Of a stretch of DNA of 39,846 nt, positions 1 through 39,846 are shown one piece after another. Origin of the DNA: Rhodoferax sp. OV413 (GTDB taxonomy: Bacteria; Pseudomonadota; Gammaproteobacteria; Burkholderiales; Burkholderiaceae_C); the NCBI GenBank assembly GCA_945861195.1, contig CAMATS010000001.1:1-39846 (forward strand). Reading direction: 5' to 3'. Within the stretch, counting starts at the first letter, position 1. Each line of letters starts with the position of its first letter. The notes beneath the pieces were generated by a model that worked only from the letters and a program-made list of their open reading frames with translations, did no database searches and had not been told where the DNA came from. The position numbers and the translations under genes are program-made.

Positions 1-4214
<4,214 letters not shown>

Positions 4215-4224
4215 AAGCGTGCGC

Positions 4225-4926
4225 ATGAGCCAACCGTCCTATCAAGAGCGCCGCGGTCAAATTGAAACCTACTTTGACCGCACCGCGGTGCAGGCTTGGG
4301 CGCGTCTCACCTCGGATGCGCCGCTGGGCCGTATCCGGGCCACCGTGCGGGCCGGGCGGGACCAGATGCGGGCCAAACTGTTGTCCTGGTTGCCCCATGA
4401 TTTGAGCGGTCAACGCCTGCTAGACGCGGGCTGCGGCACCGGCGCCCTGGCGGTCGAGGCAGCCCGGCGTGGCGCTGACGTGGTGGCCATCGACCTGTCG
4501 CCCAAGCTGATCGAACTCGCACGCGAGCGCCTGGGGCAGGTGCCAGGCGGCGGCCGTGTTGAATTCCTCAGCGGCGACATGCTCGACCCTGCGCTGGGCC
4601 GGTTTGACCATGTGGTGGCGATGGATTCGGTGATTCACTACCGTACCGAAGATGCGGTGGCGGCGCTCTCGCTCCTCGCCCAGCGCACCACTGGCTCCAT
4701 CCTGTTCACCTTTGCCCCGAGCACGCCCCTGCTTGCCGCCATGATCAGGCTTGGCCGCCTGCTCCCGCGCAGCGACCGCGCGCCCTGGCTGGAGCCCATG
4801 GCAGAAAAAACCCTGACTCGTTTGATGCAGCAGGACCCGGTGTTGTCGGCCTGGACAGGCGGGCGCACCGAGCGGGTCTCGAGCGGCTTTTACAAGTCGC
4901 AGGCCATGGAGTGGAGCAGGCAATGA
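4225..4926 (+). CDS. bchM: Magnesium protoporphyrin IX O-methyltransferase
   Basis: YFDRTA...W..LTSD N-terminus, SAM motif LDAGCGTG, VAMDSVIHY, GFYKSQA. Start placed at ATG 4225 (MSQPSY). Confidence 0.95.
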   Translation: MSQPSYQERRGQIETYFDRTAVQAWARLTSDAPLGRIRATVRAGRDQMRAKLLSWLPHDLSGQRLLDAGCGTGALAVEAARRGADVVAIDLSPKLIELARERLGQVPGGGRVEFLSGDMLDPALGRFDHVVAMDSVIHYRTEDAVAALSLLAQRTTGSILFTFAPSTPLLAAMIRLGRLLPRSDRAPWLEPMAEKTLTRLMQQDPVLSAWTGGRTERVSSGFYKSQAMEWSRQ

Positions 4927-6362
4927 CCATTCGGACTGTTGGGCAGTGGGCGCGTCGCCTGCCGATGAATTACCTGCCGTTTGCAGACGTGGCAAGCGCC
5001 GACCTGCCGATGGGCAGGCTGATGCGGCTGTCCCTGTTCAAGTTCACCATGGGCATCACCACTGCCTTGATGATTGGCACCCTCAACCGGGTCATGATTG
5101 TCGAGTTGAGCGTGGCCGCCTGGCTGGTGGCCCTGATGTTGGCACTGCCCATGTTGGTGGCACCCTTCAGGGCGATCACCGGTTACCAATCCGACACCCA
5201 CCGCTCGGCTTTCGGCTGGCGCCGGGTGCCCTATATGTGGGGCGGCACGCTGATTCAGTTTTTCGGTTTGGCCATCATGCCGTTTGCACTGCTTGTTTTG
5301 TCAGGCCAGGGCCAGGTGCCGGTGCCCGACTGGTTTGGTCAGGCGGCCGCTGCGCTGGCCTTTTTGATGGTCGGCGCCGGACTGCAAACCTCGCAAACAG
5401 CGGGCCTGGCACTTGCCACAGACCAGGCCAGCGCCGAGACCAGGCCACGGGTGGTCGCCTTGATGTATGTCATGCTCTTGCTCGGCGCGGTCGGCGGTAG
5501 CATGGCTTTTAGCTGGCTGCTGGCCGATTTCAGCCCCAAGCGCTTGGTTCAGGTGGTGCAGGGTACGGCGATGGTGGTCTTGCTGCTCAACTCGGTAGCG
5601 CTTTGGAAACAAGAGGCCCGTAACCCGGCCAGGGCGGCGGCCATGAAGACTGAGCAACACCTGCCGTTTCGCCTGGTTTGGCAGCGCTTCATTGCCAACC
5701 GGCAGGCCAAGCGGTTCTTGTGGGCCACCGGCTTGGGCACCATGGCCTTCAATATGCAGGATGTGGTTCTGGAGCCCTATGGCGGAGAAATCATGCACCT
5801 CAGCGTGGGCGCCACCAGCGCCCTGACGGCTTTGTTGGCGGGTGGCGCCATGGCCGGTTTTTTATTGGCTGCGCGCGTGCTCGCACGGGGCGCCGACCCC
5901 TTGCGCCTCGCGGCCTACGGCGTTTTGGCTGGCCTGCCCGCTTTTTCTGCGGTGATTTTTGCCGCCCCGCTGCAAGCCGACGACCTGTTTCGCTTAGGTG
6001 CGCTGGGCATCGGTTTTGGTGGCGGCCTGTTCGCTGTTGGCACGCTGTATGCAGCCATGCGCATGGAAGACGGCGGCTTTGTGGGGCTTGCGCTGGGCGC
6101 CTGGGGCGCAGTGCAATCCGTCGCCGCTGGTCTGGCCATGTTTTTGGGCGGCGCCCTGCGTGACCTGGTCTCGGGCTTGGCTGCCGAGGGCGCACTCGGA
6201 GCCGCCTTGGTAGACCCGGCCACTGGTTACAGCTTCGTCTACCATGTTGAGATGTATCTGTTGTTTGTTACCCTGATTGTTATCGGCCCGCTGGTCAAGC
6301 GGGTTGCTCTACCTGTTCCCCCCCCAACCGAACGGACCGGCCTAGCCGATCTGAGCGGTTGA
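4923..6362 (+). CDS. lhaA: PucC/LhaA-family (BCD) MFS protein for LH1 assembly
   Basis: LPFADVAS.DLP..RL.RLSLF, GTLNRVMIVEL and QDVVLEPYGG motifs; many TM segments. Sits between bchM and puhA. ATG 4923 overlaps the bchM stop. Confidence 0.92.
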   Translation: MTIRTVGQWARRLPMNYLPFADVASADLPMGRLMRLSLFKFTMGITTALMIGTLNRVMIVELSVAAWLVALMLALPMLVAPFRAITGYQSDTHRSAFGWRRVPYMWGGTLIQFFGLAIMPFALLVLSGQGQVPVPDWFGQAAAALAFLMVGAGLQTSQTAGLALATDQASAETRPRVVALMYVMLLLGAVGGSMAFSWLLADFSPKRLVQVVQGTAMVVLLLNSVALWKQEARNPARAAAMKTEQHLPFRLVWQRFIANRQAKRFLWATGLGTMAFNMQDVVLEPYGGEIMHLSVGATSALTALLAGGAMAGFLLAARVLARGADPLRLAAYGVLAGLPAFSAVIFAAPLQADDLFRLGALGIGFGGGLFAVGTLYAAMRMEDGGFVGLALGAWGAVQSVAAGLAMFLGGALRDLVSGLAAEGALGAALVDPATGYSFVYHVEMYLLFVTLIVIGPLVKRVALPVPPPTERTGLADLSG

Positions 6363-6391
6363 ATTTTTCTCGACCCTGAAGGAGAACCACC

Positions 6392-7156
6392 ATGCAAATC
6401 GGCGCCATTACTGGCTATATAGACTTGGCCCAGATCATCTTGTACATGTTCTGGATATTTTTCGCTGGCATTATTTTTTACCTTGTCCGTGAAGGTCATC
6501 GTGAGGGCTACCCCATGGAGACCGATGGCGGCGGCACTGCGCCAGTCACCGGTTGGCCCATTCCCTCGCCCAAAACATACAAGCTGGCCAATGGGCACGA
6601 GGTGACCGTGCCAGACCTGAAGCGGGGTGAGCCACCGATCAATTTGCGCCGTACCGGAGCCGGCCCTGACTGGCCCTATGTGCCCACTAACAACGGCATG
6701 ACCGATGCCGTCGGCCCGGGCGCTTATTCCTTGCGTGCTGACCGGCCTGATATGGATGTGCATGGCCAGCCCACGATTCGGCCGCTGCGGGTGCTCAAGG
6801 GCTACGATGTGTCAAAACACGACTCTGATCCCCGTGGCATGAATGTGGTGGGCGCCGATGGCAAAGTGGGCGGCAAGGTAGTCGACCTGTGGATCGATAC
6901 CTGCGAGATGATGTTCCGCTACCTCGAAGTGCAAACCGCAGGGGCCCAATCACGCCGGGTTTTGTTGCCCATGCCGTTCTGCCGGGTGGGTGATAAAACT
7001 GTGGCGGTGCAAAGCATTCACGGCGTCCATTTTGCACAGGTGCCAACTACCCGCAGCGCCGACCAAGTGACACTGCTCGAGGAAGACAAAATATCGGCCT
7101 TTTATGGTGCCGGCACCCTGTATGCCGACCCAAGCCGAGCGGAGCCTATTCTGTGA
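6392..7156 (+). CDS. puhA: Photosynthetic reaction centre H subunit
   Basis: GAITGYIDLAQ..LY.FW, REGYP, PRC-barrel DPRGMNVVGADG, C-terminal TLLEEDKISAFYGAG. GAAGGAG RBS. Confidence 0.97.
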   Translation: MQIGAITGYIDLAQIILYMFWIFFAGIIFYLVREGHREGYPMETDGGGTAPVTGWPIPSPKTYKLANGHEVTVPDLKRGEPPINLRRTGAGPDWPYVPTNNGMTDAVGPGAYSLRADRPDMDVHGQPTIRPLRVLKGYDVSKHDSDPRGMNVVGADGKVGGKVVDLWIDTCEMMFRYLEVQTAGAQSRRVLLPMPFCRVGDKTVAVQSIHGVHFAQVPTTRSADQVTLLEEDKISAFYGAGTLYADPSRAEPIL

Positions 7157-7827
7157 CACAAGCCATCTCAGGCCACGAGCACGAGTTCGAGCCTGAATTC
7201 GGTCTGCCCGAGGCCCTGCCCAGCGGCGAGCGCATCCTCTGGCAGGGCGCGCCTGACTTTCGGGCCATGGCAGTCCAGGTGTTTCACCTGCGCAAACTGG
7301 GCCTGTACTTTTTGCTGCTGCTGCTGCTGCGGGCAAGCTATCTGTACAGCACCGGCTTGGCGCCGCTTGAGCTTTTGCCTGCCATGATTTGGCCGCTGGC
7401 CTTGGCCTTGGTCGGTTTTGGTGCGGTCGCCAGCCTGGCCTGGCTGACTGTCAAGACCACCGCCTACACCCTGACTGACCGCCGTGTGGTCATGCGCATC
7501 GGCATTGTCTTGACCTTGAGTTTCAACCTGCCTTTGGGTCGCATAGAGACCGCCGACCTGCGACTCGACCGCCAGGGTTGCGGCGATATACCGTTGCGGC
7601 TCAGCCAGGGCGACAAAATTGCCTGGCTGCACCTGTGGCCCCATGTGCGCCCTTGGCGCGTGGCGCAACCCGAGCCAACGCTGCGTTGTATACCGGATGC
7701 GCGCAAAGTGGCCGGTTTGCTGGCCAAAGCCTGGGCCGAGCTGACCAACAACCCGCCGCCCAACAGCCTGCCCGTGGCGAGCGCGCAGGGTGATGGCCGA
7801 CCCCAGTGGCAAGCGAGCCTGACATGA
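7153..7827 (+). CDS. puhB: Photosynthetic complex assembly protein PuhB
   Basis: HEHEFEP..GLPE.LP.GE.ILWQG.P, YTLTDRRVVMRIG and LWPHVRPW motifs. Follows puhA. Confidence 0.92.
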   Translation: MTQAISGHEHEFEPEFGLPEALPSGERILWQGAPDFRAMAVQVFHLRKLGLYFLLLLLLRASYLYSTGLAPLELLPAMIWPLALALVGFGAVASLAWLTVKTTAYTLTDRRVVMRIGIVLTLSFNLPLGRIETADLRLDRQGCGDIPLRLSQGDKIAWLHLWPHVRPWRVAQPEPTLRCIPDARKVAGLLAKAWAELTNNPPPNSLPVASAQGDGRPQWQASLT

Positions 7828-8291
7828 TTCCCCAGCCCTCGCCGCCCCCAGTGATCAGGCCAGACACCTTCCCGCAGTGGGTGCTGCTGACGGCCGGCGG
7901 CATCCTGGCCTTCTCGCTGATCAGCGTGGCATTGGTGCGCATCACCGGCAACGGCCCGGACCAATTGGCTGCTGCGGTCACCGCAGAGCGCAGCCTGCGC
8001 TTTGAAGACCGGGCCGACGGTGGTATTTCCGTGATTGACGGCCAAAGCGCGGAACTCTTAACCACCGTGCACGGTGAGCAGGGGTTTTTGCGCGGCGCAG
8101 TGCGTACTTTGGCGCGGGAGCGGCGCAGCCGGCAACTTGGCCCCGAGCAACCGTTTCAATTGATCGCCCGTGCTGACGGCCGGCTAACCCTGTTTGACCC
8201 AGCCACCGGTCAGCGGGTTGAGCTGGAGGCCTTTGGGCCGAGCAATGCCGGTGTGTTCAGCCCATTTCTCGCCATGAAACCGGCAAATTAG
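7824..8291 (+). CDS. puhC: Photosynthetic complex assembly protein PuhC
   Basis: One N-terminal TM helix, [33 protein letters not shown] motifs. ATG 7824 overlaps the puhB stop. Confidence 0.9.
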
Positions 8292-8313
8292 TTCGCCAGA
8301 CAAACAGGAAGAC

Positions 8314-9393
8314 ATGATGCAAGCCAGCGCACCCACCGAAACCGTTGAAACCGTTGCCCTCAAGGCCAAAGAAAACACGCTGCTGAGCCCCCGTTTCTAC
8401 ACCACCGATTTTGAGGCCATGAACCGGCTCGACGTCTCGCCCCTGCGTGCGCAATGGGACGCCATGTTGGCCGAGTACGAGGGCGACAACAACCATGACC
8501 ACTTCCAGCGCACCCCTGAGTTCGCGGTCGAGGTCGCGGAAACCTTCTCCAAAGTGTCCCCTGAGCTCAGGCAGGAGTTCCTTGATTTCCTGATCAGTTC
8601 GCTGACCTCTGAATTTTCTGGTTGCATCCTCTACAACGAAATCCACAAAAATGTGGACAACCCGGATATCAAGGCGCTGATGCGCTACATGGCCCGGGAC
8701 GAGTCGCGCCATGCGAGCTTTATCAACCAGTCGCTGAAAGATTTTGGCCTGGGCATTGACATGGGCGACCTCAAGCGCACCAAGGCCTACACCTATTTCA
8801 AGCCAAAATATATTTTTTATGCGACCTACCTGTCGGAAAAAATCGGTTACGCCCGCTACATCACAATTTTTCGCCAGCTCGAGCGCCATCCTGAGAAACG
8901 TTTCCACCCGATTTTTCGCTGGTTCGAGCGTTGGTGTAACGACGAGTTCCGGCACGGCGAATCGTTTGCCCTGATCATGCGCGCCCACCCCGAGCTTCTG
9001 CGTGGTGCAAACACCCTTTGGATCCGCTTCTTTTTGCTCGCCGTGTATGCCACCATGTATGTCCGAGATCACACCCGTCCACAGCTCAAGGCGGCCATGG
9101 GGCTGGCGCCAACCGCCTACGACTACGAGGTGTTCCGCATCACCAACGAAATTACCCGCCAGGTGTTCCCGATTTCTCTGGATATCGACCACCCCGCTTT
9201 CCGCGCTGGTCTGGATCGCCTGTTTTGCATACAAACCGCGATGAGCGCTGCCAAGGCCCGCGGTGGTGTGGTCGGGCTGCTCAAGCAGGCTGGCCTGGCC
9301 GCTCAAGGCCTGCTGACCTTTGTGCGGCTTTACCTGCTGCCAGTCAGGCGCCACGAGCTTCCTACGCAGGTGCGCGTGGCACCGGTGTGGTGA
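8314..9393 (+). CDS. acsF: Aerobic Mg-protoporphyrin IX monomethyl ester oxidative cyclase
   Basis: [40 protein letters not shown] and [10 protein letters not shown] di-iron motifs. Confidence 0.97.
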
Positions 9394-9435
9394 ATTGACT
9401 GCTGCCGAGTTGCCAGAGCCCACCGAGACCCTGCC

Positions 9436-10215
9436 ATGTTAGACCTGCTCGCTCCCCTGCTGTTTGCAGTGTTCATCTGGTGGTTTTCCACCGGCCTGGT
9501 GCTGCTGCTGGACGGCCTGCCGCGCACCACATTTCGCTGGAGTGTGCTGATTTCTTCCGGATTGGCCATTGGCGCATTCTTTGGGCTGGCGCATACCGCG
9601 AACCAAGCCAGTGGCATGGCTGCCTACTGCAGCTTTACCTGCGCGCTGCTGGTCTGGGGCTGGCACGAACTGACCTTTCTCACCGGCTGGCTGACCGGCC
9701 CACGCAAGCAGGCGAGTGCGCCTGACTGCTCCCGGCGCGACCGATTTTTTCAGGCCATCGCCGCGATTCTGTGGCATGAGTTGGCGATTGCTGCTTCAGG
9801 CCTGCTGATCATCGCCATCACCTGGAATGCGCCAAACCAGGTGGGCACCTGGACCTTTGCAGTTTTGTGGGTGATGCGCACCAGTGCCAAGCTGAACCTG
9901 TTTCTGGGCGTGCGCAACCTGAGCGAGGAATTTCTGCCGCCCCACCTGGCCTACATGCAAAGTTTTTTTCGCCGCCGCAACATGAACCCGTTGTTTCCTT
10001 TTTCTGTGGCGGCGTCCAGCGCGCTGCTGGCCTGGCTGATGGCGCAGGCCTTGCAAACCGGACTGCCTAGTGCACAGATGACTGGTCTGCTATTGGTCGC
10101 CAGCATCCTGTTTCTGGCCATTGTTGAGCATTTTTTGATGGTCTTGCCCATGCCCTCAACTGCCCTGTGGCGCTGGGCCCTGCGCCAGCGCGCCAGCCCC
10201 AACCCATCAATCTGA
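9436..10215 (+). CDS. puhE: Photosynthetic complex assembly protein PuhE (DUF3623)
   Basis: WWFSTG, WGWHE..FLTG..TGP, SAKLNLFLGV and LAIVEH motifs. Follows acsF. Confidence 0.9.
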   Translation: MLDLLAPLLFAVFIWWFSTGLVLLLDGLPRTTFRWSVLISSGLAIGAFFGLAHTANQASGMAAYCSFTCALLVWGWHELTFLTGWLTGPRKQASAPDCSRRDRFFQAIAAILWHELAIAASGLLIIAITWNAPNQVGTWTFAVLWVMRTSAKLNLFLGVRNLSEEFLPPHLAYMQSFFRRRNMNPLFPFSVAASSALLAWLMAQALQTGLPSAQMTGLLLVASILFLAIVEHFLMVLPMPSTALWRWALRQRASPNPSI

Positions 10216-10233
10216 TTGCTCACAGTTAAGCCC

Positions 10234-11799
10234 ATGCGAACCTCTTTCACCGGCATGGATCCCGCGGCCTTATTGCCCGCGAGTTCGGGCAGCGTGGCCG
10301 GGCCCAGCCATGTGCCTTTGGCCTTGGTGGTTGGTGCGGGCTTTGGCGGCCTGGCAGCGGCAATTCGCCTGAGTGCCATGGGCTACCGGGTGCAGGTGCT
10401 GGAAAAGCTCGACGGCCCTGGCGGGCGGGCCTATGTCAGACGCCAGGACGGCTTTACCTTTGACGGCGGGCCAACCATCATCACCGTGCCTTTTTTGTTT
10501 GAGGAGCTCTGGGGGCTGTGTGGGCGCAAGCTCTCGGACGATATCGATCTGCGCCTGATGGACCCCTTTTACCGGGTTCGGTTTGATGACGGAACCCATT
10601 TCGATTACAGCGGTGACCCCGAGCGCATGCGCGCCGAGGTAGCCCGGGTCAGCCCGGACGATGTGGCGGGCTTTGATAAATTCGTGGCTGAGGCTGATCT
10701 TTGCTACCAACTCGGTTTCGAGGCCCTGGGCTGCAAGGCGTTTGACAGTATTTTTGATTTGCTTGCAGCCCTGCCCTCCATGGCTCGTATGCGGGCTTGG
10801 CGCACCATGCACGGCTTGGTGGCGAGCTACTTCAAGCATCCCAAATTGCGCATGGCCATGAGCCTGCAAACCCTGCTGATTGGCGGCAATCCGTTCTCGG
10901 TGACGGGCGTTTACAGCCTGATCAACGCCCTGGAGCGGCGCTACGGGGTTTACTCGGCCATGGGCGGCACCGGAGCCATCGTGCAAGGCATGGTCAATTT
11001 GTTGCAAGCACGCGGCGTGCCCCTGCGCTGCAATGCCGAGGTCAAGCGCATCATGGTTGAAGACGGTCGAGCCACCGGTGTGCAACTCGCCACTGGCGAG
11101 CAATTGAGCGCCGACATCGTGGTCTGCAACAGCGACACCGCATGGACTTACCGCAACCTGGTGGCCCCTGAGCACCGGCGGCACTGGACCGACCAGCGCA
11201 TAGAGCGTGGCCGCTACTCCATGAGTTTGTTCGTTTGGTACTTTGGTACCGACCGGCAGTACACCGATGTTCCCCACCACACCATGGTGCTGGGCCCGCG
11301 CTACGAAGGCTTGCTCACCGATATTTTTCGGCACCACCGCCTGGCCGACGATTTCAGCCTCTACCTGCATCGCCCGAGCGCCACCGACCCCTCGGTGGCA
11401 CCAAGTGGCTGTGACACTTTTTATGTGCTCTCCCCGGTGCCCCATCTGCAAAGTGGGACCGATTGGGCGCAGCAGGCCGAGCCCTACCGCCAGGCGGTTT
11501 GTCGGCGCCTGGAGGAAACCCTGCTGCCTGGTTTGAGCCAGCATGTGATCAGCTCGCATGTCATGACGCCGCAAAACTTCCAGGACGATTTGCTGTCTTT
11601 CAAGGGGGCGGCCTTTGGGCTGGAGCCTTTGCTCTTGCAAAGTGCCTGGTTCAGGCCGCACAACCGCAGCGAGGATGTGGAAAACCTTTTTATGGTGGGT
11701 GCCAGCACCCACCCGGGCGCGGGCGTGCCCGGCGTACTGATGTCGGCCAAGGCACTGCAAACCGTGGTGCCACAACTCCATGGGAGCAAACATGTTTGA
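10234..11799 (+). CDS. crtI: Phytoene desaturase
   Basis: FAD motif VVGAGFGGLAAAIRL, GFTFDGGPTIITVP, C-terminal VGASTHPGAGVPGV. Precedes crtB. Start may be 10234 or 10255. Confidence 0.93.
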   Translation: MRTSFTGMDPAALLPASSGSVAGPSHVPLALVVGAGFGGLAAAIRLSAMGYRVQVLEKLDGPGGRAYVRRQDGFTFDGGPTIITVPFLFEELWGLCGRKLSDDIDLRLMDPFYRVRFDDGTHFDYSGDPERMRAEVARVSPDDVAGFDKFVAEADLCYQLGFEALGCKAFDSIFDLLAALPSMARMRAWRTMHGLVASYFKHPKLRMAMSLQTLLIGGNPFSVTGVYSLINALERRYGVYSAMGGTGAIVQGMVNLLQARGVPLRCNAEVKRIMVEDGRATGVQLATGEQLSADIVVCNSDTAWTYRNLVAPEHRRHWTDQRIERGRYSMSLFVWYFGTDRQYTDVPHHTMVLGPRYEGLLTDIFRHHRLADDFSLYLHRPSATDPSVAPSGCDTFYVLSPVPHLQSGTDWAQQAEPYRQAVCRRLEETLLPGLSQHVISSHVMTPQNFQDDLLSFKGAAFGLEPLLLQSAWFRPHNRSEDVENLFMVGASTHPGAGVPGVLMSAKALQTVVPQLHGSKHV

Positions 11800-12862
11800 G
11801 TCGAATGCCAGCACCGACCACCAGGCCTGCCAGGCCTTGATGCGTGGCGGCTCCAAAACCTTTTTTGCCGCCTCCAGACTGCTGCCGCAGCGGGTGCGCG
11901 GGCCCGCGATTGCCCTGTATGCCTTTTGCCGGGTCGCAGACGATGCCATTGACCTCAGCGAAGACCGCAACGCCGCCCTGGCGGGCTTGCATGACCGCCT
12001 GAAATGCATTTATGCCGGCCGGCCTCAGGCCTATGAGAGCGACCGTGCACTGGCGGCAGTGGTCCGCAAATTTTCTCTACCCTTGCCGCTTTTGACCGCC
12101 CTGCTGGAGGGTTTTCAATGGGACGCCGAAGGTCGCCGCTACGAAACCATAGAAGACCTGCAGGCCTACGGGGCGCGGGTGGCGGGCAGTGTTGGCGCCA
12201 TGATGGCCGTCATCATGCGCACCCGCAGCGAGGCAGCGTTGGCGCGGGCCTGTGATCTTGGCGTGGCCATGCAACTCACCAACATTGCGCGCGATGTCGG
12301 CGAAGACGCCCGGTTTGGCCGCCTCTACCTGCCCATGCAGTGGATGCGGGAGGCTGGGCTTGAGCCGCAGAGCTGGCTGCAGCAACCGGTGTTTGATGAG
12401 CGCCTGGCCCAGGTGGTGCGGCGCCTGCTGGCAGCGGCCGACCAACTCTATGAGCGGGCCGAACTCGGCATCGCCGCGCTGCCCCGAGATTGCCGGCCCG
12501 CTATCCGCGCCGCCGGTTTGGTGTACGCCGAAATCGGCCGTGAACTCGAGCGTGCCGGGCTTGATTCTGTGAACCGCCGCGCCGTGGTGGCGGGTTCGCG
12601 AAAATTGTGGCTGGTGTTGCGCGCCGGCAGCGCGGTGTGGTCCTCCAGCGCAGCCAGCCAGACGCAACTCCCGCCGCTCGAAGCAAACCGTTTTCTGGTG
12701 CGCGCAGCCGTGGAGCCACAGGGTGCTCAAGGCCGCTGCGCGCCCCGCCGGACCCTGGCTCAGCGTGCCCAATGGTCAGCAGAATTGTTCGAGCGCCTGT
12801 CCGTGCGCGACCAGCAGCGGGCTTTTGCCCAAGTGCGTCGTCACCTGCCTCTGGGGCAATGA
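11792..12862 (+). CDS. crtB: Phytoene synthase
   Basis: GSKTFFAAS, YAFCRVADDAID and AMQLTNIARDVGED motifs. GGGAG RBS before ATG 11792. Confidence 0.95.
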   Translation: MFESNASTDHQACQALMRGGSKTFFAASRLLPQRVRGPAIALYAFCRVADDAIDLSEDRNAALAGLHDRLKCIYAGRPQAYESDRALAAVVRKFSLPLPLLTALLEGFQWDAEGRRYETIEDLQAYGARVAGSVGAMMAVIMRTRSEAALARACDLGVAMQLTNIARDVGEDARFGRLYLPMQWMREAGLEPQSWLQQPVFDERLAQVVRRLLAAADQLYERAELGIAALPRDCRPAIRAAGLVYAEIGRELERAGLDSVNRRAVVAGSRKLWLVLRAGSAVWSSSAASQTQLPPLEANRFLVRAAVEPQGAQGRCAPRRTLAQRAQWSAELFERLSVRDQQRAFAQVRRHLPLGQ

Positions 12863-13014
12863 GCGAATTCAATGTCTTGATTGCCGTCAAGGTGATCGGC
12901 CTGCTGGCGGCCGGCGGGCTGTTTGTGTGGTGGCAGTTGCGCGATGTGGCCAAGGCACGCCGGCAGTCGGTTGCCAAAGCCCTGGCCAAAGCAGCAGAAA
13001 AAGCGCCAGATTAA
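12859..13014 (+). CDS. Small single-pass membrane protein, 51 aa (MSEFNVLIAVKVIGLLAAGGLFVWWQLRDVAKARRQ...)
   Basis: ATG overlaps the crtB stop (ATGA). One hydrophobic helix followed by a basic tail. No family recognised. Confidence 0.55.
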   Translation: MSEFNVLIAVKVIGLLAAGGLFVWWQLRDVAKARRQSVAKALAKAAEKAPD

Positions 13015-13120
13015 AACGCCGGCCCCTTTGGGTGCGTAGTGGTGTGGGTGTGCGTGGGTGCGTGTATGGGTAGTGCCCGGCTTGGTTTGATCGGTTCGCA
13101 GTTCAGGCCAAGGCGCGCAG

Positions 13121-13142
13121 GCAGGCCAACAAAAGGGCCTGC
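13121..13142. terminator. Stem-loop between convergent operons
   Basis: GCAGGCC-8 nt loop-GGCCTGC, 4 nt past the SDR stop. The U-tract is weak. Confidence 0.4.
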
Positions 13143-13146
13143 AAAC

Positions 13147-14064
13147 TCAGCTGCCAGCATCCTGTTTGGCCACCGAGCGGCTCAGTTCTCGCGGTGGGTA
13201 GGACGAAGCTTCGACACCGTGCTGTGCCAGGCCGGCCACGAACAGGGCCTCGATTTCAGGCGCAGCGCGGCGCAGTTGCCACTCGCCCAAGGGGGTGTGC
13301 AGCAGCACGCGCAGCCAGTGCAAAACCCGCACCCAGCCGGGCACCCAAATACGCCGCAGTCGGCGCTCGATGCCATCAGCAATCATGCGTGCTGCGGCGG
13401 TAGGCTCGACGTCGCGGTTCAGGATGCCTGGCATGGTGGCGCGCAAGCGTACAAAACCAGGGTGCATATTGCCCTCGGTCACCAGGGGCGTCTTCACCCA
13501 GGTGGCATGAATCAGCCCGAGCCGCACGCCATGGCCGGCCAGTTCGATGCGCCAGGCATTGCCCATGGCCTCTACCGCGGCCTTTGAGGCCGCATAGGCC
13601 GACACGCCTGGCGGATGCGCAAAGGAGGACACCGAGGCACTGATGGCGATATAACCGCGGCTACGCATGATCTCGGGCAGCGCGGCGTGAACCGTGTTGA
13701 AGACCCCAAACACATTCACCTCGATGCAGCGCTGCCATGCCAGGGGGTGTGTCCATGCGAGCGGTCCGAAAGAGGCAATACCGGCGTTGGCCCACACCAC
13801 ATCAATGCGGCCGTGCCGCAGCAGGGTGCGCGCCACCATGGCCTCGCAATCGGCTGGCAGGCTGACATCCGCAAGCACCGTGAGCAGCTTGCCGCCGAGT
13901 GCTGCTGCGGTGGCCGACAAGGCCTGCGGGTCGCAGTCGACCAACACCGGGATCGCTCCGCGTCGCTGTAACTCAGCCGCGGTGGACGCCCCGATGCCCG
14001 AGCCCGCGCCAGTGATCAAAATCACCTGCCCGCGCAGCGCCGGCAGTGCGGTGTCGCGTTGCAT
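13147..14064 (-). CDS. Short-chain dehydrogenase/reductase (classical SDR, probably NAD-preferring)
   Basis: TGAGSGIG, acidic residue at end of beta2 (VLVDCD), NAG, catalytic YAASK. Starts immediately after the DUF2269 gene stop. Confidence 0.9.
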   Translation of the reverse strand: MQRDTALPALRGQVILITGAGSGIGASTAAELQRRGAIPVLVDCDPQALSATAAALGGKLLTVLADVSLPADCEAMVARTLLRHGRIDVVWANAGIASFGPLAWTHPLAWQRCIEVNVFGVFNTVHAALPEIMRSRGYIAISASVSSFAHPPGVSAYAASKAAVEAMGNAWRIELAGHGVRLGLIHATWVKTPLVTEGNMHPGFVRLRATMPGILNRDVEPTAAARMIADGIERRLRRIWVPGWVRVLHWLRVLLHTPLGEWQLRRAAPEIEALFVAGLAQHGVEASSYPPRELSRSVAKQDAGS

Positions 14065-14523
14065 TCAGTTGGCCTTGTTGATCATCAGGTAGATGATGGG
14101 CAGCGGCACCACGGTGGCGATAGCCCCGGCAATTTGCCAGATGCGCGAGAGCCGCAAATATTCGGCGGTGACGGCCAAGTCGCGCTTGAGCAGCATGCGC
14201 TGGCGCAATTGGATGGGCACCAGCACCAGCAACCAGATCAGCCCCGAGAGGGCGAACAGACCGTAGGACCAGGCGATCCAGCTCTGGGCCGAGGCGCCGC
14301 CGTAGTTCTGCGCCATCGTCGAGCCGGTTGCCACCAGCAGAATTGCGCCGCTCAGGGTGAACAGCAGGTCAGTAATGAGCACCAGGCGGTTGCTGAACAC
14401 GATCACCTCATAGTTGCGGGTACGTTCTGCCAAAGCAGCCCAGGTGCCGCTGACCACGACATTGCCCAGAAACAGGCAGGCCGAGAGCACATGGACGATT
14501 TTTACCGTGTCATTGACGACCAT
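14065..14523 (-). CDS. DUF2269-like integral membrane protein
   Basis: K.vHvlsa.lflG N-terminus, D..FT motif, W...lvPiQ, C-terminal YLM..K; four TM helices. AAGGAG RBS just after the crtC stop. Confidence 0.75.
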   Translation of the reverse strand: MVVNDTVKIVHVLSACLFLGNVVVSGTWAALAERTRNYEVIVFSNRLVLITDLLFTLSGAILLVATGSTMAQNYGGASAQSWIAWSYGLFALSGLIWLLVLVPIQLRQRMLLKRDLAVTAEYLRLSRIWQIAGAIATVVPLPIIYLMINKAN

Positions 14524-14536
14524 AGCGCTTGCTCCT

Positions 14537-15760
14537 TTAGTTCCAGCGCGGCATACGCCAGGGCAGCATCAGCCGCACTGGCAGGCTGCTCAGGCGTTGC
14601 GCTTGCAGGGTTTCATGTACCGCGGTCACCGCCTCACCAAGCAGGCTGGTTTGCAGCAGGCTGCGGTTGTAAAACGGCGCGTCCTCCAGGGTTTGCAGCA
14701 GTCGGGTTGTGGCGCTGTCGTCAGCCCGAACCGAGCGCTGTATTTGCCAGAGGCTGCGCGGCAGGGCTACGGTCACGGACGGAGGCGCAAATGCCTGGGC
14801 CCGGCCATCTGGGCTAAAACGCTGGGCAATCACACGCTGCACACCGTCGGCTTGCCGAATGTCGTAGAGCACTGCTGTGCTGCCGTCTTTGAGGCGCGCG
14901 CGCGACCAGTCCCAGGCCTCGAATTGCTGGTCTACGGGCTCATCGCCCTCATTGCTATCGAAGTAGGCTTCCCCCTTCCATGAAATGCGCGGGTTTTGCA
15001 AATCGACCTCAATGCGGGCGCAGGCGGCGATTGGTCCCCAGCGGTGGCGTCCTGCCGTATCCAGCGGCGTCATGAAGGTAGACAAGGCCGAGGGGTATAG
15101 GCGCACACTGCCACGCACCGGGTAGGGCAGGGGTGCGCACAACTCATTGAGTTCAATCTGCAGGTGGTCGCCCTGCCAGCACAGGCTGCTCGGGCCGATG
15201 GCAAAGTGCTGTGGCTCCCGCTCCACACTGGCGCGGCGGCGCTCTGTCATGGCCCAGCGTTTGCCGCCCTTGCCATACAGCGCGACATTCAGTGCGCAGT
15301 GGTTGTCTGGGTCGACTGCTGCGCCTTGGCGTGCAAAAGCCCAGGCATAGTAGGGTGAAAAAACGCTGCCGACAAAAGCGATGATGCTCAGGGCCTGTTG
15401 GCCGTCATCACTGATGGCGTCTAGGTACCACCAAAGGTAGCCACCCGGCTTGACCTGCTGGTTGAAGCGAGGTGTGCCGTCACTGTCGCGGCCGCCAGTC
15501 GGCCCGACAAGGCGGCCATCGGCACCCCCGGACCCGGGTGTACGCTGCCCCCCGCCAAATACAGGCCCGGCAGGGCGCTGCTCGAGGACGGCCGCTGAAA
15601 TGGTGTCATCCAGCCGTGACTGGCCCGACCGTACAGGGCCCCGCCAGTCCCCGGGAACAGGCGGTTGAAGTCGTTGGGGGTGGTGCGCACCAGGCTTGCG
15701 CTCTCCAGCTGCAAATTCAGGCCGCAGTTTTTCATCAGTGTCAGGGCTTGGGCCTCGCAT
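14537..15760 (-). CDS. crtC: Carotenoid 1,2-hydratase (hydroxyneurosporene synthase)
   Basis: GGYLWWYLDAISDDG, IAFVGSVFSPYY, HRWGPIA, YFDSNEGDEP, WDWSR and LEDAPFY motifs. Start uncertain; the N-terminus overlaps crtD. Confidence 0.9.
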   Translation of the reverse strand: MRGPSPDTDEKLRPEFAAGERKPGAHHPQRLQPPVPGDWRGPVRSGQSRLDDTISAAVLEQRPAGPVFGGGQRTPGSGGADGRLVGPTGGRDSDGTPRFNQQVKPGGYLWWYLDAISDDGQQALSIIAFVGSVFSPYYAWAFARQGAAVDPDNHCALNVALYGKGGKRWAMTERRRASVEREPQHFAIGPSSLCWQGDHLQIELNELCAPLPYPVRGSVRLYPSALSTFMTPLDTAGRHRWGPIAACARIEVDLQNPRISWKGEAYFDSNEGDEPVDQQFEAWDWSRARLKDGSTAVLYDIRQADGVQRVIAQRFSPDGRAQAFAPPSVTVALPRSLWQIQRSVRADDSATTRLLQTLEDAPFYNRSLLQTSLLGEAVTAVHETLQAQRLSSLPVRLMLPWRMPRWN

Positions 15761-16971
15761 GCATCGATCTCCGTTGGTGTGAAACGTCTGATGTCGCCAT
15801 CAGGGGGGGCATTGACCAGGCACAGCAGGCGCTCGGCGCAGCCGGGGTTGTCGCTGTCGTCGCTTCTGTCCTGAGCGCAGACATACACCGTGCCGCGCGC
15901 GGGGAGTTGTCGACGCTTGAAGATGTCATCGAATTCACGCGCATAGTCAGAATCAAAGAATACATTGTGTCTGGCCAGTGCAAAGCCCTCGGTTCGTGCC
16001 CGGATCGACCAGGTGAGCGCCGACAAGGAGCGCTGCGCCTGTGCAATGGCCGGCACGGCAGCCCGCGCCTCGGCGCCGAGCAGGCCCTGGGCCAGGGCCT
16101 CGCAATCGCCATTGAAGACCACCGCCTGTGCCTCCAGCGACTCGCCGCTGTCAAGCAGCACGCCGCACGCCCGTCCGTCGCGCACCACAATTCGGCTGCA
16201 ATGTGTGCCATAGCGAATGCTGGCACCCTGGGCCTCTGCCTGCTCGGCCAGAACCTTGGCTAGGGCATGCATGCCCCCGCCAACAGACCATACGCCAGCC
16301 TGTTCAACATGCGCAATCAGCATCAGGGTGGCCGGCGCTGACCAGGGCGAGGCACCGCAATAGGTGGCATAGCGGCCAAACAGCTGACGCAGGCGAGGAT
16401 CCTGAAAATAACGCCCCAGCAGCTGCCAAAAGCTGCTGAGGGGGCCGATGCTGGTCAAGGCTGCCAGGCCGGCAAGTTTCAAATCGCCCGCCATTCCCAT
16501 CAGGCTGGGCTTTGCTGCCCGGATGTAGGACGGCTCCAGGTGCTGATAGATCTCGCGTGCCTTGGCACAAAACTCCAAAAAAGCCCGGGCCTGGGCGCTC
16601 GAGCTGAACTGGGCAATCGCATCTGCGGACTGCGCTACATCGGCATACAGGTCGAGCCGGCTGTCATCATCCCGCCAGGCGTGCCGGGCCAGTATGTTCA
16701 GAGGTTGCAGCGCAAGCAGATCATCCAGGCAGCAGCCCACCTGCTCAAAAATTTGATCAAACACCCAGCGCATGGTGAAAACTGTTGGCCCCGAGTCCAC
16801 CGCCACGCCGCCCACCATGATTTGCCGCACTTTGCCGCCAGGTGCCGCAGCGCCGTCCACCAGCGTGACCGCAAAACCCTGGTGTGACAGCAGCAAGGCG
16901 CTGACCAAGCCGCCGATGCCCGCGCCCACCACCACCACCCGGGGCGCGCTCAGTGCTGTGGTCTCAGGCAT
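15421..16971 (-). CDS. crtD: Hydroxy/methoxy-carotenoid 3,4-desaturase
   Basis: VVVVGAGIGGL, DSGPTVFTMRWVF, FGRYATYCG.SP and LAGGSVHPGPGVPMAALSG motifs. Lies between crtA and crtC. Confidence 0.94.
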   Translation of the reverse strand: MPETTALSAPRVVVVGAGIGGLVSALLLSHQGFAVTLVDGAAAPGGKVRQIMVGGVAVDSGPTVFTMRWVFDQIFEQVGCCLDDLLALQPLNILARHAWRDDDSRLDLYADVAQSADAIAQFSSSAQARAFLEFCAKAREIYQHLEPSYIRAAKPSLMGMAGDLKLAGLAALTSIGPLSSFWQLLGRYFQDPRLRQLFGRYATYCGASPWSAPATLMLIAHVEQAGVWSVGGGMHALAKVLAEQAEAQGASIRYGTHCSRIVVRDGRACGVLLDSGESLEAQAVVFNGDCEALAQGLLGAEARAAVPAIAQAQRSLSALTWSIRARTEGFALARHNVFFDSDYAREFDDIFKRRQLPARGTVYVCAQDRSDDSDNPGCAERLLCLVNAPPDGDIRRFTPTEIDACEAQALTLMKNCGLNLQLESASLVRTTPNDFNRLFPGTGGALYGRASHGWMTPFQRPSSSSALPGLYLAGGSVHPGPGVPMAALSGRLAAATVTAHLASTSRSSRVATFGGT

Positions 16972-16974
16972 GGG

Positions 16975-17730
16975 CTATGAACCAAAGGTGCGGCCACGCC
17001 AAACACCCCGCAGGGCCAGTGGCGAGAATCGGGCGAACATGGATTCAGAAAAAAACCCGCCACCGTATGCTGCCTGAATGGCTGCCAGATGTGCGCCTGA
17101 GCGTGCGTAGTTGTCCATGGCCGTCACGTCTGACCAGACGGTGAGCGTAGCTTGGCGTAAAAAAGGCGCCTCACCGACGCCGGTGGCCATCAGGCAACCC
17201 TGAGACTGGGCCAAGGCGAGCTCGCTGGCTGGTTGCATGCGCCAGAACTGCCTGGCTCGGCTGGGCCGGATCGAGGCGCGGGTCAGCGACATGATGGGGC
17301 CTGCGCTCGGTGCCTCTGCAGTCACCTCGATGTTGGCACCCGACCAACTACCCCGGCAGCTGTAAGCGCGCAATTTGGCGCTGAAGAATTCGCCGCTGCG
17401 CCGGGCATAGCCCTGGACCAGGGGCGAAGCCAAAAAGTTATCGGCCTCGTGCTCTTGGTCGAACAGACAAAACCGCGCCTGCCGTGAGCCGCTGGGTTGT
17501 AAGCCAAAGCCCCCCTGGTGGCCGCTGCCCAAGACCTTGGCGAACACCATGCCGGGCGGATTCGCAAGGGCTTTGGGGCCACGCACAAAACAACTGTAGC
17601 CCCAGAGGCGGTGGCGCGGCAATACCTCGAACAGCAGCACCACAGCAACCCTGCCGCTGAGCTTGCCTGCGCTTGGCTTTAGATCAGCTGGCTGCTCAGT
17701 TTTGGCAGGGGGCGGCGCCTCGGCGGTCAT
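16975..17730 (-). CDS. crtA: Spheroidene monooxygenase
   Basis: FAKVLGSG..GGF, GSWSG, LTRASIR, GVGEAP, H.AAI and FFSESMFARF motifs. pufC-crtA-crtD-crtC order as in Rubrivivax-type PGCs. Confidence 0.88.
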   Translation of the reverse strand: MTAEAPPPAKTEQPADLKPSAGKLSGRVAVVLLFEVLPRHRLWGYSCFVRGPKALANPPGMVFAKVLGSGHQGGFGLQPSGSRQARFCLFDQEHEADNFLASPLVQGYARRSGEFFSAKLRAYSCRGSWSGANIEVTAEAPSAGPIMSLTRASIRPSRARQFWRMQPASELALAQSQGCLMATGVGEAPFLRQATLTVWSDVTAMDNYARSGAHLAAIQAAYGGGFFSESMFARFSPLALRGVWRGRTFGS

Positions 17731-17794
17731 GGGGTCGTACTCAGCTCTGGCTTGAAGCTAGGAAGACCGCGGGCACGCAACACCGGCCAAGACT

Positions 17795-17829
17795 ACCCTG
17801 GGCTTGGCAACAGCCGCCAAGCCCAGGGT
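17795..17829 (-). terminator. Strong stem-loop downstream of pufC (terminator or mRNA-stabilising hairpin)
   Basis: Perfect 14-bp inverted repeat ACCCTGGGCTTGGC / GCCAAGCCCAGGGT with a 7-nt loop. No clear U-tract. Confidence 0.65.
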
Positions 17830-17847
17830 CTGGCCGCTTGCAGCCTT

Positions 17848-18891
17848 TTAAGGCGATGTGCTGACCACCGACACTTTGGTGAGCTCCGGGTAGTCTTTGG
17901 CCATCTTGGCGCCGTACAGGGGCTTGTTGGCACCTTGGTGGCAAGTGGCGCAATTCACCTTGGCCACATCGCCAGTCTTGCCCAGCCGGTTGGGCGGGAA
18001 GGTGGACGTGAGCGGCTCCATGTAGGCGTTGTTCAAGTCACGGGCCAGCCTGATGCCATGGTAGGCGGTGACGCGCTGGGGTGGTGCCTGATCCCAAGAC
18101 TGGAAGGCCCGGGTGTTGTGGCAATAGGTGCAGTTCACGCCCAGCGACTCTGACATATGCACCATCAAACCGTATGTGAACTCGGCCTGCTTGGTGGATT
18201 GCCGGTTTGCCGCAGCGCCGGTTTTGACCAAGGCATCATTGCCGTTCACCCGGATTGGCTTGTCCTGTTTGAGGTAAGGCGTGAAGGGGTCGTAGGGCAG
18301 CGAGCTGTAGCCGACCGAATTGGATGCCCGGTTTTGCCCGGCATCATCGCCCAGTGAGCCGCCGCTGTGGCGGCTCGCAGTGGGCGCGACCCAGATTTCT
18401 TTGGGCACCGGGTTACCCCGGTGGCAGGTGTAGCAGGTCACGCCAGTTTCGCCGACATGGGGTTTCCAATCCGCATTGACATGCTGTGTCATTTGGATCA
18501 TGCGCCGGGCGACGACCTTGGTGTACAGCGAGTCGTCGGCAAAATTAGCGACGTTATGGCAATAGGCGCAACCTTCTTTGGGCGAAACCCACTGGGTGAT
18601 GGACACCATGTGCCGGGTGAATTCGCCCACGCTGAGGTCGCCCAGCACTTTGACGTTTTGGTACACCTCTTTGGCGCGCGGCCCATCGGCTGAGGCCGGC
18701 TCTGCTGCAGCCGGTGCCCGGTGCAGCGCGGCCTGGCTGGCCAATATCCGGGGGTTGTAGTTTTGCTCCATGCCGGTGCCACGGTAGCCGTGTTGCACAG
18801 AGACAATCGGCGGACGCTCGCCGCAGCCGTACAAGACGGCGGCAGATAGCGCTAGTAGCAGGAGGCGTGAGGTACGAGCCCATGCGTTCAT
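17848..18891 (-). CDS. pufC: Reaction-centre-bound tetraheme cytochrome c subunit
   Basis: Lipoprotein-type signal (LYGC-GERPP) and four CXXCH motifs (CAYCH, CYTCH, CTYCH, CATCH). True start is ATG 18891, overlapping the pufM stop. Confidence 0.97.
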
Positions 18892-19865
18892 GGCTTGACT
18901 CCCAGAAGAGCGGGGTCCACGACCACCGGGAAAACCGCCGGATAGGACGGCACAACGTGGTGCTTGACAGACCACAAATACCAGTTGTCGACCACCGTGC
19001 CGGTCAGCAGGATGCCAATGCCGCCCACCAGGGGACACAACACCGCGAACCACCAGGCCCAGCGGTGGACTGACTCCATCGTGGCATTGAAACCCATGGT
19101 CCAGCGCCAGAAGAGTGCAGCGCGCTCAGAGGCCGTGCCGCGGTCGACGATTTGCTCAATCTCGCGCTCCCCGCCGTAGCGGCTGACCGCCAAAATGGTT
19201 GCGCCATGCATGGCAAACAGCAGCACTGAGCCGTACAAGAACACGATGGACAGGGCGTGGAAGGGGTTGTAGAACAGGTTGCCGTAGCGCAGCGAGAGCG
19301 CCGATACCCAATCGAGGTGGGGGAAGATGCCAAAGGGCACTGCCTCTGACCAGCTGCCCATCAGGACCGGCCGGAAAAAACCGCACACCAGGTACAGCCA
19401 GATGGCAGCAGCAAAGGCCCAGGCCACATGGGTACCCAGGCCAAGTTGTCTGGCACGCCGGTAGATGCGGGTCCACCACAAAAGTATGGATATGGTCAGC
19501 AAAAAGCCGGTAATCAGCCACCAGCCACCCTGGTTGAGCGGCGGAATGGACAGGCCAAAGCTAGGTGGCGGTGGCTCAAGGGCCAGCCAGAACAATTGAC
19601 GAACCAATTGCAGCGGATTCCAGTCCACCATGGCCAGCATATTGAAGCCGATGATGTTGAAGGCCAGGGTGCCAAACACCAGCGAGGCCACCCCCAGGCC
19701 GCCCAGGTAAATCGGTCCGATTTGTGCATTGCCCAGCCGGCCGGCCAGGTGCCAGAACCAGGGTGTGCCGATGCGTTCGCTGTCACCTTTGGGCAGCGCA
19801 ATGCCAGCCGAGGCCGGCCCGGTGGGCTGTACCGTTGTAAAGAGATTTTGATATTCAGTCATCAT
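18888..19865 (-). CDS. pufM: Reaction centre M subunit
   Basis: [35 protein letters not shown] and [11 protein letters not shown] motifs. Confidence 0.99.
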
Positions 19866-19880
19866 GTGCTCCTTGTCGCC

Positions 19881-20708
19881 TCAATGGCCCCAGATGGGCA
19901 TGTTCAGCCACCAGCCCCACCATTCGGGCCAACCACGGGTCCAGAACGGACCACTGATCACGATGCATAGCGCGGCGAACCACACTGCTGCAAGCGCCAG
20001 GAACAGGCCCAGGCGGTGGATACCCAGTGTGCCGACGGAATAGCCGATGACATCACGGAAAAAAGTGTCTTCGTGCTCGGGCGTTTTGACCACCTCACCC
20101 TTTTTGGGATTGGTCGCCGAGAGCACCAGACCGCCGTGCATGGACAGCGCCAGCACGGTGGCAAAGAACAGGCTTGCCGCGATCATGTGCGCCGGGTTGT
20201 AGTGAAAGTGAAGGTACTGGTAAGCGACATTGCTGACCCAGTCCAGGTGGCTGTAAATGCCATAGGGAAAGGCGTGACCCCAGGCGCCCATCAAGACCGG
20301 GCGAATGACCTGCAGCGTGAAATAGGCAAAGATGGCAAAGCCAAACGCGACTGGCACATGCAAGCCCATGCCCAGTTTGCGAGCGATTTCGACCTCGCGC
20401 AACGCCCAGGAGACAAAGGCGCCTAGCGCGCAAACCGTGATGATTTGCCACAGGCCGCCCTGCATCATGGGTGCAAAACGCAGCCCGTAAGACAGGTCTG
20501 GCGGCGCTATGCTGATTTGCCAGAGGTTCCAGGTGGGGCCGGATGCAGCCCCCCACAAAATCATGGCTGTTCCGACCAGGGTGAAGAAGGCGGTTGTGAC
20601 GCCAAAAAAACCGACATAAAAGGGCCCAGCCCAAAAGTCGAACAGATCTCCCCCGATCAGGGTGCCGCCGCGAACGCGGTATTTTCTTTCGAAACTTAAC
20701 ATCGCCAT
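19881..20708 (-). CDS. pufL: Reaction centre L subunit
   Basis: [35 protein letters not shown] and GIHRLG motifs. GAGGAG RBS. Confidence 0.99.
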
Positions 20709-20771
20709 AGTGGCTCCTCAGACCAACGCACCGTCCCAGCGCGGGTCAGACACTAGATTTTTGTTCAAACA

Positions 20772-20833
20772 GGTGAGCGAAGCGGGCCGGATTGACCCGG
20801 CTTCGCGCACCACTGCGGCTTCAAAAGAAGCCG
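20772..20833 (-). promoter_or_regulatory. pufA-pufL intercistronic hairpins (mRNA stability / partial termination)
   Basis: CGGCTTC-AAAA-GAAGCCG (20816-20833) abuts the pufA stop. A second interrupted stem GGTG.GCGAAGC...GCTTCGC.CACC spans 20772-20811. Same position as the known puf mRNA decay barrier. Confidence 0.7.
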
Positions 20834-21025
20834 TTACTTTGCAGGCGGAAGAGCTGCATTCTGTGCAGCTTTTGCAGCCTTAACCGTGTCCGGGTGCCAA
20901 GTATTGATGTTGTAACGATCGCCACTGATGTGAATCAGGTGGATGCTCGTCGACACAAATGCAATCAGCAGTCCGGTCAGAATGATCGCCTTGCGGGGAT
21001 CAACAATTCGCCAATAACGCCACAT
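20834..21025 (-). CDS. pufA: Core antenna (LH1) alpha polypeptide, divergent
   Basis: MWRYWRIVDPRK N-terminus, TM helix with central His (IHLI), S.DRYN, position directly before pufL, AAGGA RBS. Confidence 0.85.
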   Translation of the reverse strand: MWRYWRIVDPRKAIILTGLLIAFVSTSIHLIHISGDRYNINTWHPDTVKAAKAAQNAALPPAK

Positions 21026-21039
21026 AGTTTTTCCTTAAG

Positions 21040-21264
21040 TTAACTCAGTTGAGATATCACGGTGTAGACGGCAGACTTGACGCTGTCGAGCATGGATCCC
21101 GTACCCTCTGCCCCTGGTAGCCAGGTGCGCCAGTTCATATAGAACAGTTGCCCGATGACCGCCAACAACATGAAGACACAAAAAATCACGACGAAAATCG
21201 TGCCAAACCCATCGAGATGGCTTTGGGGGATTGACGTGTCCGATTGAGCGTGCGAATAAGCCAT
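21040..21264 (-). CDS. 74-aa single-TM protein between pufB and pufA; LH-beta-like but lacking the BChl-ligand His
   Basis: GGAG RBS, one TM helix, WRTWLPG motif resembling the beta WRPWLPG motif. Confidence 0.75.
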   Translation of the reverse strand: MAYSHAQSDTSIPQSHLDGFGTIFVVIFCVFMLLAVIGQLFYMNWRTWLPGAEGTGSMLDSVKSAVYTVISQLS

Positions 21265-21288
21265 GAAACTATCTCCGTGAATGGGTTG

Positions 21289-21432
21289 CTAAAACCAGGG
21301 ACGCCAGATCCACACCAGACTATGCGCAACAAACGCACCCACACCCCACAGCAGGTAACCCTGCACGTAGTACGTGTGAAATTCCTGGCATTCCGCGTCG
21401 GTTAGCCCCGACGGGTTCATACTTTCAGCCAT
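21289..21432 (-). CDS. pufB: Core antenna (LH1) beta polypeptide, 47 aa (absent from the supplied ORF track)
   Basis: Manual translation: [47 protein letters not shown]. Has SGLT..E..EFH and AH.LVW.WRPWF motifs and a GAGGTG RBS. Confidence 0.95.
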
Positions 21433-21467
21433 TTTTAACACCTCACTTCTAATGCCTTGCGGCGACC

Positions 21468-21546
21468 ACCAGGCCTGATAAGGGCCTGGTACGGACCACA
21501 GTCATGCAAGCATGACTGTGACGGAGCACCCCAAACTCACGGGTGC
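21468..21546 (-). promoter_or_regulatory. Three tandem hairpins in the bchZ-pufB spacer (structured puf leader)
   Basis: ACCAGGCC/GGCCTGGT (21468-21490), CACAGTCATGC/GCATGACTGTG (21497-21520), GCACCC/GGGTGC (21526-21546). Confidence 0.55.
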
Positions 21547-21579
21547 ATGCTCGGTAAATCGACATCGTTTGACGACTGC

Positions 21580-23046
21580 TCACGCAGCGACTCCCGCTCT
21601 CGATTGCCCAAACAACTCAAAAAGCCGATCCACTTCAACACTGGAGCGACCGGCTTCACGTGCATCGCGCTCGGCACGATCACGCAATTTTTTTGCTGCC
21701 GAAATACGCACCAGCACCGGCTCGGCCTCGATCAAACGCTCCAGCAGGTCCTGTGCCTCCTGGCCCCAGGGCATGGGCTTGTCAGAGGCGGCACGGCTCA
21801 GCGTGGCGTCGATGCGGTCGAGCTCGGTGCCCAGCGGCAAAATATGAAACAAGGCATCGAACAGTGCGTTGCAAAATTCTTGGATGATGTAGGTTGCGCC
21901 GGCATAGCCCATGAACGGTGTGCCGGTGTGCCGGCGGATGATGGGCAGGGGGAAGGATGCCGGAATAAAGCTGGTCTTCATCATGCCGCCACCGCCGCAC
22001 TCGGCCAGATACATGCGTTCGTTGTAGCTGCCGTACATCACCAACGGTGTTTTTTCGCTGACCAGACGGCGTACTTCGGCGTTGTCGGTTTTGGCACCGG
22101 CCCGCCGGGCGACTGCGAAATTGCAGGGCATGCCCATTTCGTCTTCAAGAAAATGCCGAATGCCCCGGGTGTAGGTCTCATTGGCCACCACTGCAAAGCT
22201 GGCAGTGGCAAAAAAGTCTTGGGTGACCGAGCGCCATAAATCCCAGATCGGTTTGATCGTGCTGTGTTTCTCACGCTCGATAAAAGGTTCGGGGTCGAGA
22301 TTGAGCAACTCGCCCAGGCTGCGCAGAAAGCTCGTGGTGCTGTGCAGTCCGATGGGCGCTTGCAGGTAGGGACGCTCAAGCACCTCGCACAGCATGCGAC
22401 CGAATTCGCGGTACATGCAGATATTCACATCGGCCTCGACCAGCCGCGACACGTCGGCAAGGTGGCTGCCCAGCGGGAACACCATATTGACTTCGGCGCC
22501 AATGCCCTGCACCAAGCGGCGGATTTCGGCCAGGTCGCTGGGCGAATTGAAGGTGCCGTAGCTCGGGCCAATGATGTTGACGCGGGGTTTTTCTTCGGGC
22601 TTGCGCTCGCGCTTTGGCACCTGCTTGATGCCGTACTGTTGCCACAGCCAGTACATCGCGCGGTTGGCGCATTGCCACTGGTCCTCGTCGATGGTTCGGG
22701 GCAAAAAGCGCATCAGGTTGGTACCCTCGGGGGTCACGCCACCGCCAATCATCTCGGCGATCGAGCCGGTCACCACCACGGCTGGCAAATCGGGGTCGAG
22801 CGTGGCATGGGCCCGGCGCATGGCGCCTTCGGTGCCCTCGCGGCCGAGCTGCTCCTCGGCCAGACCGGTGACCACAATCGGCAGTTCGTGCGGCGGCAGG
22901 GCATCGGTGTAGTGCAGCACCGAGGTCACGGGCAGGTTCTCGCAACCCACCGGGCCGTCAATCACCACCTGCAGGCCCTTGATGGCGGTGAACACGTACA
23001 CCGCTCCCCAGTAGCCTCCCGCGCGATCATGGTCAAGAACCAGCAT
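21580..23046 (-). CDS. bchZ: Chlorophyllide a reductase subunit Z
   Basis: [26 protein letters not shown]-terminal PCP_red-like [14 protein letters not shown]. Confidence 0.97.
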
Positions 23047-24626
23047 CAGATCATTTCCTCGGCTTTGCGCTTTTTCAGGGTCTTGGCGAGCAGACGGCGG
23101 GTCTCGGCTTTGAAGTCGGGCCGGTCAGCCGGCAAACCGCTGCTGCTCTCCCAAACGCCAGCGGCGTGGCCAACCCCGGTTTGGCCAAAGAAGGCTTTCA
23201 TGGTGTCAAAGCGGGCCTTGTTGCCCATGGCTGCGTTGATCACGGTGGCGAGCGAACCGGCGCCGGCCGGGCCCATGAGTGGCCGCGCCGAAATCAGGTT
23301 CGTGAAATACAGCCCCGGGATGCTCAGCTCTTTGGCCGCTTGAACAACAGGCGTGGTGCCAATCGCCAGGTCGGGCTCGAACTCATGCATGGCCGCAAGA
23401 TCCTGCTCCAGGGAGGCCCGGTATTGCACCCGCACACCATGGGCTTGCAGCCATTGGCAATCGGCCTCGCTCCAGGCAGAGCGGGCGCAGGCGCTGCCGA
23501 CATAGCGCAGATCGGCCCCGCTTTCAACCAGCAAGCGCCCGACCAACAACTCAGAGCCCTCGTAGCCACTGAGGGTGATTCGGCCCTTGATCGGGGACTT
23601 GGACAAAGCCGCCCGAATGGCTGGCAGCATGGCATTTTTAACGGCATCGATACGGGCCTGCGGCACTTGGGCAGCCTGCCCGATGGCCTGCAACCAGGCT
23701 TCGGTGCCGTCGTGCCCCACCGGGGCCGAGCCGACGATGGGCCGTCCGGCGGTCTCAAATTCACGGATTGATGCGGTGTAAAAGGGGTGAATGGCGGCCA
23801 CCACGGCGCAATCCAGAGCGCCATACAGTTCGCGCCACTCGCGCGTGGGTACGGTGGGGCCAGCTGCCAGGCCCATGGGCTCGAGCATGCGACCAATGAT
23901 GACCGGATCGGCGGGGAACATTTCACCCAGCAGGGTGATGGTTGGTTTGTCAGAGCGCCCGCCCCGAGGCGCTTGCACCGGCCCGGCCATGGCTTCGGTG
24001 CGGGCGTATTTCAGCATGGCGCCTGCCAGCACATCTTTGGCCTCGGCATGGGTGGGGACGCCAAAGCCTGGCACGTCGATGCCGATGATGCGAACGCCGT
24101 TGATCTCTTTGGGCAGTATCTGCAGCGGGACACCGCTGGCGGTGGGCACGCACAGGTTGATGATCACGATGGCGTCGTACAAGGCCGGGTCGGCCTGCTG
24201 ATGCACGGCTTCACGGATGTCTTCAAACAGTTTGCCGGTGACCAGGGACTCTGAGTTGAAGGGCACATAGCCCACGCTGCGTTTGGCACCGTAGAAATGC
24301 GAGGTGAAGGTCAGCCCATAGACGCAACAGGCCGAGCCCGACAAAATGGTGGAAGTGCGGCGCATCCGCAGGCCCACGCGCAAGGATCCAAACGCCGGGC
24401 ACATGCTTTGCGGCTGGTCATGGGGTCCGGCGGCTGGGTCAAGGGGGTAGTCTTTGGCGTACTGCGCCAACACCTCTGACTTGCCCGAGGCCTTAGCGGC
24501 TGCGAGCATCTTCTCGCCGCCAGCGTGGCAACCCATGCCGTCACCCTCGATGCTGGGGCTTCCCAGTGACGGCGCAGCCCCTGCCGGCGTCATTTTGGCT
24601 TCGATGATGGGAATGGTTTTGATCAT
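23046..24626 (-). CDS. bchY: Chlorophyllide a reductase subunit Y
   Basis: [36 protein letters not shown] and [13 protein letters not shown] motifs. Confidence 0.97.
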
Positions 24627-24640
24627 GGTTGACCTGCTGC

Positions 24641-25654
24641 TCAGACTTCGTCGTAAATGACTTCAAGGGTCTCTTTGACGATCTCTTTCTTGCCGCACAT
24701 GTCGAATTGCGTGGCCGGCTCGAGCACCACATTGCGACCCACCGATGCCGCCGAGAACAGGCTCAGCAATTGATCTTGGGTCATGGGTTTCGGGCGCACC
24801 GGCGTCGAGGTGCCGACGTTGGCGGCGAGTTCGGCAAACATCGGACCCCAAACGCTTTGCGGCCGGCCAATGATTTCGTAGCTGGCGCTCTTGCGGCGAA
24901 TGTCCTCGTTGGCGGGGATGGTCGAGAGCACCGGAATACCAACCTTCTCGGCAAAGGCTGCAGCCTCGCCAGTGCCGTCGTCGCGGTTGATGACCATACC
25001 GGCAACACCGACGTTGCCGCCTAGTTTGCGAAAGTACTCAACGGCTGAGCAGACATTGTTGGCCACGTACAAAGACTGCAGGTCGTTGCTGGCAACCACG
25101 ATCACTTTTTGGCACATGTCGCGTGCAATTGGCAGGCCAAAACCGCCGCACACCACGTCGCCCAGGAAATCGAGCAACACATAGTCGAAGCCCCAGTCGT
25201 GGAAGCCCAGTTTTTCCAGCAACTCAAAGCCGTGGATGATGCCGCGCCCGCCACAGCCGCGCCCGACTTCGGGGCCGCCGAGTTCCATGGCGTAGACGCC
25301 ATCACGCTTGAAGCAGACATCGCCAATTTGGACCGCCTCGCCGGCCAATTTTTTCTTGGCCGAGGTTTCGATGATGGTCGGGCAGGCACGCCCGCCAAAC
25401 AGCAGGCTGGTGGTATCGCTCTTGGGATCGCAGCCGATCAGCAGTACTTTTTTGCCCTGCTGCGCCATCATGTAGCTCAGGTTAGCGAGGGTGAAACTTT
25501 TCCCGATGCCGCCCTTGCCGTAAATCGCAATGATTTGGGTTTCTTTGGTCGGTGTGGTGGTGGCGACTTGATCGATGGGGGCGGCGGCCTCCTCGCGCAG
25601 GCGTTCGACGAATTTCAGAGGGCTGCTGGTACTGCCCATGCTGGCTGTGCTCAT
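24641..25654 (-). CDS. bchX: Chlorophyllide a reductase iron protein subunit X
   Basis: [41 protein letters not shown] and [11 protein letters not shown] motifs. Start placed at ATG 25654 (GGAG upstream); 25669 is an alternative. Confidence 0.96.
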   Translation of the reverse strand: MSTASMGSTSSPLKFVERLREEAAAPIDQVATTTPTKETQIIAIYGKGGIGKSFTLANLSYMMAQQGKKVLLIGCDPKSDTTSLLFGGRACPTIIETSAKKKLAGEAVQIGDVCFKRDGVYAMELGGPEVGRGCGGRGIIHGFELLEKLGFHDWGFDYVLLDFLGDVVCGGFGLPIARDMCQKVIVVASNDLQSLYVANNVCSAVEYFRKLGGNVGVAGMVINRDDGTGEAAAFAEKVGIPVLSTIPANEDIRRKSASYEIIGRPQSVWGPMFAELAANVGTSTPVRPKPMTQDQLLSLFSAASVGRNVVLEPATQFDMCGKKEIVKETLEVIYDEV

Positions 25655-25704
25655 TCGGTTTTGCTCCATTGAGGGGTCATTGAGAGAGTAGCCATTGCTT
25701 GCAT
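25651..25704 (-). pseudogene. 17-aa micro-ORF (MQAMATLSMTPQWSKTE*) in the bchC slot; possible collapsed bchC remnant
   Basis: Lies between the PpsR promoter and bchX. Its TGA overlaps the bchX ATG (ATGA), and its W-S codons supply the GGAG RBS, as the bchC C-terminus commonly does. Too short to prove homology. Confidence 0.3.
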
Positions 25705-25707
25705 GAG

Positions 25708-25751
25708 TGTATAGTTACATTGACACTTTTGGTTGTCAATAAAAAGTTACG
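25708..25751 (-). promoter_or_regulatory. Tandem PpsR/CrtJ operators with sigma70 -35, driving bchXYZ-puf
   Basis: TGT-N12-ACA at 25708-25725 (tgtatagttacattgaca) and TGT-N12-ACG at 25734-25751, 8 bp apart. Minus-strand TTGACA at 25739-25734. Confidence 0.85.
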
Positions 25752-25765
25752 GATAATCGCCATTC

Positions 25766-26950
25766 CTAGGGTAAACACTTAGATTTCCGAGCCACCAAAA
25801 TACGTGTTTGCATGGGCATGGGGTTGGGAAGCGGCTCAACATTGGAAAAACCGACCTCCGAGAGCATCTCTGTGAGCTCTTGGACGCTGCGCAAGCGCCC
25901 CGAGCCCATGGCCAGCAAATAAAAATGAAAGTAGGCATCACCCAGGGGTGCCTCGCCTGCTGCCTGTGCCATCGGCTCTGCCAGCAGCAGGGTGCCGCCC
26001 AGCGGCAGCGCGGCGTGTATGGCCCTGAGGATGGCCTTCACATGCTCGTCGGGGTGGTCGTGTGCCACCCGCACCAGGGTGATCAGGTCAGCGCCCACTG
26101 GCAGGGGATCGCGCAGAAAGTCGCCGCCAACCGCACTAGCTCGCTCGGCCAGGCCTTGTTGCTCGAAGCTGGCCTGCGCCAGCGCCGCGACCTGCGGCAA
26201 ATCAAACAGCTTGAGTTGCAGGTGCGGGGCGTGTCGCGCGAGCTTGCTGACAAAAGTTCCCTGACCGCCACCAACATCGAGCACGCACCGGTGGTCGGTG
26301 AAAGCGTAGGTGGCGATCACTTCGTCAACCACGAAGGGCTGCGAGGCGGACATCAGGTTGGAATAGCGGCTCACTTGGTCGGGCTGCCAGCGGCGCTCCC
26401 CGGTTGTGCCTGACTCGGCCTCGGCATAGGGCCAGTATTTGGCCATCTGGCCCTGGGGCAATTGGTCTAACAGCAGGGCCACCGGGTCTTGCAGGTCTTG
26501 GTAGAGAACAGCGTGGTGTTCGATCATGGCCCGCAGGCCGGGGTGGCCAGCCACTGGGGCGCCCAAGGGGCCCAAGCCGTAGCGGCCCTGCCCACGCAAT
26601 TCAAGCAGCCGCAGCGCCCGGGCCGACTCCAGCAGGCGCTGCAGGGCCGAGGCTGGCACCTGGCACTTGGCAGCCAGTTCCCCGAGCGTACGGGGTGATT
26701 CACACACCAGCTCAAGGATGCGCAGGCGCACACAGGCCAGCAGAACCTGGGTGTGGACAAAGCCGGCCATCAGGTCAAACACCTGCTGGGCGCGTCGCCT
26801 GGTGATCCAGCGGGTTAGGGGGTTGGATACCGTCCAGCGGTACACCGCGGGGCTGGTCAGCAGGCGGTCAAACCAGGCGTCCAGGTTGTCGCGCCAAGGC
26901 CGCGGCCGCTCATGCAGCGCCGCCGGTTTGGCCAGATCGAGTGTTTTCAT
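25766..26950 (-). CDS. crtF: Hydroxyneurosporene / demethylspheroidene O-methyltransferase
   Basis: FDLMAGFVHTQVL.AC, MIEHH..LY.DL.DP, YWPY, LDVGGGQG, AYFHFYLLAMGSGR. Follows crtE. Confidence 0.92.
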   Translation of the reverse strand: MKTLDLAKPAALHERPRPWRDNLDAWFDRLLTSPAVYRWTVSNPLTRWITRRRAQQVFDLMAGFVHTQVLLACVRLRILELVCESPRTLGELAAKCQVPASALQRLLESARALRLLELRGQGRYGLGPLGAPVAGHPGLRAMIEHHAVLYQDLQDPVALLLDQLPQGQMAKYWPYAEAESGTTGERRWQPDQVSRYSNLMSASQPFVVDEVIATYAFTDHRCVLDVGGGQGTFVSKLARHAPHLQLKLFDLPQVAALAQASFEQQGLAERASAVGGDFLRDPLPVGADLITLVRVAHDHPDEHVKAILRAIHAALPLGGTLLLAEPMAQAAGEAPLGDAYFHFYLLAMGSGRLRSVQELTEMLSEVGFSNVEPLPNPMPMQTRILVARKSKCLP

Positions 26951-26995
26951 GCGCCGCGTGTGCCCTGCAGACTGGTCAGTGGATGCAAGGAGGCG

Positions 26996-27913
26996 TCAGG
27001 CCGTCACCGATTTGGAGGGGGTAGCCGGTGTGCGGGTCTGGGCTTTTCTAAATTGCTCACAAGCGGCGCGCGGGACGAGTCGCTCGGACTCCAGGCGGAC
27101 CAACTTGCGCAGGGCCTGGGCGCTTGGCCCGTCCGGCACGGATTTGCTGGCGGCGTCCACCAGAGACTCAAAGTGTTCGATGGCCCCTGCCAGGCCTAGG
27201 TCAATCGCCGAGCTCGGCCGCCCCAGGCTGATGTCCTGGCCGGTCGGCTTACCCAGCAGCTGCGGGTCGGCCATGACATCGCGAATGTCGTCGGCCACCT
27301 GATAGGCTTCGCCCAGCCAGTCTCCGAGGGCGCGCCAGGGCAGCGGGTCAGCACCAGCGGCCTGCGCGCCGGCAGCCGTGGCGGCCACAAACAGGGCCCC
27401 AGTCTTGGCCCGCTGGTAATCTGTCAGTGAGACTTTTGGCTCGGACTCCCAAGCCTGGCCGGCAACAATGCCAAAAGGCATGCCCACGCCGCTGGCGATG
27501 GTGTCAAGGAGTCCGGGCAAGCGCGCCGGTGAAGTATGGGCCGCCCGGGCCAGGCTTTGGAAGGCCAGCACGATCAGGGCGTCACCGGCGAGCACGGCCA
27601 GGCTCTGGCCGTAAGCGCTGTGCACAGAGGGCTGGCCGCGCCGGGTTGGGGCATCGTCGAAGCAGGGCAGGTCATCGTGGACCAGCGAGGCGCAATGCAG
27701 AAACTCGATGGAGATGGCTGCCGCGGTGGCCAGGCCGGGATCATCAAGGCCACAGGCCTTGGCTACCGCCAGGCACAGCTGCGGCCGGATACGGGCGCCA
27801 GCGGGGAACACTGCATGCCGAATTGCGCCAGCCAATTTCGGCGGGCAGCCCCGAATCTCGCCGGCTGCTACTGCGCTGTGAAGGGATGCCTCGATGTGGG
27901 CAATGATGTTCAT
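26996..27913 (-). CDS. crtE: Geranylgeranyl diphosphate synthase
   Basis: GARIRPQL, HCASLVHDDLPCFDDA..RRG and YQVADD prenyltransferase motifs. Confidence 0.95.
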   Translation of the reverse strand: MNIIAHIEASLHSAVAAGEIRGCPPKLAGAIRHAVFPAGARIRPQLCLAVAKACGLDDPGLATAAAISIEFLHCASLVHDDLPCFDDAPTRRGQPSVHSAYGQSLAVLAGDALIVLAFQSLARAAHTSPARLPGLLDTIASGVGMPFGIVAGQAWESEPKVSLTDYQRAKTGALFVAATAAGAQAAGADPLPWRALGDWLGEAYQVADDIRDVMADPQLLGKPTGQDISLGRPSSAIDLGLAGAIEHFESLVDAASKSVPDGPSAQALRKLVRLESERLVPRAACEQFRKAQTRTPATPSKSVTA

Positions 27914-27947
27914 GGGCGGTCTCCATCAAAAGGGCGGCCTGTGCCGG

Positions 27948-27991
27948 TGTAAATTCTGATTGTCAGTGTCATGTGTCAGATAATATAGACA
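27948..27991. promoter_or_regulatory. Tandem PpsR/CrtJ operators in the divergent crtE/ccmA intergenic region
   Basis: Perfect TGT-N12-ACA at 27974-27991 (tgtcagataatatagaca) and a one-mismatch TGT-N12-TCA at 27948-27965, 8 bp apart. Confidence 0.8.
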
Positions 27992-28178
27992 CATCGTCAG
28001 TCAAGTCAAGCGAGTTTTTGATTTTTTTGAAATTTGTTTGTAAAGCTCGCATTCCTGCAGGCGCAGAGCTGCTGCGATGGCGTGATATAAGAAAAGCAAT
28101 GACGACACCAAACCAGCAAACCGTGGCGCAACCGTGGCGCCGCAGCCAGCCCTCAGGCAGCTCAGGAGACATGCTGGC

Positions 28179-28793
28179 ATGCTGCTGCTGAAAAATCTGG
28201 CTTGCATGCGCAGCGGGCGGCGCCTGTTTCAGGGGCTGAGCTGCGAGGTGCCGGCTGGGCAATTGCTGCGGGTGCAGGGCGCCAATGGCGCTGGCAAGAC
28301 CAGCCTGCTGCGGATTATTTGTGGTTTGCTCGAGCCCAGCGAGGGCCAGGCGAGCTGGTGTGGGCAAAGTATTTCGACATTGCAGGAGGACCTTGGCCGC
28401 CAGATGATCTATCTGGGACACGCGGCGGCCCTGAAGGACGACCTCTCCCCCCTGGAAAATCTGCAGGCTGCCAGTGCCTTGGGCGGGCAGGCGCTGAGCG
28501 CTGTTCAGGCGCGCGCGGCGCTGGCAGCGGCTGGTTTGCGTGGTTTTGACAGCACACCGGTGCGCCGCTTGTCGCAGGGGCAGCGCCGCCGCAGCGCGCT
28601 GGCACGACTGGTGCACGGCCACTATGCGGCGCTGTGGGTGCTCGATGAGCCTTTCAATGCCCTTGACACCGGGGCCACCGCCTGGTTGGCTGAATTGGTC
28701 AAGGCCCGCGTTCATGGCGGTGGCGTGGTGGTCTTGACCAGCCACCAGGACGTTGCCGTCGATGTCGCGCAGCAGCAGGTGCTAGCGCTGTGA
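28179..28793 (+). CDS. ccmA: Heme exporter ATP-binding protein CcmA
   Basis: Walker A GANGAGKT, YLGH..ALK, LSQGQRRR, WVLDEPF, LTSHQ. AGGAG before ATG 28179. Confidence 0.93.
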   Translation: MLLLKNLACMRSGRRLFQGLSCEVPAGQLLRVQGANGAGKTSLLRIICGLLEPSEGQASWCGQSISTLQEDLGRQMIYLGHAAALKDDLSPLENLQAASALGGQALSAVQARAALAAAGLRGFDSTPVRRLSQGQRRRSALARLVHGHYAALWVLDEPFNALDTGATAWLAELVKARVHGGGVVVLTSHQDVAVDVAQQQVLAL

Positions 28794-29506
28794 GCGCTAT
28801 GACTCACCCCAAGCAGCCGGCGGCGCTGCCGGTGGGTTTGCTGGCGGCAGTGCAGTGCATTTTTGTCCGCGACCTGCGCCTGGCCCTGCGCCGGCGCGCC
28901 GATAGCCTGTCGGCGATGTTGTTTTTCGTCATGGTTGTGAGTTTGTTTCCGCTGGGTGTGGGGCCAGAGCCTGGTCTGTTGCGCAGCATGGCGCCGGGCG
29001 TGGTCTGGGTTGCCGCGCTGCTGTCGTCAATGCTCTCGCTGAGCCGGCTTTTTGCTGACGACCACCAAGACGGGACCCTGGAGCAATTGCTTTTGGGCGC
29101 CCATCCGCTGGCTTTTTTGGTGCTGGGTAAAATCGCCGCCCACTGGATTGGCTCAGGATTGATGCTGACCCTCATCGCCCCGCTGCTGGCACTGCAGTTT
29201 GATTTGGCTGCCGATGCCTGCGGGGTTTTGGTTTTGTCTTTGCTGCTCGGCACCCCGGTGCTGAGCCTGATTGGCGCCATTGGTGCGGCCTTGACTGTGG
29301 GGCTCAGGGGTGGGAGTGTTTTGTTGTCTTTGTTGGTGCTGCCGCTGGCGGTCCCGGTGTTGGTGTTCGGTGCCGGCGCAGTACAGGCGTATCAGGCCGG
29401 GCTCGGGTTTTCCGCCCATTTTTCGCTGCTTGGTGCTGGTTTGTTGGTGAGTCTGGTGGCCGCGCCTTGGGTGGTTGCGGCCGGGCTCAGGATTGCTTTG
29501 GAGTAG
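28790..29506 (+). CDS. ccmB: Heme exporter permease CcmB
   Basis: RDLRLA.RR, LFPLGVGP, F.DD..DGTLEQL and LPL.VPVLVFG motifs. Confidence 0.93.
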   Translation: MSAMTHPKQPAALPVGLLAAVQCIFVRDLRLALRRRADSLSAMLFFVMVVSLFPLGVGPEPGLLRSMAPGVVWVAALLSSMLSLSRLFADDHQDGTLEQLLLGAHPLAFLVLGKIAAHWIGSGLMLTLIAPLLALQFDLAADACGVLVLSLLLGTPVLSLIGAIGAALTVGLRGGSVLLSLLVLPLAVPVLVFGAGAVQAYQAGLGFSAHFSLLGAGLLVSLVAAPWVVAAGLRIALE

Positions 29507-29557
29507 GTACCCCCAGATGGCCGACTTTGATAGGAAATTTGTCAGGAGGCACCCGGT

Positions 29558-30304
29558 ATGCAACTCGGTGCGGTGAACTGGTTTTATTTTGCTGCCCCAC
29601 AGCGCTTTTATCGGTTGTCAGGGCAGTTGTTGCCCTGGTGCTTCGTGCTGGCAAGCCTGCTTGCGGTCTGGGGCTTGTATATCGGCTTGTGGCTGGCGCC
29701 CACCGATGCGCAACAGGGGGAGGCTTACCGAATCATTTTTGTGCATGTGCCAACCGCCTGGATGTCGATGGTGGTTTATTTGGCCATGGCAGGCTGGGCC
29801 GGCGTGGGTCTGGTGTTTAACTCGCGCCTGGCTTCAATGATGGCCTGCGCACTCGCGCCAACCGGAGCCCTGATGACCTTTCTTGCCCTTTGGACCGGCG
29901 CACTTTGGGGCAAGCCCACTTGGGGCGCCTGGTGGGTGTGGGATGCCCGCCTGACCTCGGAGTTGGTGCTGCTGTTTCTCTATATCGGCTTTATGTCGCT
30001 GCATGCCGCCATTGACGATCCGCGCCGCGCCGACCGTGCCGCCGGCCTGCTGGCTCTGGTGGGCGTAGTCAATGTGCCAATCATCTATTTTTCAGTGAAA
30101 TGGTGGAACACCCTGCACCAAGGAGCCTCGGTCAGCTTGACCAAGTCGCCCAGCATGGCCAGCACCATGCTGCTGGGCATGCTGGTGATGGCGCTGGCCT
30201 GCTGGGCCTACTGCATTGCAGCGGCCCTGCTGCGGGTGCGAAGCATCATTTTGGAGCGTGAGGCCCACACGGCCTGGGTGCAAGATCTGGCGAGGTCTGC
30301 ATGA
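29558..30304 (+). CDS. ccmC: Heme exporter CcmC
   Basis: YRIIFVHVP.AW, WWD domain WGKPTWGAWWVWDARLT, WWNTLHQ. Confidence 0.96.
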   Translation: MQLGAVNWFYFAAPQRFYRLSGQLLPWCFVLASLLAVWGLYIGLWLAPTDAQQGEAYRIIFVHVPTAWMSMVVYLAMAGWAGVGLVFNSRLASMMACALAPTGALMTFLALWTGALWGKPTWGAWWVWDARLTSELVLLFLYIGFMSLHAAIDDPRRADRAAGLLALVGVVNVPIIYFSVKWWNTLHQGASVSLTKSPSMASTMLLGMLVMALACWAYCIAAALLRVRSIILEREAHTAWVQDLARSA

Positions 30305-30486
30305 GCAGTGCCGGCTGGTCTGATTTTTGGCACATGGGCGGCTATGCCCTGTATGTGTGGGGCTCCCTGGGCATGTGTGCTGCAACCCTGCTGATTGAAG
30401 TGCTGTGGCTTGCCCACAGGCAGCGTAAGCTGATTGAGCTGATTTCTGCTGGACCCGATTCTGATGCGGGAGAATCCAGCACATGA
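30301..30486 (+). CDS. ccmD: Heme exporter protein CcmD
   Basis: [11 protein letters not shown] motif, single TM, between ccmC and ccmE with ATGA overlaps. Confidence 0.88.
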
Positions 30487-30908
30487 AACCTAGAAACAAG
30501 CGCGCCCTGGCCATTGTTGCGGCGGTGGCAGCCTTGGGCGGTGCGACCATGCTGGTGCTCAATGCCTTCAACAGCAACCTGGTTTTCTTTTTCAGTCCGA
30601 CCCAGGTTCTGGCCAACGAGGCGCCGCGCGAGCGTAGTTTTCGCATTGGTGGCTTGGTCCAGGAAGGTAGCCTGCAACGCGAGGCGCAGGGCCTGACGAT
30701 CCGCTTTGTCGTCACCGACCTGGCCAAGACCGTGCCGGTCACCTACACCGGACTGCTGCCAGATCTTTTCAAAGAGGGCAAGGGCGTTGTGGCTCAGGGA
30801 AGGCTGGACGCCGATGGCGTCTTTCGGGCCGAGCAGGTGCTGGCCAAACACGACGAAAACTACATGCCGCCGGAAGCCGCCGCAGCACTGAAAAAGGCCA
30901 AGCCATGA
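30483..30908 (+). CDS. ccmE: Heme chaperone CcmE
   Basis: [23 protein letters not shown], heme-binding LAKHDENY. Confidence 0.96.
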
Positions 30909-32929
30909 TTGCTGAATTGGGTCATTTTTCTCTCATCATTGCCTTGCTCATGGCGCTGGTTCAGGGGGTGCTGCCCCTGGCTGGGGCGCACACCGGGCGC
31001 AGTGCCTGGACCGCTTTGGCCCGGCCTGCGGCGCGCGGGCAATTCTTGTTTGTGTTGCTGGCCTATGCCTGCCTCACCCAGGTGTTCATTGCCAATGATT
31101 TCTCGGTGTTGCTGGCGGCCCGGCATTCCAACTCCAGCCTGCCACTGGTTTACCGGATCACGGCAGTCTGGGGCAACCACGAGGGCTCGATCTTGCTGTG
31201 GTCCCTGATCTTGGCCGGTTGGACCCTCGCCGTCTCGATTTTTTCGCGCCAGCTCGATGACACCATGTTGGCCCGGGTGCTGGGGGTTATGGGGCTGGTC
31301 AGCTGCGGCTTCCTGTTGTTCACCCTGTTCACTTCGAACCCGTTTGAGCGCCTGCTGCCCGCTGCCCCGGACGGGCAGGACCTCAACCCCCTGCTGCAGG
31401 ACCCCGGCATGGTGATCCATCCGCCCATGCTGTACATGGGCTATGTGGGCTTTGTGGTGGCCTTTGCATTTGCCATTGCCGCCCTGCTGGCGGGCCGGCT
31501 CGACACTGCATGGGCGCGCTGGTCGCGGCCCTGGACCACCGTGGCCTGGTGTTTTTTGACGGCCGGCATTGCACTGGGCAGCTTTTGGGCTTACTACGAA
31601 CTGGGCTGGGGCGGCTGGTGGTTCTGGGACCCAGTAGAAAACGCCTCCTTCATGCCCTGGCTGGTCGGCACTGCCTTGATCCACTCGCTGGCAGTCACTG
31701 AGAAGCGCGGCGGCTTCAAAATGTGGACCGCTTTGCTGGCCATATTGGCCTTCTCTTTGTCTTTGCTGGGGACTTTCATTGTGCGCTCGGGGGTTTTGAG
31801 CTCGGTCCATGCTTTTGCATCAGACCCGGCGCGCGGCGTGTTCATTCTGGGCTTTTTGTCAGTGGTGGTTGGCGGCTCTCTGGCTCTGTTTGCCTGGCGT
31901 GCGCCCCGGGTGGGCCTGGGGGGCAGTTTTGCGCCGGTGTCGCGTGAATCAATGTTGCTAGCCAACAATGTGCTGCTGGTGGTGGCGGCTGCCGCGGTGC
32001 TTTTGGGCACGCTTTATCCCCTGGTTATTGATGCGCTGGGCATGGGCAAGCTGTCGGTCGGGCCGCCGTATTTTTCGGCTGTTTTTGTCCCGCTCATTGC
32101 GCCCGCCCTGTTTTTGATGGGGGTCGGTCCGATGACGCGTTGGCGCGAGGCCAGTGCCATCGATTTAGCCCGGCGCCTGCGCTGGGCGGCGGCGGTCAGC
32201 CTGCTCAGTGCCCTGATCGCGCCATTTTTTCTGGGCCATTGGACGCCCATGATCGGGCTCGGTTTGCTGCTCGGGGCGTGGGTTGCGAGCACCGCTTTGC
32301 TGAACCTGTTCAGCCGGCTGCGCGAGCATCCGGCACCCGGTTGGGCTGCCCGCTTGGCGGCGCAACCGGGCAGCTACTACGGCATGCTGCTGGCCCATTT
32401 TGGCGTCTCGGTGTTCATTGTCGGCGTCACTGTGGTGAGCGGCTTTTCCAGCGAGAGTGATGTGCGCATGGAGCCCGGCGATGTGGCGCAGGTGGGCGGC
32501 TACAGCTTTGAGCTCAAGGCTGTCAACCCGGTCACCGGGCCCAATTACACCGCCCTGCGCGCCACGGTGGCGGTGTCTATCGACGGCCAGGATCTGGGCC
32601 GGCTCGAGCCGGAGCGCCGTCTGTACCAGGTCAGCCGCATGGCCATGACCGAAGTGGCCATTGACCGCGGACTGCGGCGTGACCTGTATGTGGCCCTCGG
32701 CGAGCCGGTCGGACCGACGGCCTGGAGCGTACGGCTGCACCACAAACCCCTGGTCAACTGGATCTGGGGCGGCTGTGTGCTGATGGCCCTGGGTGGTTTG
32801 CTGGCGGTGATGGACAGGCGCTACCGCACCAGGCGAGTGGCTGCCACCAAGCCCGCTGCGGCCCGAGCCGGCGAGGCTGCTGCGCCGGGCGAGTTGCCGC
32901 TGCTGGTTGGCCGGGGCCAGGTGCCGTGA
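30905..32929 (+). CDS. ccmF: Cytochrome c heme lyase CcmF
   Basis: [41 protein letters not shown] and SVHAF motifs. Confidence 0.97.
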
Positions 32930-33450
32930 AAAGGTATTTGTTGCCACTGCTGGCTTTTCTGGTGTTGGTGGGCTTTTTGGCAGTCGGTTTGCGGCTCAAC
33001 CCGCGCGAGGTGCCCTCGCCACTGGTGAACCGCCCAACCCCAGAGTTCCGCCTGCCCACGCTGGCCGACCCGGCCCAGCAGTTGGCGCCCAAAGACCTGC
33101 TCGGCAAGGTCTGGCTGCTCAATGTCTGGGCCTCCTGGTGCGTGGCTTGCCGGCTTGAACACCCGGTTCTGGTGGACTTCGCCCGTGCCGGCCTGGTGCC
33201 GGTGTATGGCCTCAATTACAAGGACAAGCGTCCCGATGCGCTGGCTTGGCTGGAAAAATTTGGCAACCCCTACCAGCAGTCCTTGCAAGACAGCGACGGC
33301 CTGGCCGGCATTGAACTGGGCGTTTACGGCGTGCCAGAAACCTTTGTGATTGACCGTGCCGGCGTGATTCGCTTCAAGCACATCGGGCCGCTGACCCCGG
33401 AGGTGTTGCGTGACACCATCTTGCCCCTGGTCGGAAAACTCGGTGCCTAA
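32926..33450 (+). CDS. ccmG: Thiol:disulfide interchange protein CcmG/DsbE
   Basis: NVWASWCVACRLEHP thioredoxin motif, GVYGVPETF, N-terminal anchor. Confidence 0.94.
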   Translation: MKRYLLPLLAFLVLVGFLAVGLRLNPREVPSPLVNRPTPEFRLPTLADPAQQLAPKDLLGKVWLLNVWASWCVACRLEHPVLVDFARAGLVPVYGLNYKDKRPDALAWLEKFGNPYQQSLQDSDGLAGIELGVYGVPETFVIDRAGVIRFKHIGPLTPEVLRDTILPLVGKLGA

Positions 33451-33937
33451 GACCGGCTGCCTTGGCTTGCTGGGCGGCGCGTTGCTGCTCGGCTTGGCGC
33501 TGGGCTTGCCGTTGTCCGCCGGGGCCGGCGAGGCCAAGCCGATGGCCAGTGACCCGGCGCTGGAAGCCCGGGTGATGGTGATTGCCGAAGAGTTGCGCTG
33601 CCTGGTGTGTCAAAACGAGACCATTGCCGCTTCAAATGCCGACCTCGCAGTCGACCTTCGGGGGCAGATTCGACAGAAGCTTTCGCAGGGGCAGAGCAGC
33701 CAGCAGATTCTTGATTTCATGGTGGCGCGCTATGGCGATTTCGTGCTCTACCGCCCGCCCCTCAAAGCCAGTACGGTGTTGTTGTGGGTGGGGCCCTTTG
33801 CCCTGCTCCTGCTGGCGGCGGGGGTTTTGATGGTCAATATCCGCCGGCATCGCCAGCATGCTGCCCAGCGCGAGCTTGACCCGGCACAACGCCTGCGCGC
33901 CCGCCAACTGCTAGACCAGACAGGTGGTCCGCCATGA
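33443..33937 (+). CDS. ccmH: Cytochrome c biogenesis protein CcmH
   Basis: LRCLVCQNE..A.SNA.LA.DLR and RYGDFVLY.PP motifs. Start uncertain; GTG 33443 chosen. Confidence 0.92.
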   Translation: MPKTGCLGLLGGALLLGLALGLPLSAGAGEAKPMASDPALEARVMVIAEELRCLVCQNETIAASNADLAVDLRGQIRQKLSQGQSSQQILDFMVARYGDFVLYRPPLKASTVLLWVGPFALLLLAAGVLMVNIRRHRQHAAQRELDPAQRLRARQLLDQTGGPP

Positions 33938-35187
33938 CCCTGCTCGGGCTGCTGGGTCTGGCCCTGCTGTTGCTGGCGCTGGCTATGTTGCTGCCGGCCC
34001 TGTTGCGCAGCCCCCGGCCGGCCCCGACCCAAGCCGGCTCGCTCGCGCCTGAGCCCAACCTGGCCCTGCTGCGCGAGCAAAAGGCCCAGCTTGACGAACA
34101 GCTTGGCAGTGGCGCGATCGGGCCGGCCCAGTATGCGCTGGCCAGCAGTGAGCTCGAGCAGCGGGTGCTTGACGAGGCAGCTCCGGTAACCGCCCCGCCG
34201 AGCCACGCCGGGGGGGACCGCCGCAGCGCCCTGCTGTTGGGCCTGGTGCTGCCGCTGCTGGCGCTGGCCTTGTACGGCTGGTTGGGTCAGCCGCAGGCGG
34301 TTCTGCCGCCAGAACTGCAGGCAGGCGCGGCGGCTGAGCCCACCCAGGCCCAGGTTGAGGCCATGGTGGCGCAACTTGCCAAGCGGCTCGACGAGCTGCC
34401 AAGCGGGCAGCCGCCCGACCCCCAGGCCTGGGAGATGCTGGCCCGCGCCTATGCCTCTTTGCAGCGTTTTGAGGAGTCCAACCGGGCCTATATCCGGGCC
34501 GGTGAACTCGCGCCGCGCAATGCCCAATTGCTGGCTGACCATGCCGATGTGCTGGCCATGGTGCAGGGCCAGAGTGCTGCCGGTGAGCCCACCCGCCTGA
34601 TCGAGCGGGCGCTGGCGATTGACCCGAAAAACCTCAAAGCCCTGGCGCTAGCCGGGACCGCCGCGCTGCAGCGGCAAGACCCGGGGGCAGCGGTGGCTTT
34701 TTGGTCCCGCGCGCAGGCCTTGGCGCCGCCTGACAGCGAGTTCGCGGCCGGGCTGGCGAGTAGCCTGGATGTGGCGCGCGCGCAGTTGCTGGCCGCAGCC
34801 CCCAAGGGCTCCCGGCCTGCCGCGAGCGCGCCAGCAGCGCCGGCCTTGGCCATTAGCGGCACGGTCAGCTTGGCGCCGGCGCTGGCGGCGCAACTGGCAG
34901 CCAGCGACACCGTGTTTGTGTTTGCCCGTGCGGTGCAGGGCTCGCGCATGCCCCTGGCCATCCTCAAATTCAAAGCCAGTGAGTTGCCCCGTGCATTCAC
35001 GCTCGATGACAGCAGCGCCATGTCCCCAGATCTCAAGCTCTCGGGCGCCGGGCAGGTGATGCTGGTGGCGCGGGTGTCGCGCTCGGGCAACGCCATGCCG
35101 CAAGCGGGCGACCTGACTGGCGAGCTGGGGCCGGTCAAACCCGGCTCCCCCGGGCTGCGTTTGGTTATCAACAGCGTTCAGCCCTGA
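33934..35187 (+). CDS. ccmI: Cytochrome c biogenesis TPR protein CcmI/CycH
   Basis: Two N-terminal TM segments, LY..LG.P, TPR-like region, C-terminal VFVFARA...MPLA...F.LDDS.AM domain. Confidence 0.88.
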   Translation: MTLLGLLGLALLLLALAMLLPALLRSPRPAPTQAGSLAPEPNLALLREQKAQLDEQLGSGAIGPAQYALASSELEQRVLDEAAPVTAPPSHAGGDRRSALLLGLVLPLLALALYGWLGQPQAVLPPELQAGAAAEPTQAQVEAMVAQLAKRLDELPSGQPPDPQAWEMLARAYASLQRFEESNRAYIRAGELAPRNAQLLADHADVLAMVQGQSAAGEPTRLIERALAIDPKNLKALALAGTAALQRQDPGAAVAFWSRAQALAPPDSEFAAGLASSLDVARAQLLAAAPKGSRPAASAPAAPALAISGTVSLAPALAAQLAASDTVFVFARAVQGSRMPLAILKFKASELPRAFTLDDSSAMSPDLKLSGAGQVMLVARVSRSGNAMPQAGDLTGELGPVKPGSPGLRLVINSVQP

Positions 35188-36104
35188 GGCTCAAGCAGCT
35201 CGGCCAAGGCCAGCGCGCACACCAGGTCGGGGCGCTCTTCATGGGCCAGATGCCCTAGCCCCTGGAGGCTGTGCAAGCGGCGCTGCATGGCGGCGGGCAG
35301 ACTGGCCATGACCCGCCCGGCCTGTGCCGGCGAGACGGTCCGGTCAGCGCTGCCCACCACCAGACTCAGCGGTGTGCGCAGCCGGTGCAGGTCAGCCGCG
35401 AGACCCTGCAGATCCCAGTTGGCCATCATGCCCAAGGCGCCGGCCGCGTGCCCGGCGTTGCGCACCAGGCGGCCATACAGGGCCAGGCCGGTGGCATCGA
35501 GTTGTGAGCCGGTGCCTTGGATCAGGCGCTGCAGCACCGCTGGGTCCCGTGCCTGCCAGGAAAACAAGCGCGGCACCCAGGGCGAGGCAGCCATCAACTT
35601 GGCCACCGGCGAAAAAAACTGCCCGGCCAGGCCGCCCAAGGGAAGCAGGGCGGCATTGATGCCGATCACCGAGCCGGGTGAAATGCGGCCGTCCAGACAC
35701 ATCCGCAGCGCAATCGCAGCGCCAGCCGAGTGGCCAATCACCAGTGTCGGTGCGCGCTCAAGCAGCAGCAGCAGGGCGCCCAGGGCCTGCGCCATGCCAT
35801 TGAGCGAGAGCCATTGACCGGGCGGTGCGCCCGGTGGCAGCGCGCTAAAACCGTGGCCGGGCAGGTCCATACTGAGCACCTCGGCGTGTTGCACCAGCAA
35901 AGGCGCCAAGCCGCGCCAAGTGTGGGTGGCCGAACCGGTGCCATGAATCAGCAGCACCACAGGCGGCTTGGCAGCGCCTGGCAAGCCTTGGCAGGCAAAG
36001 CGCTGCAGGTGCCAGCGCAGGCCACCCGCCACTTTGAACTCGCTGGCCTGCCGGTGTGGCCAGTCGCTGCCGTCGCGCTCCCACAGCAGGGGCTCAGTAC
36101 CCAT
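35178..36104 (-). CDS. bchO: Alpha/beta hydrolase, putative Mg-chelatase accessory protein BchO
   Basis: W.RDG.DWP, LLIHGTGSATHTW, GHSAG nucleophile elbow, GHLAHEE. Follows bchD. Confidence 0.9.
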   Translation of the reverse strand: MGTEPLLWERDGSDWPHRQASEFKVAGGLRWHLQRFACQGLPGAAKPPVVLLIHGTGSATHTWRGLAPLLVQHAEVLSMDLPGHGFSALPPGAPPGQWLSLNGMAQALGALLLLLERAPTLVIGHSAGAAIALRMCLDGRISPGSVIGINAALLPLGGLAGQFFSPVAKLMAASPWVPRLFSWQARDPAVLQRLIQGTGSQLDATGLALYGRLVRNAGHAAGALGMMANWDLQGLAADLHRLRTPLSLVVGSADRTVSPAQAGRVMASLPAAMQRRLHSLQGLGHLAHEERPDLVCALALAELLEPQG

Positions 36105-37926
36105 GCTGACTGGCCCCGGTGGCCGCCTTGACGGCCTGCGACAGCTGCCGAGCCCCGGCGTAGGGCAGTGGCAGGTAGTGGGCGCCCATGGCCTGCGCCA
36201 GGGCCTGGGCCATGGCCTGGGCCTGAGGCGAGGTGTCGAGCATCAGGGCAGTCAGGCCGGCGCTTTTGATCTGCCGGGCCGCCTCGATGGCGTCGGCATT
36301 GGCCTGAACCCGCCCCGGCGCGCCACTGCGCGCGATATTGCCCCGGCCATCCGTCAGCAGCACGATGACCGGCGTGTCGCCGCGCCGCTGCACCTGCTGT
36401 GCCAAAGTCAGGGCCGCGTCCAGACCACTGGCCAGCGGCGTGCCGCCCCCCCCGGGCAGGCCGGCCAGACTGCGTTTGGCCCGTGCCAGTGAGCGTGTCG
36501 GTGAGAGCAGCAACTCGGCCTGCTTGTCGCGAAAAGCAATCACCGCGACCTGGTCGCGGCGCACATAACAGTCGGCCAACAACAACTCGACTGCACCCTT
36601 GGCCTCGGCCAATCGGTTCAGTGCTGACGAGCCGGATGCATCGACCACAAAAATCGTGGTGGTCTGGCTGTTTTGTTTGAACTTGGTCACATGAAAATCG
36701 TCTCGCCGCACCTCAATGCGCGGGCCGCCCACCAAAGCTGGCCGGGCAGAAGTGGGTTCGGCCCGGGTACGCCTGCGCAGCGTCTGCCAGGGCGCAGCCG
36801 CGCGCAGGGTTTCAAGCACATTGAGCCGGGCACCCTGGCGCGGCTCGCCCCGGCGCGCGCCGATAGGGCGCCCGCGATTCTGGTTTTTACGCACGGCGCC
36901 AGCACGCCCTGCGGTCTGCGCTCGAGCCCGGCTGGCCTGGCCGACCTGAAGTGCGGCCAGCAGACCGGCAGGAACCGCAGCCTGGGTGGCCGCAAGCACA
37001 GTTTCGGCCAAGGCCTGGTAGCCCTCGGAGCCGGCCTCTGGCTCGGGCGAGGCGTCTTGGGGTGGCTCGGGTTCGGGGACGTCGTCGGGAGCTTGGGCGC
37101 TGTCGTCGGCATCCTCTGGCTGGGTTTCGGGCGGGGGCGGGGGCAGCAAACGGGTGGCGCGGGGTGCCAGAACCAGCCTGGCCGCCAGAGTTGCATGGTC
37201 GGCGCTGGCAGTAGCCTCGCCGACCAGGGCGGCGGCGGCGCGGGCAACCCGCAGCGCCAACAGCGGCGCGCGCAAAGAGGCCACGCCCAGCGCCTGCGCC
37301 GTCGCGCACAGGGCCTGGACAATCTGCGCATCAATCCCGGTGTTGGGCAGGCGCGAGCGGGCGGCCTCGATGTCCGCGCGGCTCCAGTAGACGCTGGAAT
37401 CCGGGATGCCTGACTGCAAGTGCAGATGAAAAGCCAGCCGGTCAAGCAGGGCTGCGGGCAGTTGCTCCTCGTCCTCCTGGCCTTCATCCAGGGCCACCAT
37501 GCCCAGCCGGGCCGGCTGGCGCAGGGCCAGGCCATCGCGCTCGAGCAGCACCTCGCCGCAGTCCAGCACAGCGGCCAGACGCGCCGCTGTGGCAGCGCTG
37601 AGACGCTCGGCCATAGCCAGCATGACCACACCACCGTCAGCCTGCGCCAACACGCCGCGCTGCGAGACTGGCCGGCCGGCTTGCAGCGTGGCGGCCAAGT
37701 CCAAACCCCCGAGCAAAGCGCTGTCGCTGATATGCAGCGGTATGCGCCGCAGGGGCACGCCCGCCGGCAGCAGCGCTTTGACCAGCGCCAGCCACTGGTC
37801 GCGTCCCGGGTCGGCGCTGGCACGTAGGGCCACACCGCCCAGGCCGGCTGGGTCGACTGCAAACAGTGCAGCCACCAGCGCGGCGTCCTGGCTCGGTTCG
37901 GCCGGCGCTGCCTGGGCTGGGTTCAT
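36094..37926 (-). CDS. bchD: Magnesium chelatase subunit D
   Basis: Degenerate AAA N-domain (LLGGLDLAATL), Pro/acidic linker, vWA domain FVVDASGS...TPLA...LLTDGRGN. Confidence 0.95.
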   Translation of the reverse strand: MNPAQAAPAEPSQDAALVAALFAVDPAGLGGVALRASADPGRDQWLALVKALLPAGVPLRRIPLHISDSALLGGLDLAATLQAGRPVSQRGVLAQADGGVVMLAMAERLSAATAARLAAVLDCGEVLLERDGLALRQPARLGMVALDEGQEDEEQLPAALLDRLAFHLHLQSGIPDSSVYWSRADIEAARSRLPNTGIDAQIVQALCATAQALGVASLRAPLLALRVARAAAALVGEATASADHATLAARLVLAPRATRLLPPPPPETQPEDADDSAQAPDDVPEPEPPQDASPEPEAGSEGYQALAETVLAATQAAVPAGLLAALQVGQASRARAQTAGRAGAVRKNQNRGRPIGARRGEPRQGARLNVLETLRAAAPWQTLRRRTRAEPTSARPALVGGPRIEVRRDDFHVTKFKQNSQTTTIFVVDASGSSALNRLAEAKGAVELLLADCYVRRDQVAVIAFRDKQAELLLSPTRSLARAKRSLAGLPGGGGTPLASGLDAALTLAQQVQRRGDTPVIVLLTDGRGNIARSGAPGRVQANADAIEAARQIKSAGLTALMLDTSPQAQAMAQALAQAMGAHYLPLPYAGARQLSQAVKAATGASQHGY

Positions 37927-38951
37927 GCGCTGCCCATGAGCTCCGTGAGGGCGCGTTGCACGCGCACGGTTGAGCCCGCATCGTCCAGCGGGTTGCGGCG
38001 CAAGCGGTGCCGCAAGGAAGGCGCTGCTGCCTGTCGCAAATGGGAGTCAGCAACGCAGGAGTCGCCCTGCAGGGCTGCCAGCGCCCGGGCGGTGCGCATC
38101 AGGGTCAAATCGCCACGCAGGCCGTCCGTACCCAGGGCCATGCAGAGCTGCGAGGCACGTTCCCGCGCGGGTTGCGGCACCTCCACCTGGCTCAGCCGGG
38201 AGCGGCCCAACAAAATGCGTTTGCGGGTGCGGTTTTCTTCGCGTTGCCATTGCAAGACAAAGCCGGCGGGATCCTGCTCGTAGGCATCACGCCGGCGCAC
38301 CACCTCCACCCTGGCGGCGAGATCCTCCGGGGTTCGGACTTCGACCGACAGACCAAAACGGTCGAGCAACTGTGGCCGCAACTCGCCCTCCTCTGGGTTG
38401 CCGCTGCCCACGAGCACAAAGCGGGCCGGGTGGCGTACGCTCAGACCTTCGCGCTCGACCACGTTTTCGCCTGAGGCGGCCACATCGATCAGCAGGTCGA
38501 CCAGGTGATCTTCGAGCAGGTTTACTTCATCAATGTACAGAAAGCCACGGTTGGCGCGAGCCAGCAGGCCGGGCTCGAAAGCCTTGACGCCCTGCGTCAG
38601 GGCGCGCTCCAGATCAAGGGCGCCGACCACCCGATCTTCGGTGGCCCCCAGCGGCAAATCAACCACAGGCACTGGTATGAGGTGGCTGCGCAGCGGCCCG
38701 CCCGATCTACTGCGCAAACCCGCGCAGCTGTCGCAGCCGCCGCCGGCCTTGGCCGGATCACAGGCATAGCGGCAGCCCACCACGGCCCGCATCTTGGGTA
38801 AGAGCCCGGCCAGCGCCCGCACTGCAGTCGACTTGCCGGTGCCGCGGTCACCAAAGACCAGCACGCCGCCAATGCTCGAGTCAACGGCGCAAACCAGCAT
38901 CGCAAGCTTCATCTCGTCTTGACCCACGATGGCTGAAAAAGGGAATGTCAT
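37923..38951 (-). CDS. bchI: Magnesium chelatase ATPase subunit I
   Basis: FPFSAIVGQDEMK, GDRGTGKST, LPLGATEDRVVG, YIDEVNLL, GELRPQLLDRFG. Start placed at ATG 38951. Confidence 0.97.
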   Translation of the reverse strand: MTFPFSAIVGQDEMKLAMLVCAVDSSIGGVLVFGDRGTGKSTAVRALAGLLPKMRAVVGCRYACDPAKAGGGCDSCAGLRSRSGGPLRSHLIPVPVVDLPLGATEDRVVGALDLERALTQGVKAFEPGLLARANRGFLYIDEVNLLEDHLVDLLIDVAASGENVVEREGLSVRHPARFVLVGSGNPEEGELRPQLLDRFGLSVEVRTPEDLAARVEVVRRRDAYEQDPAGFVLQWQREENRTRKRILLGRSRLSQVEVPQPARERASQLCMALGTDGLRGDLTLMRTARALAALQGDSCVADSHLRQAAAPSLRHRLRRNPLDDAGSTVRVQRALTELMGSA

Positions 38952-39021
38952 CGATGTTGTCCTGTCGGGGAAAGGGTGGCACACCAGCGCCATCCGGCGC
39001 TGCGCCTTTGCCAGGGCGACA

Positions 39022-39846
39022 TTATGCTTTCTTGAACTGCCGCTGGCGGGGGTGCTGCGTGGGCGCTTTGTCCAGGCGTCGGGGCTTGGCGCGGGCGAAG
39101 TTCCACCAGGGCAAAACCTGCCGCATCGACAGCACCTGGCCACTTTGCTGGGGCGCATAACCGGCAACCTGGCCGAGCTCGGCGTGCCAGGCGCTGGAGC
39201 GCAACACATCCAACAGGGCCAGTGTGCCGGGCTGCGCCAAGGCCGACTTCAGGCACACCAGGTGGTAGCGCTCCTGCGCCAGAGGCACAAAATCCAGCCC
39301 GGCGCTTTGTGCCGCCACAGCAATGCCCAGCGCCGCTTGAGCCTGCCCGGCCGCCACTGCATGGGCCACCGCCGCATGGGAAGGCTCGGTGCGCGCATAG
39401 CCGTTGATCTTGGCCGAAGCCACCCCGGCCTTGGCCAGCAATTCGTCAAGCACCAAGCGTGTGCCGCTGCCCAGGGCCCGGTTGACGAAGCCGGCCTGGG
39501 TGCGCGCCAGGTCAGCCAGGCTGTGCAGCCCCAGCGGATTGCCCGGCGCGACCATCAGGCCTTGGGTGCGTGCGGCAAAGCCGATGATCTTGTGCCGCCC
39601 AGGCTGCAGCAGAGCCTGGTAGGTGCGCTGAGACAGTGAGTTGGCGCTGGTGTCTTGGAGTGTGTGAAAACCAGCCATCACGCAGCGGCCCTCGTTGAGC
39701 GCCCGGATCGCGTCAACGCTGCCAGCAAAGCGAATGTCAAGGTGGAGTTGCCCCGGCTGCAGCCGAAGTGCGTGCTCGCGCAGGCTGCTGAGGGCCTCGT
39801 CATGGCTGGCATACAGCGTGACAACATGGGCCGAGTCATCAAAGGC
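39022..39846 (-). CDS. PBP (molybdate-binding-like) substrate-binding-domain regulator, FdsR/ModE-like; N-terminus outside the window
   Basis: Frame is open to the window end (AFDDSAHVVTLYASHDEAL...). GSVDAIRAL, QGLMVAPGNP, FVNR..GSGTR, SH.AVA.AVA.G.A and FVPL..ERY motifs. Confidence 0.75.
   Translation of the reverse strand, partial: AFDDSAHVVTLYASHDEALSSLREHALRLQPGQLHLDIRFAGSVDAIRALNEGRCVMAGFHTLQDTSANSLSQRTYQALLQPGRHKIIGFAARTQGLMVAPGNPLGLHSLADLARTQAGFVNRALGSGTRLVLDELLAKAGVASAKINGYARTEPSHAAVAHAVAAGQAQAALGIAVAAQSAGLDFVPLAQERYHLVCLKSALAQPGTLALLDVLRSSAWHAELGQVAGYAPQQSGQVLSMRQVLPWWNFARAKPRRLDKAPTQHPRQRQFKKA

What the first reader, a model, noticed from the sequence alone, without database searches (positions are those of the whole stretch)
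20834..21025. LH1 alpha lacks the acetyl-binding Trp+11, gains His+3 and an LH2-like Trp+14
Seen: H0-L-I-H-I-S-G-D-R-Y-N-I-N-T-W, versus the consensus H0-F-I-L-L-S-T-x-R-F-N-W. Position +11 is Ile, Trp is shifted to +14, there is a second His at +3, and the TM helix is unusually polar (VSTSIH). Known: alpha-Trp+11 H-bonds the C3-acetyl of BChl a and red-shifts B875, while LH2 alphas use +13/+14. Inference: a spectrally shifted core antenna, an extra pigment or metal site, or adaptation to a pigment with no C3-acetyl, matching the loss of bchC.
Basis: partly seen in the sequence, partly recalled or inferred. Interest (0 to 1): 0.8.

Follow-up and report, generated by a model that had tools for sequence, protein, structure and literature searches.

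The report
Remodelled core antenna of lake bacteria
This gene is a conserved, remodelled version of the core light-harvesting alpha protein shared by a lineage of lake bacteria, in which a likely three-residue insertion displaces the pigment-binding tryptophan, so the antenna is predicted to grip ordinary bacteriochlorophyll a differently rather than to use a new chlorophyll.

Summary
The residues are as described (Ile+11, Trp+14, His+3, polar helix) and are not chance: 113 homologues share the pattern (Trp+14 in 108 of 112). The gene marks one branch of the pufL tree of freshwater Burkholderiales.

bchC is not lost: an intact copy lies on another contig, and relatives keep it in the usual slot (47 of 51). 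His+3 is a minority state (Gln in 93 of 112).

C-terminal spacing indicates a three-residue insertion that moved the canonical Trp to +14. It is followed by His-Pro-Asp, echoing the Trp-His-x-Asp of Thiorhodovibrio 970.

The variant comes with a co-changed beta chain, fixed L/M substitutions, no detectable LH2 or second pufA (12 of 12 genomes), and two extra genes among the crt genes (an SDR and DUF2269; orthologues in 12 of 12 variant genomes, 0 of 34 canonical). All of this is one origin, so it does not show function.

Best reading: a normal-BChl a LH1 with re-wired hydrogen bonds and likely a modest spectral shift, direction untested. The scan had earlier noted the neighbouring His-less ORF2 on other DNA; two look-ups (sequence, words) found no note on this alpha.

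The parts
20834..21025 (-). pufA, variant LH1 alpha polypeptide (63 aa)
   Evidence: directly upstream of pufL
20945..20953 (-). Ser-4, Thr-3, Ser-2 (canonical Ala, Ala/Ile/Leu, Met); Ser-4 matches the LH2 alpha-Ser27 position that binds the 13(1)-keto group
   Evidence: Ser-4 in 45 of 46 unique variant alphas, Ala in 28 of 28 canonical; PMC8775250 passages
20939..20941 (-). His0, the BChl Mg ligand (His29)
   Evidence: His in 111 of 112 anchored homologues
20930..20932 (-). position +3: His here, Gln in most homologues, Leu in canonical alphas
20900..20908 (-). Ile-Asn-Thr at +11..+13, the inferred three-residue insertion
   Evidence: gap in HMMER alignment to 7xxf_A; spacing analysis
20888..20899 (-). 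Trp+14-His-Pro-Asp motif
   Evidence: Trp 108, His 98, Pro 96, Asp 88 of 112; His, Pro and Asp each 49 of 50 in the locus set, which was seeded partly with this peptide
21289..21432 (-). pufB, LH1 beta with co-varying residues (Tyr-11, Trp-8, Gly-5, Phe-3, Ser+1); His0 and Trp+9 kept
   Evidence: (NF040862 67.8 bits, cut-off 61)
21040..21264 (-). His-less beta paralogue (Gln at position 0), equivalent of Rubrivivax ORF2; also found beside canonical alphas, so not specific
   Evidence: PMC12817894 passages
19881..20708 (-). pufL, with clade-fixed changes (Gln133, Trp243 in window numbering)
18888..19862 (-). pufM, with clade-fixed changes (e.g. Cys/Val160 for Leu, Leu/Met86 for Phe)
13147..14064 (-). 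SDR oxidoreductase among the crt genes; orthologue found only in variant-alpha genomes among those searched
14065..14523 (-). DUF2269 helical membrane protein among the crt genes; close orthologue tracks the variant alpha
25670..25765 (.). crtF-bchX gap with no bchC; the gene is on contig C140 instead

Best explanation
This is the only LH1 alpha gene detected in a lineage of freshwater Burkholderiales photosystems, and a likely three-residue loop insertion has moved its acetyl-binding tryptophan from +11 to +14, where it is predicted still to hydrogen-bond normal bacteriochlorophyll a. Shown: sequence pattern, conservation, purifying selection, single origin on the pufL tree, a complete BChl a acetyl pathway in the genes, a co-changed beta chain, and no LH2 genes detected. 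Inferred: the loop bulges or forms a short turn as in LH2 alphas so that Trp+14 (perhaps helped by His+15 and Gln/His+3) donates to a C3-acetyl; Ser-4 binds the 13(1)-keto group; large-for-small swaps between alpha (Phe-7 to Ala, Phe-9 to Leu/Met/Ile) and beta (Val-3 to Phe, Phe-8 to Trp, Tyr-11) repack the ring. Predicted outcome: a functional BChl a ring absorbing within about 15 nm of 870 nm, more likely on the blue side.
For: The Trp-to-Gln-Asn-Ala spacing is 12 in 42 of 59 variant alphas (range 12-17) and 11-14 in 23 canonical ones. His0-to-motif is 26-31 versus 22-25, with no overlap (1 variant and 9 canonical rows lacked the motif). HMMER also gaps 7xxf_A by three before the Trp. Trp+14 is kept in 108 of 112 homologues. 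A displaced Trp has precedent: Tch. tepidum has it at +10 after a deletion (PMC5604489 passage), and Trv. 970 Trp47 still binds the acetyl (PMC7532537 passages). In LH2, alpha-Tyr45 binds the alpha-BChl acetyl and Ser27 the keto group (PMC8775250 passages; these are +14 and -4 with His31 as 0, recalled). bchF, bchC, bchXYZ, bchG and bchP are present. Gln+3 with a Trp shifted to +12 also occurs in two other gammaproteobacterial genomes that lack the SDR and DUF2269 genes, which ties +3 to the shifted Trp rather than to those genes.
Against: The AlphaFold2 model is weak at the C-terminus (pLDDT about 62-67) and has no pigments. A +14 Trp may not reach the acetyl in the LH1 geometry. The C-terminal spacing rests on a low-complexity tail. 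The independence of the second Gln+3 lineage is not shown (AU p 0.114). The SDR, DUF2269 and reaction-centre changes are not explained by this reading.
Confidence: 0.5

Rival explanations
1. The alpha-side acetyl hydrogen bond is simply lost (Trp+11 replaced by Ile, Trp+14 structural), giving a natural blue-shifted core antenna near 850-860 nm that partly stands in for the missing LH2.
For: Removing this bond in Rba. sphaeroides shifts LH1 to 853 nm (PMC10214105 passage). Natural 854-862 nm LH1s exist in aerobic phototrophs (PMC12654162 passage). LH2 genes were not found in 12 of 12 variant genomes but were in 26 of 34 canonical ones.
Against: The spacing argues that the Trp was moved rather than lost, and it is nearly invariant. 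8 of 34 canonical genomes also show no LH2.
Confidence: 0.2
2. The whole core complex is co-adapted to a modified pigment, most likely a more polar carotenoid, made or delivered by the SDR and DUF2269 proteins that sit among the crt genes only in this clade.
For: SDR orthologue in 12 of 12 variant and 0 of 34 canonical genomes; in a 400-genome order draw the only hits above 38% identity were the 4 variant genomes (5 candidates scored per genome). DUF2269: 12 of 12 versus one 33% hit with a stop. All 11 SDR-seeded metagenome loci at 57% or more lie among photosynthesis genes, and 2 of 2 that reach pufA have the variant. The SDR keeps its catalytic Tyr-x-x-x-Lys. Fixed M-subunit changes at 86 and 160 are near the carotenoid pocket (recalled). 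Rhodopinal-forming enzymes are unknown (PMC10604819 passage).
Against: There is one origin only, so co-occurrence may be hitch-hiking. The SDR was not found in 4 variant genomes whose loci keep DUF2269 (completeness not given). DUF2269 homologues at 29-54% occur in 47 other genomes of the draw with unrelated neighbours. No substrate evidence exists.
Confidence: 0.15
3. The Trp-His-Pro-Asp motif forms a calcium site and a double acetyl hydrogen bond like Thiorhodovibrio 970, giving a red-shifted, ion-stabilised LH1.
For: In Trv. 970, Trp47 and His48 both bind the acetyl and Asp50 binds Ca2+, and His48 was described as absent from other LH1 alphas (PMC7532537 passages). The variant has the same Trp, His(+1), Asp(+3) spacing; canonical alphas have Leu and Gly there.
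Against: The known Ca site of Tch. tepidum goes with a deletion (Trp+10), not an insertion, and uses Asn+14. His and Asp are lost in divergent members (98 and 88 of 112, alignment). The locus set was seeded with this peptide.
Confidence: 0.1
4. One reading: adaptation to a pigment without a C3-acetyl because bchC is lost, or an extra pigment or metal bound at His+3.
For: bchC is absent from the crtF-bchX gap in this window. His+3 lies on roughly the His0 face of the helix (helical wheel).
Against: bchC is intact elsewhere in this genome and at the same locus (96% nucleotide identity) in a 100%-complete sister genome. It is in the usual slot in 47 of 51 loci and elsewhere in the other 4. Beta Trp+9 is kept in all 54 unique variant betas, although it was part of the search pattern. 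+3 is Gln in 93 of 112.
Confidence: 0.02

Closest known systems
Canonical LH1 alpha (PufA; NCBIfam NF040861, Pfam PF00556), e.g. PDB 7xxf_A and Burkholderiales pufA
   Same: Position before pufL, length, N-terminal W-x-x-W-x-x-x-D-P motif, His0 in the same register, Arg+8, aromatic +9, Asn+10, and a Gln-Asn-Ala-x-x-Pro tail.
   Different: Trp at +14 not +11; Ser/Thr at -4..-2; Gln/His+3; loss of Phe-7, Phe-9 and Gln-12; scores below both family cut-offs (26.9 < 35; 21.3 < 23).
LH2 alpha (PucA) of Rba. sphaeroides
   Same: Aromatic acetyl donor at +14 and Ser at -4 (PMC8775250 passages; register recalled).
   Different: Encoded in puf, not puc; no aromatic at +13; the beta has no Arg-10 for B800; the best PDB hits are LH1 alphas.
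Ca2+-bound LH1 of Thiorhodovibrio strain 970 and Tch. tepidum
   Same: Trp displaced from +11 by an indel (Tch. tepidum); Trp-His-x-Asp spacing (Trv. 970).
   Different: Insertion (+14) rather than deletion (+10); Thr instead of Asn after the Asp; freshwater Burkholderiales hosts; no spectral data.
alpha-Trp+11-to-Phe mutant of Rba. sphaeroides LH1 (B853)
   Same: No Trp at +11.
   Different: Engineered single change with no replacement Trp; 853 nm absorption (PMC10214105 passage).
ORF2 of the Rubrivivax gelatinosus puf operon
   Same: His-less small ORF upstream of pufA, function unknown (PMC12817894 passage); the window's 21040-21264 gene is its positional equivalent.
   Different: Not specific to the variant alpha: present beside many canonical alphas.

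Membership tests
LH1 alpha (PufA) | Encoded in the puf operon directly before pufL | tested here: met
LH1 alpha (PufA) | Single helix with His0 BChl ligand in canonical register from the Asp-Pro motif | tested here: met
LH1 alpha (PufA) | Trp at +11 | tested here: not met
   Ile at +11; Trp at +14 after an inferred insertion
LH1 alpha (PufA) | Curated HMM cut-off (NF040861 35 bits; PF00556 23 bits) | tested here: inconclusive
   This protein scores 26.9 and 21.3 (below); two homologues score 36.1 and 35.1 on NF040861
LH1 alpha (PufA) | Forms the ring round the reaction centre, absorbing about 870-880 nm | not testable with these tools
   Indirect only: no other alpha detected in 12 of 12 genomes
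LH2 alpha (PucA) | puc operon location and B800 site (beta Arg-10) | tested here: not met
   puf location; beta -10 is Leu/Ile/Val/Thr
LH2 alpha (PucA) | Aromatic donors at both +13 and +14 | tested here: not met
   +13 is Thr/Ser, only +14 is aromatic
Ca2+-binding LH1 (Tch. tepidum / Trv. 970) | Trp followed by Asp at Trp+3 (and His at Trp+1 in Trv. 970) | tested here: met
   lost in divergent members
Ca2+-binding LH1 (Tch. tepidum / Trv. 970) | Loop deletion placing Trp at +10, Asn+14 ligand (Tch. tepidum) | tested here: not met
   Insertion, Trp at +14, Thr after Asp
Ca2+-binding LH1 (Tch. tepidum / Trv. 970) | Calcium-dependent red shift | not testable with these tools
   needs spectroscopy
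Acetyl-less (bchC/bchF-lacking) photosystem | Absence of bchC or bchF from the genome | tested here: not met

The most novel reading that the evidence does not exclude
A widespread freshwater lineage, seen here only in metagenome-assembled genomes, runs a distinct LH2-less photosystem. Alpha, beta, L and M were remodelled together around a new pigment made by a dedicated SDR/DUF2269 pair, and/or around a Trp-His-x-Asp calcium site that arose convergently with Thiorhodovibrio 970, giving lake bacteria an absorption band not yet recorded.
Probability: 0.22. Interest if true: 0.8.

Novelty: new variant of a known kind. Interest (0 to 1): 0.55.

Why it matters
Trp+11 is treated as conserved in all LH1 alphas and accounts for about 20 nm of red shift. 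A whole clade of lake photoheterotrophs has displaced it, together with coordinated changes in beta and the reaction centre and no detectable LH2. That gives a natural test of how hydrogen bonds tune LH1, easily done by expressing pufBA in an LH-null laboratory host. It also flags two uncharacterised genes in the crt cluster as candidate pigment-modifying or assembly factors. The alpha scores below Pfam and NCBIfam cut-offs and is often annotated 'hypothetical', so these antennas are easily overlooked.

Tried and rejected
bchC loss: rejected. Contamination of the off-cluster bchC: unlikely, as the same locus is in a sister genome at 96% identity and GC is 61.6% against a contig mean of 61.5%. 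Geranylgeranyl-BChl through bchP loss: bchP is present in this genome and 5 of 5 tested.

The His-less ORF2 as the partner explaining the variant: it also occurs with canonical alphas. An ESM Atlas link of ORF2 to PufQ rests on 16% of one cluster and was not confirmed by Pfam. My recalled lead that the SDR is CruO-like was wrong: CruO is a CrtI-family protein (PMC10604819).

DUF2269 fold search gave no match at E <= 0.001. The alpha model's fold search was uninformative. A complex prediction of DUF2269 with L, M and alpha returned no verdict and is not used either way. The SDR has no PDB sequence match at E <= 1e-30 and no plasmid match at that level.

The second Gln+3 lineage does not group with the variant clade in the best pufL tree, but a joint clade is not rejected. 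A C-terminal fragment search of the PDB found nothing. The three-way DNA alignment had a one-base third row and was used only as a pairwise look. RNA-run contigs cover the SDR/DUF2269 region only patchily, which says nothing on expression. PMC5734016 (Limnohabitans spectra) was not held.

Full report
Observation. The ORF at 20834-21025 (-) encodes 63 residues and lies in the order pufB, a 74-aa ORF, pufA, pufL, pufM, pufC. The best solved relatives are LH1 alphas. It scores just under the Pfam and NCBIfam cut-offs.

It is a conserved family. A homologue search gave 113 proteins. Among 112 rows that could be anchored (query included; 2 dropped), +11 is Ile 94 or Leu 12, +14 is Trp 108 and -4 is Ser 108. 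Position +3 is Gln 93, His 7, Phe 7, Met 4, Leu 1, so the second His is a local state of a usually-Gln site. pN/pS of the window against 80 other unique coding sequences is 0.15. Their titles are metagenome-assembled or uncultured Burkholderiales, labelled Rhodoferax, Polaromonas, Rubrivivax, Hylemonella, Aquabacterium, Hydrogenophaga, Limnohabitans and others; none is titled as an isolate genome. 20 of 24 listed public runs hold the puf stretch, 18 of them lake or freshwater and 6 of them RNA runs from 4 studies. RNA-run contigs span pufA at about 99% identity, though no silent control was laid.

bchC is not lost. This genome has bchC on contig C140 (397 bits, cut-off 291) and bchF on C29. 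The BchC has no stop and matches 91 of 92 columns invariant in 21 others; the same locus is 96% identical in a 100%-complete sister genome. Of 51 variant loci spanning crtF and bchX, a script counted 45 with bchC between them. Two more (L047, L064) have a copy in the slot plus a second copy that took the best hit, giving 47 of 51. The remaining 4 genomes all have a bchC above the cut-off elsewhere. bchG and bchP are present. Beta Trp+9 and the L-subunit His equivalent to L168 (numbering recalled) are kept. The acetyl-less-pigment idea therefore fails.

Moved, not lost. Variant and canonical alphas align without gaps up to Asn+10. The distance from the C-terminal Trp to the shared Gln-Asn/Met-Ala motif is 12 in 42 of 59 variant alphas (range 12-17) and 11-14 in 23 canonical ones. 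From His0 it is 26-31 against 22-25 (1 variant and 9 canonical rows had no motif). The simplest reading is a three-residue insertion before the canonical Trp. An AlphaFold2 model puts a short helix at +11..+14, but at low confidence. After the Trp come His, Pro and Asp (98, 96 and 88 of 112).

One clade with co-changes. All 126 alphas recovered from loci fell into either the variant or the canonical class (93 and 33); the classes were defined by the Trp position. On a pufL tree of 55 variant and 31 canonical rows the variants are one side of a branch (SH-aLRT 99, quick method), and remain so with other Gammaproteobacteria added. The host labels are mixed across this branch, which suggests but does not show horizontal spread. 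The locus and handle sets overlap and are not independent. The beta chain co-varies: Tyr-11 in 54 of 54 and Ser+1 in 54 of 54 unique variant betas versus none of 28 canonical, with Gly-5, Phe-3 and Trp-8 common. L and M carry near-fixed differences, for example L Gln133 (82 of 84) for Val, L Trp243 for Phe/Leu, M Cys/Val160 for Leu (Leu in 32 of 32 canonical) and M Leu/Met86 for Phe. In 46 pufL-positive genomes, all 12 variant genomes (8 of them at least 94% complete) gave exactly two LHC hits, pufB and this pufA; 26 of 34 canonical genomes gave four. A very divergent LH2 could be missed, since this alpha itself scores near the limit.

Two extra genes. In a comparison of cluster regions from five variant genomes (open frames compared by BLAST and judged by eye), the only conserved genes I could not assign to the standard set were an SDR (13147-14064) and a DUF2269 membrane protein (14065-14523) among the crt genes. 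The SDR orthologue is in 12 of 12 variant and 0 of 34 canonical genomes. In a 400-genome order draw the only hits above 38% were the 4 variant genomes. DUF2269 is in 12 of 12, with one 33% hit among the canonical set; its four best hits in the draw are the same 4 genomes, but 47 others carry homologues at 29-54%. Against a strict link: among 30 variant loci containing crtB, DUF2269 was in 30 and the SDR in 26, and the SDR was not found in those 4 genomes. Two other gammaproteobacterial genomes have Gln+3 and Trp+12 without either gene; whether they arose independently is not shown (AU p 0.114). All co-occurrence here reflects one origin.

Mechanism. From passages read: removing the alpha-Trp43 bond shifts Rba. 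sphaeroides LH1 to 853 nm (PMC10214105; PMC11440610). LH2 alpha-Tyr45 binds the alpha-BChl acetyl and Ser27 the 13(1)-keto group, with no absorption effect of Ser27Ala (PMC8775250). Tch. tepidum has its Trp at +10 after a deletion, with Asp+13 and Asn+14 binding Ca2+ (PMC5604489). In Trv. 970, Trp47 and His48 both bind the acetyl and Asp50 binds Ca2+ (PMC7532537). I infer that the displaced Trp most likely still binds an acetyl of normal BChl a in a repacked pocket (0.5). The rivals are outright loss of the bond (0.2), co-adaptation to a modified pigment (0.15), a Trv.-like calcium/double bond (0.1) and the bchC reading (0.02). None of these has been measured.

Side finding. The 74-aa ORF is a beta paralogue (best PDB hit 7xxf_B, E 1.7e-9) with Gln at the His position in 108 of 112 rows. 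It also lies beside many canonical alphas, and corresponds by position to Rvi. gelatinosus ORF2, described as His-less and of unknown function (PMC12817894 passage). The scan had noted it twice before.

Novelty. I found no description of this alpha in searches of the held library (and with 0 papers holding 4 of 6 terms). The library lacks most subscription papers, no supplements were read, and PMC5734016 was not held. L. planktonicus is tabulated with LH1 at 865 nm plus 813/799 nm bands (PMC12654162), but I could not check which alpha it carries. For all cited papers I saw keyword passages only.

Noticed in passing
window 21040-21264 (-): His-less LH1 beta paralogue (ORF2-type). Genomes with a single long pufB (L154, L157) carry the same C-terminal extension on a His-bearing beta, suggesting ORF2 arose by pufB duplication, one copy keeping the His and the other the tail.
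   Followed up: partly
window 13147-14523 (-): SDR and DUF2269 genes among crt genes that track the variant alpha; function unknown.
   Followed up: partly
G000:C140:3478-4413; L047, L064, L220-L224: An off-cluster bchC lineage (SH-aLRT 96) coexists with or replaces the in-cluster copy in several variant genomes.
   Followed up: yes
L247, L249 (G873, G788); proteins P0436, P0440, P0443, P0469, P0487: Other gammaproteobacterial LH1 alphas with Asn-1 and Gln+3; in G873, G788, P0436, P0440 and P0469 the Trp is at +12. The P0487 cluster keeps Trp+11 and has two C-terminal Cys residues.
   Followed up: partly
window 18888-19862 and 19881-20708 (-): Clade-fixed reaction-centre substitutions, notably M160 Leu to Cys/Val and L Gln133, next to positions known (recalled) to tune the special pair potential.
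   Followed up: partly
window 28134-35187 (+): A cytochrome c maturation (ccm-like) gene run inserted between crtE and bchO inside the photosynthesis cluster; seen at the same place in some related loci.
   Followed up: no
L016, L017: Variant-alpha clusters where pufM is followed by crtA with no pufC hit.
   Followed up: no
P0441, P0456, P0481: Further unrelated LH alphas that seem to lack Trp+11 among the 50%-cluster representatives; some may be frameshifted fragments.
   Followed up: no

What the first reader, a model, noticed from the sequence alone, without database searches (positions are those of the whole stretch)
21040..21264. His-less LH-beta paralogue inserted between pufB and pufA
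Seen: AVIGQLFYMNWRTWLPG aligns without gaps to beta [15 protein letters not shown]. Gln sits at the His0 position and W+6, R+7 and W+9 are kept. It also has a 24-aa amphipathic C-terminal extension and its own GGAG RBS, so it lies on the abundant, hairpin-protected pufB-A message. Known: pufBA are normally adjacent, and extra single-helix subunits (PufX, protein W, gamma) open or remodel LH1 rings. Inference: a third, probably pigment-free antenna subunit derived from beta, such as a quinone gate or ring spacer. Similar ORFs may exist unannotated in other betaproteobacterial puf operons; I could not check.
Basis: partly seen in the sequence, partly recalled or inferred. Interest (0 to 1): 0.75.

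Follow-up and report, generated by a model that had tools for sequence, protein, structure and literature searches.

The report
Histidine-less antenna beta copy keeps tail
A real, conserved small gene between the two core-antenna genes encodes a copy of the beta subunit that lacks the pigment-binding histidine but keeps the tail missing from the neighbouring beta gene, so it likely helps assemble the antenna; a gene in the same place was already reported, with unknown function, in related bacteria.

Summary
The ORF (21040-21264, minus strand, 74 aa) is real: it has an RBS, dN/dS of about 0.14, and lies between pufB and pufA in 77 of 80 related loci. It is a paralogue of long-form LH1 beta with Gln at His0. 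It is not a new gene. By position and length it matches ORF74 of Roseateles and ORF2 of Rubrivivax, both of unknown function, and this scan reported it twice before on other genomes. The 'extension' is the ordinary long-beta tail. What this work adds is a pattern in 96 Burkholderiales puf operons: 78 have a tail-less pufB plus this gene, 13 have a tailed pufB without it, and 5 have a tail-less pufB plus an upstream His-less paralogue. None has a tailed pufB with it, and none has a tail-less pufB alone. This points to duplication with division of labour: PufB kept the pigment ligand and this copy kept the tail. Best reading (0.45): a pigment-poor LH1 assembly aid. The quinone-gate reading is untested (0.2). 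A weak profile link to PufQ (about 52%) is the bold lead.

The parts
21040..21264 (-). 74-aa His-less LH1-beta paralogue (ORF74/ORF2 type)
21273..21276 (-). GGAG ribosome-binding site, 8 nt before the ATG
   Evidence: sequence
21124..21225 (-). residues 14-47: predicted long helix containing the transmembrane segment (peak 19-residue hydropathy 2.9 from residue 23)
21148..21150 (-). Gln39 codon at the His0 position; Gln in 107 of 111 close homologues, His in none of them
21043..21117 (-). residues 50-74: PGAEG turn and amphipathic helix (58-73 in the model), homologous to the tail of long-form LH1 beta precursors
21289..21432 (-). pufB, short form: 47 aa, keeps His0 and His-18, stops one residue after the WRPW motif (no tail)
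20834..21025 (-). pufA, LH1 alpha; divergent, Ile at the Trp+11 position
20770..20833 (-). two RNA hairpins downstream of pufA, likely the 3' end of the short pufB-ORF-pufA message
   Evidence: z -5.8; role inferred from known puf operons
21433..21580 (-). bchZ-pufB intergenic region with hairpins; no pufQ or other upstream paralogue here
19881..20708 (-). pufL (context)
21580..23046 (-). bchZ (context)

Best explanation
The gene encodes a 74-residue paralogue of long-form LH1 beta that lacks the His0 ligand but keeps the C-terminal tail absent from the adjacent PufB, and it likely arose by tandem duplication and likely acts as a pigment-poor helper in LH1 assembly rather than as a light-harvesting subunit. 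Shown: homology, position, loss of His0 and His-18, selection on helix and tail, and the complementary distribution of tail and gene. Inferred: an ancestral tailed pufB duplicated; the first copy kept the bacteriochlorophyll ligands and lost the tail, while the second lost the ligands and kept the tail. Inferred mechanism: made from the same message as alpha and beta, it inserts like beta with the tail helix lying on the periplasmic membrane face. There it supplies in trans what a beta precursor's tail does in cis, for example steering insertion or early alpha-beta pairing, and it is then displaced by true beta. The retained Ala-4, Gln0 and Trp+9 could make a weak, transient pigment site.
For: Homology; position-selected profiles against long beta 99.6% over 75 columns. 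Selection: dN/dS 0.136, against 0.132 for pufB and 0.108 for pufA; 0.131 for the tail alone (pairs are not independent). Order-level draw, 44 operons including this one: 34 short pufB + gene, 6 long pufB without it, 3 short + upstream paralogue, 1 short + upstream copy of this type. Family-level draw, 52 readable of 53 fetched: 44, 7 and 1 (two pufB that end in WRSWL counted as short). Long pufB together with this gene: 0 of 96. Short pufB alone: 0 of 96. All 79 pufB genes next to close homologues end one residue after the PW. A tail profile of this family scores 6 of 6 Burkholderiales long-beta tails at z 8-14 (0 of 200 shuffles each). On a quick pufLM tree the short+gene state needs 4 changes, 3 of them forced by well-supported branches. 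The short betas fall in two groups, 31 and 4 rows, which hints that the tail was lost more than once beside this gene. Roseateles ORF74 is co-transcribed on the major 1-kb pufBA message and co-regulated (PMC10037100 passages and Table S1).
Against: No experiment shows any function, and the role of the beta tail itself is not established. Outside Burkholderiales the pattern breaks. Short pufB stands with no paralogue in the stretch read in 3 of 23 phylum-draw genomes, 1 of 9 class-draw genomes and 1 of 6 plasmids, so the tail can be dispensable. An upstream His-less paralogue sits beside a tailed pufB in 8 of 23, 3 of 9 and 1 of 6, so such paralogues are not merely tail substitutes. Genomes are related and photosynthesis clusters move sideways, so 96 operons are only a few independent events. 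The trees are quick trees on few columns. One member (L209) has His at position 0.
Confidence: 0.45

Rival explanations
1. It is a permanent, low-copy subunit of mature RC-LH1 that takes a beta position without pigment and opens a quinone gate or sets ring size.
For: It has a beta-like helix and WRxW motif and lies on the pufBA message in Roseateles. PufX and protein-W keep LH1 rings open (PMC10214105 passages).
Against: No similarity to PufX (0.3%, two sequences) and no PufX, W or gamma chain in the PDB hits. A gate does not explain why the gene tracks loss of the pufB tail. Closed rings work without a gap. Recalled and unverified: the purified Rubrivivax core complex held no extra polypeptide and about 16 alpha-beta pairs.
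Confidence: 0.2
2. It works like PufQ: a small membrane regulator made with the antenna message that steers porphyrin towards bacteriochlorophyll, perhaps by binding ferrochelatase.
For: Same size and layout as PufQ (single helix plus conserved C-terminus; PMC5725709). hhalign to PufQ gives 52.7% (E 1.4e-4), above the beta-alpha control (20.7%) and above all 40 column shuffles. ESM Atlas neighbours include clusters in which 16% and 11% of members carry PF05398. No PufQ was found in this 83% complete genome.
Against: No PF05398 match for the protein or for 24 relatives. The PufQ match covers only the first 41 columns, PufQ tails score at chance against this family's tail, and long beta against PufQ is 0.6%. 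It is not in the pufQ position. Column shuffling destroys the membrane block, so that control is lenient.
Confidence: 0.2
3. It is an outer accessory helix that binds carotenoid or a weakly held bacteriochlorophyll through Gln and tunes or stabilises LH1, working like the gamma chains.
For: Gln0 in 107 of 111 close homologues, 69 of 80 loci and 29 of 35 order-level members. Ala-4 in 34 of 35; Trp+9 kept in most.
Against: Position 0 is also Ser, Thr, Leu, Met, Gly, Cys, Lys, Arg or His in other members. Roseateles LH1 absorbs at an ordinary 873 nm (PMC12654162 table).
Confidence: 0.1
4. It is a decaying duplicate with no function.
For: It has lost both histidines and falls below the Pfam and NCBIfam cut-offs.
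Against: dN/dS 0.136, near-constant length of 74 aa, and retention across 8 families of the order.
Confidence: 0.02

Closest known systems
ORF74 of the Roseateles depolymerans puf operon (RD2015_RS05155) and ORF2 of Rubrivivax gelatinosus
   Same: Position between pufB and pufA; 74 residues by name for ORF74; ORF2 was reported to lack the conserved His when aligned with alpha chains; function unknown.
   Different: I could not obtain their sequences, so orthology rests on position, length and order-wide conservation. The 2025 paper compared ORF2 with alpha chains, not beta. I recall, without certainty, that the 1994 paper may already have noted a beta resemblance.
Long-form LH1 beta precursor (PufB; PF00556, NF040862; e.g. 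7xxf_B, 8z81_B)
   Same: Homologous over the helix, the WRxW motif and the whole C-terminal tail.
   Different: His0 is Gln and His-18 is lost; the N-terminus has diverged; below the family cut-offs.
Unnamed His-less ORF between bchZ and pufB (called 'FAFMG type' here; e.g. THSYN_RS31365 of Ca. Thiodictyon and an ORF in Methylobacterium aquaticum)
   Same: Also a His-less, tail-bearing beta relative: 96.5% to this family, 95.4% to long beta.
   Different: Lies upstream of pufB, often beside a tailed pufB, and its tail mostly does not match this family's tail profile.
PufQ (PF05398) of Rhodobacterales
   Same: Size, single helix, conserved amphipathic C-terminus, puf operon, always beside a tail-less pufB (9 of 9 genomes, 3 of 3 plasmids); weak profile match.
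   Different: No Pfam match, different position, no WRxWxPG motif, tail not alignable.
PufX, protein-W and LH1 gamma chains
   Same: Small extra membrane proteins linked to RC-LH1.
   Different: No sequence similarity found; they are shown in structures, this protein is not.

Membership tests
LH1 beta (PF00556 / NF040862) | Reaches the family model cut-off | tested here: not met
   No LHC or pufB match at E up to 10; some relatives match LHC weakly, best E 0.0017.
LH1 beta (PF00556 / NF040862) | Detectable homology to beta chains | tested here: met
   phmmer E 1.7e-9; profile E 4.7e-14; hhalign 99.6%.
LH1 beta (PF00556 / NF040862) | His0 ligand to bacteriochlorophyll | tested here: not met
   Gln39; His in 0 of 111, 0 of 80, 0 of 35 and 1 of 44 relatives.
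LH1 beta (PF00556 / NF040862) | His-18 | tested here: not met
   Gly here; Arg in 94 of the 107 close homologues long enough to score.
LH1 beta (PF00556 / NF040862) | Single membrane helix followed by Trp+6, Arg+7, Trp+9 | tested here: met
LH1 beta (PF00556 / NF040862) | Pairs with alpha and binds bacteriochlorophyll in the ring | not testable with these tools
   Needs biochemistry or a structure.
ORF2/ORF74 of Burkholderiales puf operons | Lies between pufB and pufA, about 74 codons | tested here: met
ORF2/ORF74 of Burkholderiales puf operons | Sequence orthology to the named Roseateles and Rubrivivax proteins | not testable with these tools
   Their sequences were not returned under a name; records titled 'Rubrivivax sp.' carry the gene at this place.
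ORF2/ORF74 of Burkholderiales puf operons | Co-transcribed with pufBA | tested here: inconclusive
   Contigs of 4 of 4 RNA runs laid cover the ORF and one spans pufB and the ORF, but contigs show no single transcript and no silent-stretch control was laid.
PufQ (PF05398) | Matches PF05398 | tested here: not met
PufQ (PF05398) | Gene between bchZ and pufB | tested here: not met
   The gene lies after pufB.
PufQ (PF05398) | Remote homology by profile | tested here: inconclusive
   39.6%, 52.7%; Atlas clusters with 11-16% PufQ members.
PufQ (PF05398) | Binds ferrochelatase and shifts haem/bacteriochlorophyll flux | not testable with these tools
   Needs pull-down and deletion analysis.
PufX / protein-W / gamma ring modifiers | Sequence similarity | tested here: not met
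   PufX 0.3% with two sequences; none among the PDB hits.
PufX / protein-W / gamma ring modifiers | Present in purified RC-LH1 | not testable with these tools
   No structure of this protein among the PDB sequences searched.

The most novel reading that the evidence does not exclude
This gene, the unnamed upstream 'FAFMG' ORF and PufQ are all His-less descendants of the tailed LH1 beta precursor. The beta helix plus tail is an old signal that couples antenna-protein synthesis to bacteriochlorophyll supply or insertion, and it was repeatedly split off onto a separate gene, after which pufB could drop its tail. PufQ would then be a repurposed antenna subunit, and most purple bacteria said to lack PufQ would carry a hidden counterpart.
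Probability: 0.2. Interest if true: 0.72.

Novelty: new member of a known kind. Interest (0 to 1): 0.42.

Why it matters
The gene is the usual state in phototrophic Burkholderiales (78 of 96 operons read), including freshwater groups seen in lake metagenomes, yet it is annotated as hypothetical or mislabelled as a working beta chain. The split between tail and ligand turns two old unknowns, what ORF2/ORF74 does and what the beta precursor tail is for, into one direct test: delete the gene and rescue with a tailed pufB. If the PufQ link holds, it explains where a tetrapyrrole branch-point regulator came from.

Tried and rejected
1. Pfam and NCBIfam scans of the ORF gave only unrelated weak hits.
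2. The Foldseek search of the model (mean pLDDT 66.5, pTM 0.35) gave no match at E <= 0.001; the single row was an LH1 beta at E 1.2, which is uninformative.
3. Complex prediction of the family with this genome's ferrochelatase gave no answer (score 0.10, mark 0.32). It is used neither for nor against binding.
4. Charge counts on the two sides of the helix did not settle topology, so N-in/C-out is assumed from beta.
5. Read-through of the DNA after short pufB genes that lack this ORF showed no recognisable tail remnant in 9 loci, judged by eye.
6. The first hhalign table used sets picked by this family's own profile and was biased, so it was redone with sets picked by genomic position. Alignment A2 contains one true His-bearing beta (P0207) by mistake; it was removed for but stayed and 74/85.
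7. The pufLM tree is the quick tree; 11 of 66 rows lack pufM and G619 was left out.
8. RNA contigs cannot rank expression.
9. The promoter scan found nothing.
10. Dropped before counts: L250 (contig ends before pufA) and G1034 (pufL at contig start, not fetched). In the 80 loci, L026 and L051 end after the ORF, and L077 has unrelated DNA right up to the ORF start, probably a misassembly.
11. Only 80 of the 105 loci found, 150 of 157 proteins and 120 of 241 were returned.
12. An alpha origin was rejected (12.4% against 99.6%).
13. Papers not held: PMID 8300574, PMC123868, PMC5734016. PMC5374385, PMC11724841, PMC7423801 and PMC8564508 were searched by passage and said nothing on this ORF.

Full report
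OBSERVATION. The window is a photosynthesis gene cluster. On the minus strand it reads bchZ (21580-23046), pufB (21289-21432), the ORF (21040-21264), pufA (20834-21025), pufL, pufM and pufC. The ORF has 74 codons and a GGAG 8 nt before its ATG. In ungapped register with PufB, Gln39 replaces His0, and Trp+6, Arg+7 and Trp+9 are kept; identity is only 7 of 47. Pfam and NCBIfam do not recognise it, but they do recognise PufB and, below cut-off, PufA. RNA hairpins flank the block (z -5.8 and -3.7; 0 of 200 shuffles each).

IT IS A REAL GENE. A protein search gave 111 relatives among 111 candidates, most of them 74 residues long. A genome scan found 105 loci and returned 80, titled as Comamonadaceae, Polaromonas, Rhodoferax, Limnohabitans, Rubrivivax and related records. 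Of these 80, 77 read pufB-ORF-pufA, 2 end after the ORF, and 1 looks misassembled. Pooled pairwise dN/dS is 0.136, against 0.132 for pufB and 0.108 for pufA, and 0.131 for the tail alone; the pairs are not independent. Contigs from 4 of 4 RNA runs laid cover it, which shows presence in RNA libraries, not a transcript.

WHAT IT IS RELATED TO. The best solved-structure hits are long-form LH1 beta chains, aligned through the tail (7xxf_B E 1.7e-9, residues 8-73; profile E 4.7e-14). With sets chosen by genomic position, hhalign gives 99.6% to long beta, 96.8% to short beta, 96.5% to an unnamed His-less ORF found between bchZ and pufB in other lineages ('FAFMG type', my label), 52.7% to PufQ and 12.4% to alpha. 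Long beta against alpha gives 20.7%, and long beta against PufQ 0.6%. Position 0 is Gln in 107 of 111, 69 of 80 and 29 of 35 relatives with no His, and His in 1 of 44 in a further draw. His-18 is lost. The model has helices at 14-47 and 58-73 with modest confidence, and the tail is amphipathic (moment 0.39). I recall that this tail is removed from mature beta in several species; the short deposited beta chains (52-55 residues, beside a 65-residue form) fit that but do not prove it.

IT IS ALREADY ON RECORD. PMC10037100 (passages and Table S1 rows) lists ORF74, RD2015_RS05155, between pufB and pufA of Roseateles depolymerans. It is co-transcribed on the major 1-kb puf message and among the most induced genes. 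PMC12817894 (passages and section 8) describes ORF2 upstream of pufA in Rubrivivax gelatinosus as of unknown function; it compared ORF2 with alpha chains and found the conserved His lacking. JGI/IMG names many members 'light-harvesting complex 1 beta chain'. Two earlier notes of this scan reached the same identification on other genomes; I had reached it before looking. I could not align to the named Roseateles or Rubrivivax proteins, and the 1994 and 2002 primary papers were not held.

THE PATTERN THAT POINTS TO A MECHANISM. I read the stretch upstream of pufL in genomes drawn without regard to this gene. In the order draw, 43 of 401 genomes had pufL, including this one, and one more came. 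Of these 44, 34 have a tail-less pufB followed by this gene, 6 a tailed pufB (26-28 residues after the PW) without it, 3 a tail-less pufB with an upstream FAFMG-type ORF, and 1 a tail-less pufB with an upstream copy of this type. In the family draw, 57 of 361 had pufL; 53 new loci were fetched and 52 were readable: 44, 7 and 1. In all, 0 of 96 combine a tailed pufB with this gene and 0 of 96 have a tail-less pufB alone. The tail of this family matches the tails of those Burkholderiales long betas closely (6 of 6 at z 8-14), alphaproteobacterial long-beta tails less (z 1.8-8, 10 tested), and FAFMG and PufQ tails mostly at chance. On a quick pufLM tree the state needs 4 changes, 3 of them forced by strong branches. 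On a short-protein tree, 34 members form one group (support 91) and the tail-less betas fall into groups of 31 and 4; these trees have few columns. The simplest reading is tandem duplication followed by division of labour.

RESULTS AGAINST. Outside the order, none of 32 genomes had this gene between pufB and pufA, and the complementarity fails in both directions. In the phylum draw (23 genomes): 9 PufQ + short, 8 FAFMG + long, 2 long only, 3 short only, and 1 with no pufB in the stretch. In the class draw (9): 4 FAFMG + short, 3 FAFMG + long, 1 long only, 1 short only. On plasmids (6): 3 PufQ + short, 1 FAFMG + long, 1 FAFMG + short, 1 short only. Only the local stretch was read, so a paralogue elsewhere in those genomes is not excluded. 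Related genomes are not independent.

MECHANISM. Best reading (0.45): a pigment-poor pseudo-beta, translated with alpha and beta, that supplies the precursor tail in trans during LH1 insertion or early assembly and is not a light-harvesting unit. Every functional step is inference; LhaA, BchG and YidC are the known assembly context (PMC10214105 passages). Rivals: a permanent ring gate or spacer (0.2; nothing here supports it beyond beta likeness, and a recalled, unverified purification argues against it); a PufQ-like regulator (0.2; PMC5725709 abstract and passages; weak profile and Atlas links, but no Pfam match); a gamma-like outer helix (0.1); no function (0.02).

NOVELTY. The gene is known and uncharacterised, so this is a new member of a known kind. 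I did not find the tail/gene complementarity or a beta origin for PufQ in nine full-text searches (listings only, except for the papers named) or in a word search of this scan's notes. Most subscription papers, including the primary ones, were outside the library, and the supplements of PMC5725709 and PMC12817894 were not read. Interest 0.42: not a surprise as a gene, but the pattern gives a direct test of two long-open questions.

Noticed in passing
window 20834-21025 (-), pufA: LH1 alpha lacks the usual Trp+11: Ile here, with a Trp three residues later. The same holds (Ile or Leu) in 72 of 72 alphas beside close homologues, while 30 of 35 ORF-bearing operons in the wider draw keep Trp. Removing that hydrogen bond shifts Rba. 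sphaeroides LH1 to 853 nm (PMC10214105), so this freshwater clade may have a blue-shifted or rewired LH1. It is clade-specific and not tied to the ORF.
   Followed up: partly
L102:1460-1684, L098, L131, L134, L135, L147-L151, L160, L186-L188, L229-L236, L242: An unnamed His-less beta relative sits between bchZ and pufB, the pufQ position, in many alpha-, beta- and gammaproteobacteria. Its profile links long beta (95.4%) and PufQ (52.5%).
   Followed up: partly
L209 (G924): One member of the family has His at position 0: a possible reversion or retained ligand.
   Followed up: no
L170 (G767): A copy of this type lies upstream of pufB instead of downstream, and its frame runs on about 30 residues past the usual end.
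   Followed up: no
L144, L169, L171, L183: The short pufB here still closely resembles long-type beta in its core, as if the tail was lost recently beside this gene.
   Followed up: partly
genome G000: No second antenna gene pair (LH2 pucBA) and no pufQ were found in the 83% complete assembly.
   Followed up: partly
window 28134-35187: A run of genes resembling cytochrome c maturation (ccm) genes lies inside the cluster, between a crtE-like gene and bchO/bchD/bchI-like genes (names from my own knowledge of these families, not from a family scan).
   Followed up: no
L077:1100-1540: DNA unrelated to the puf operon runs up to the ORF start with no pufB upstream; probably a misassembled contig.
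   Followed up: partly
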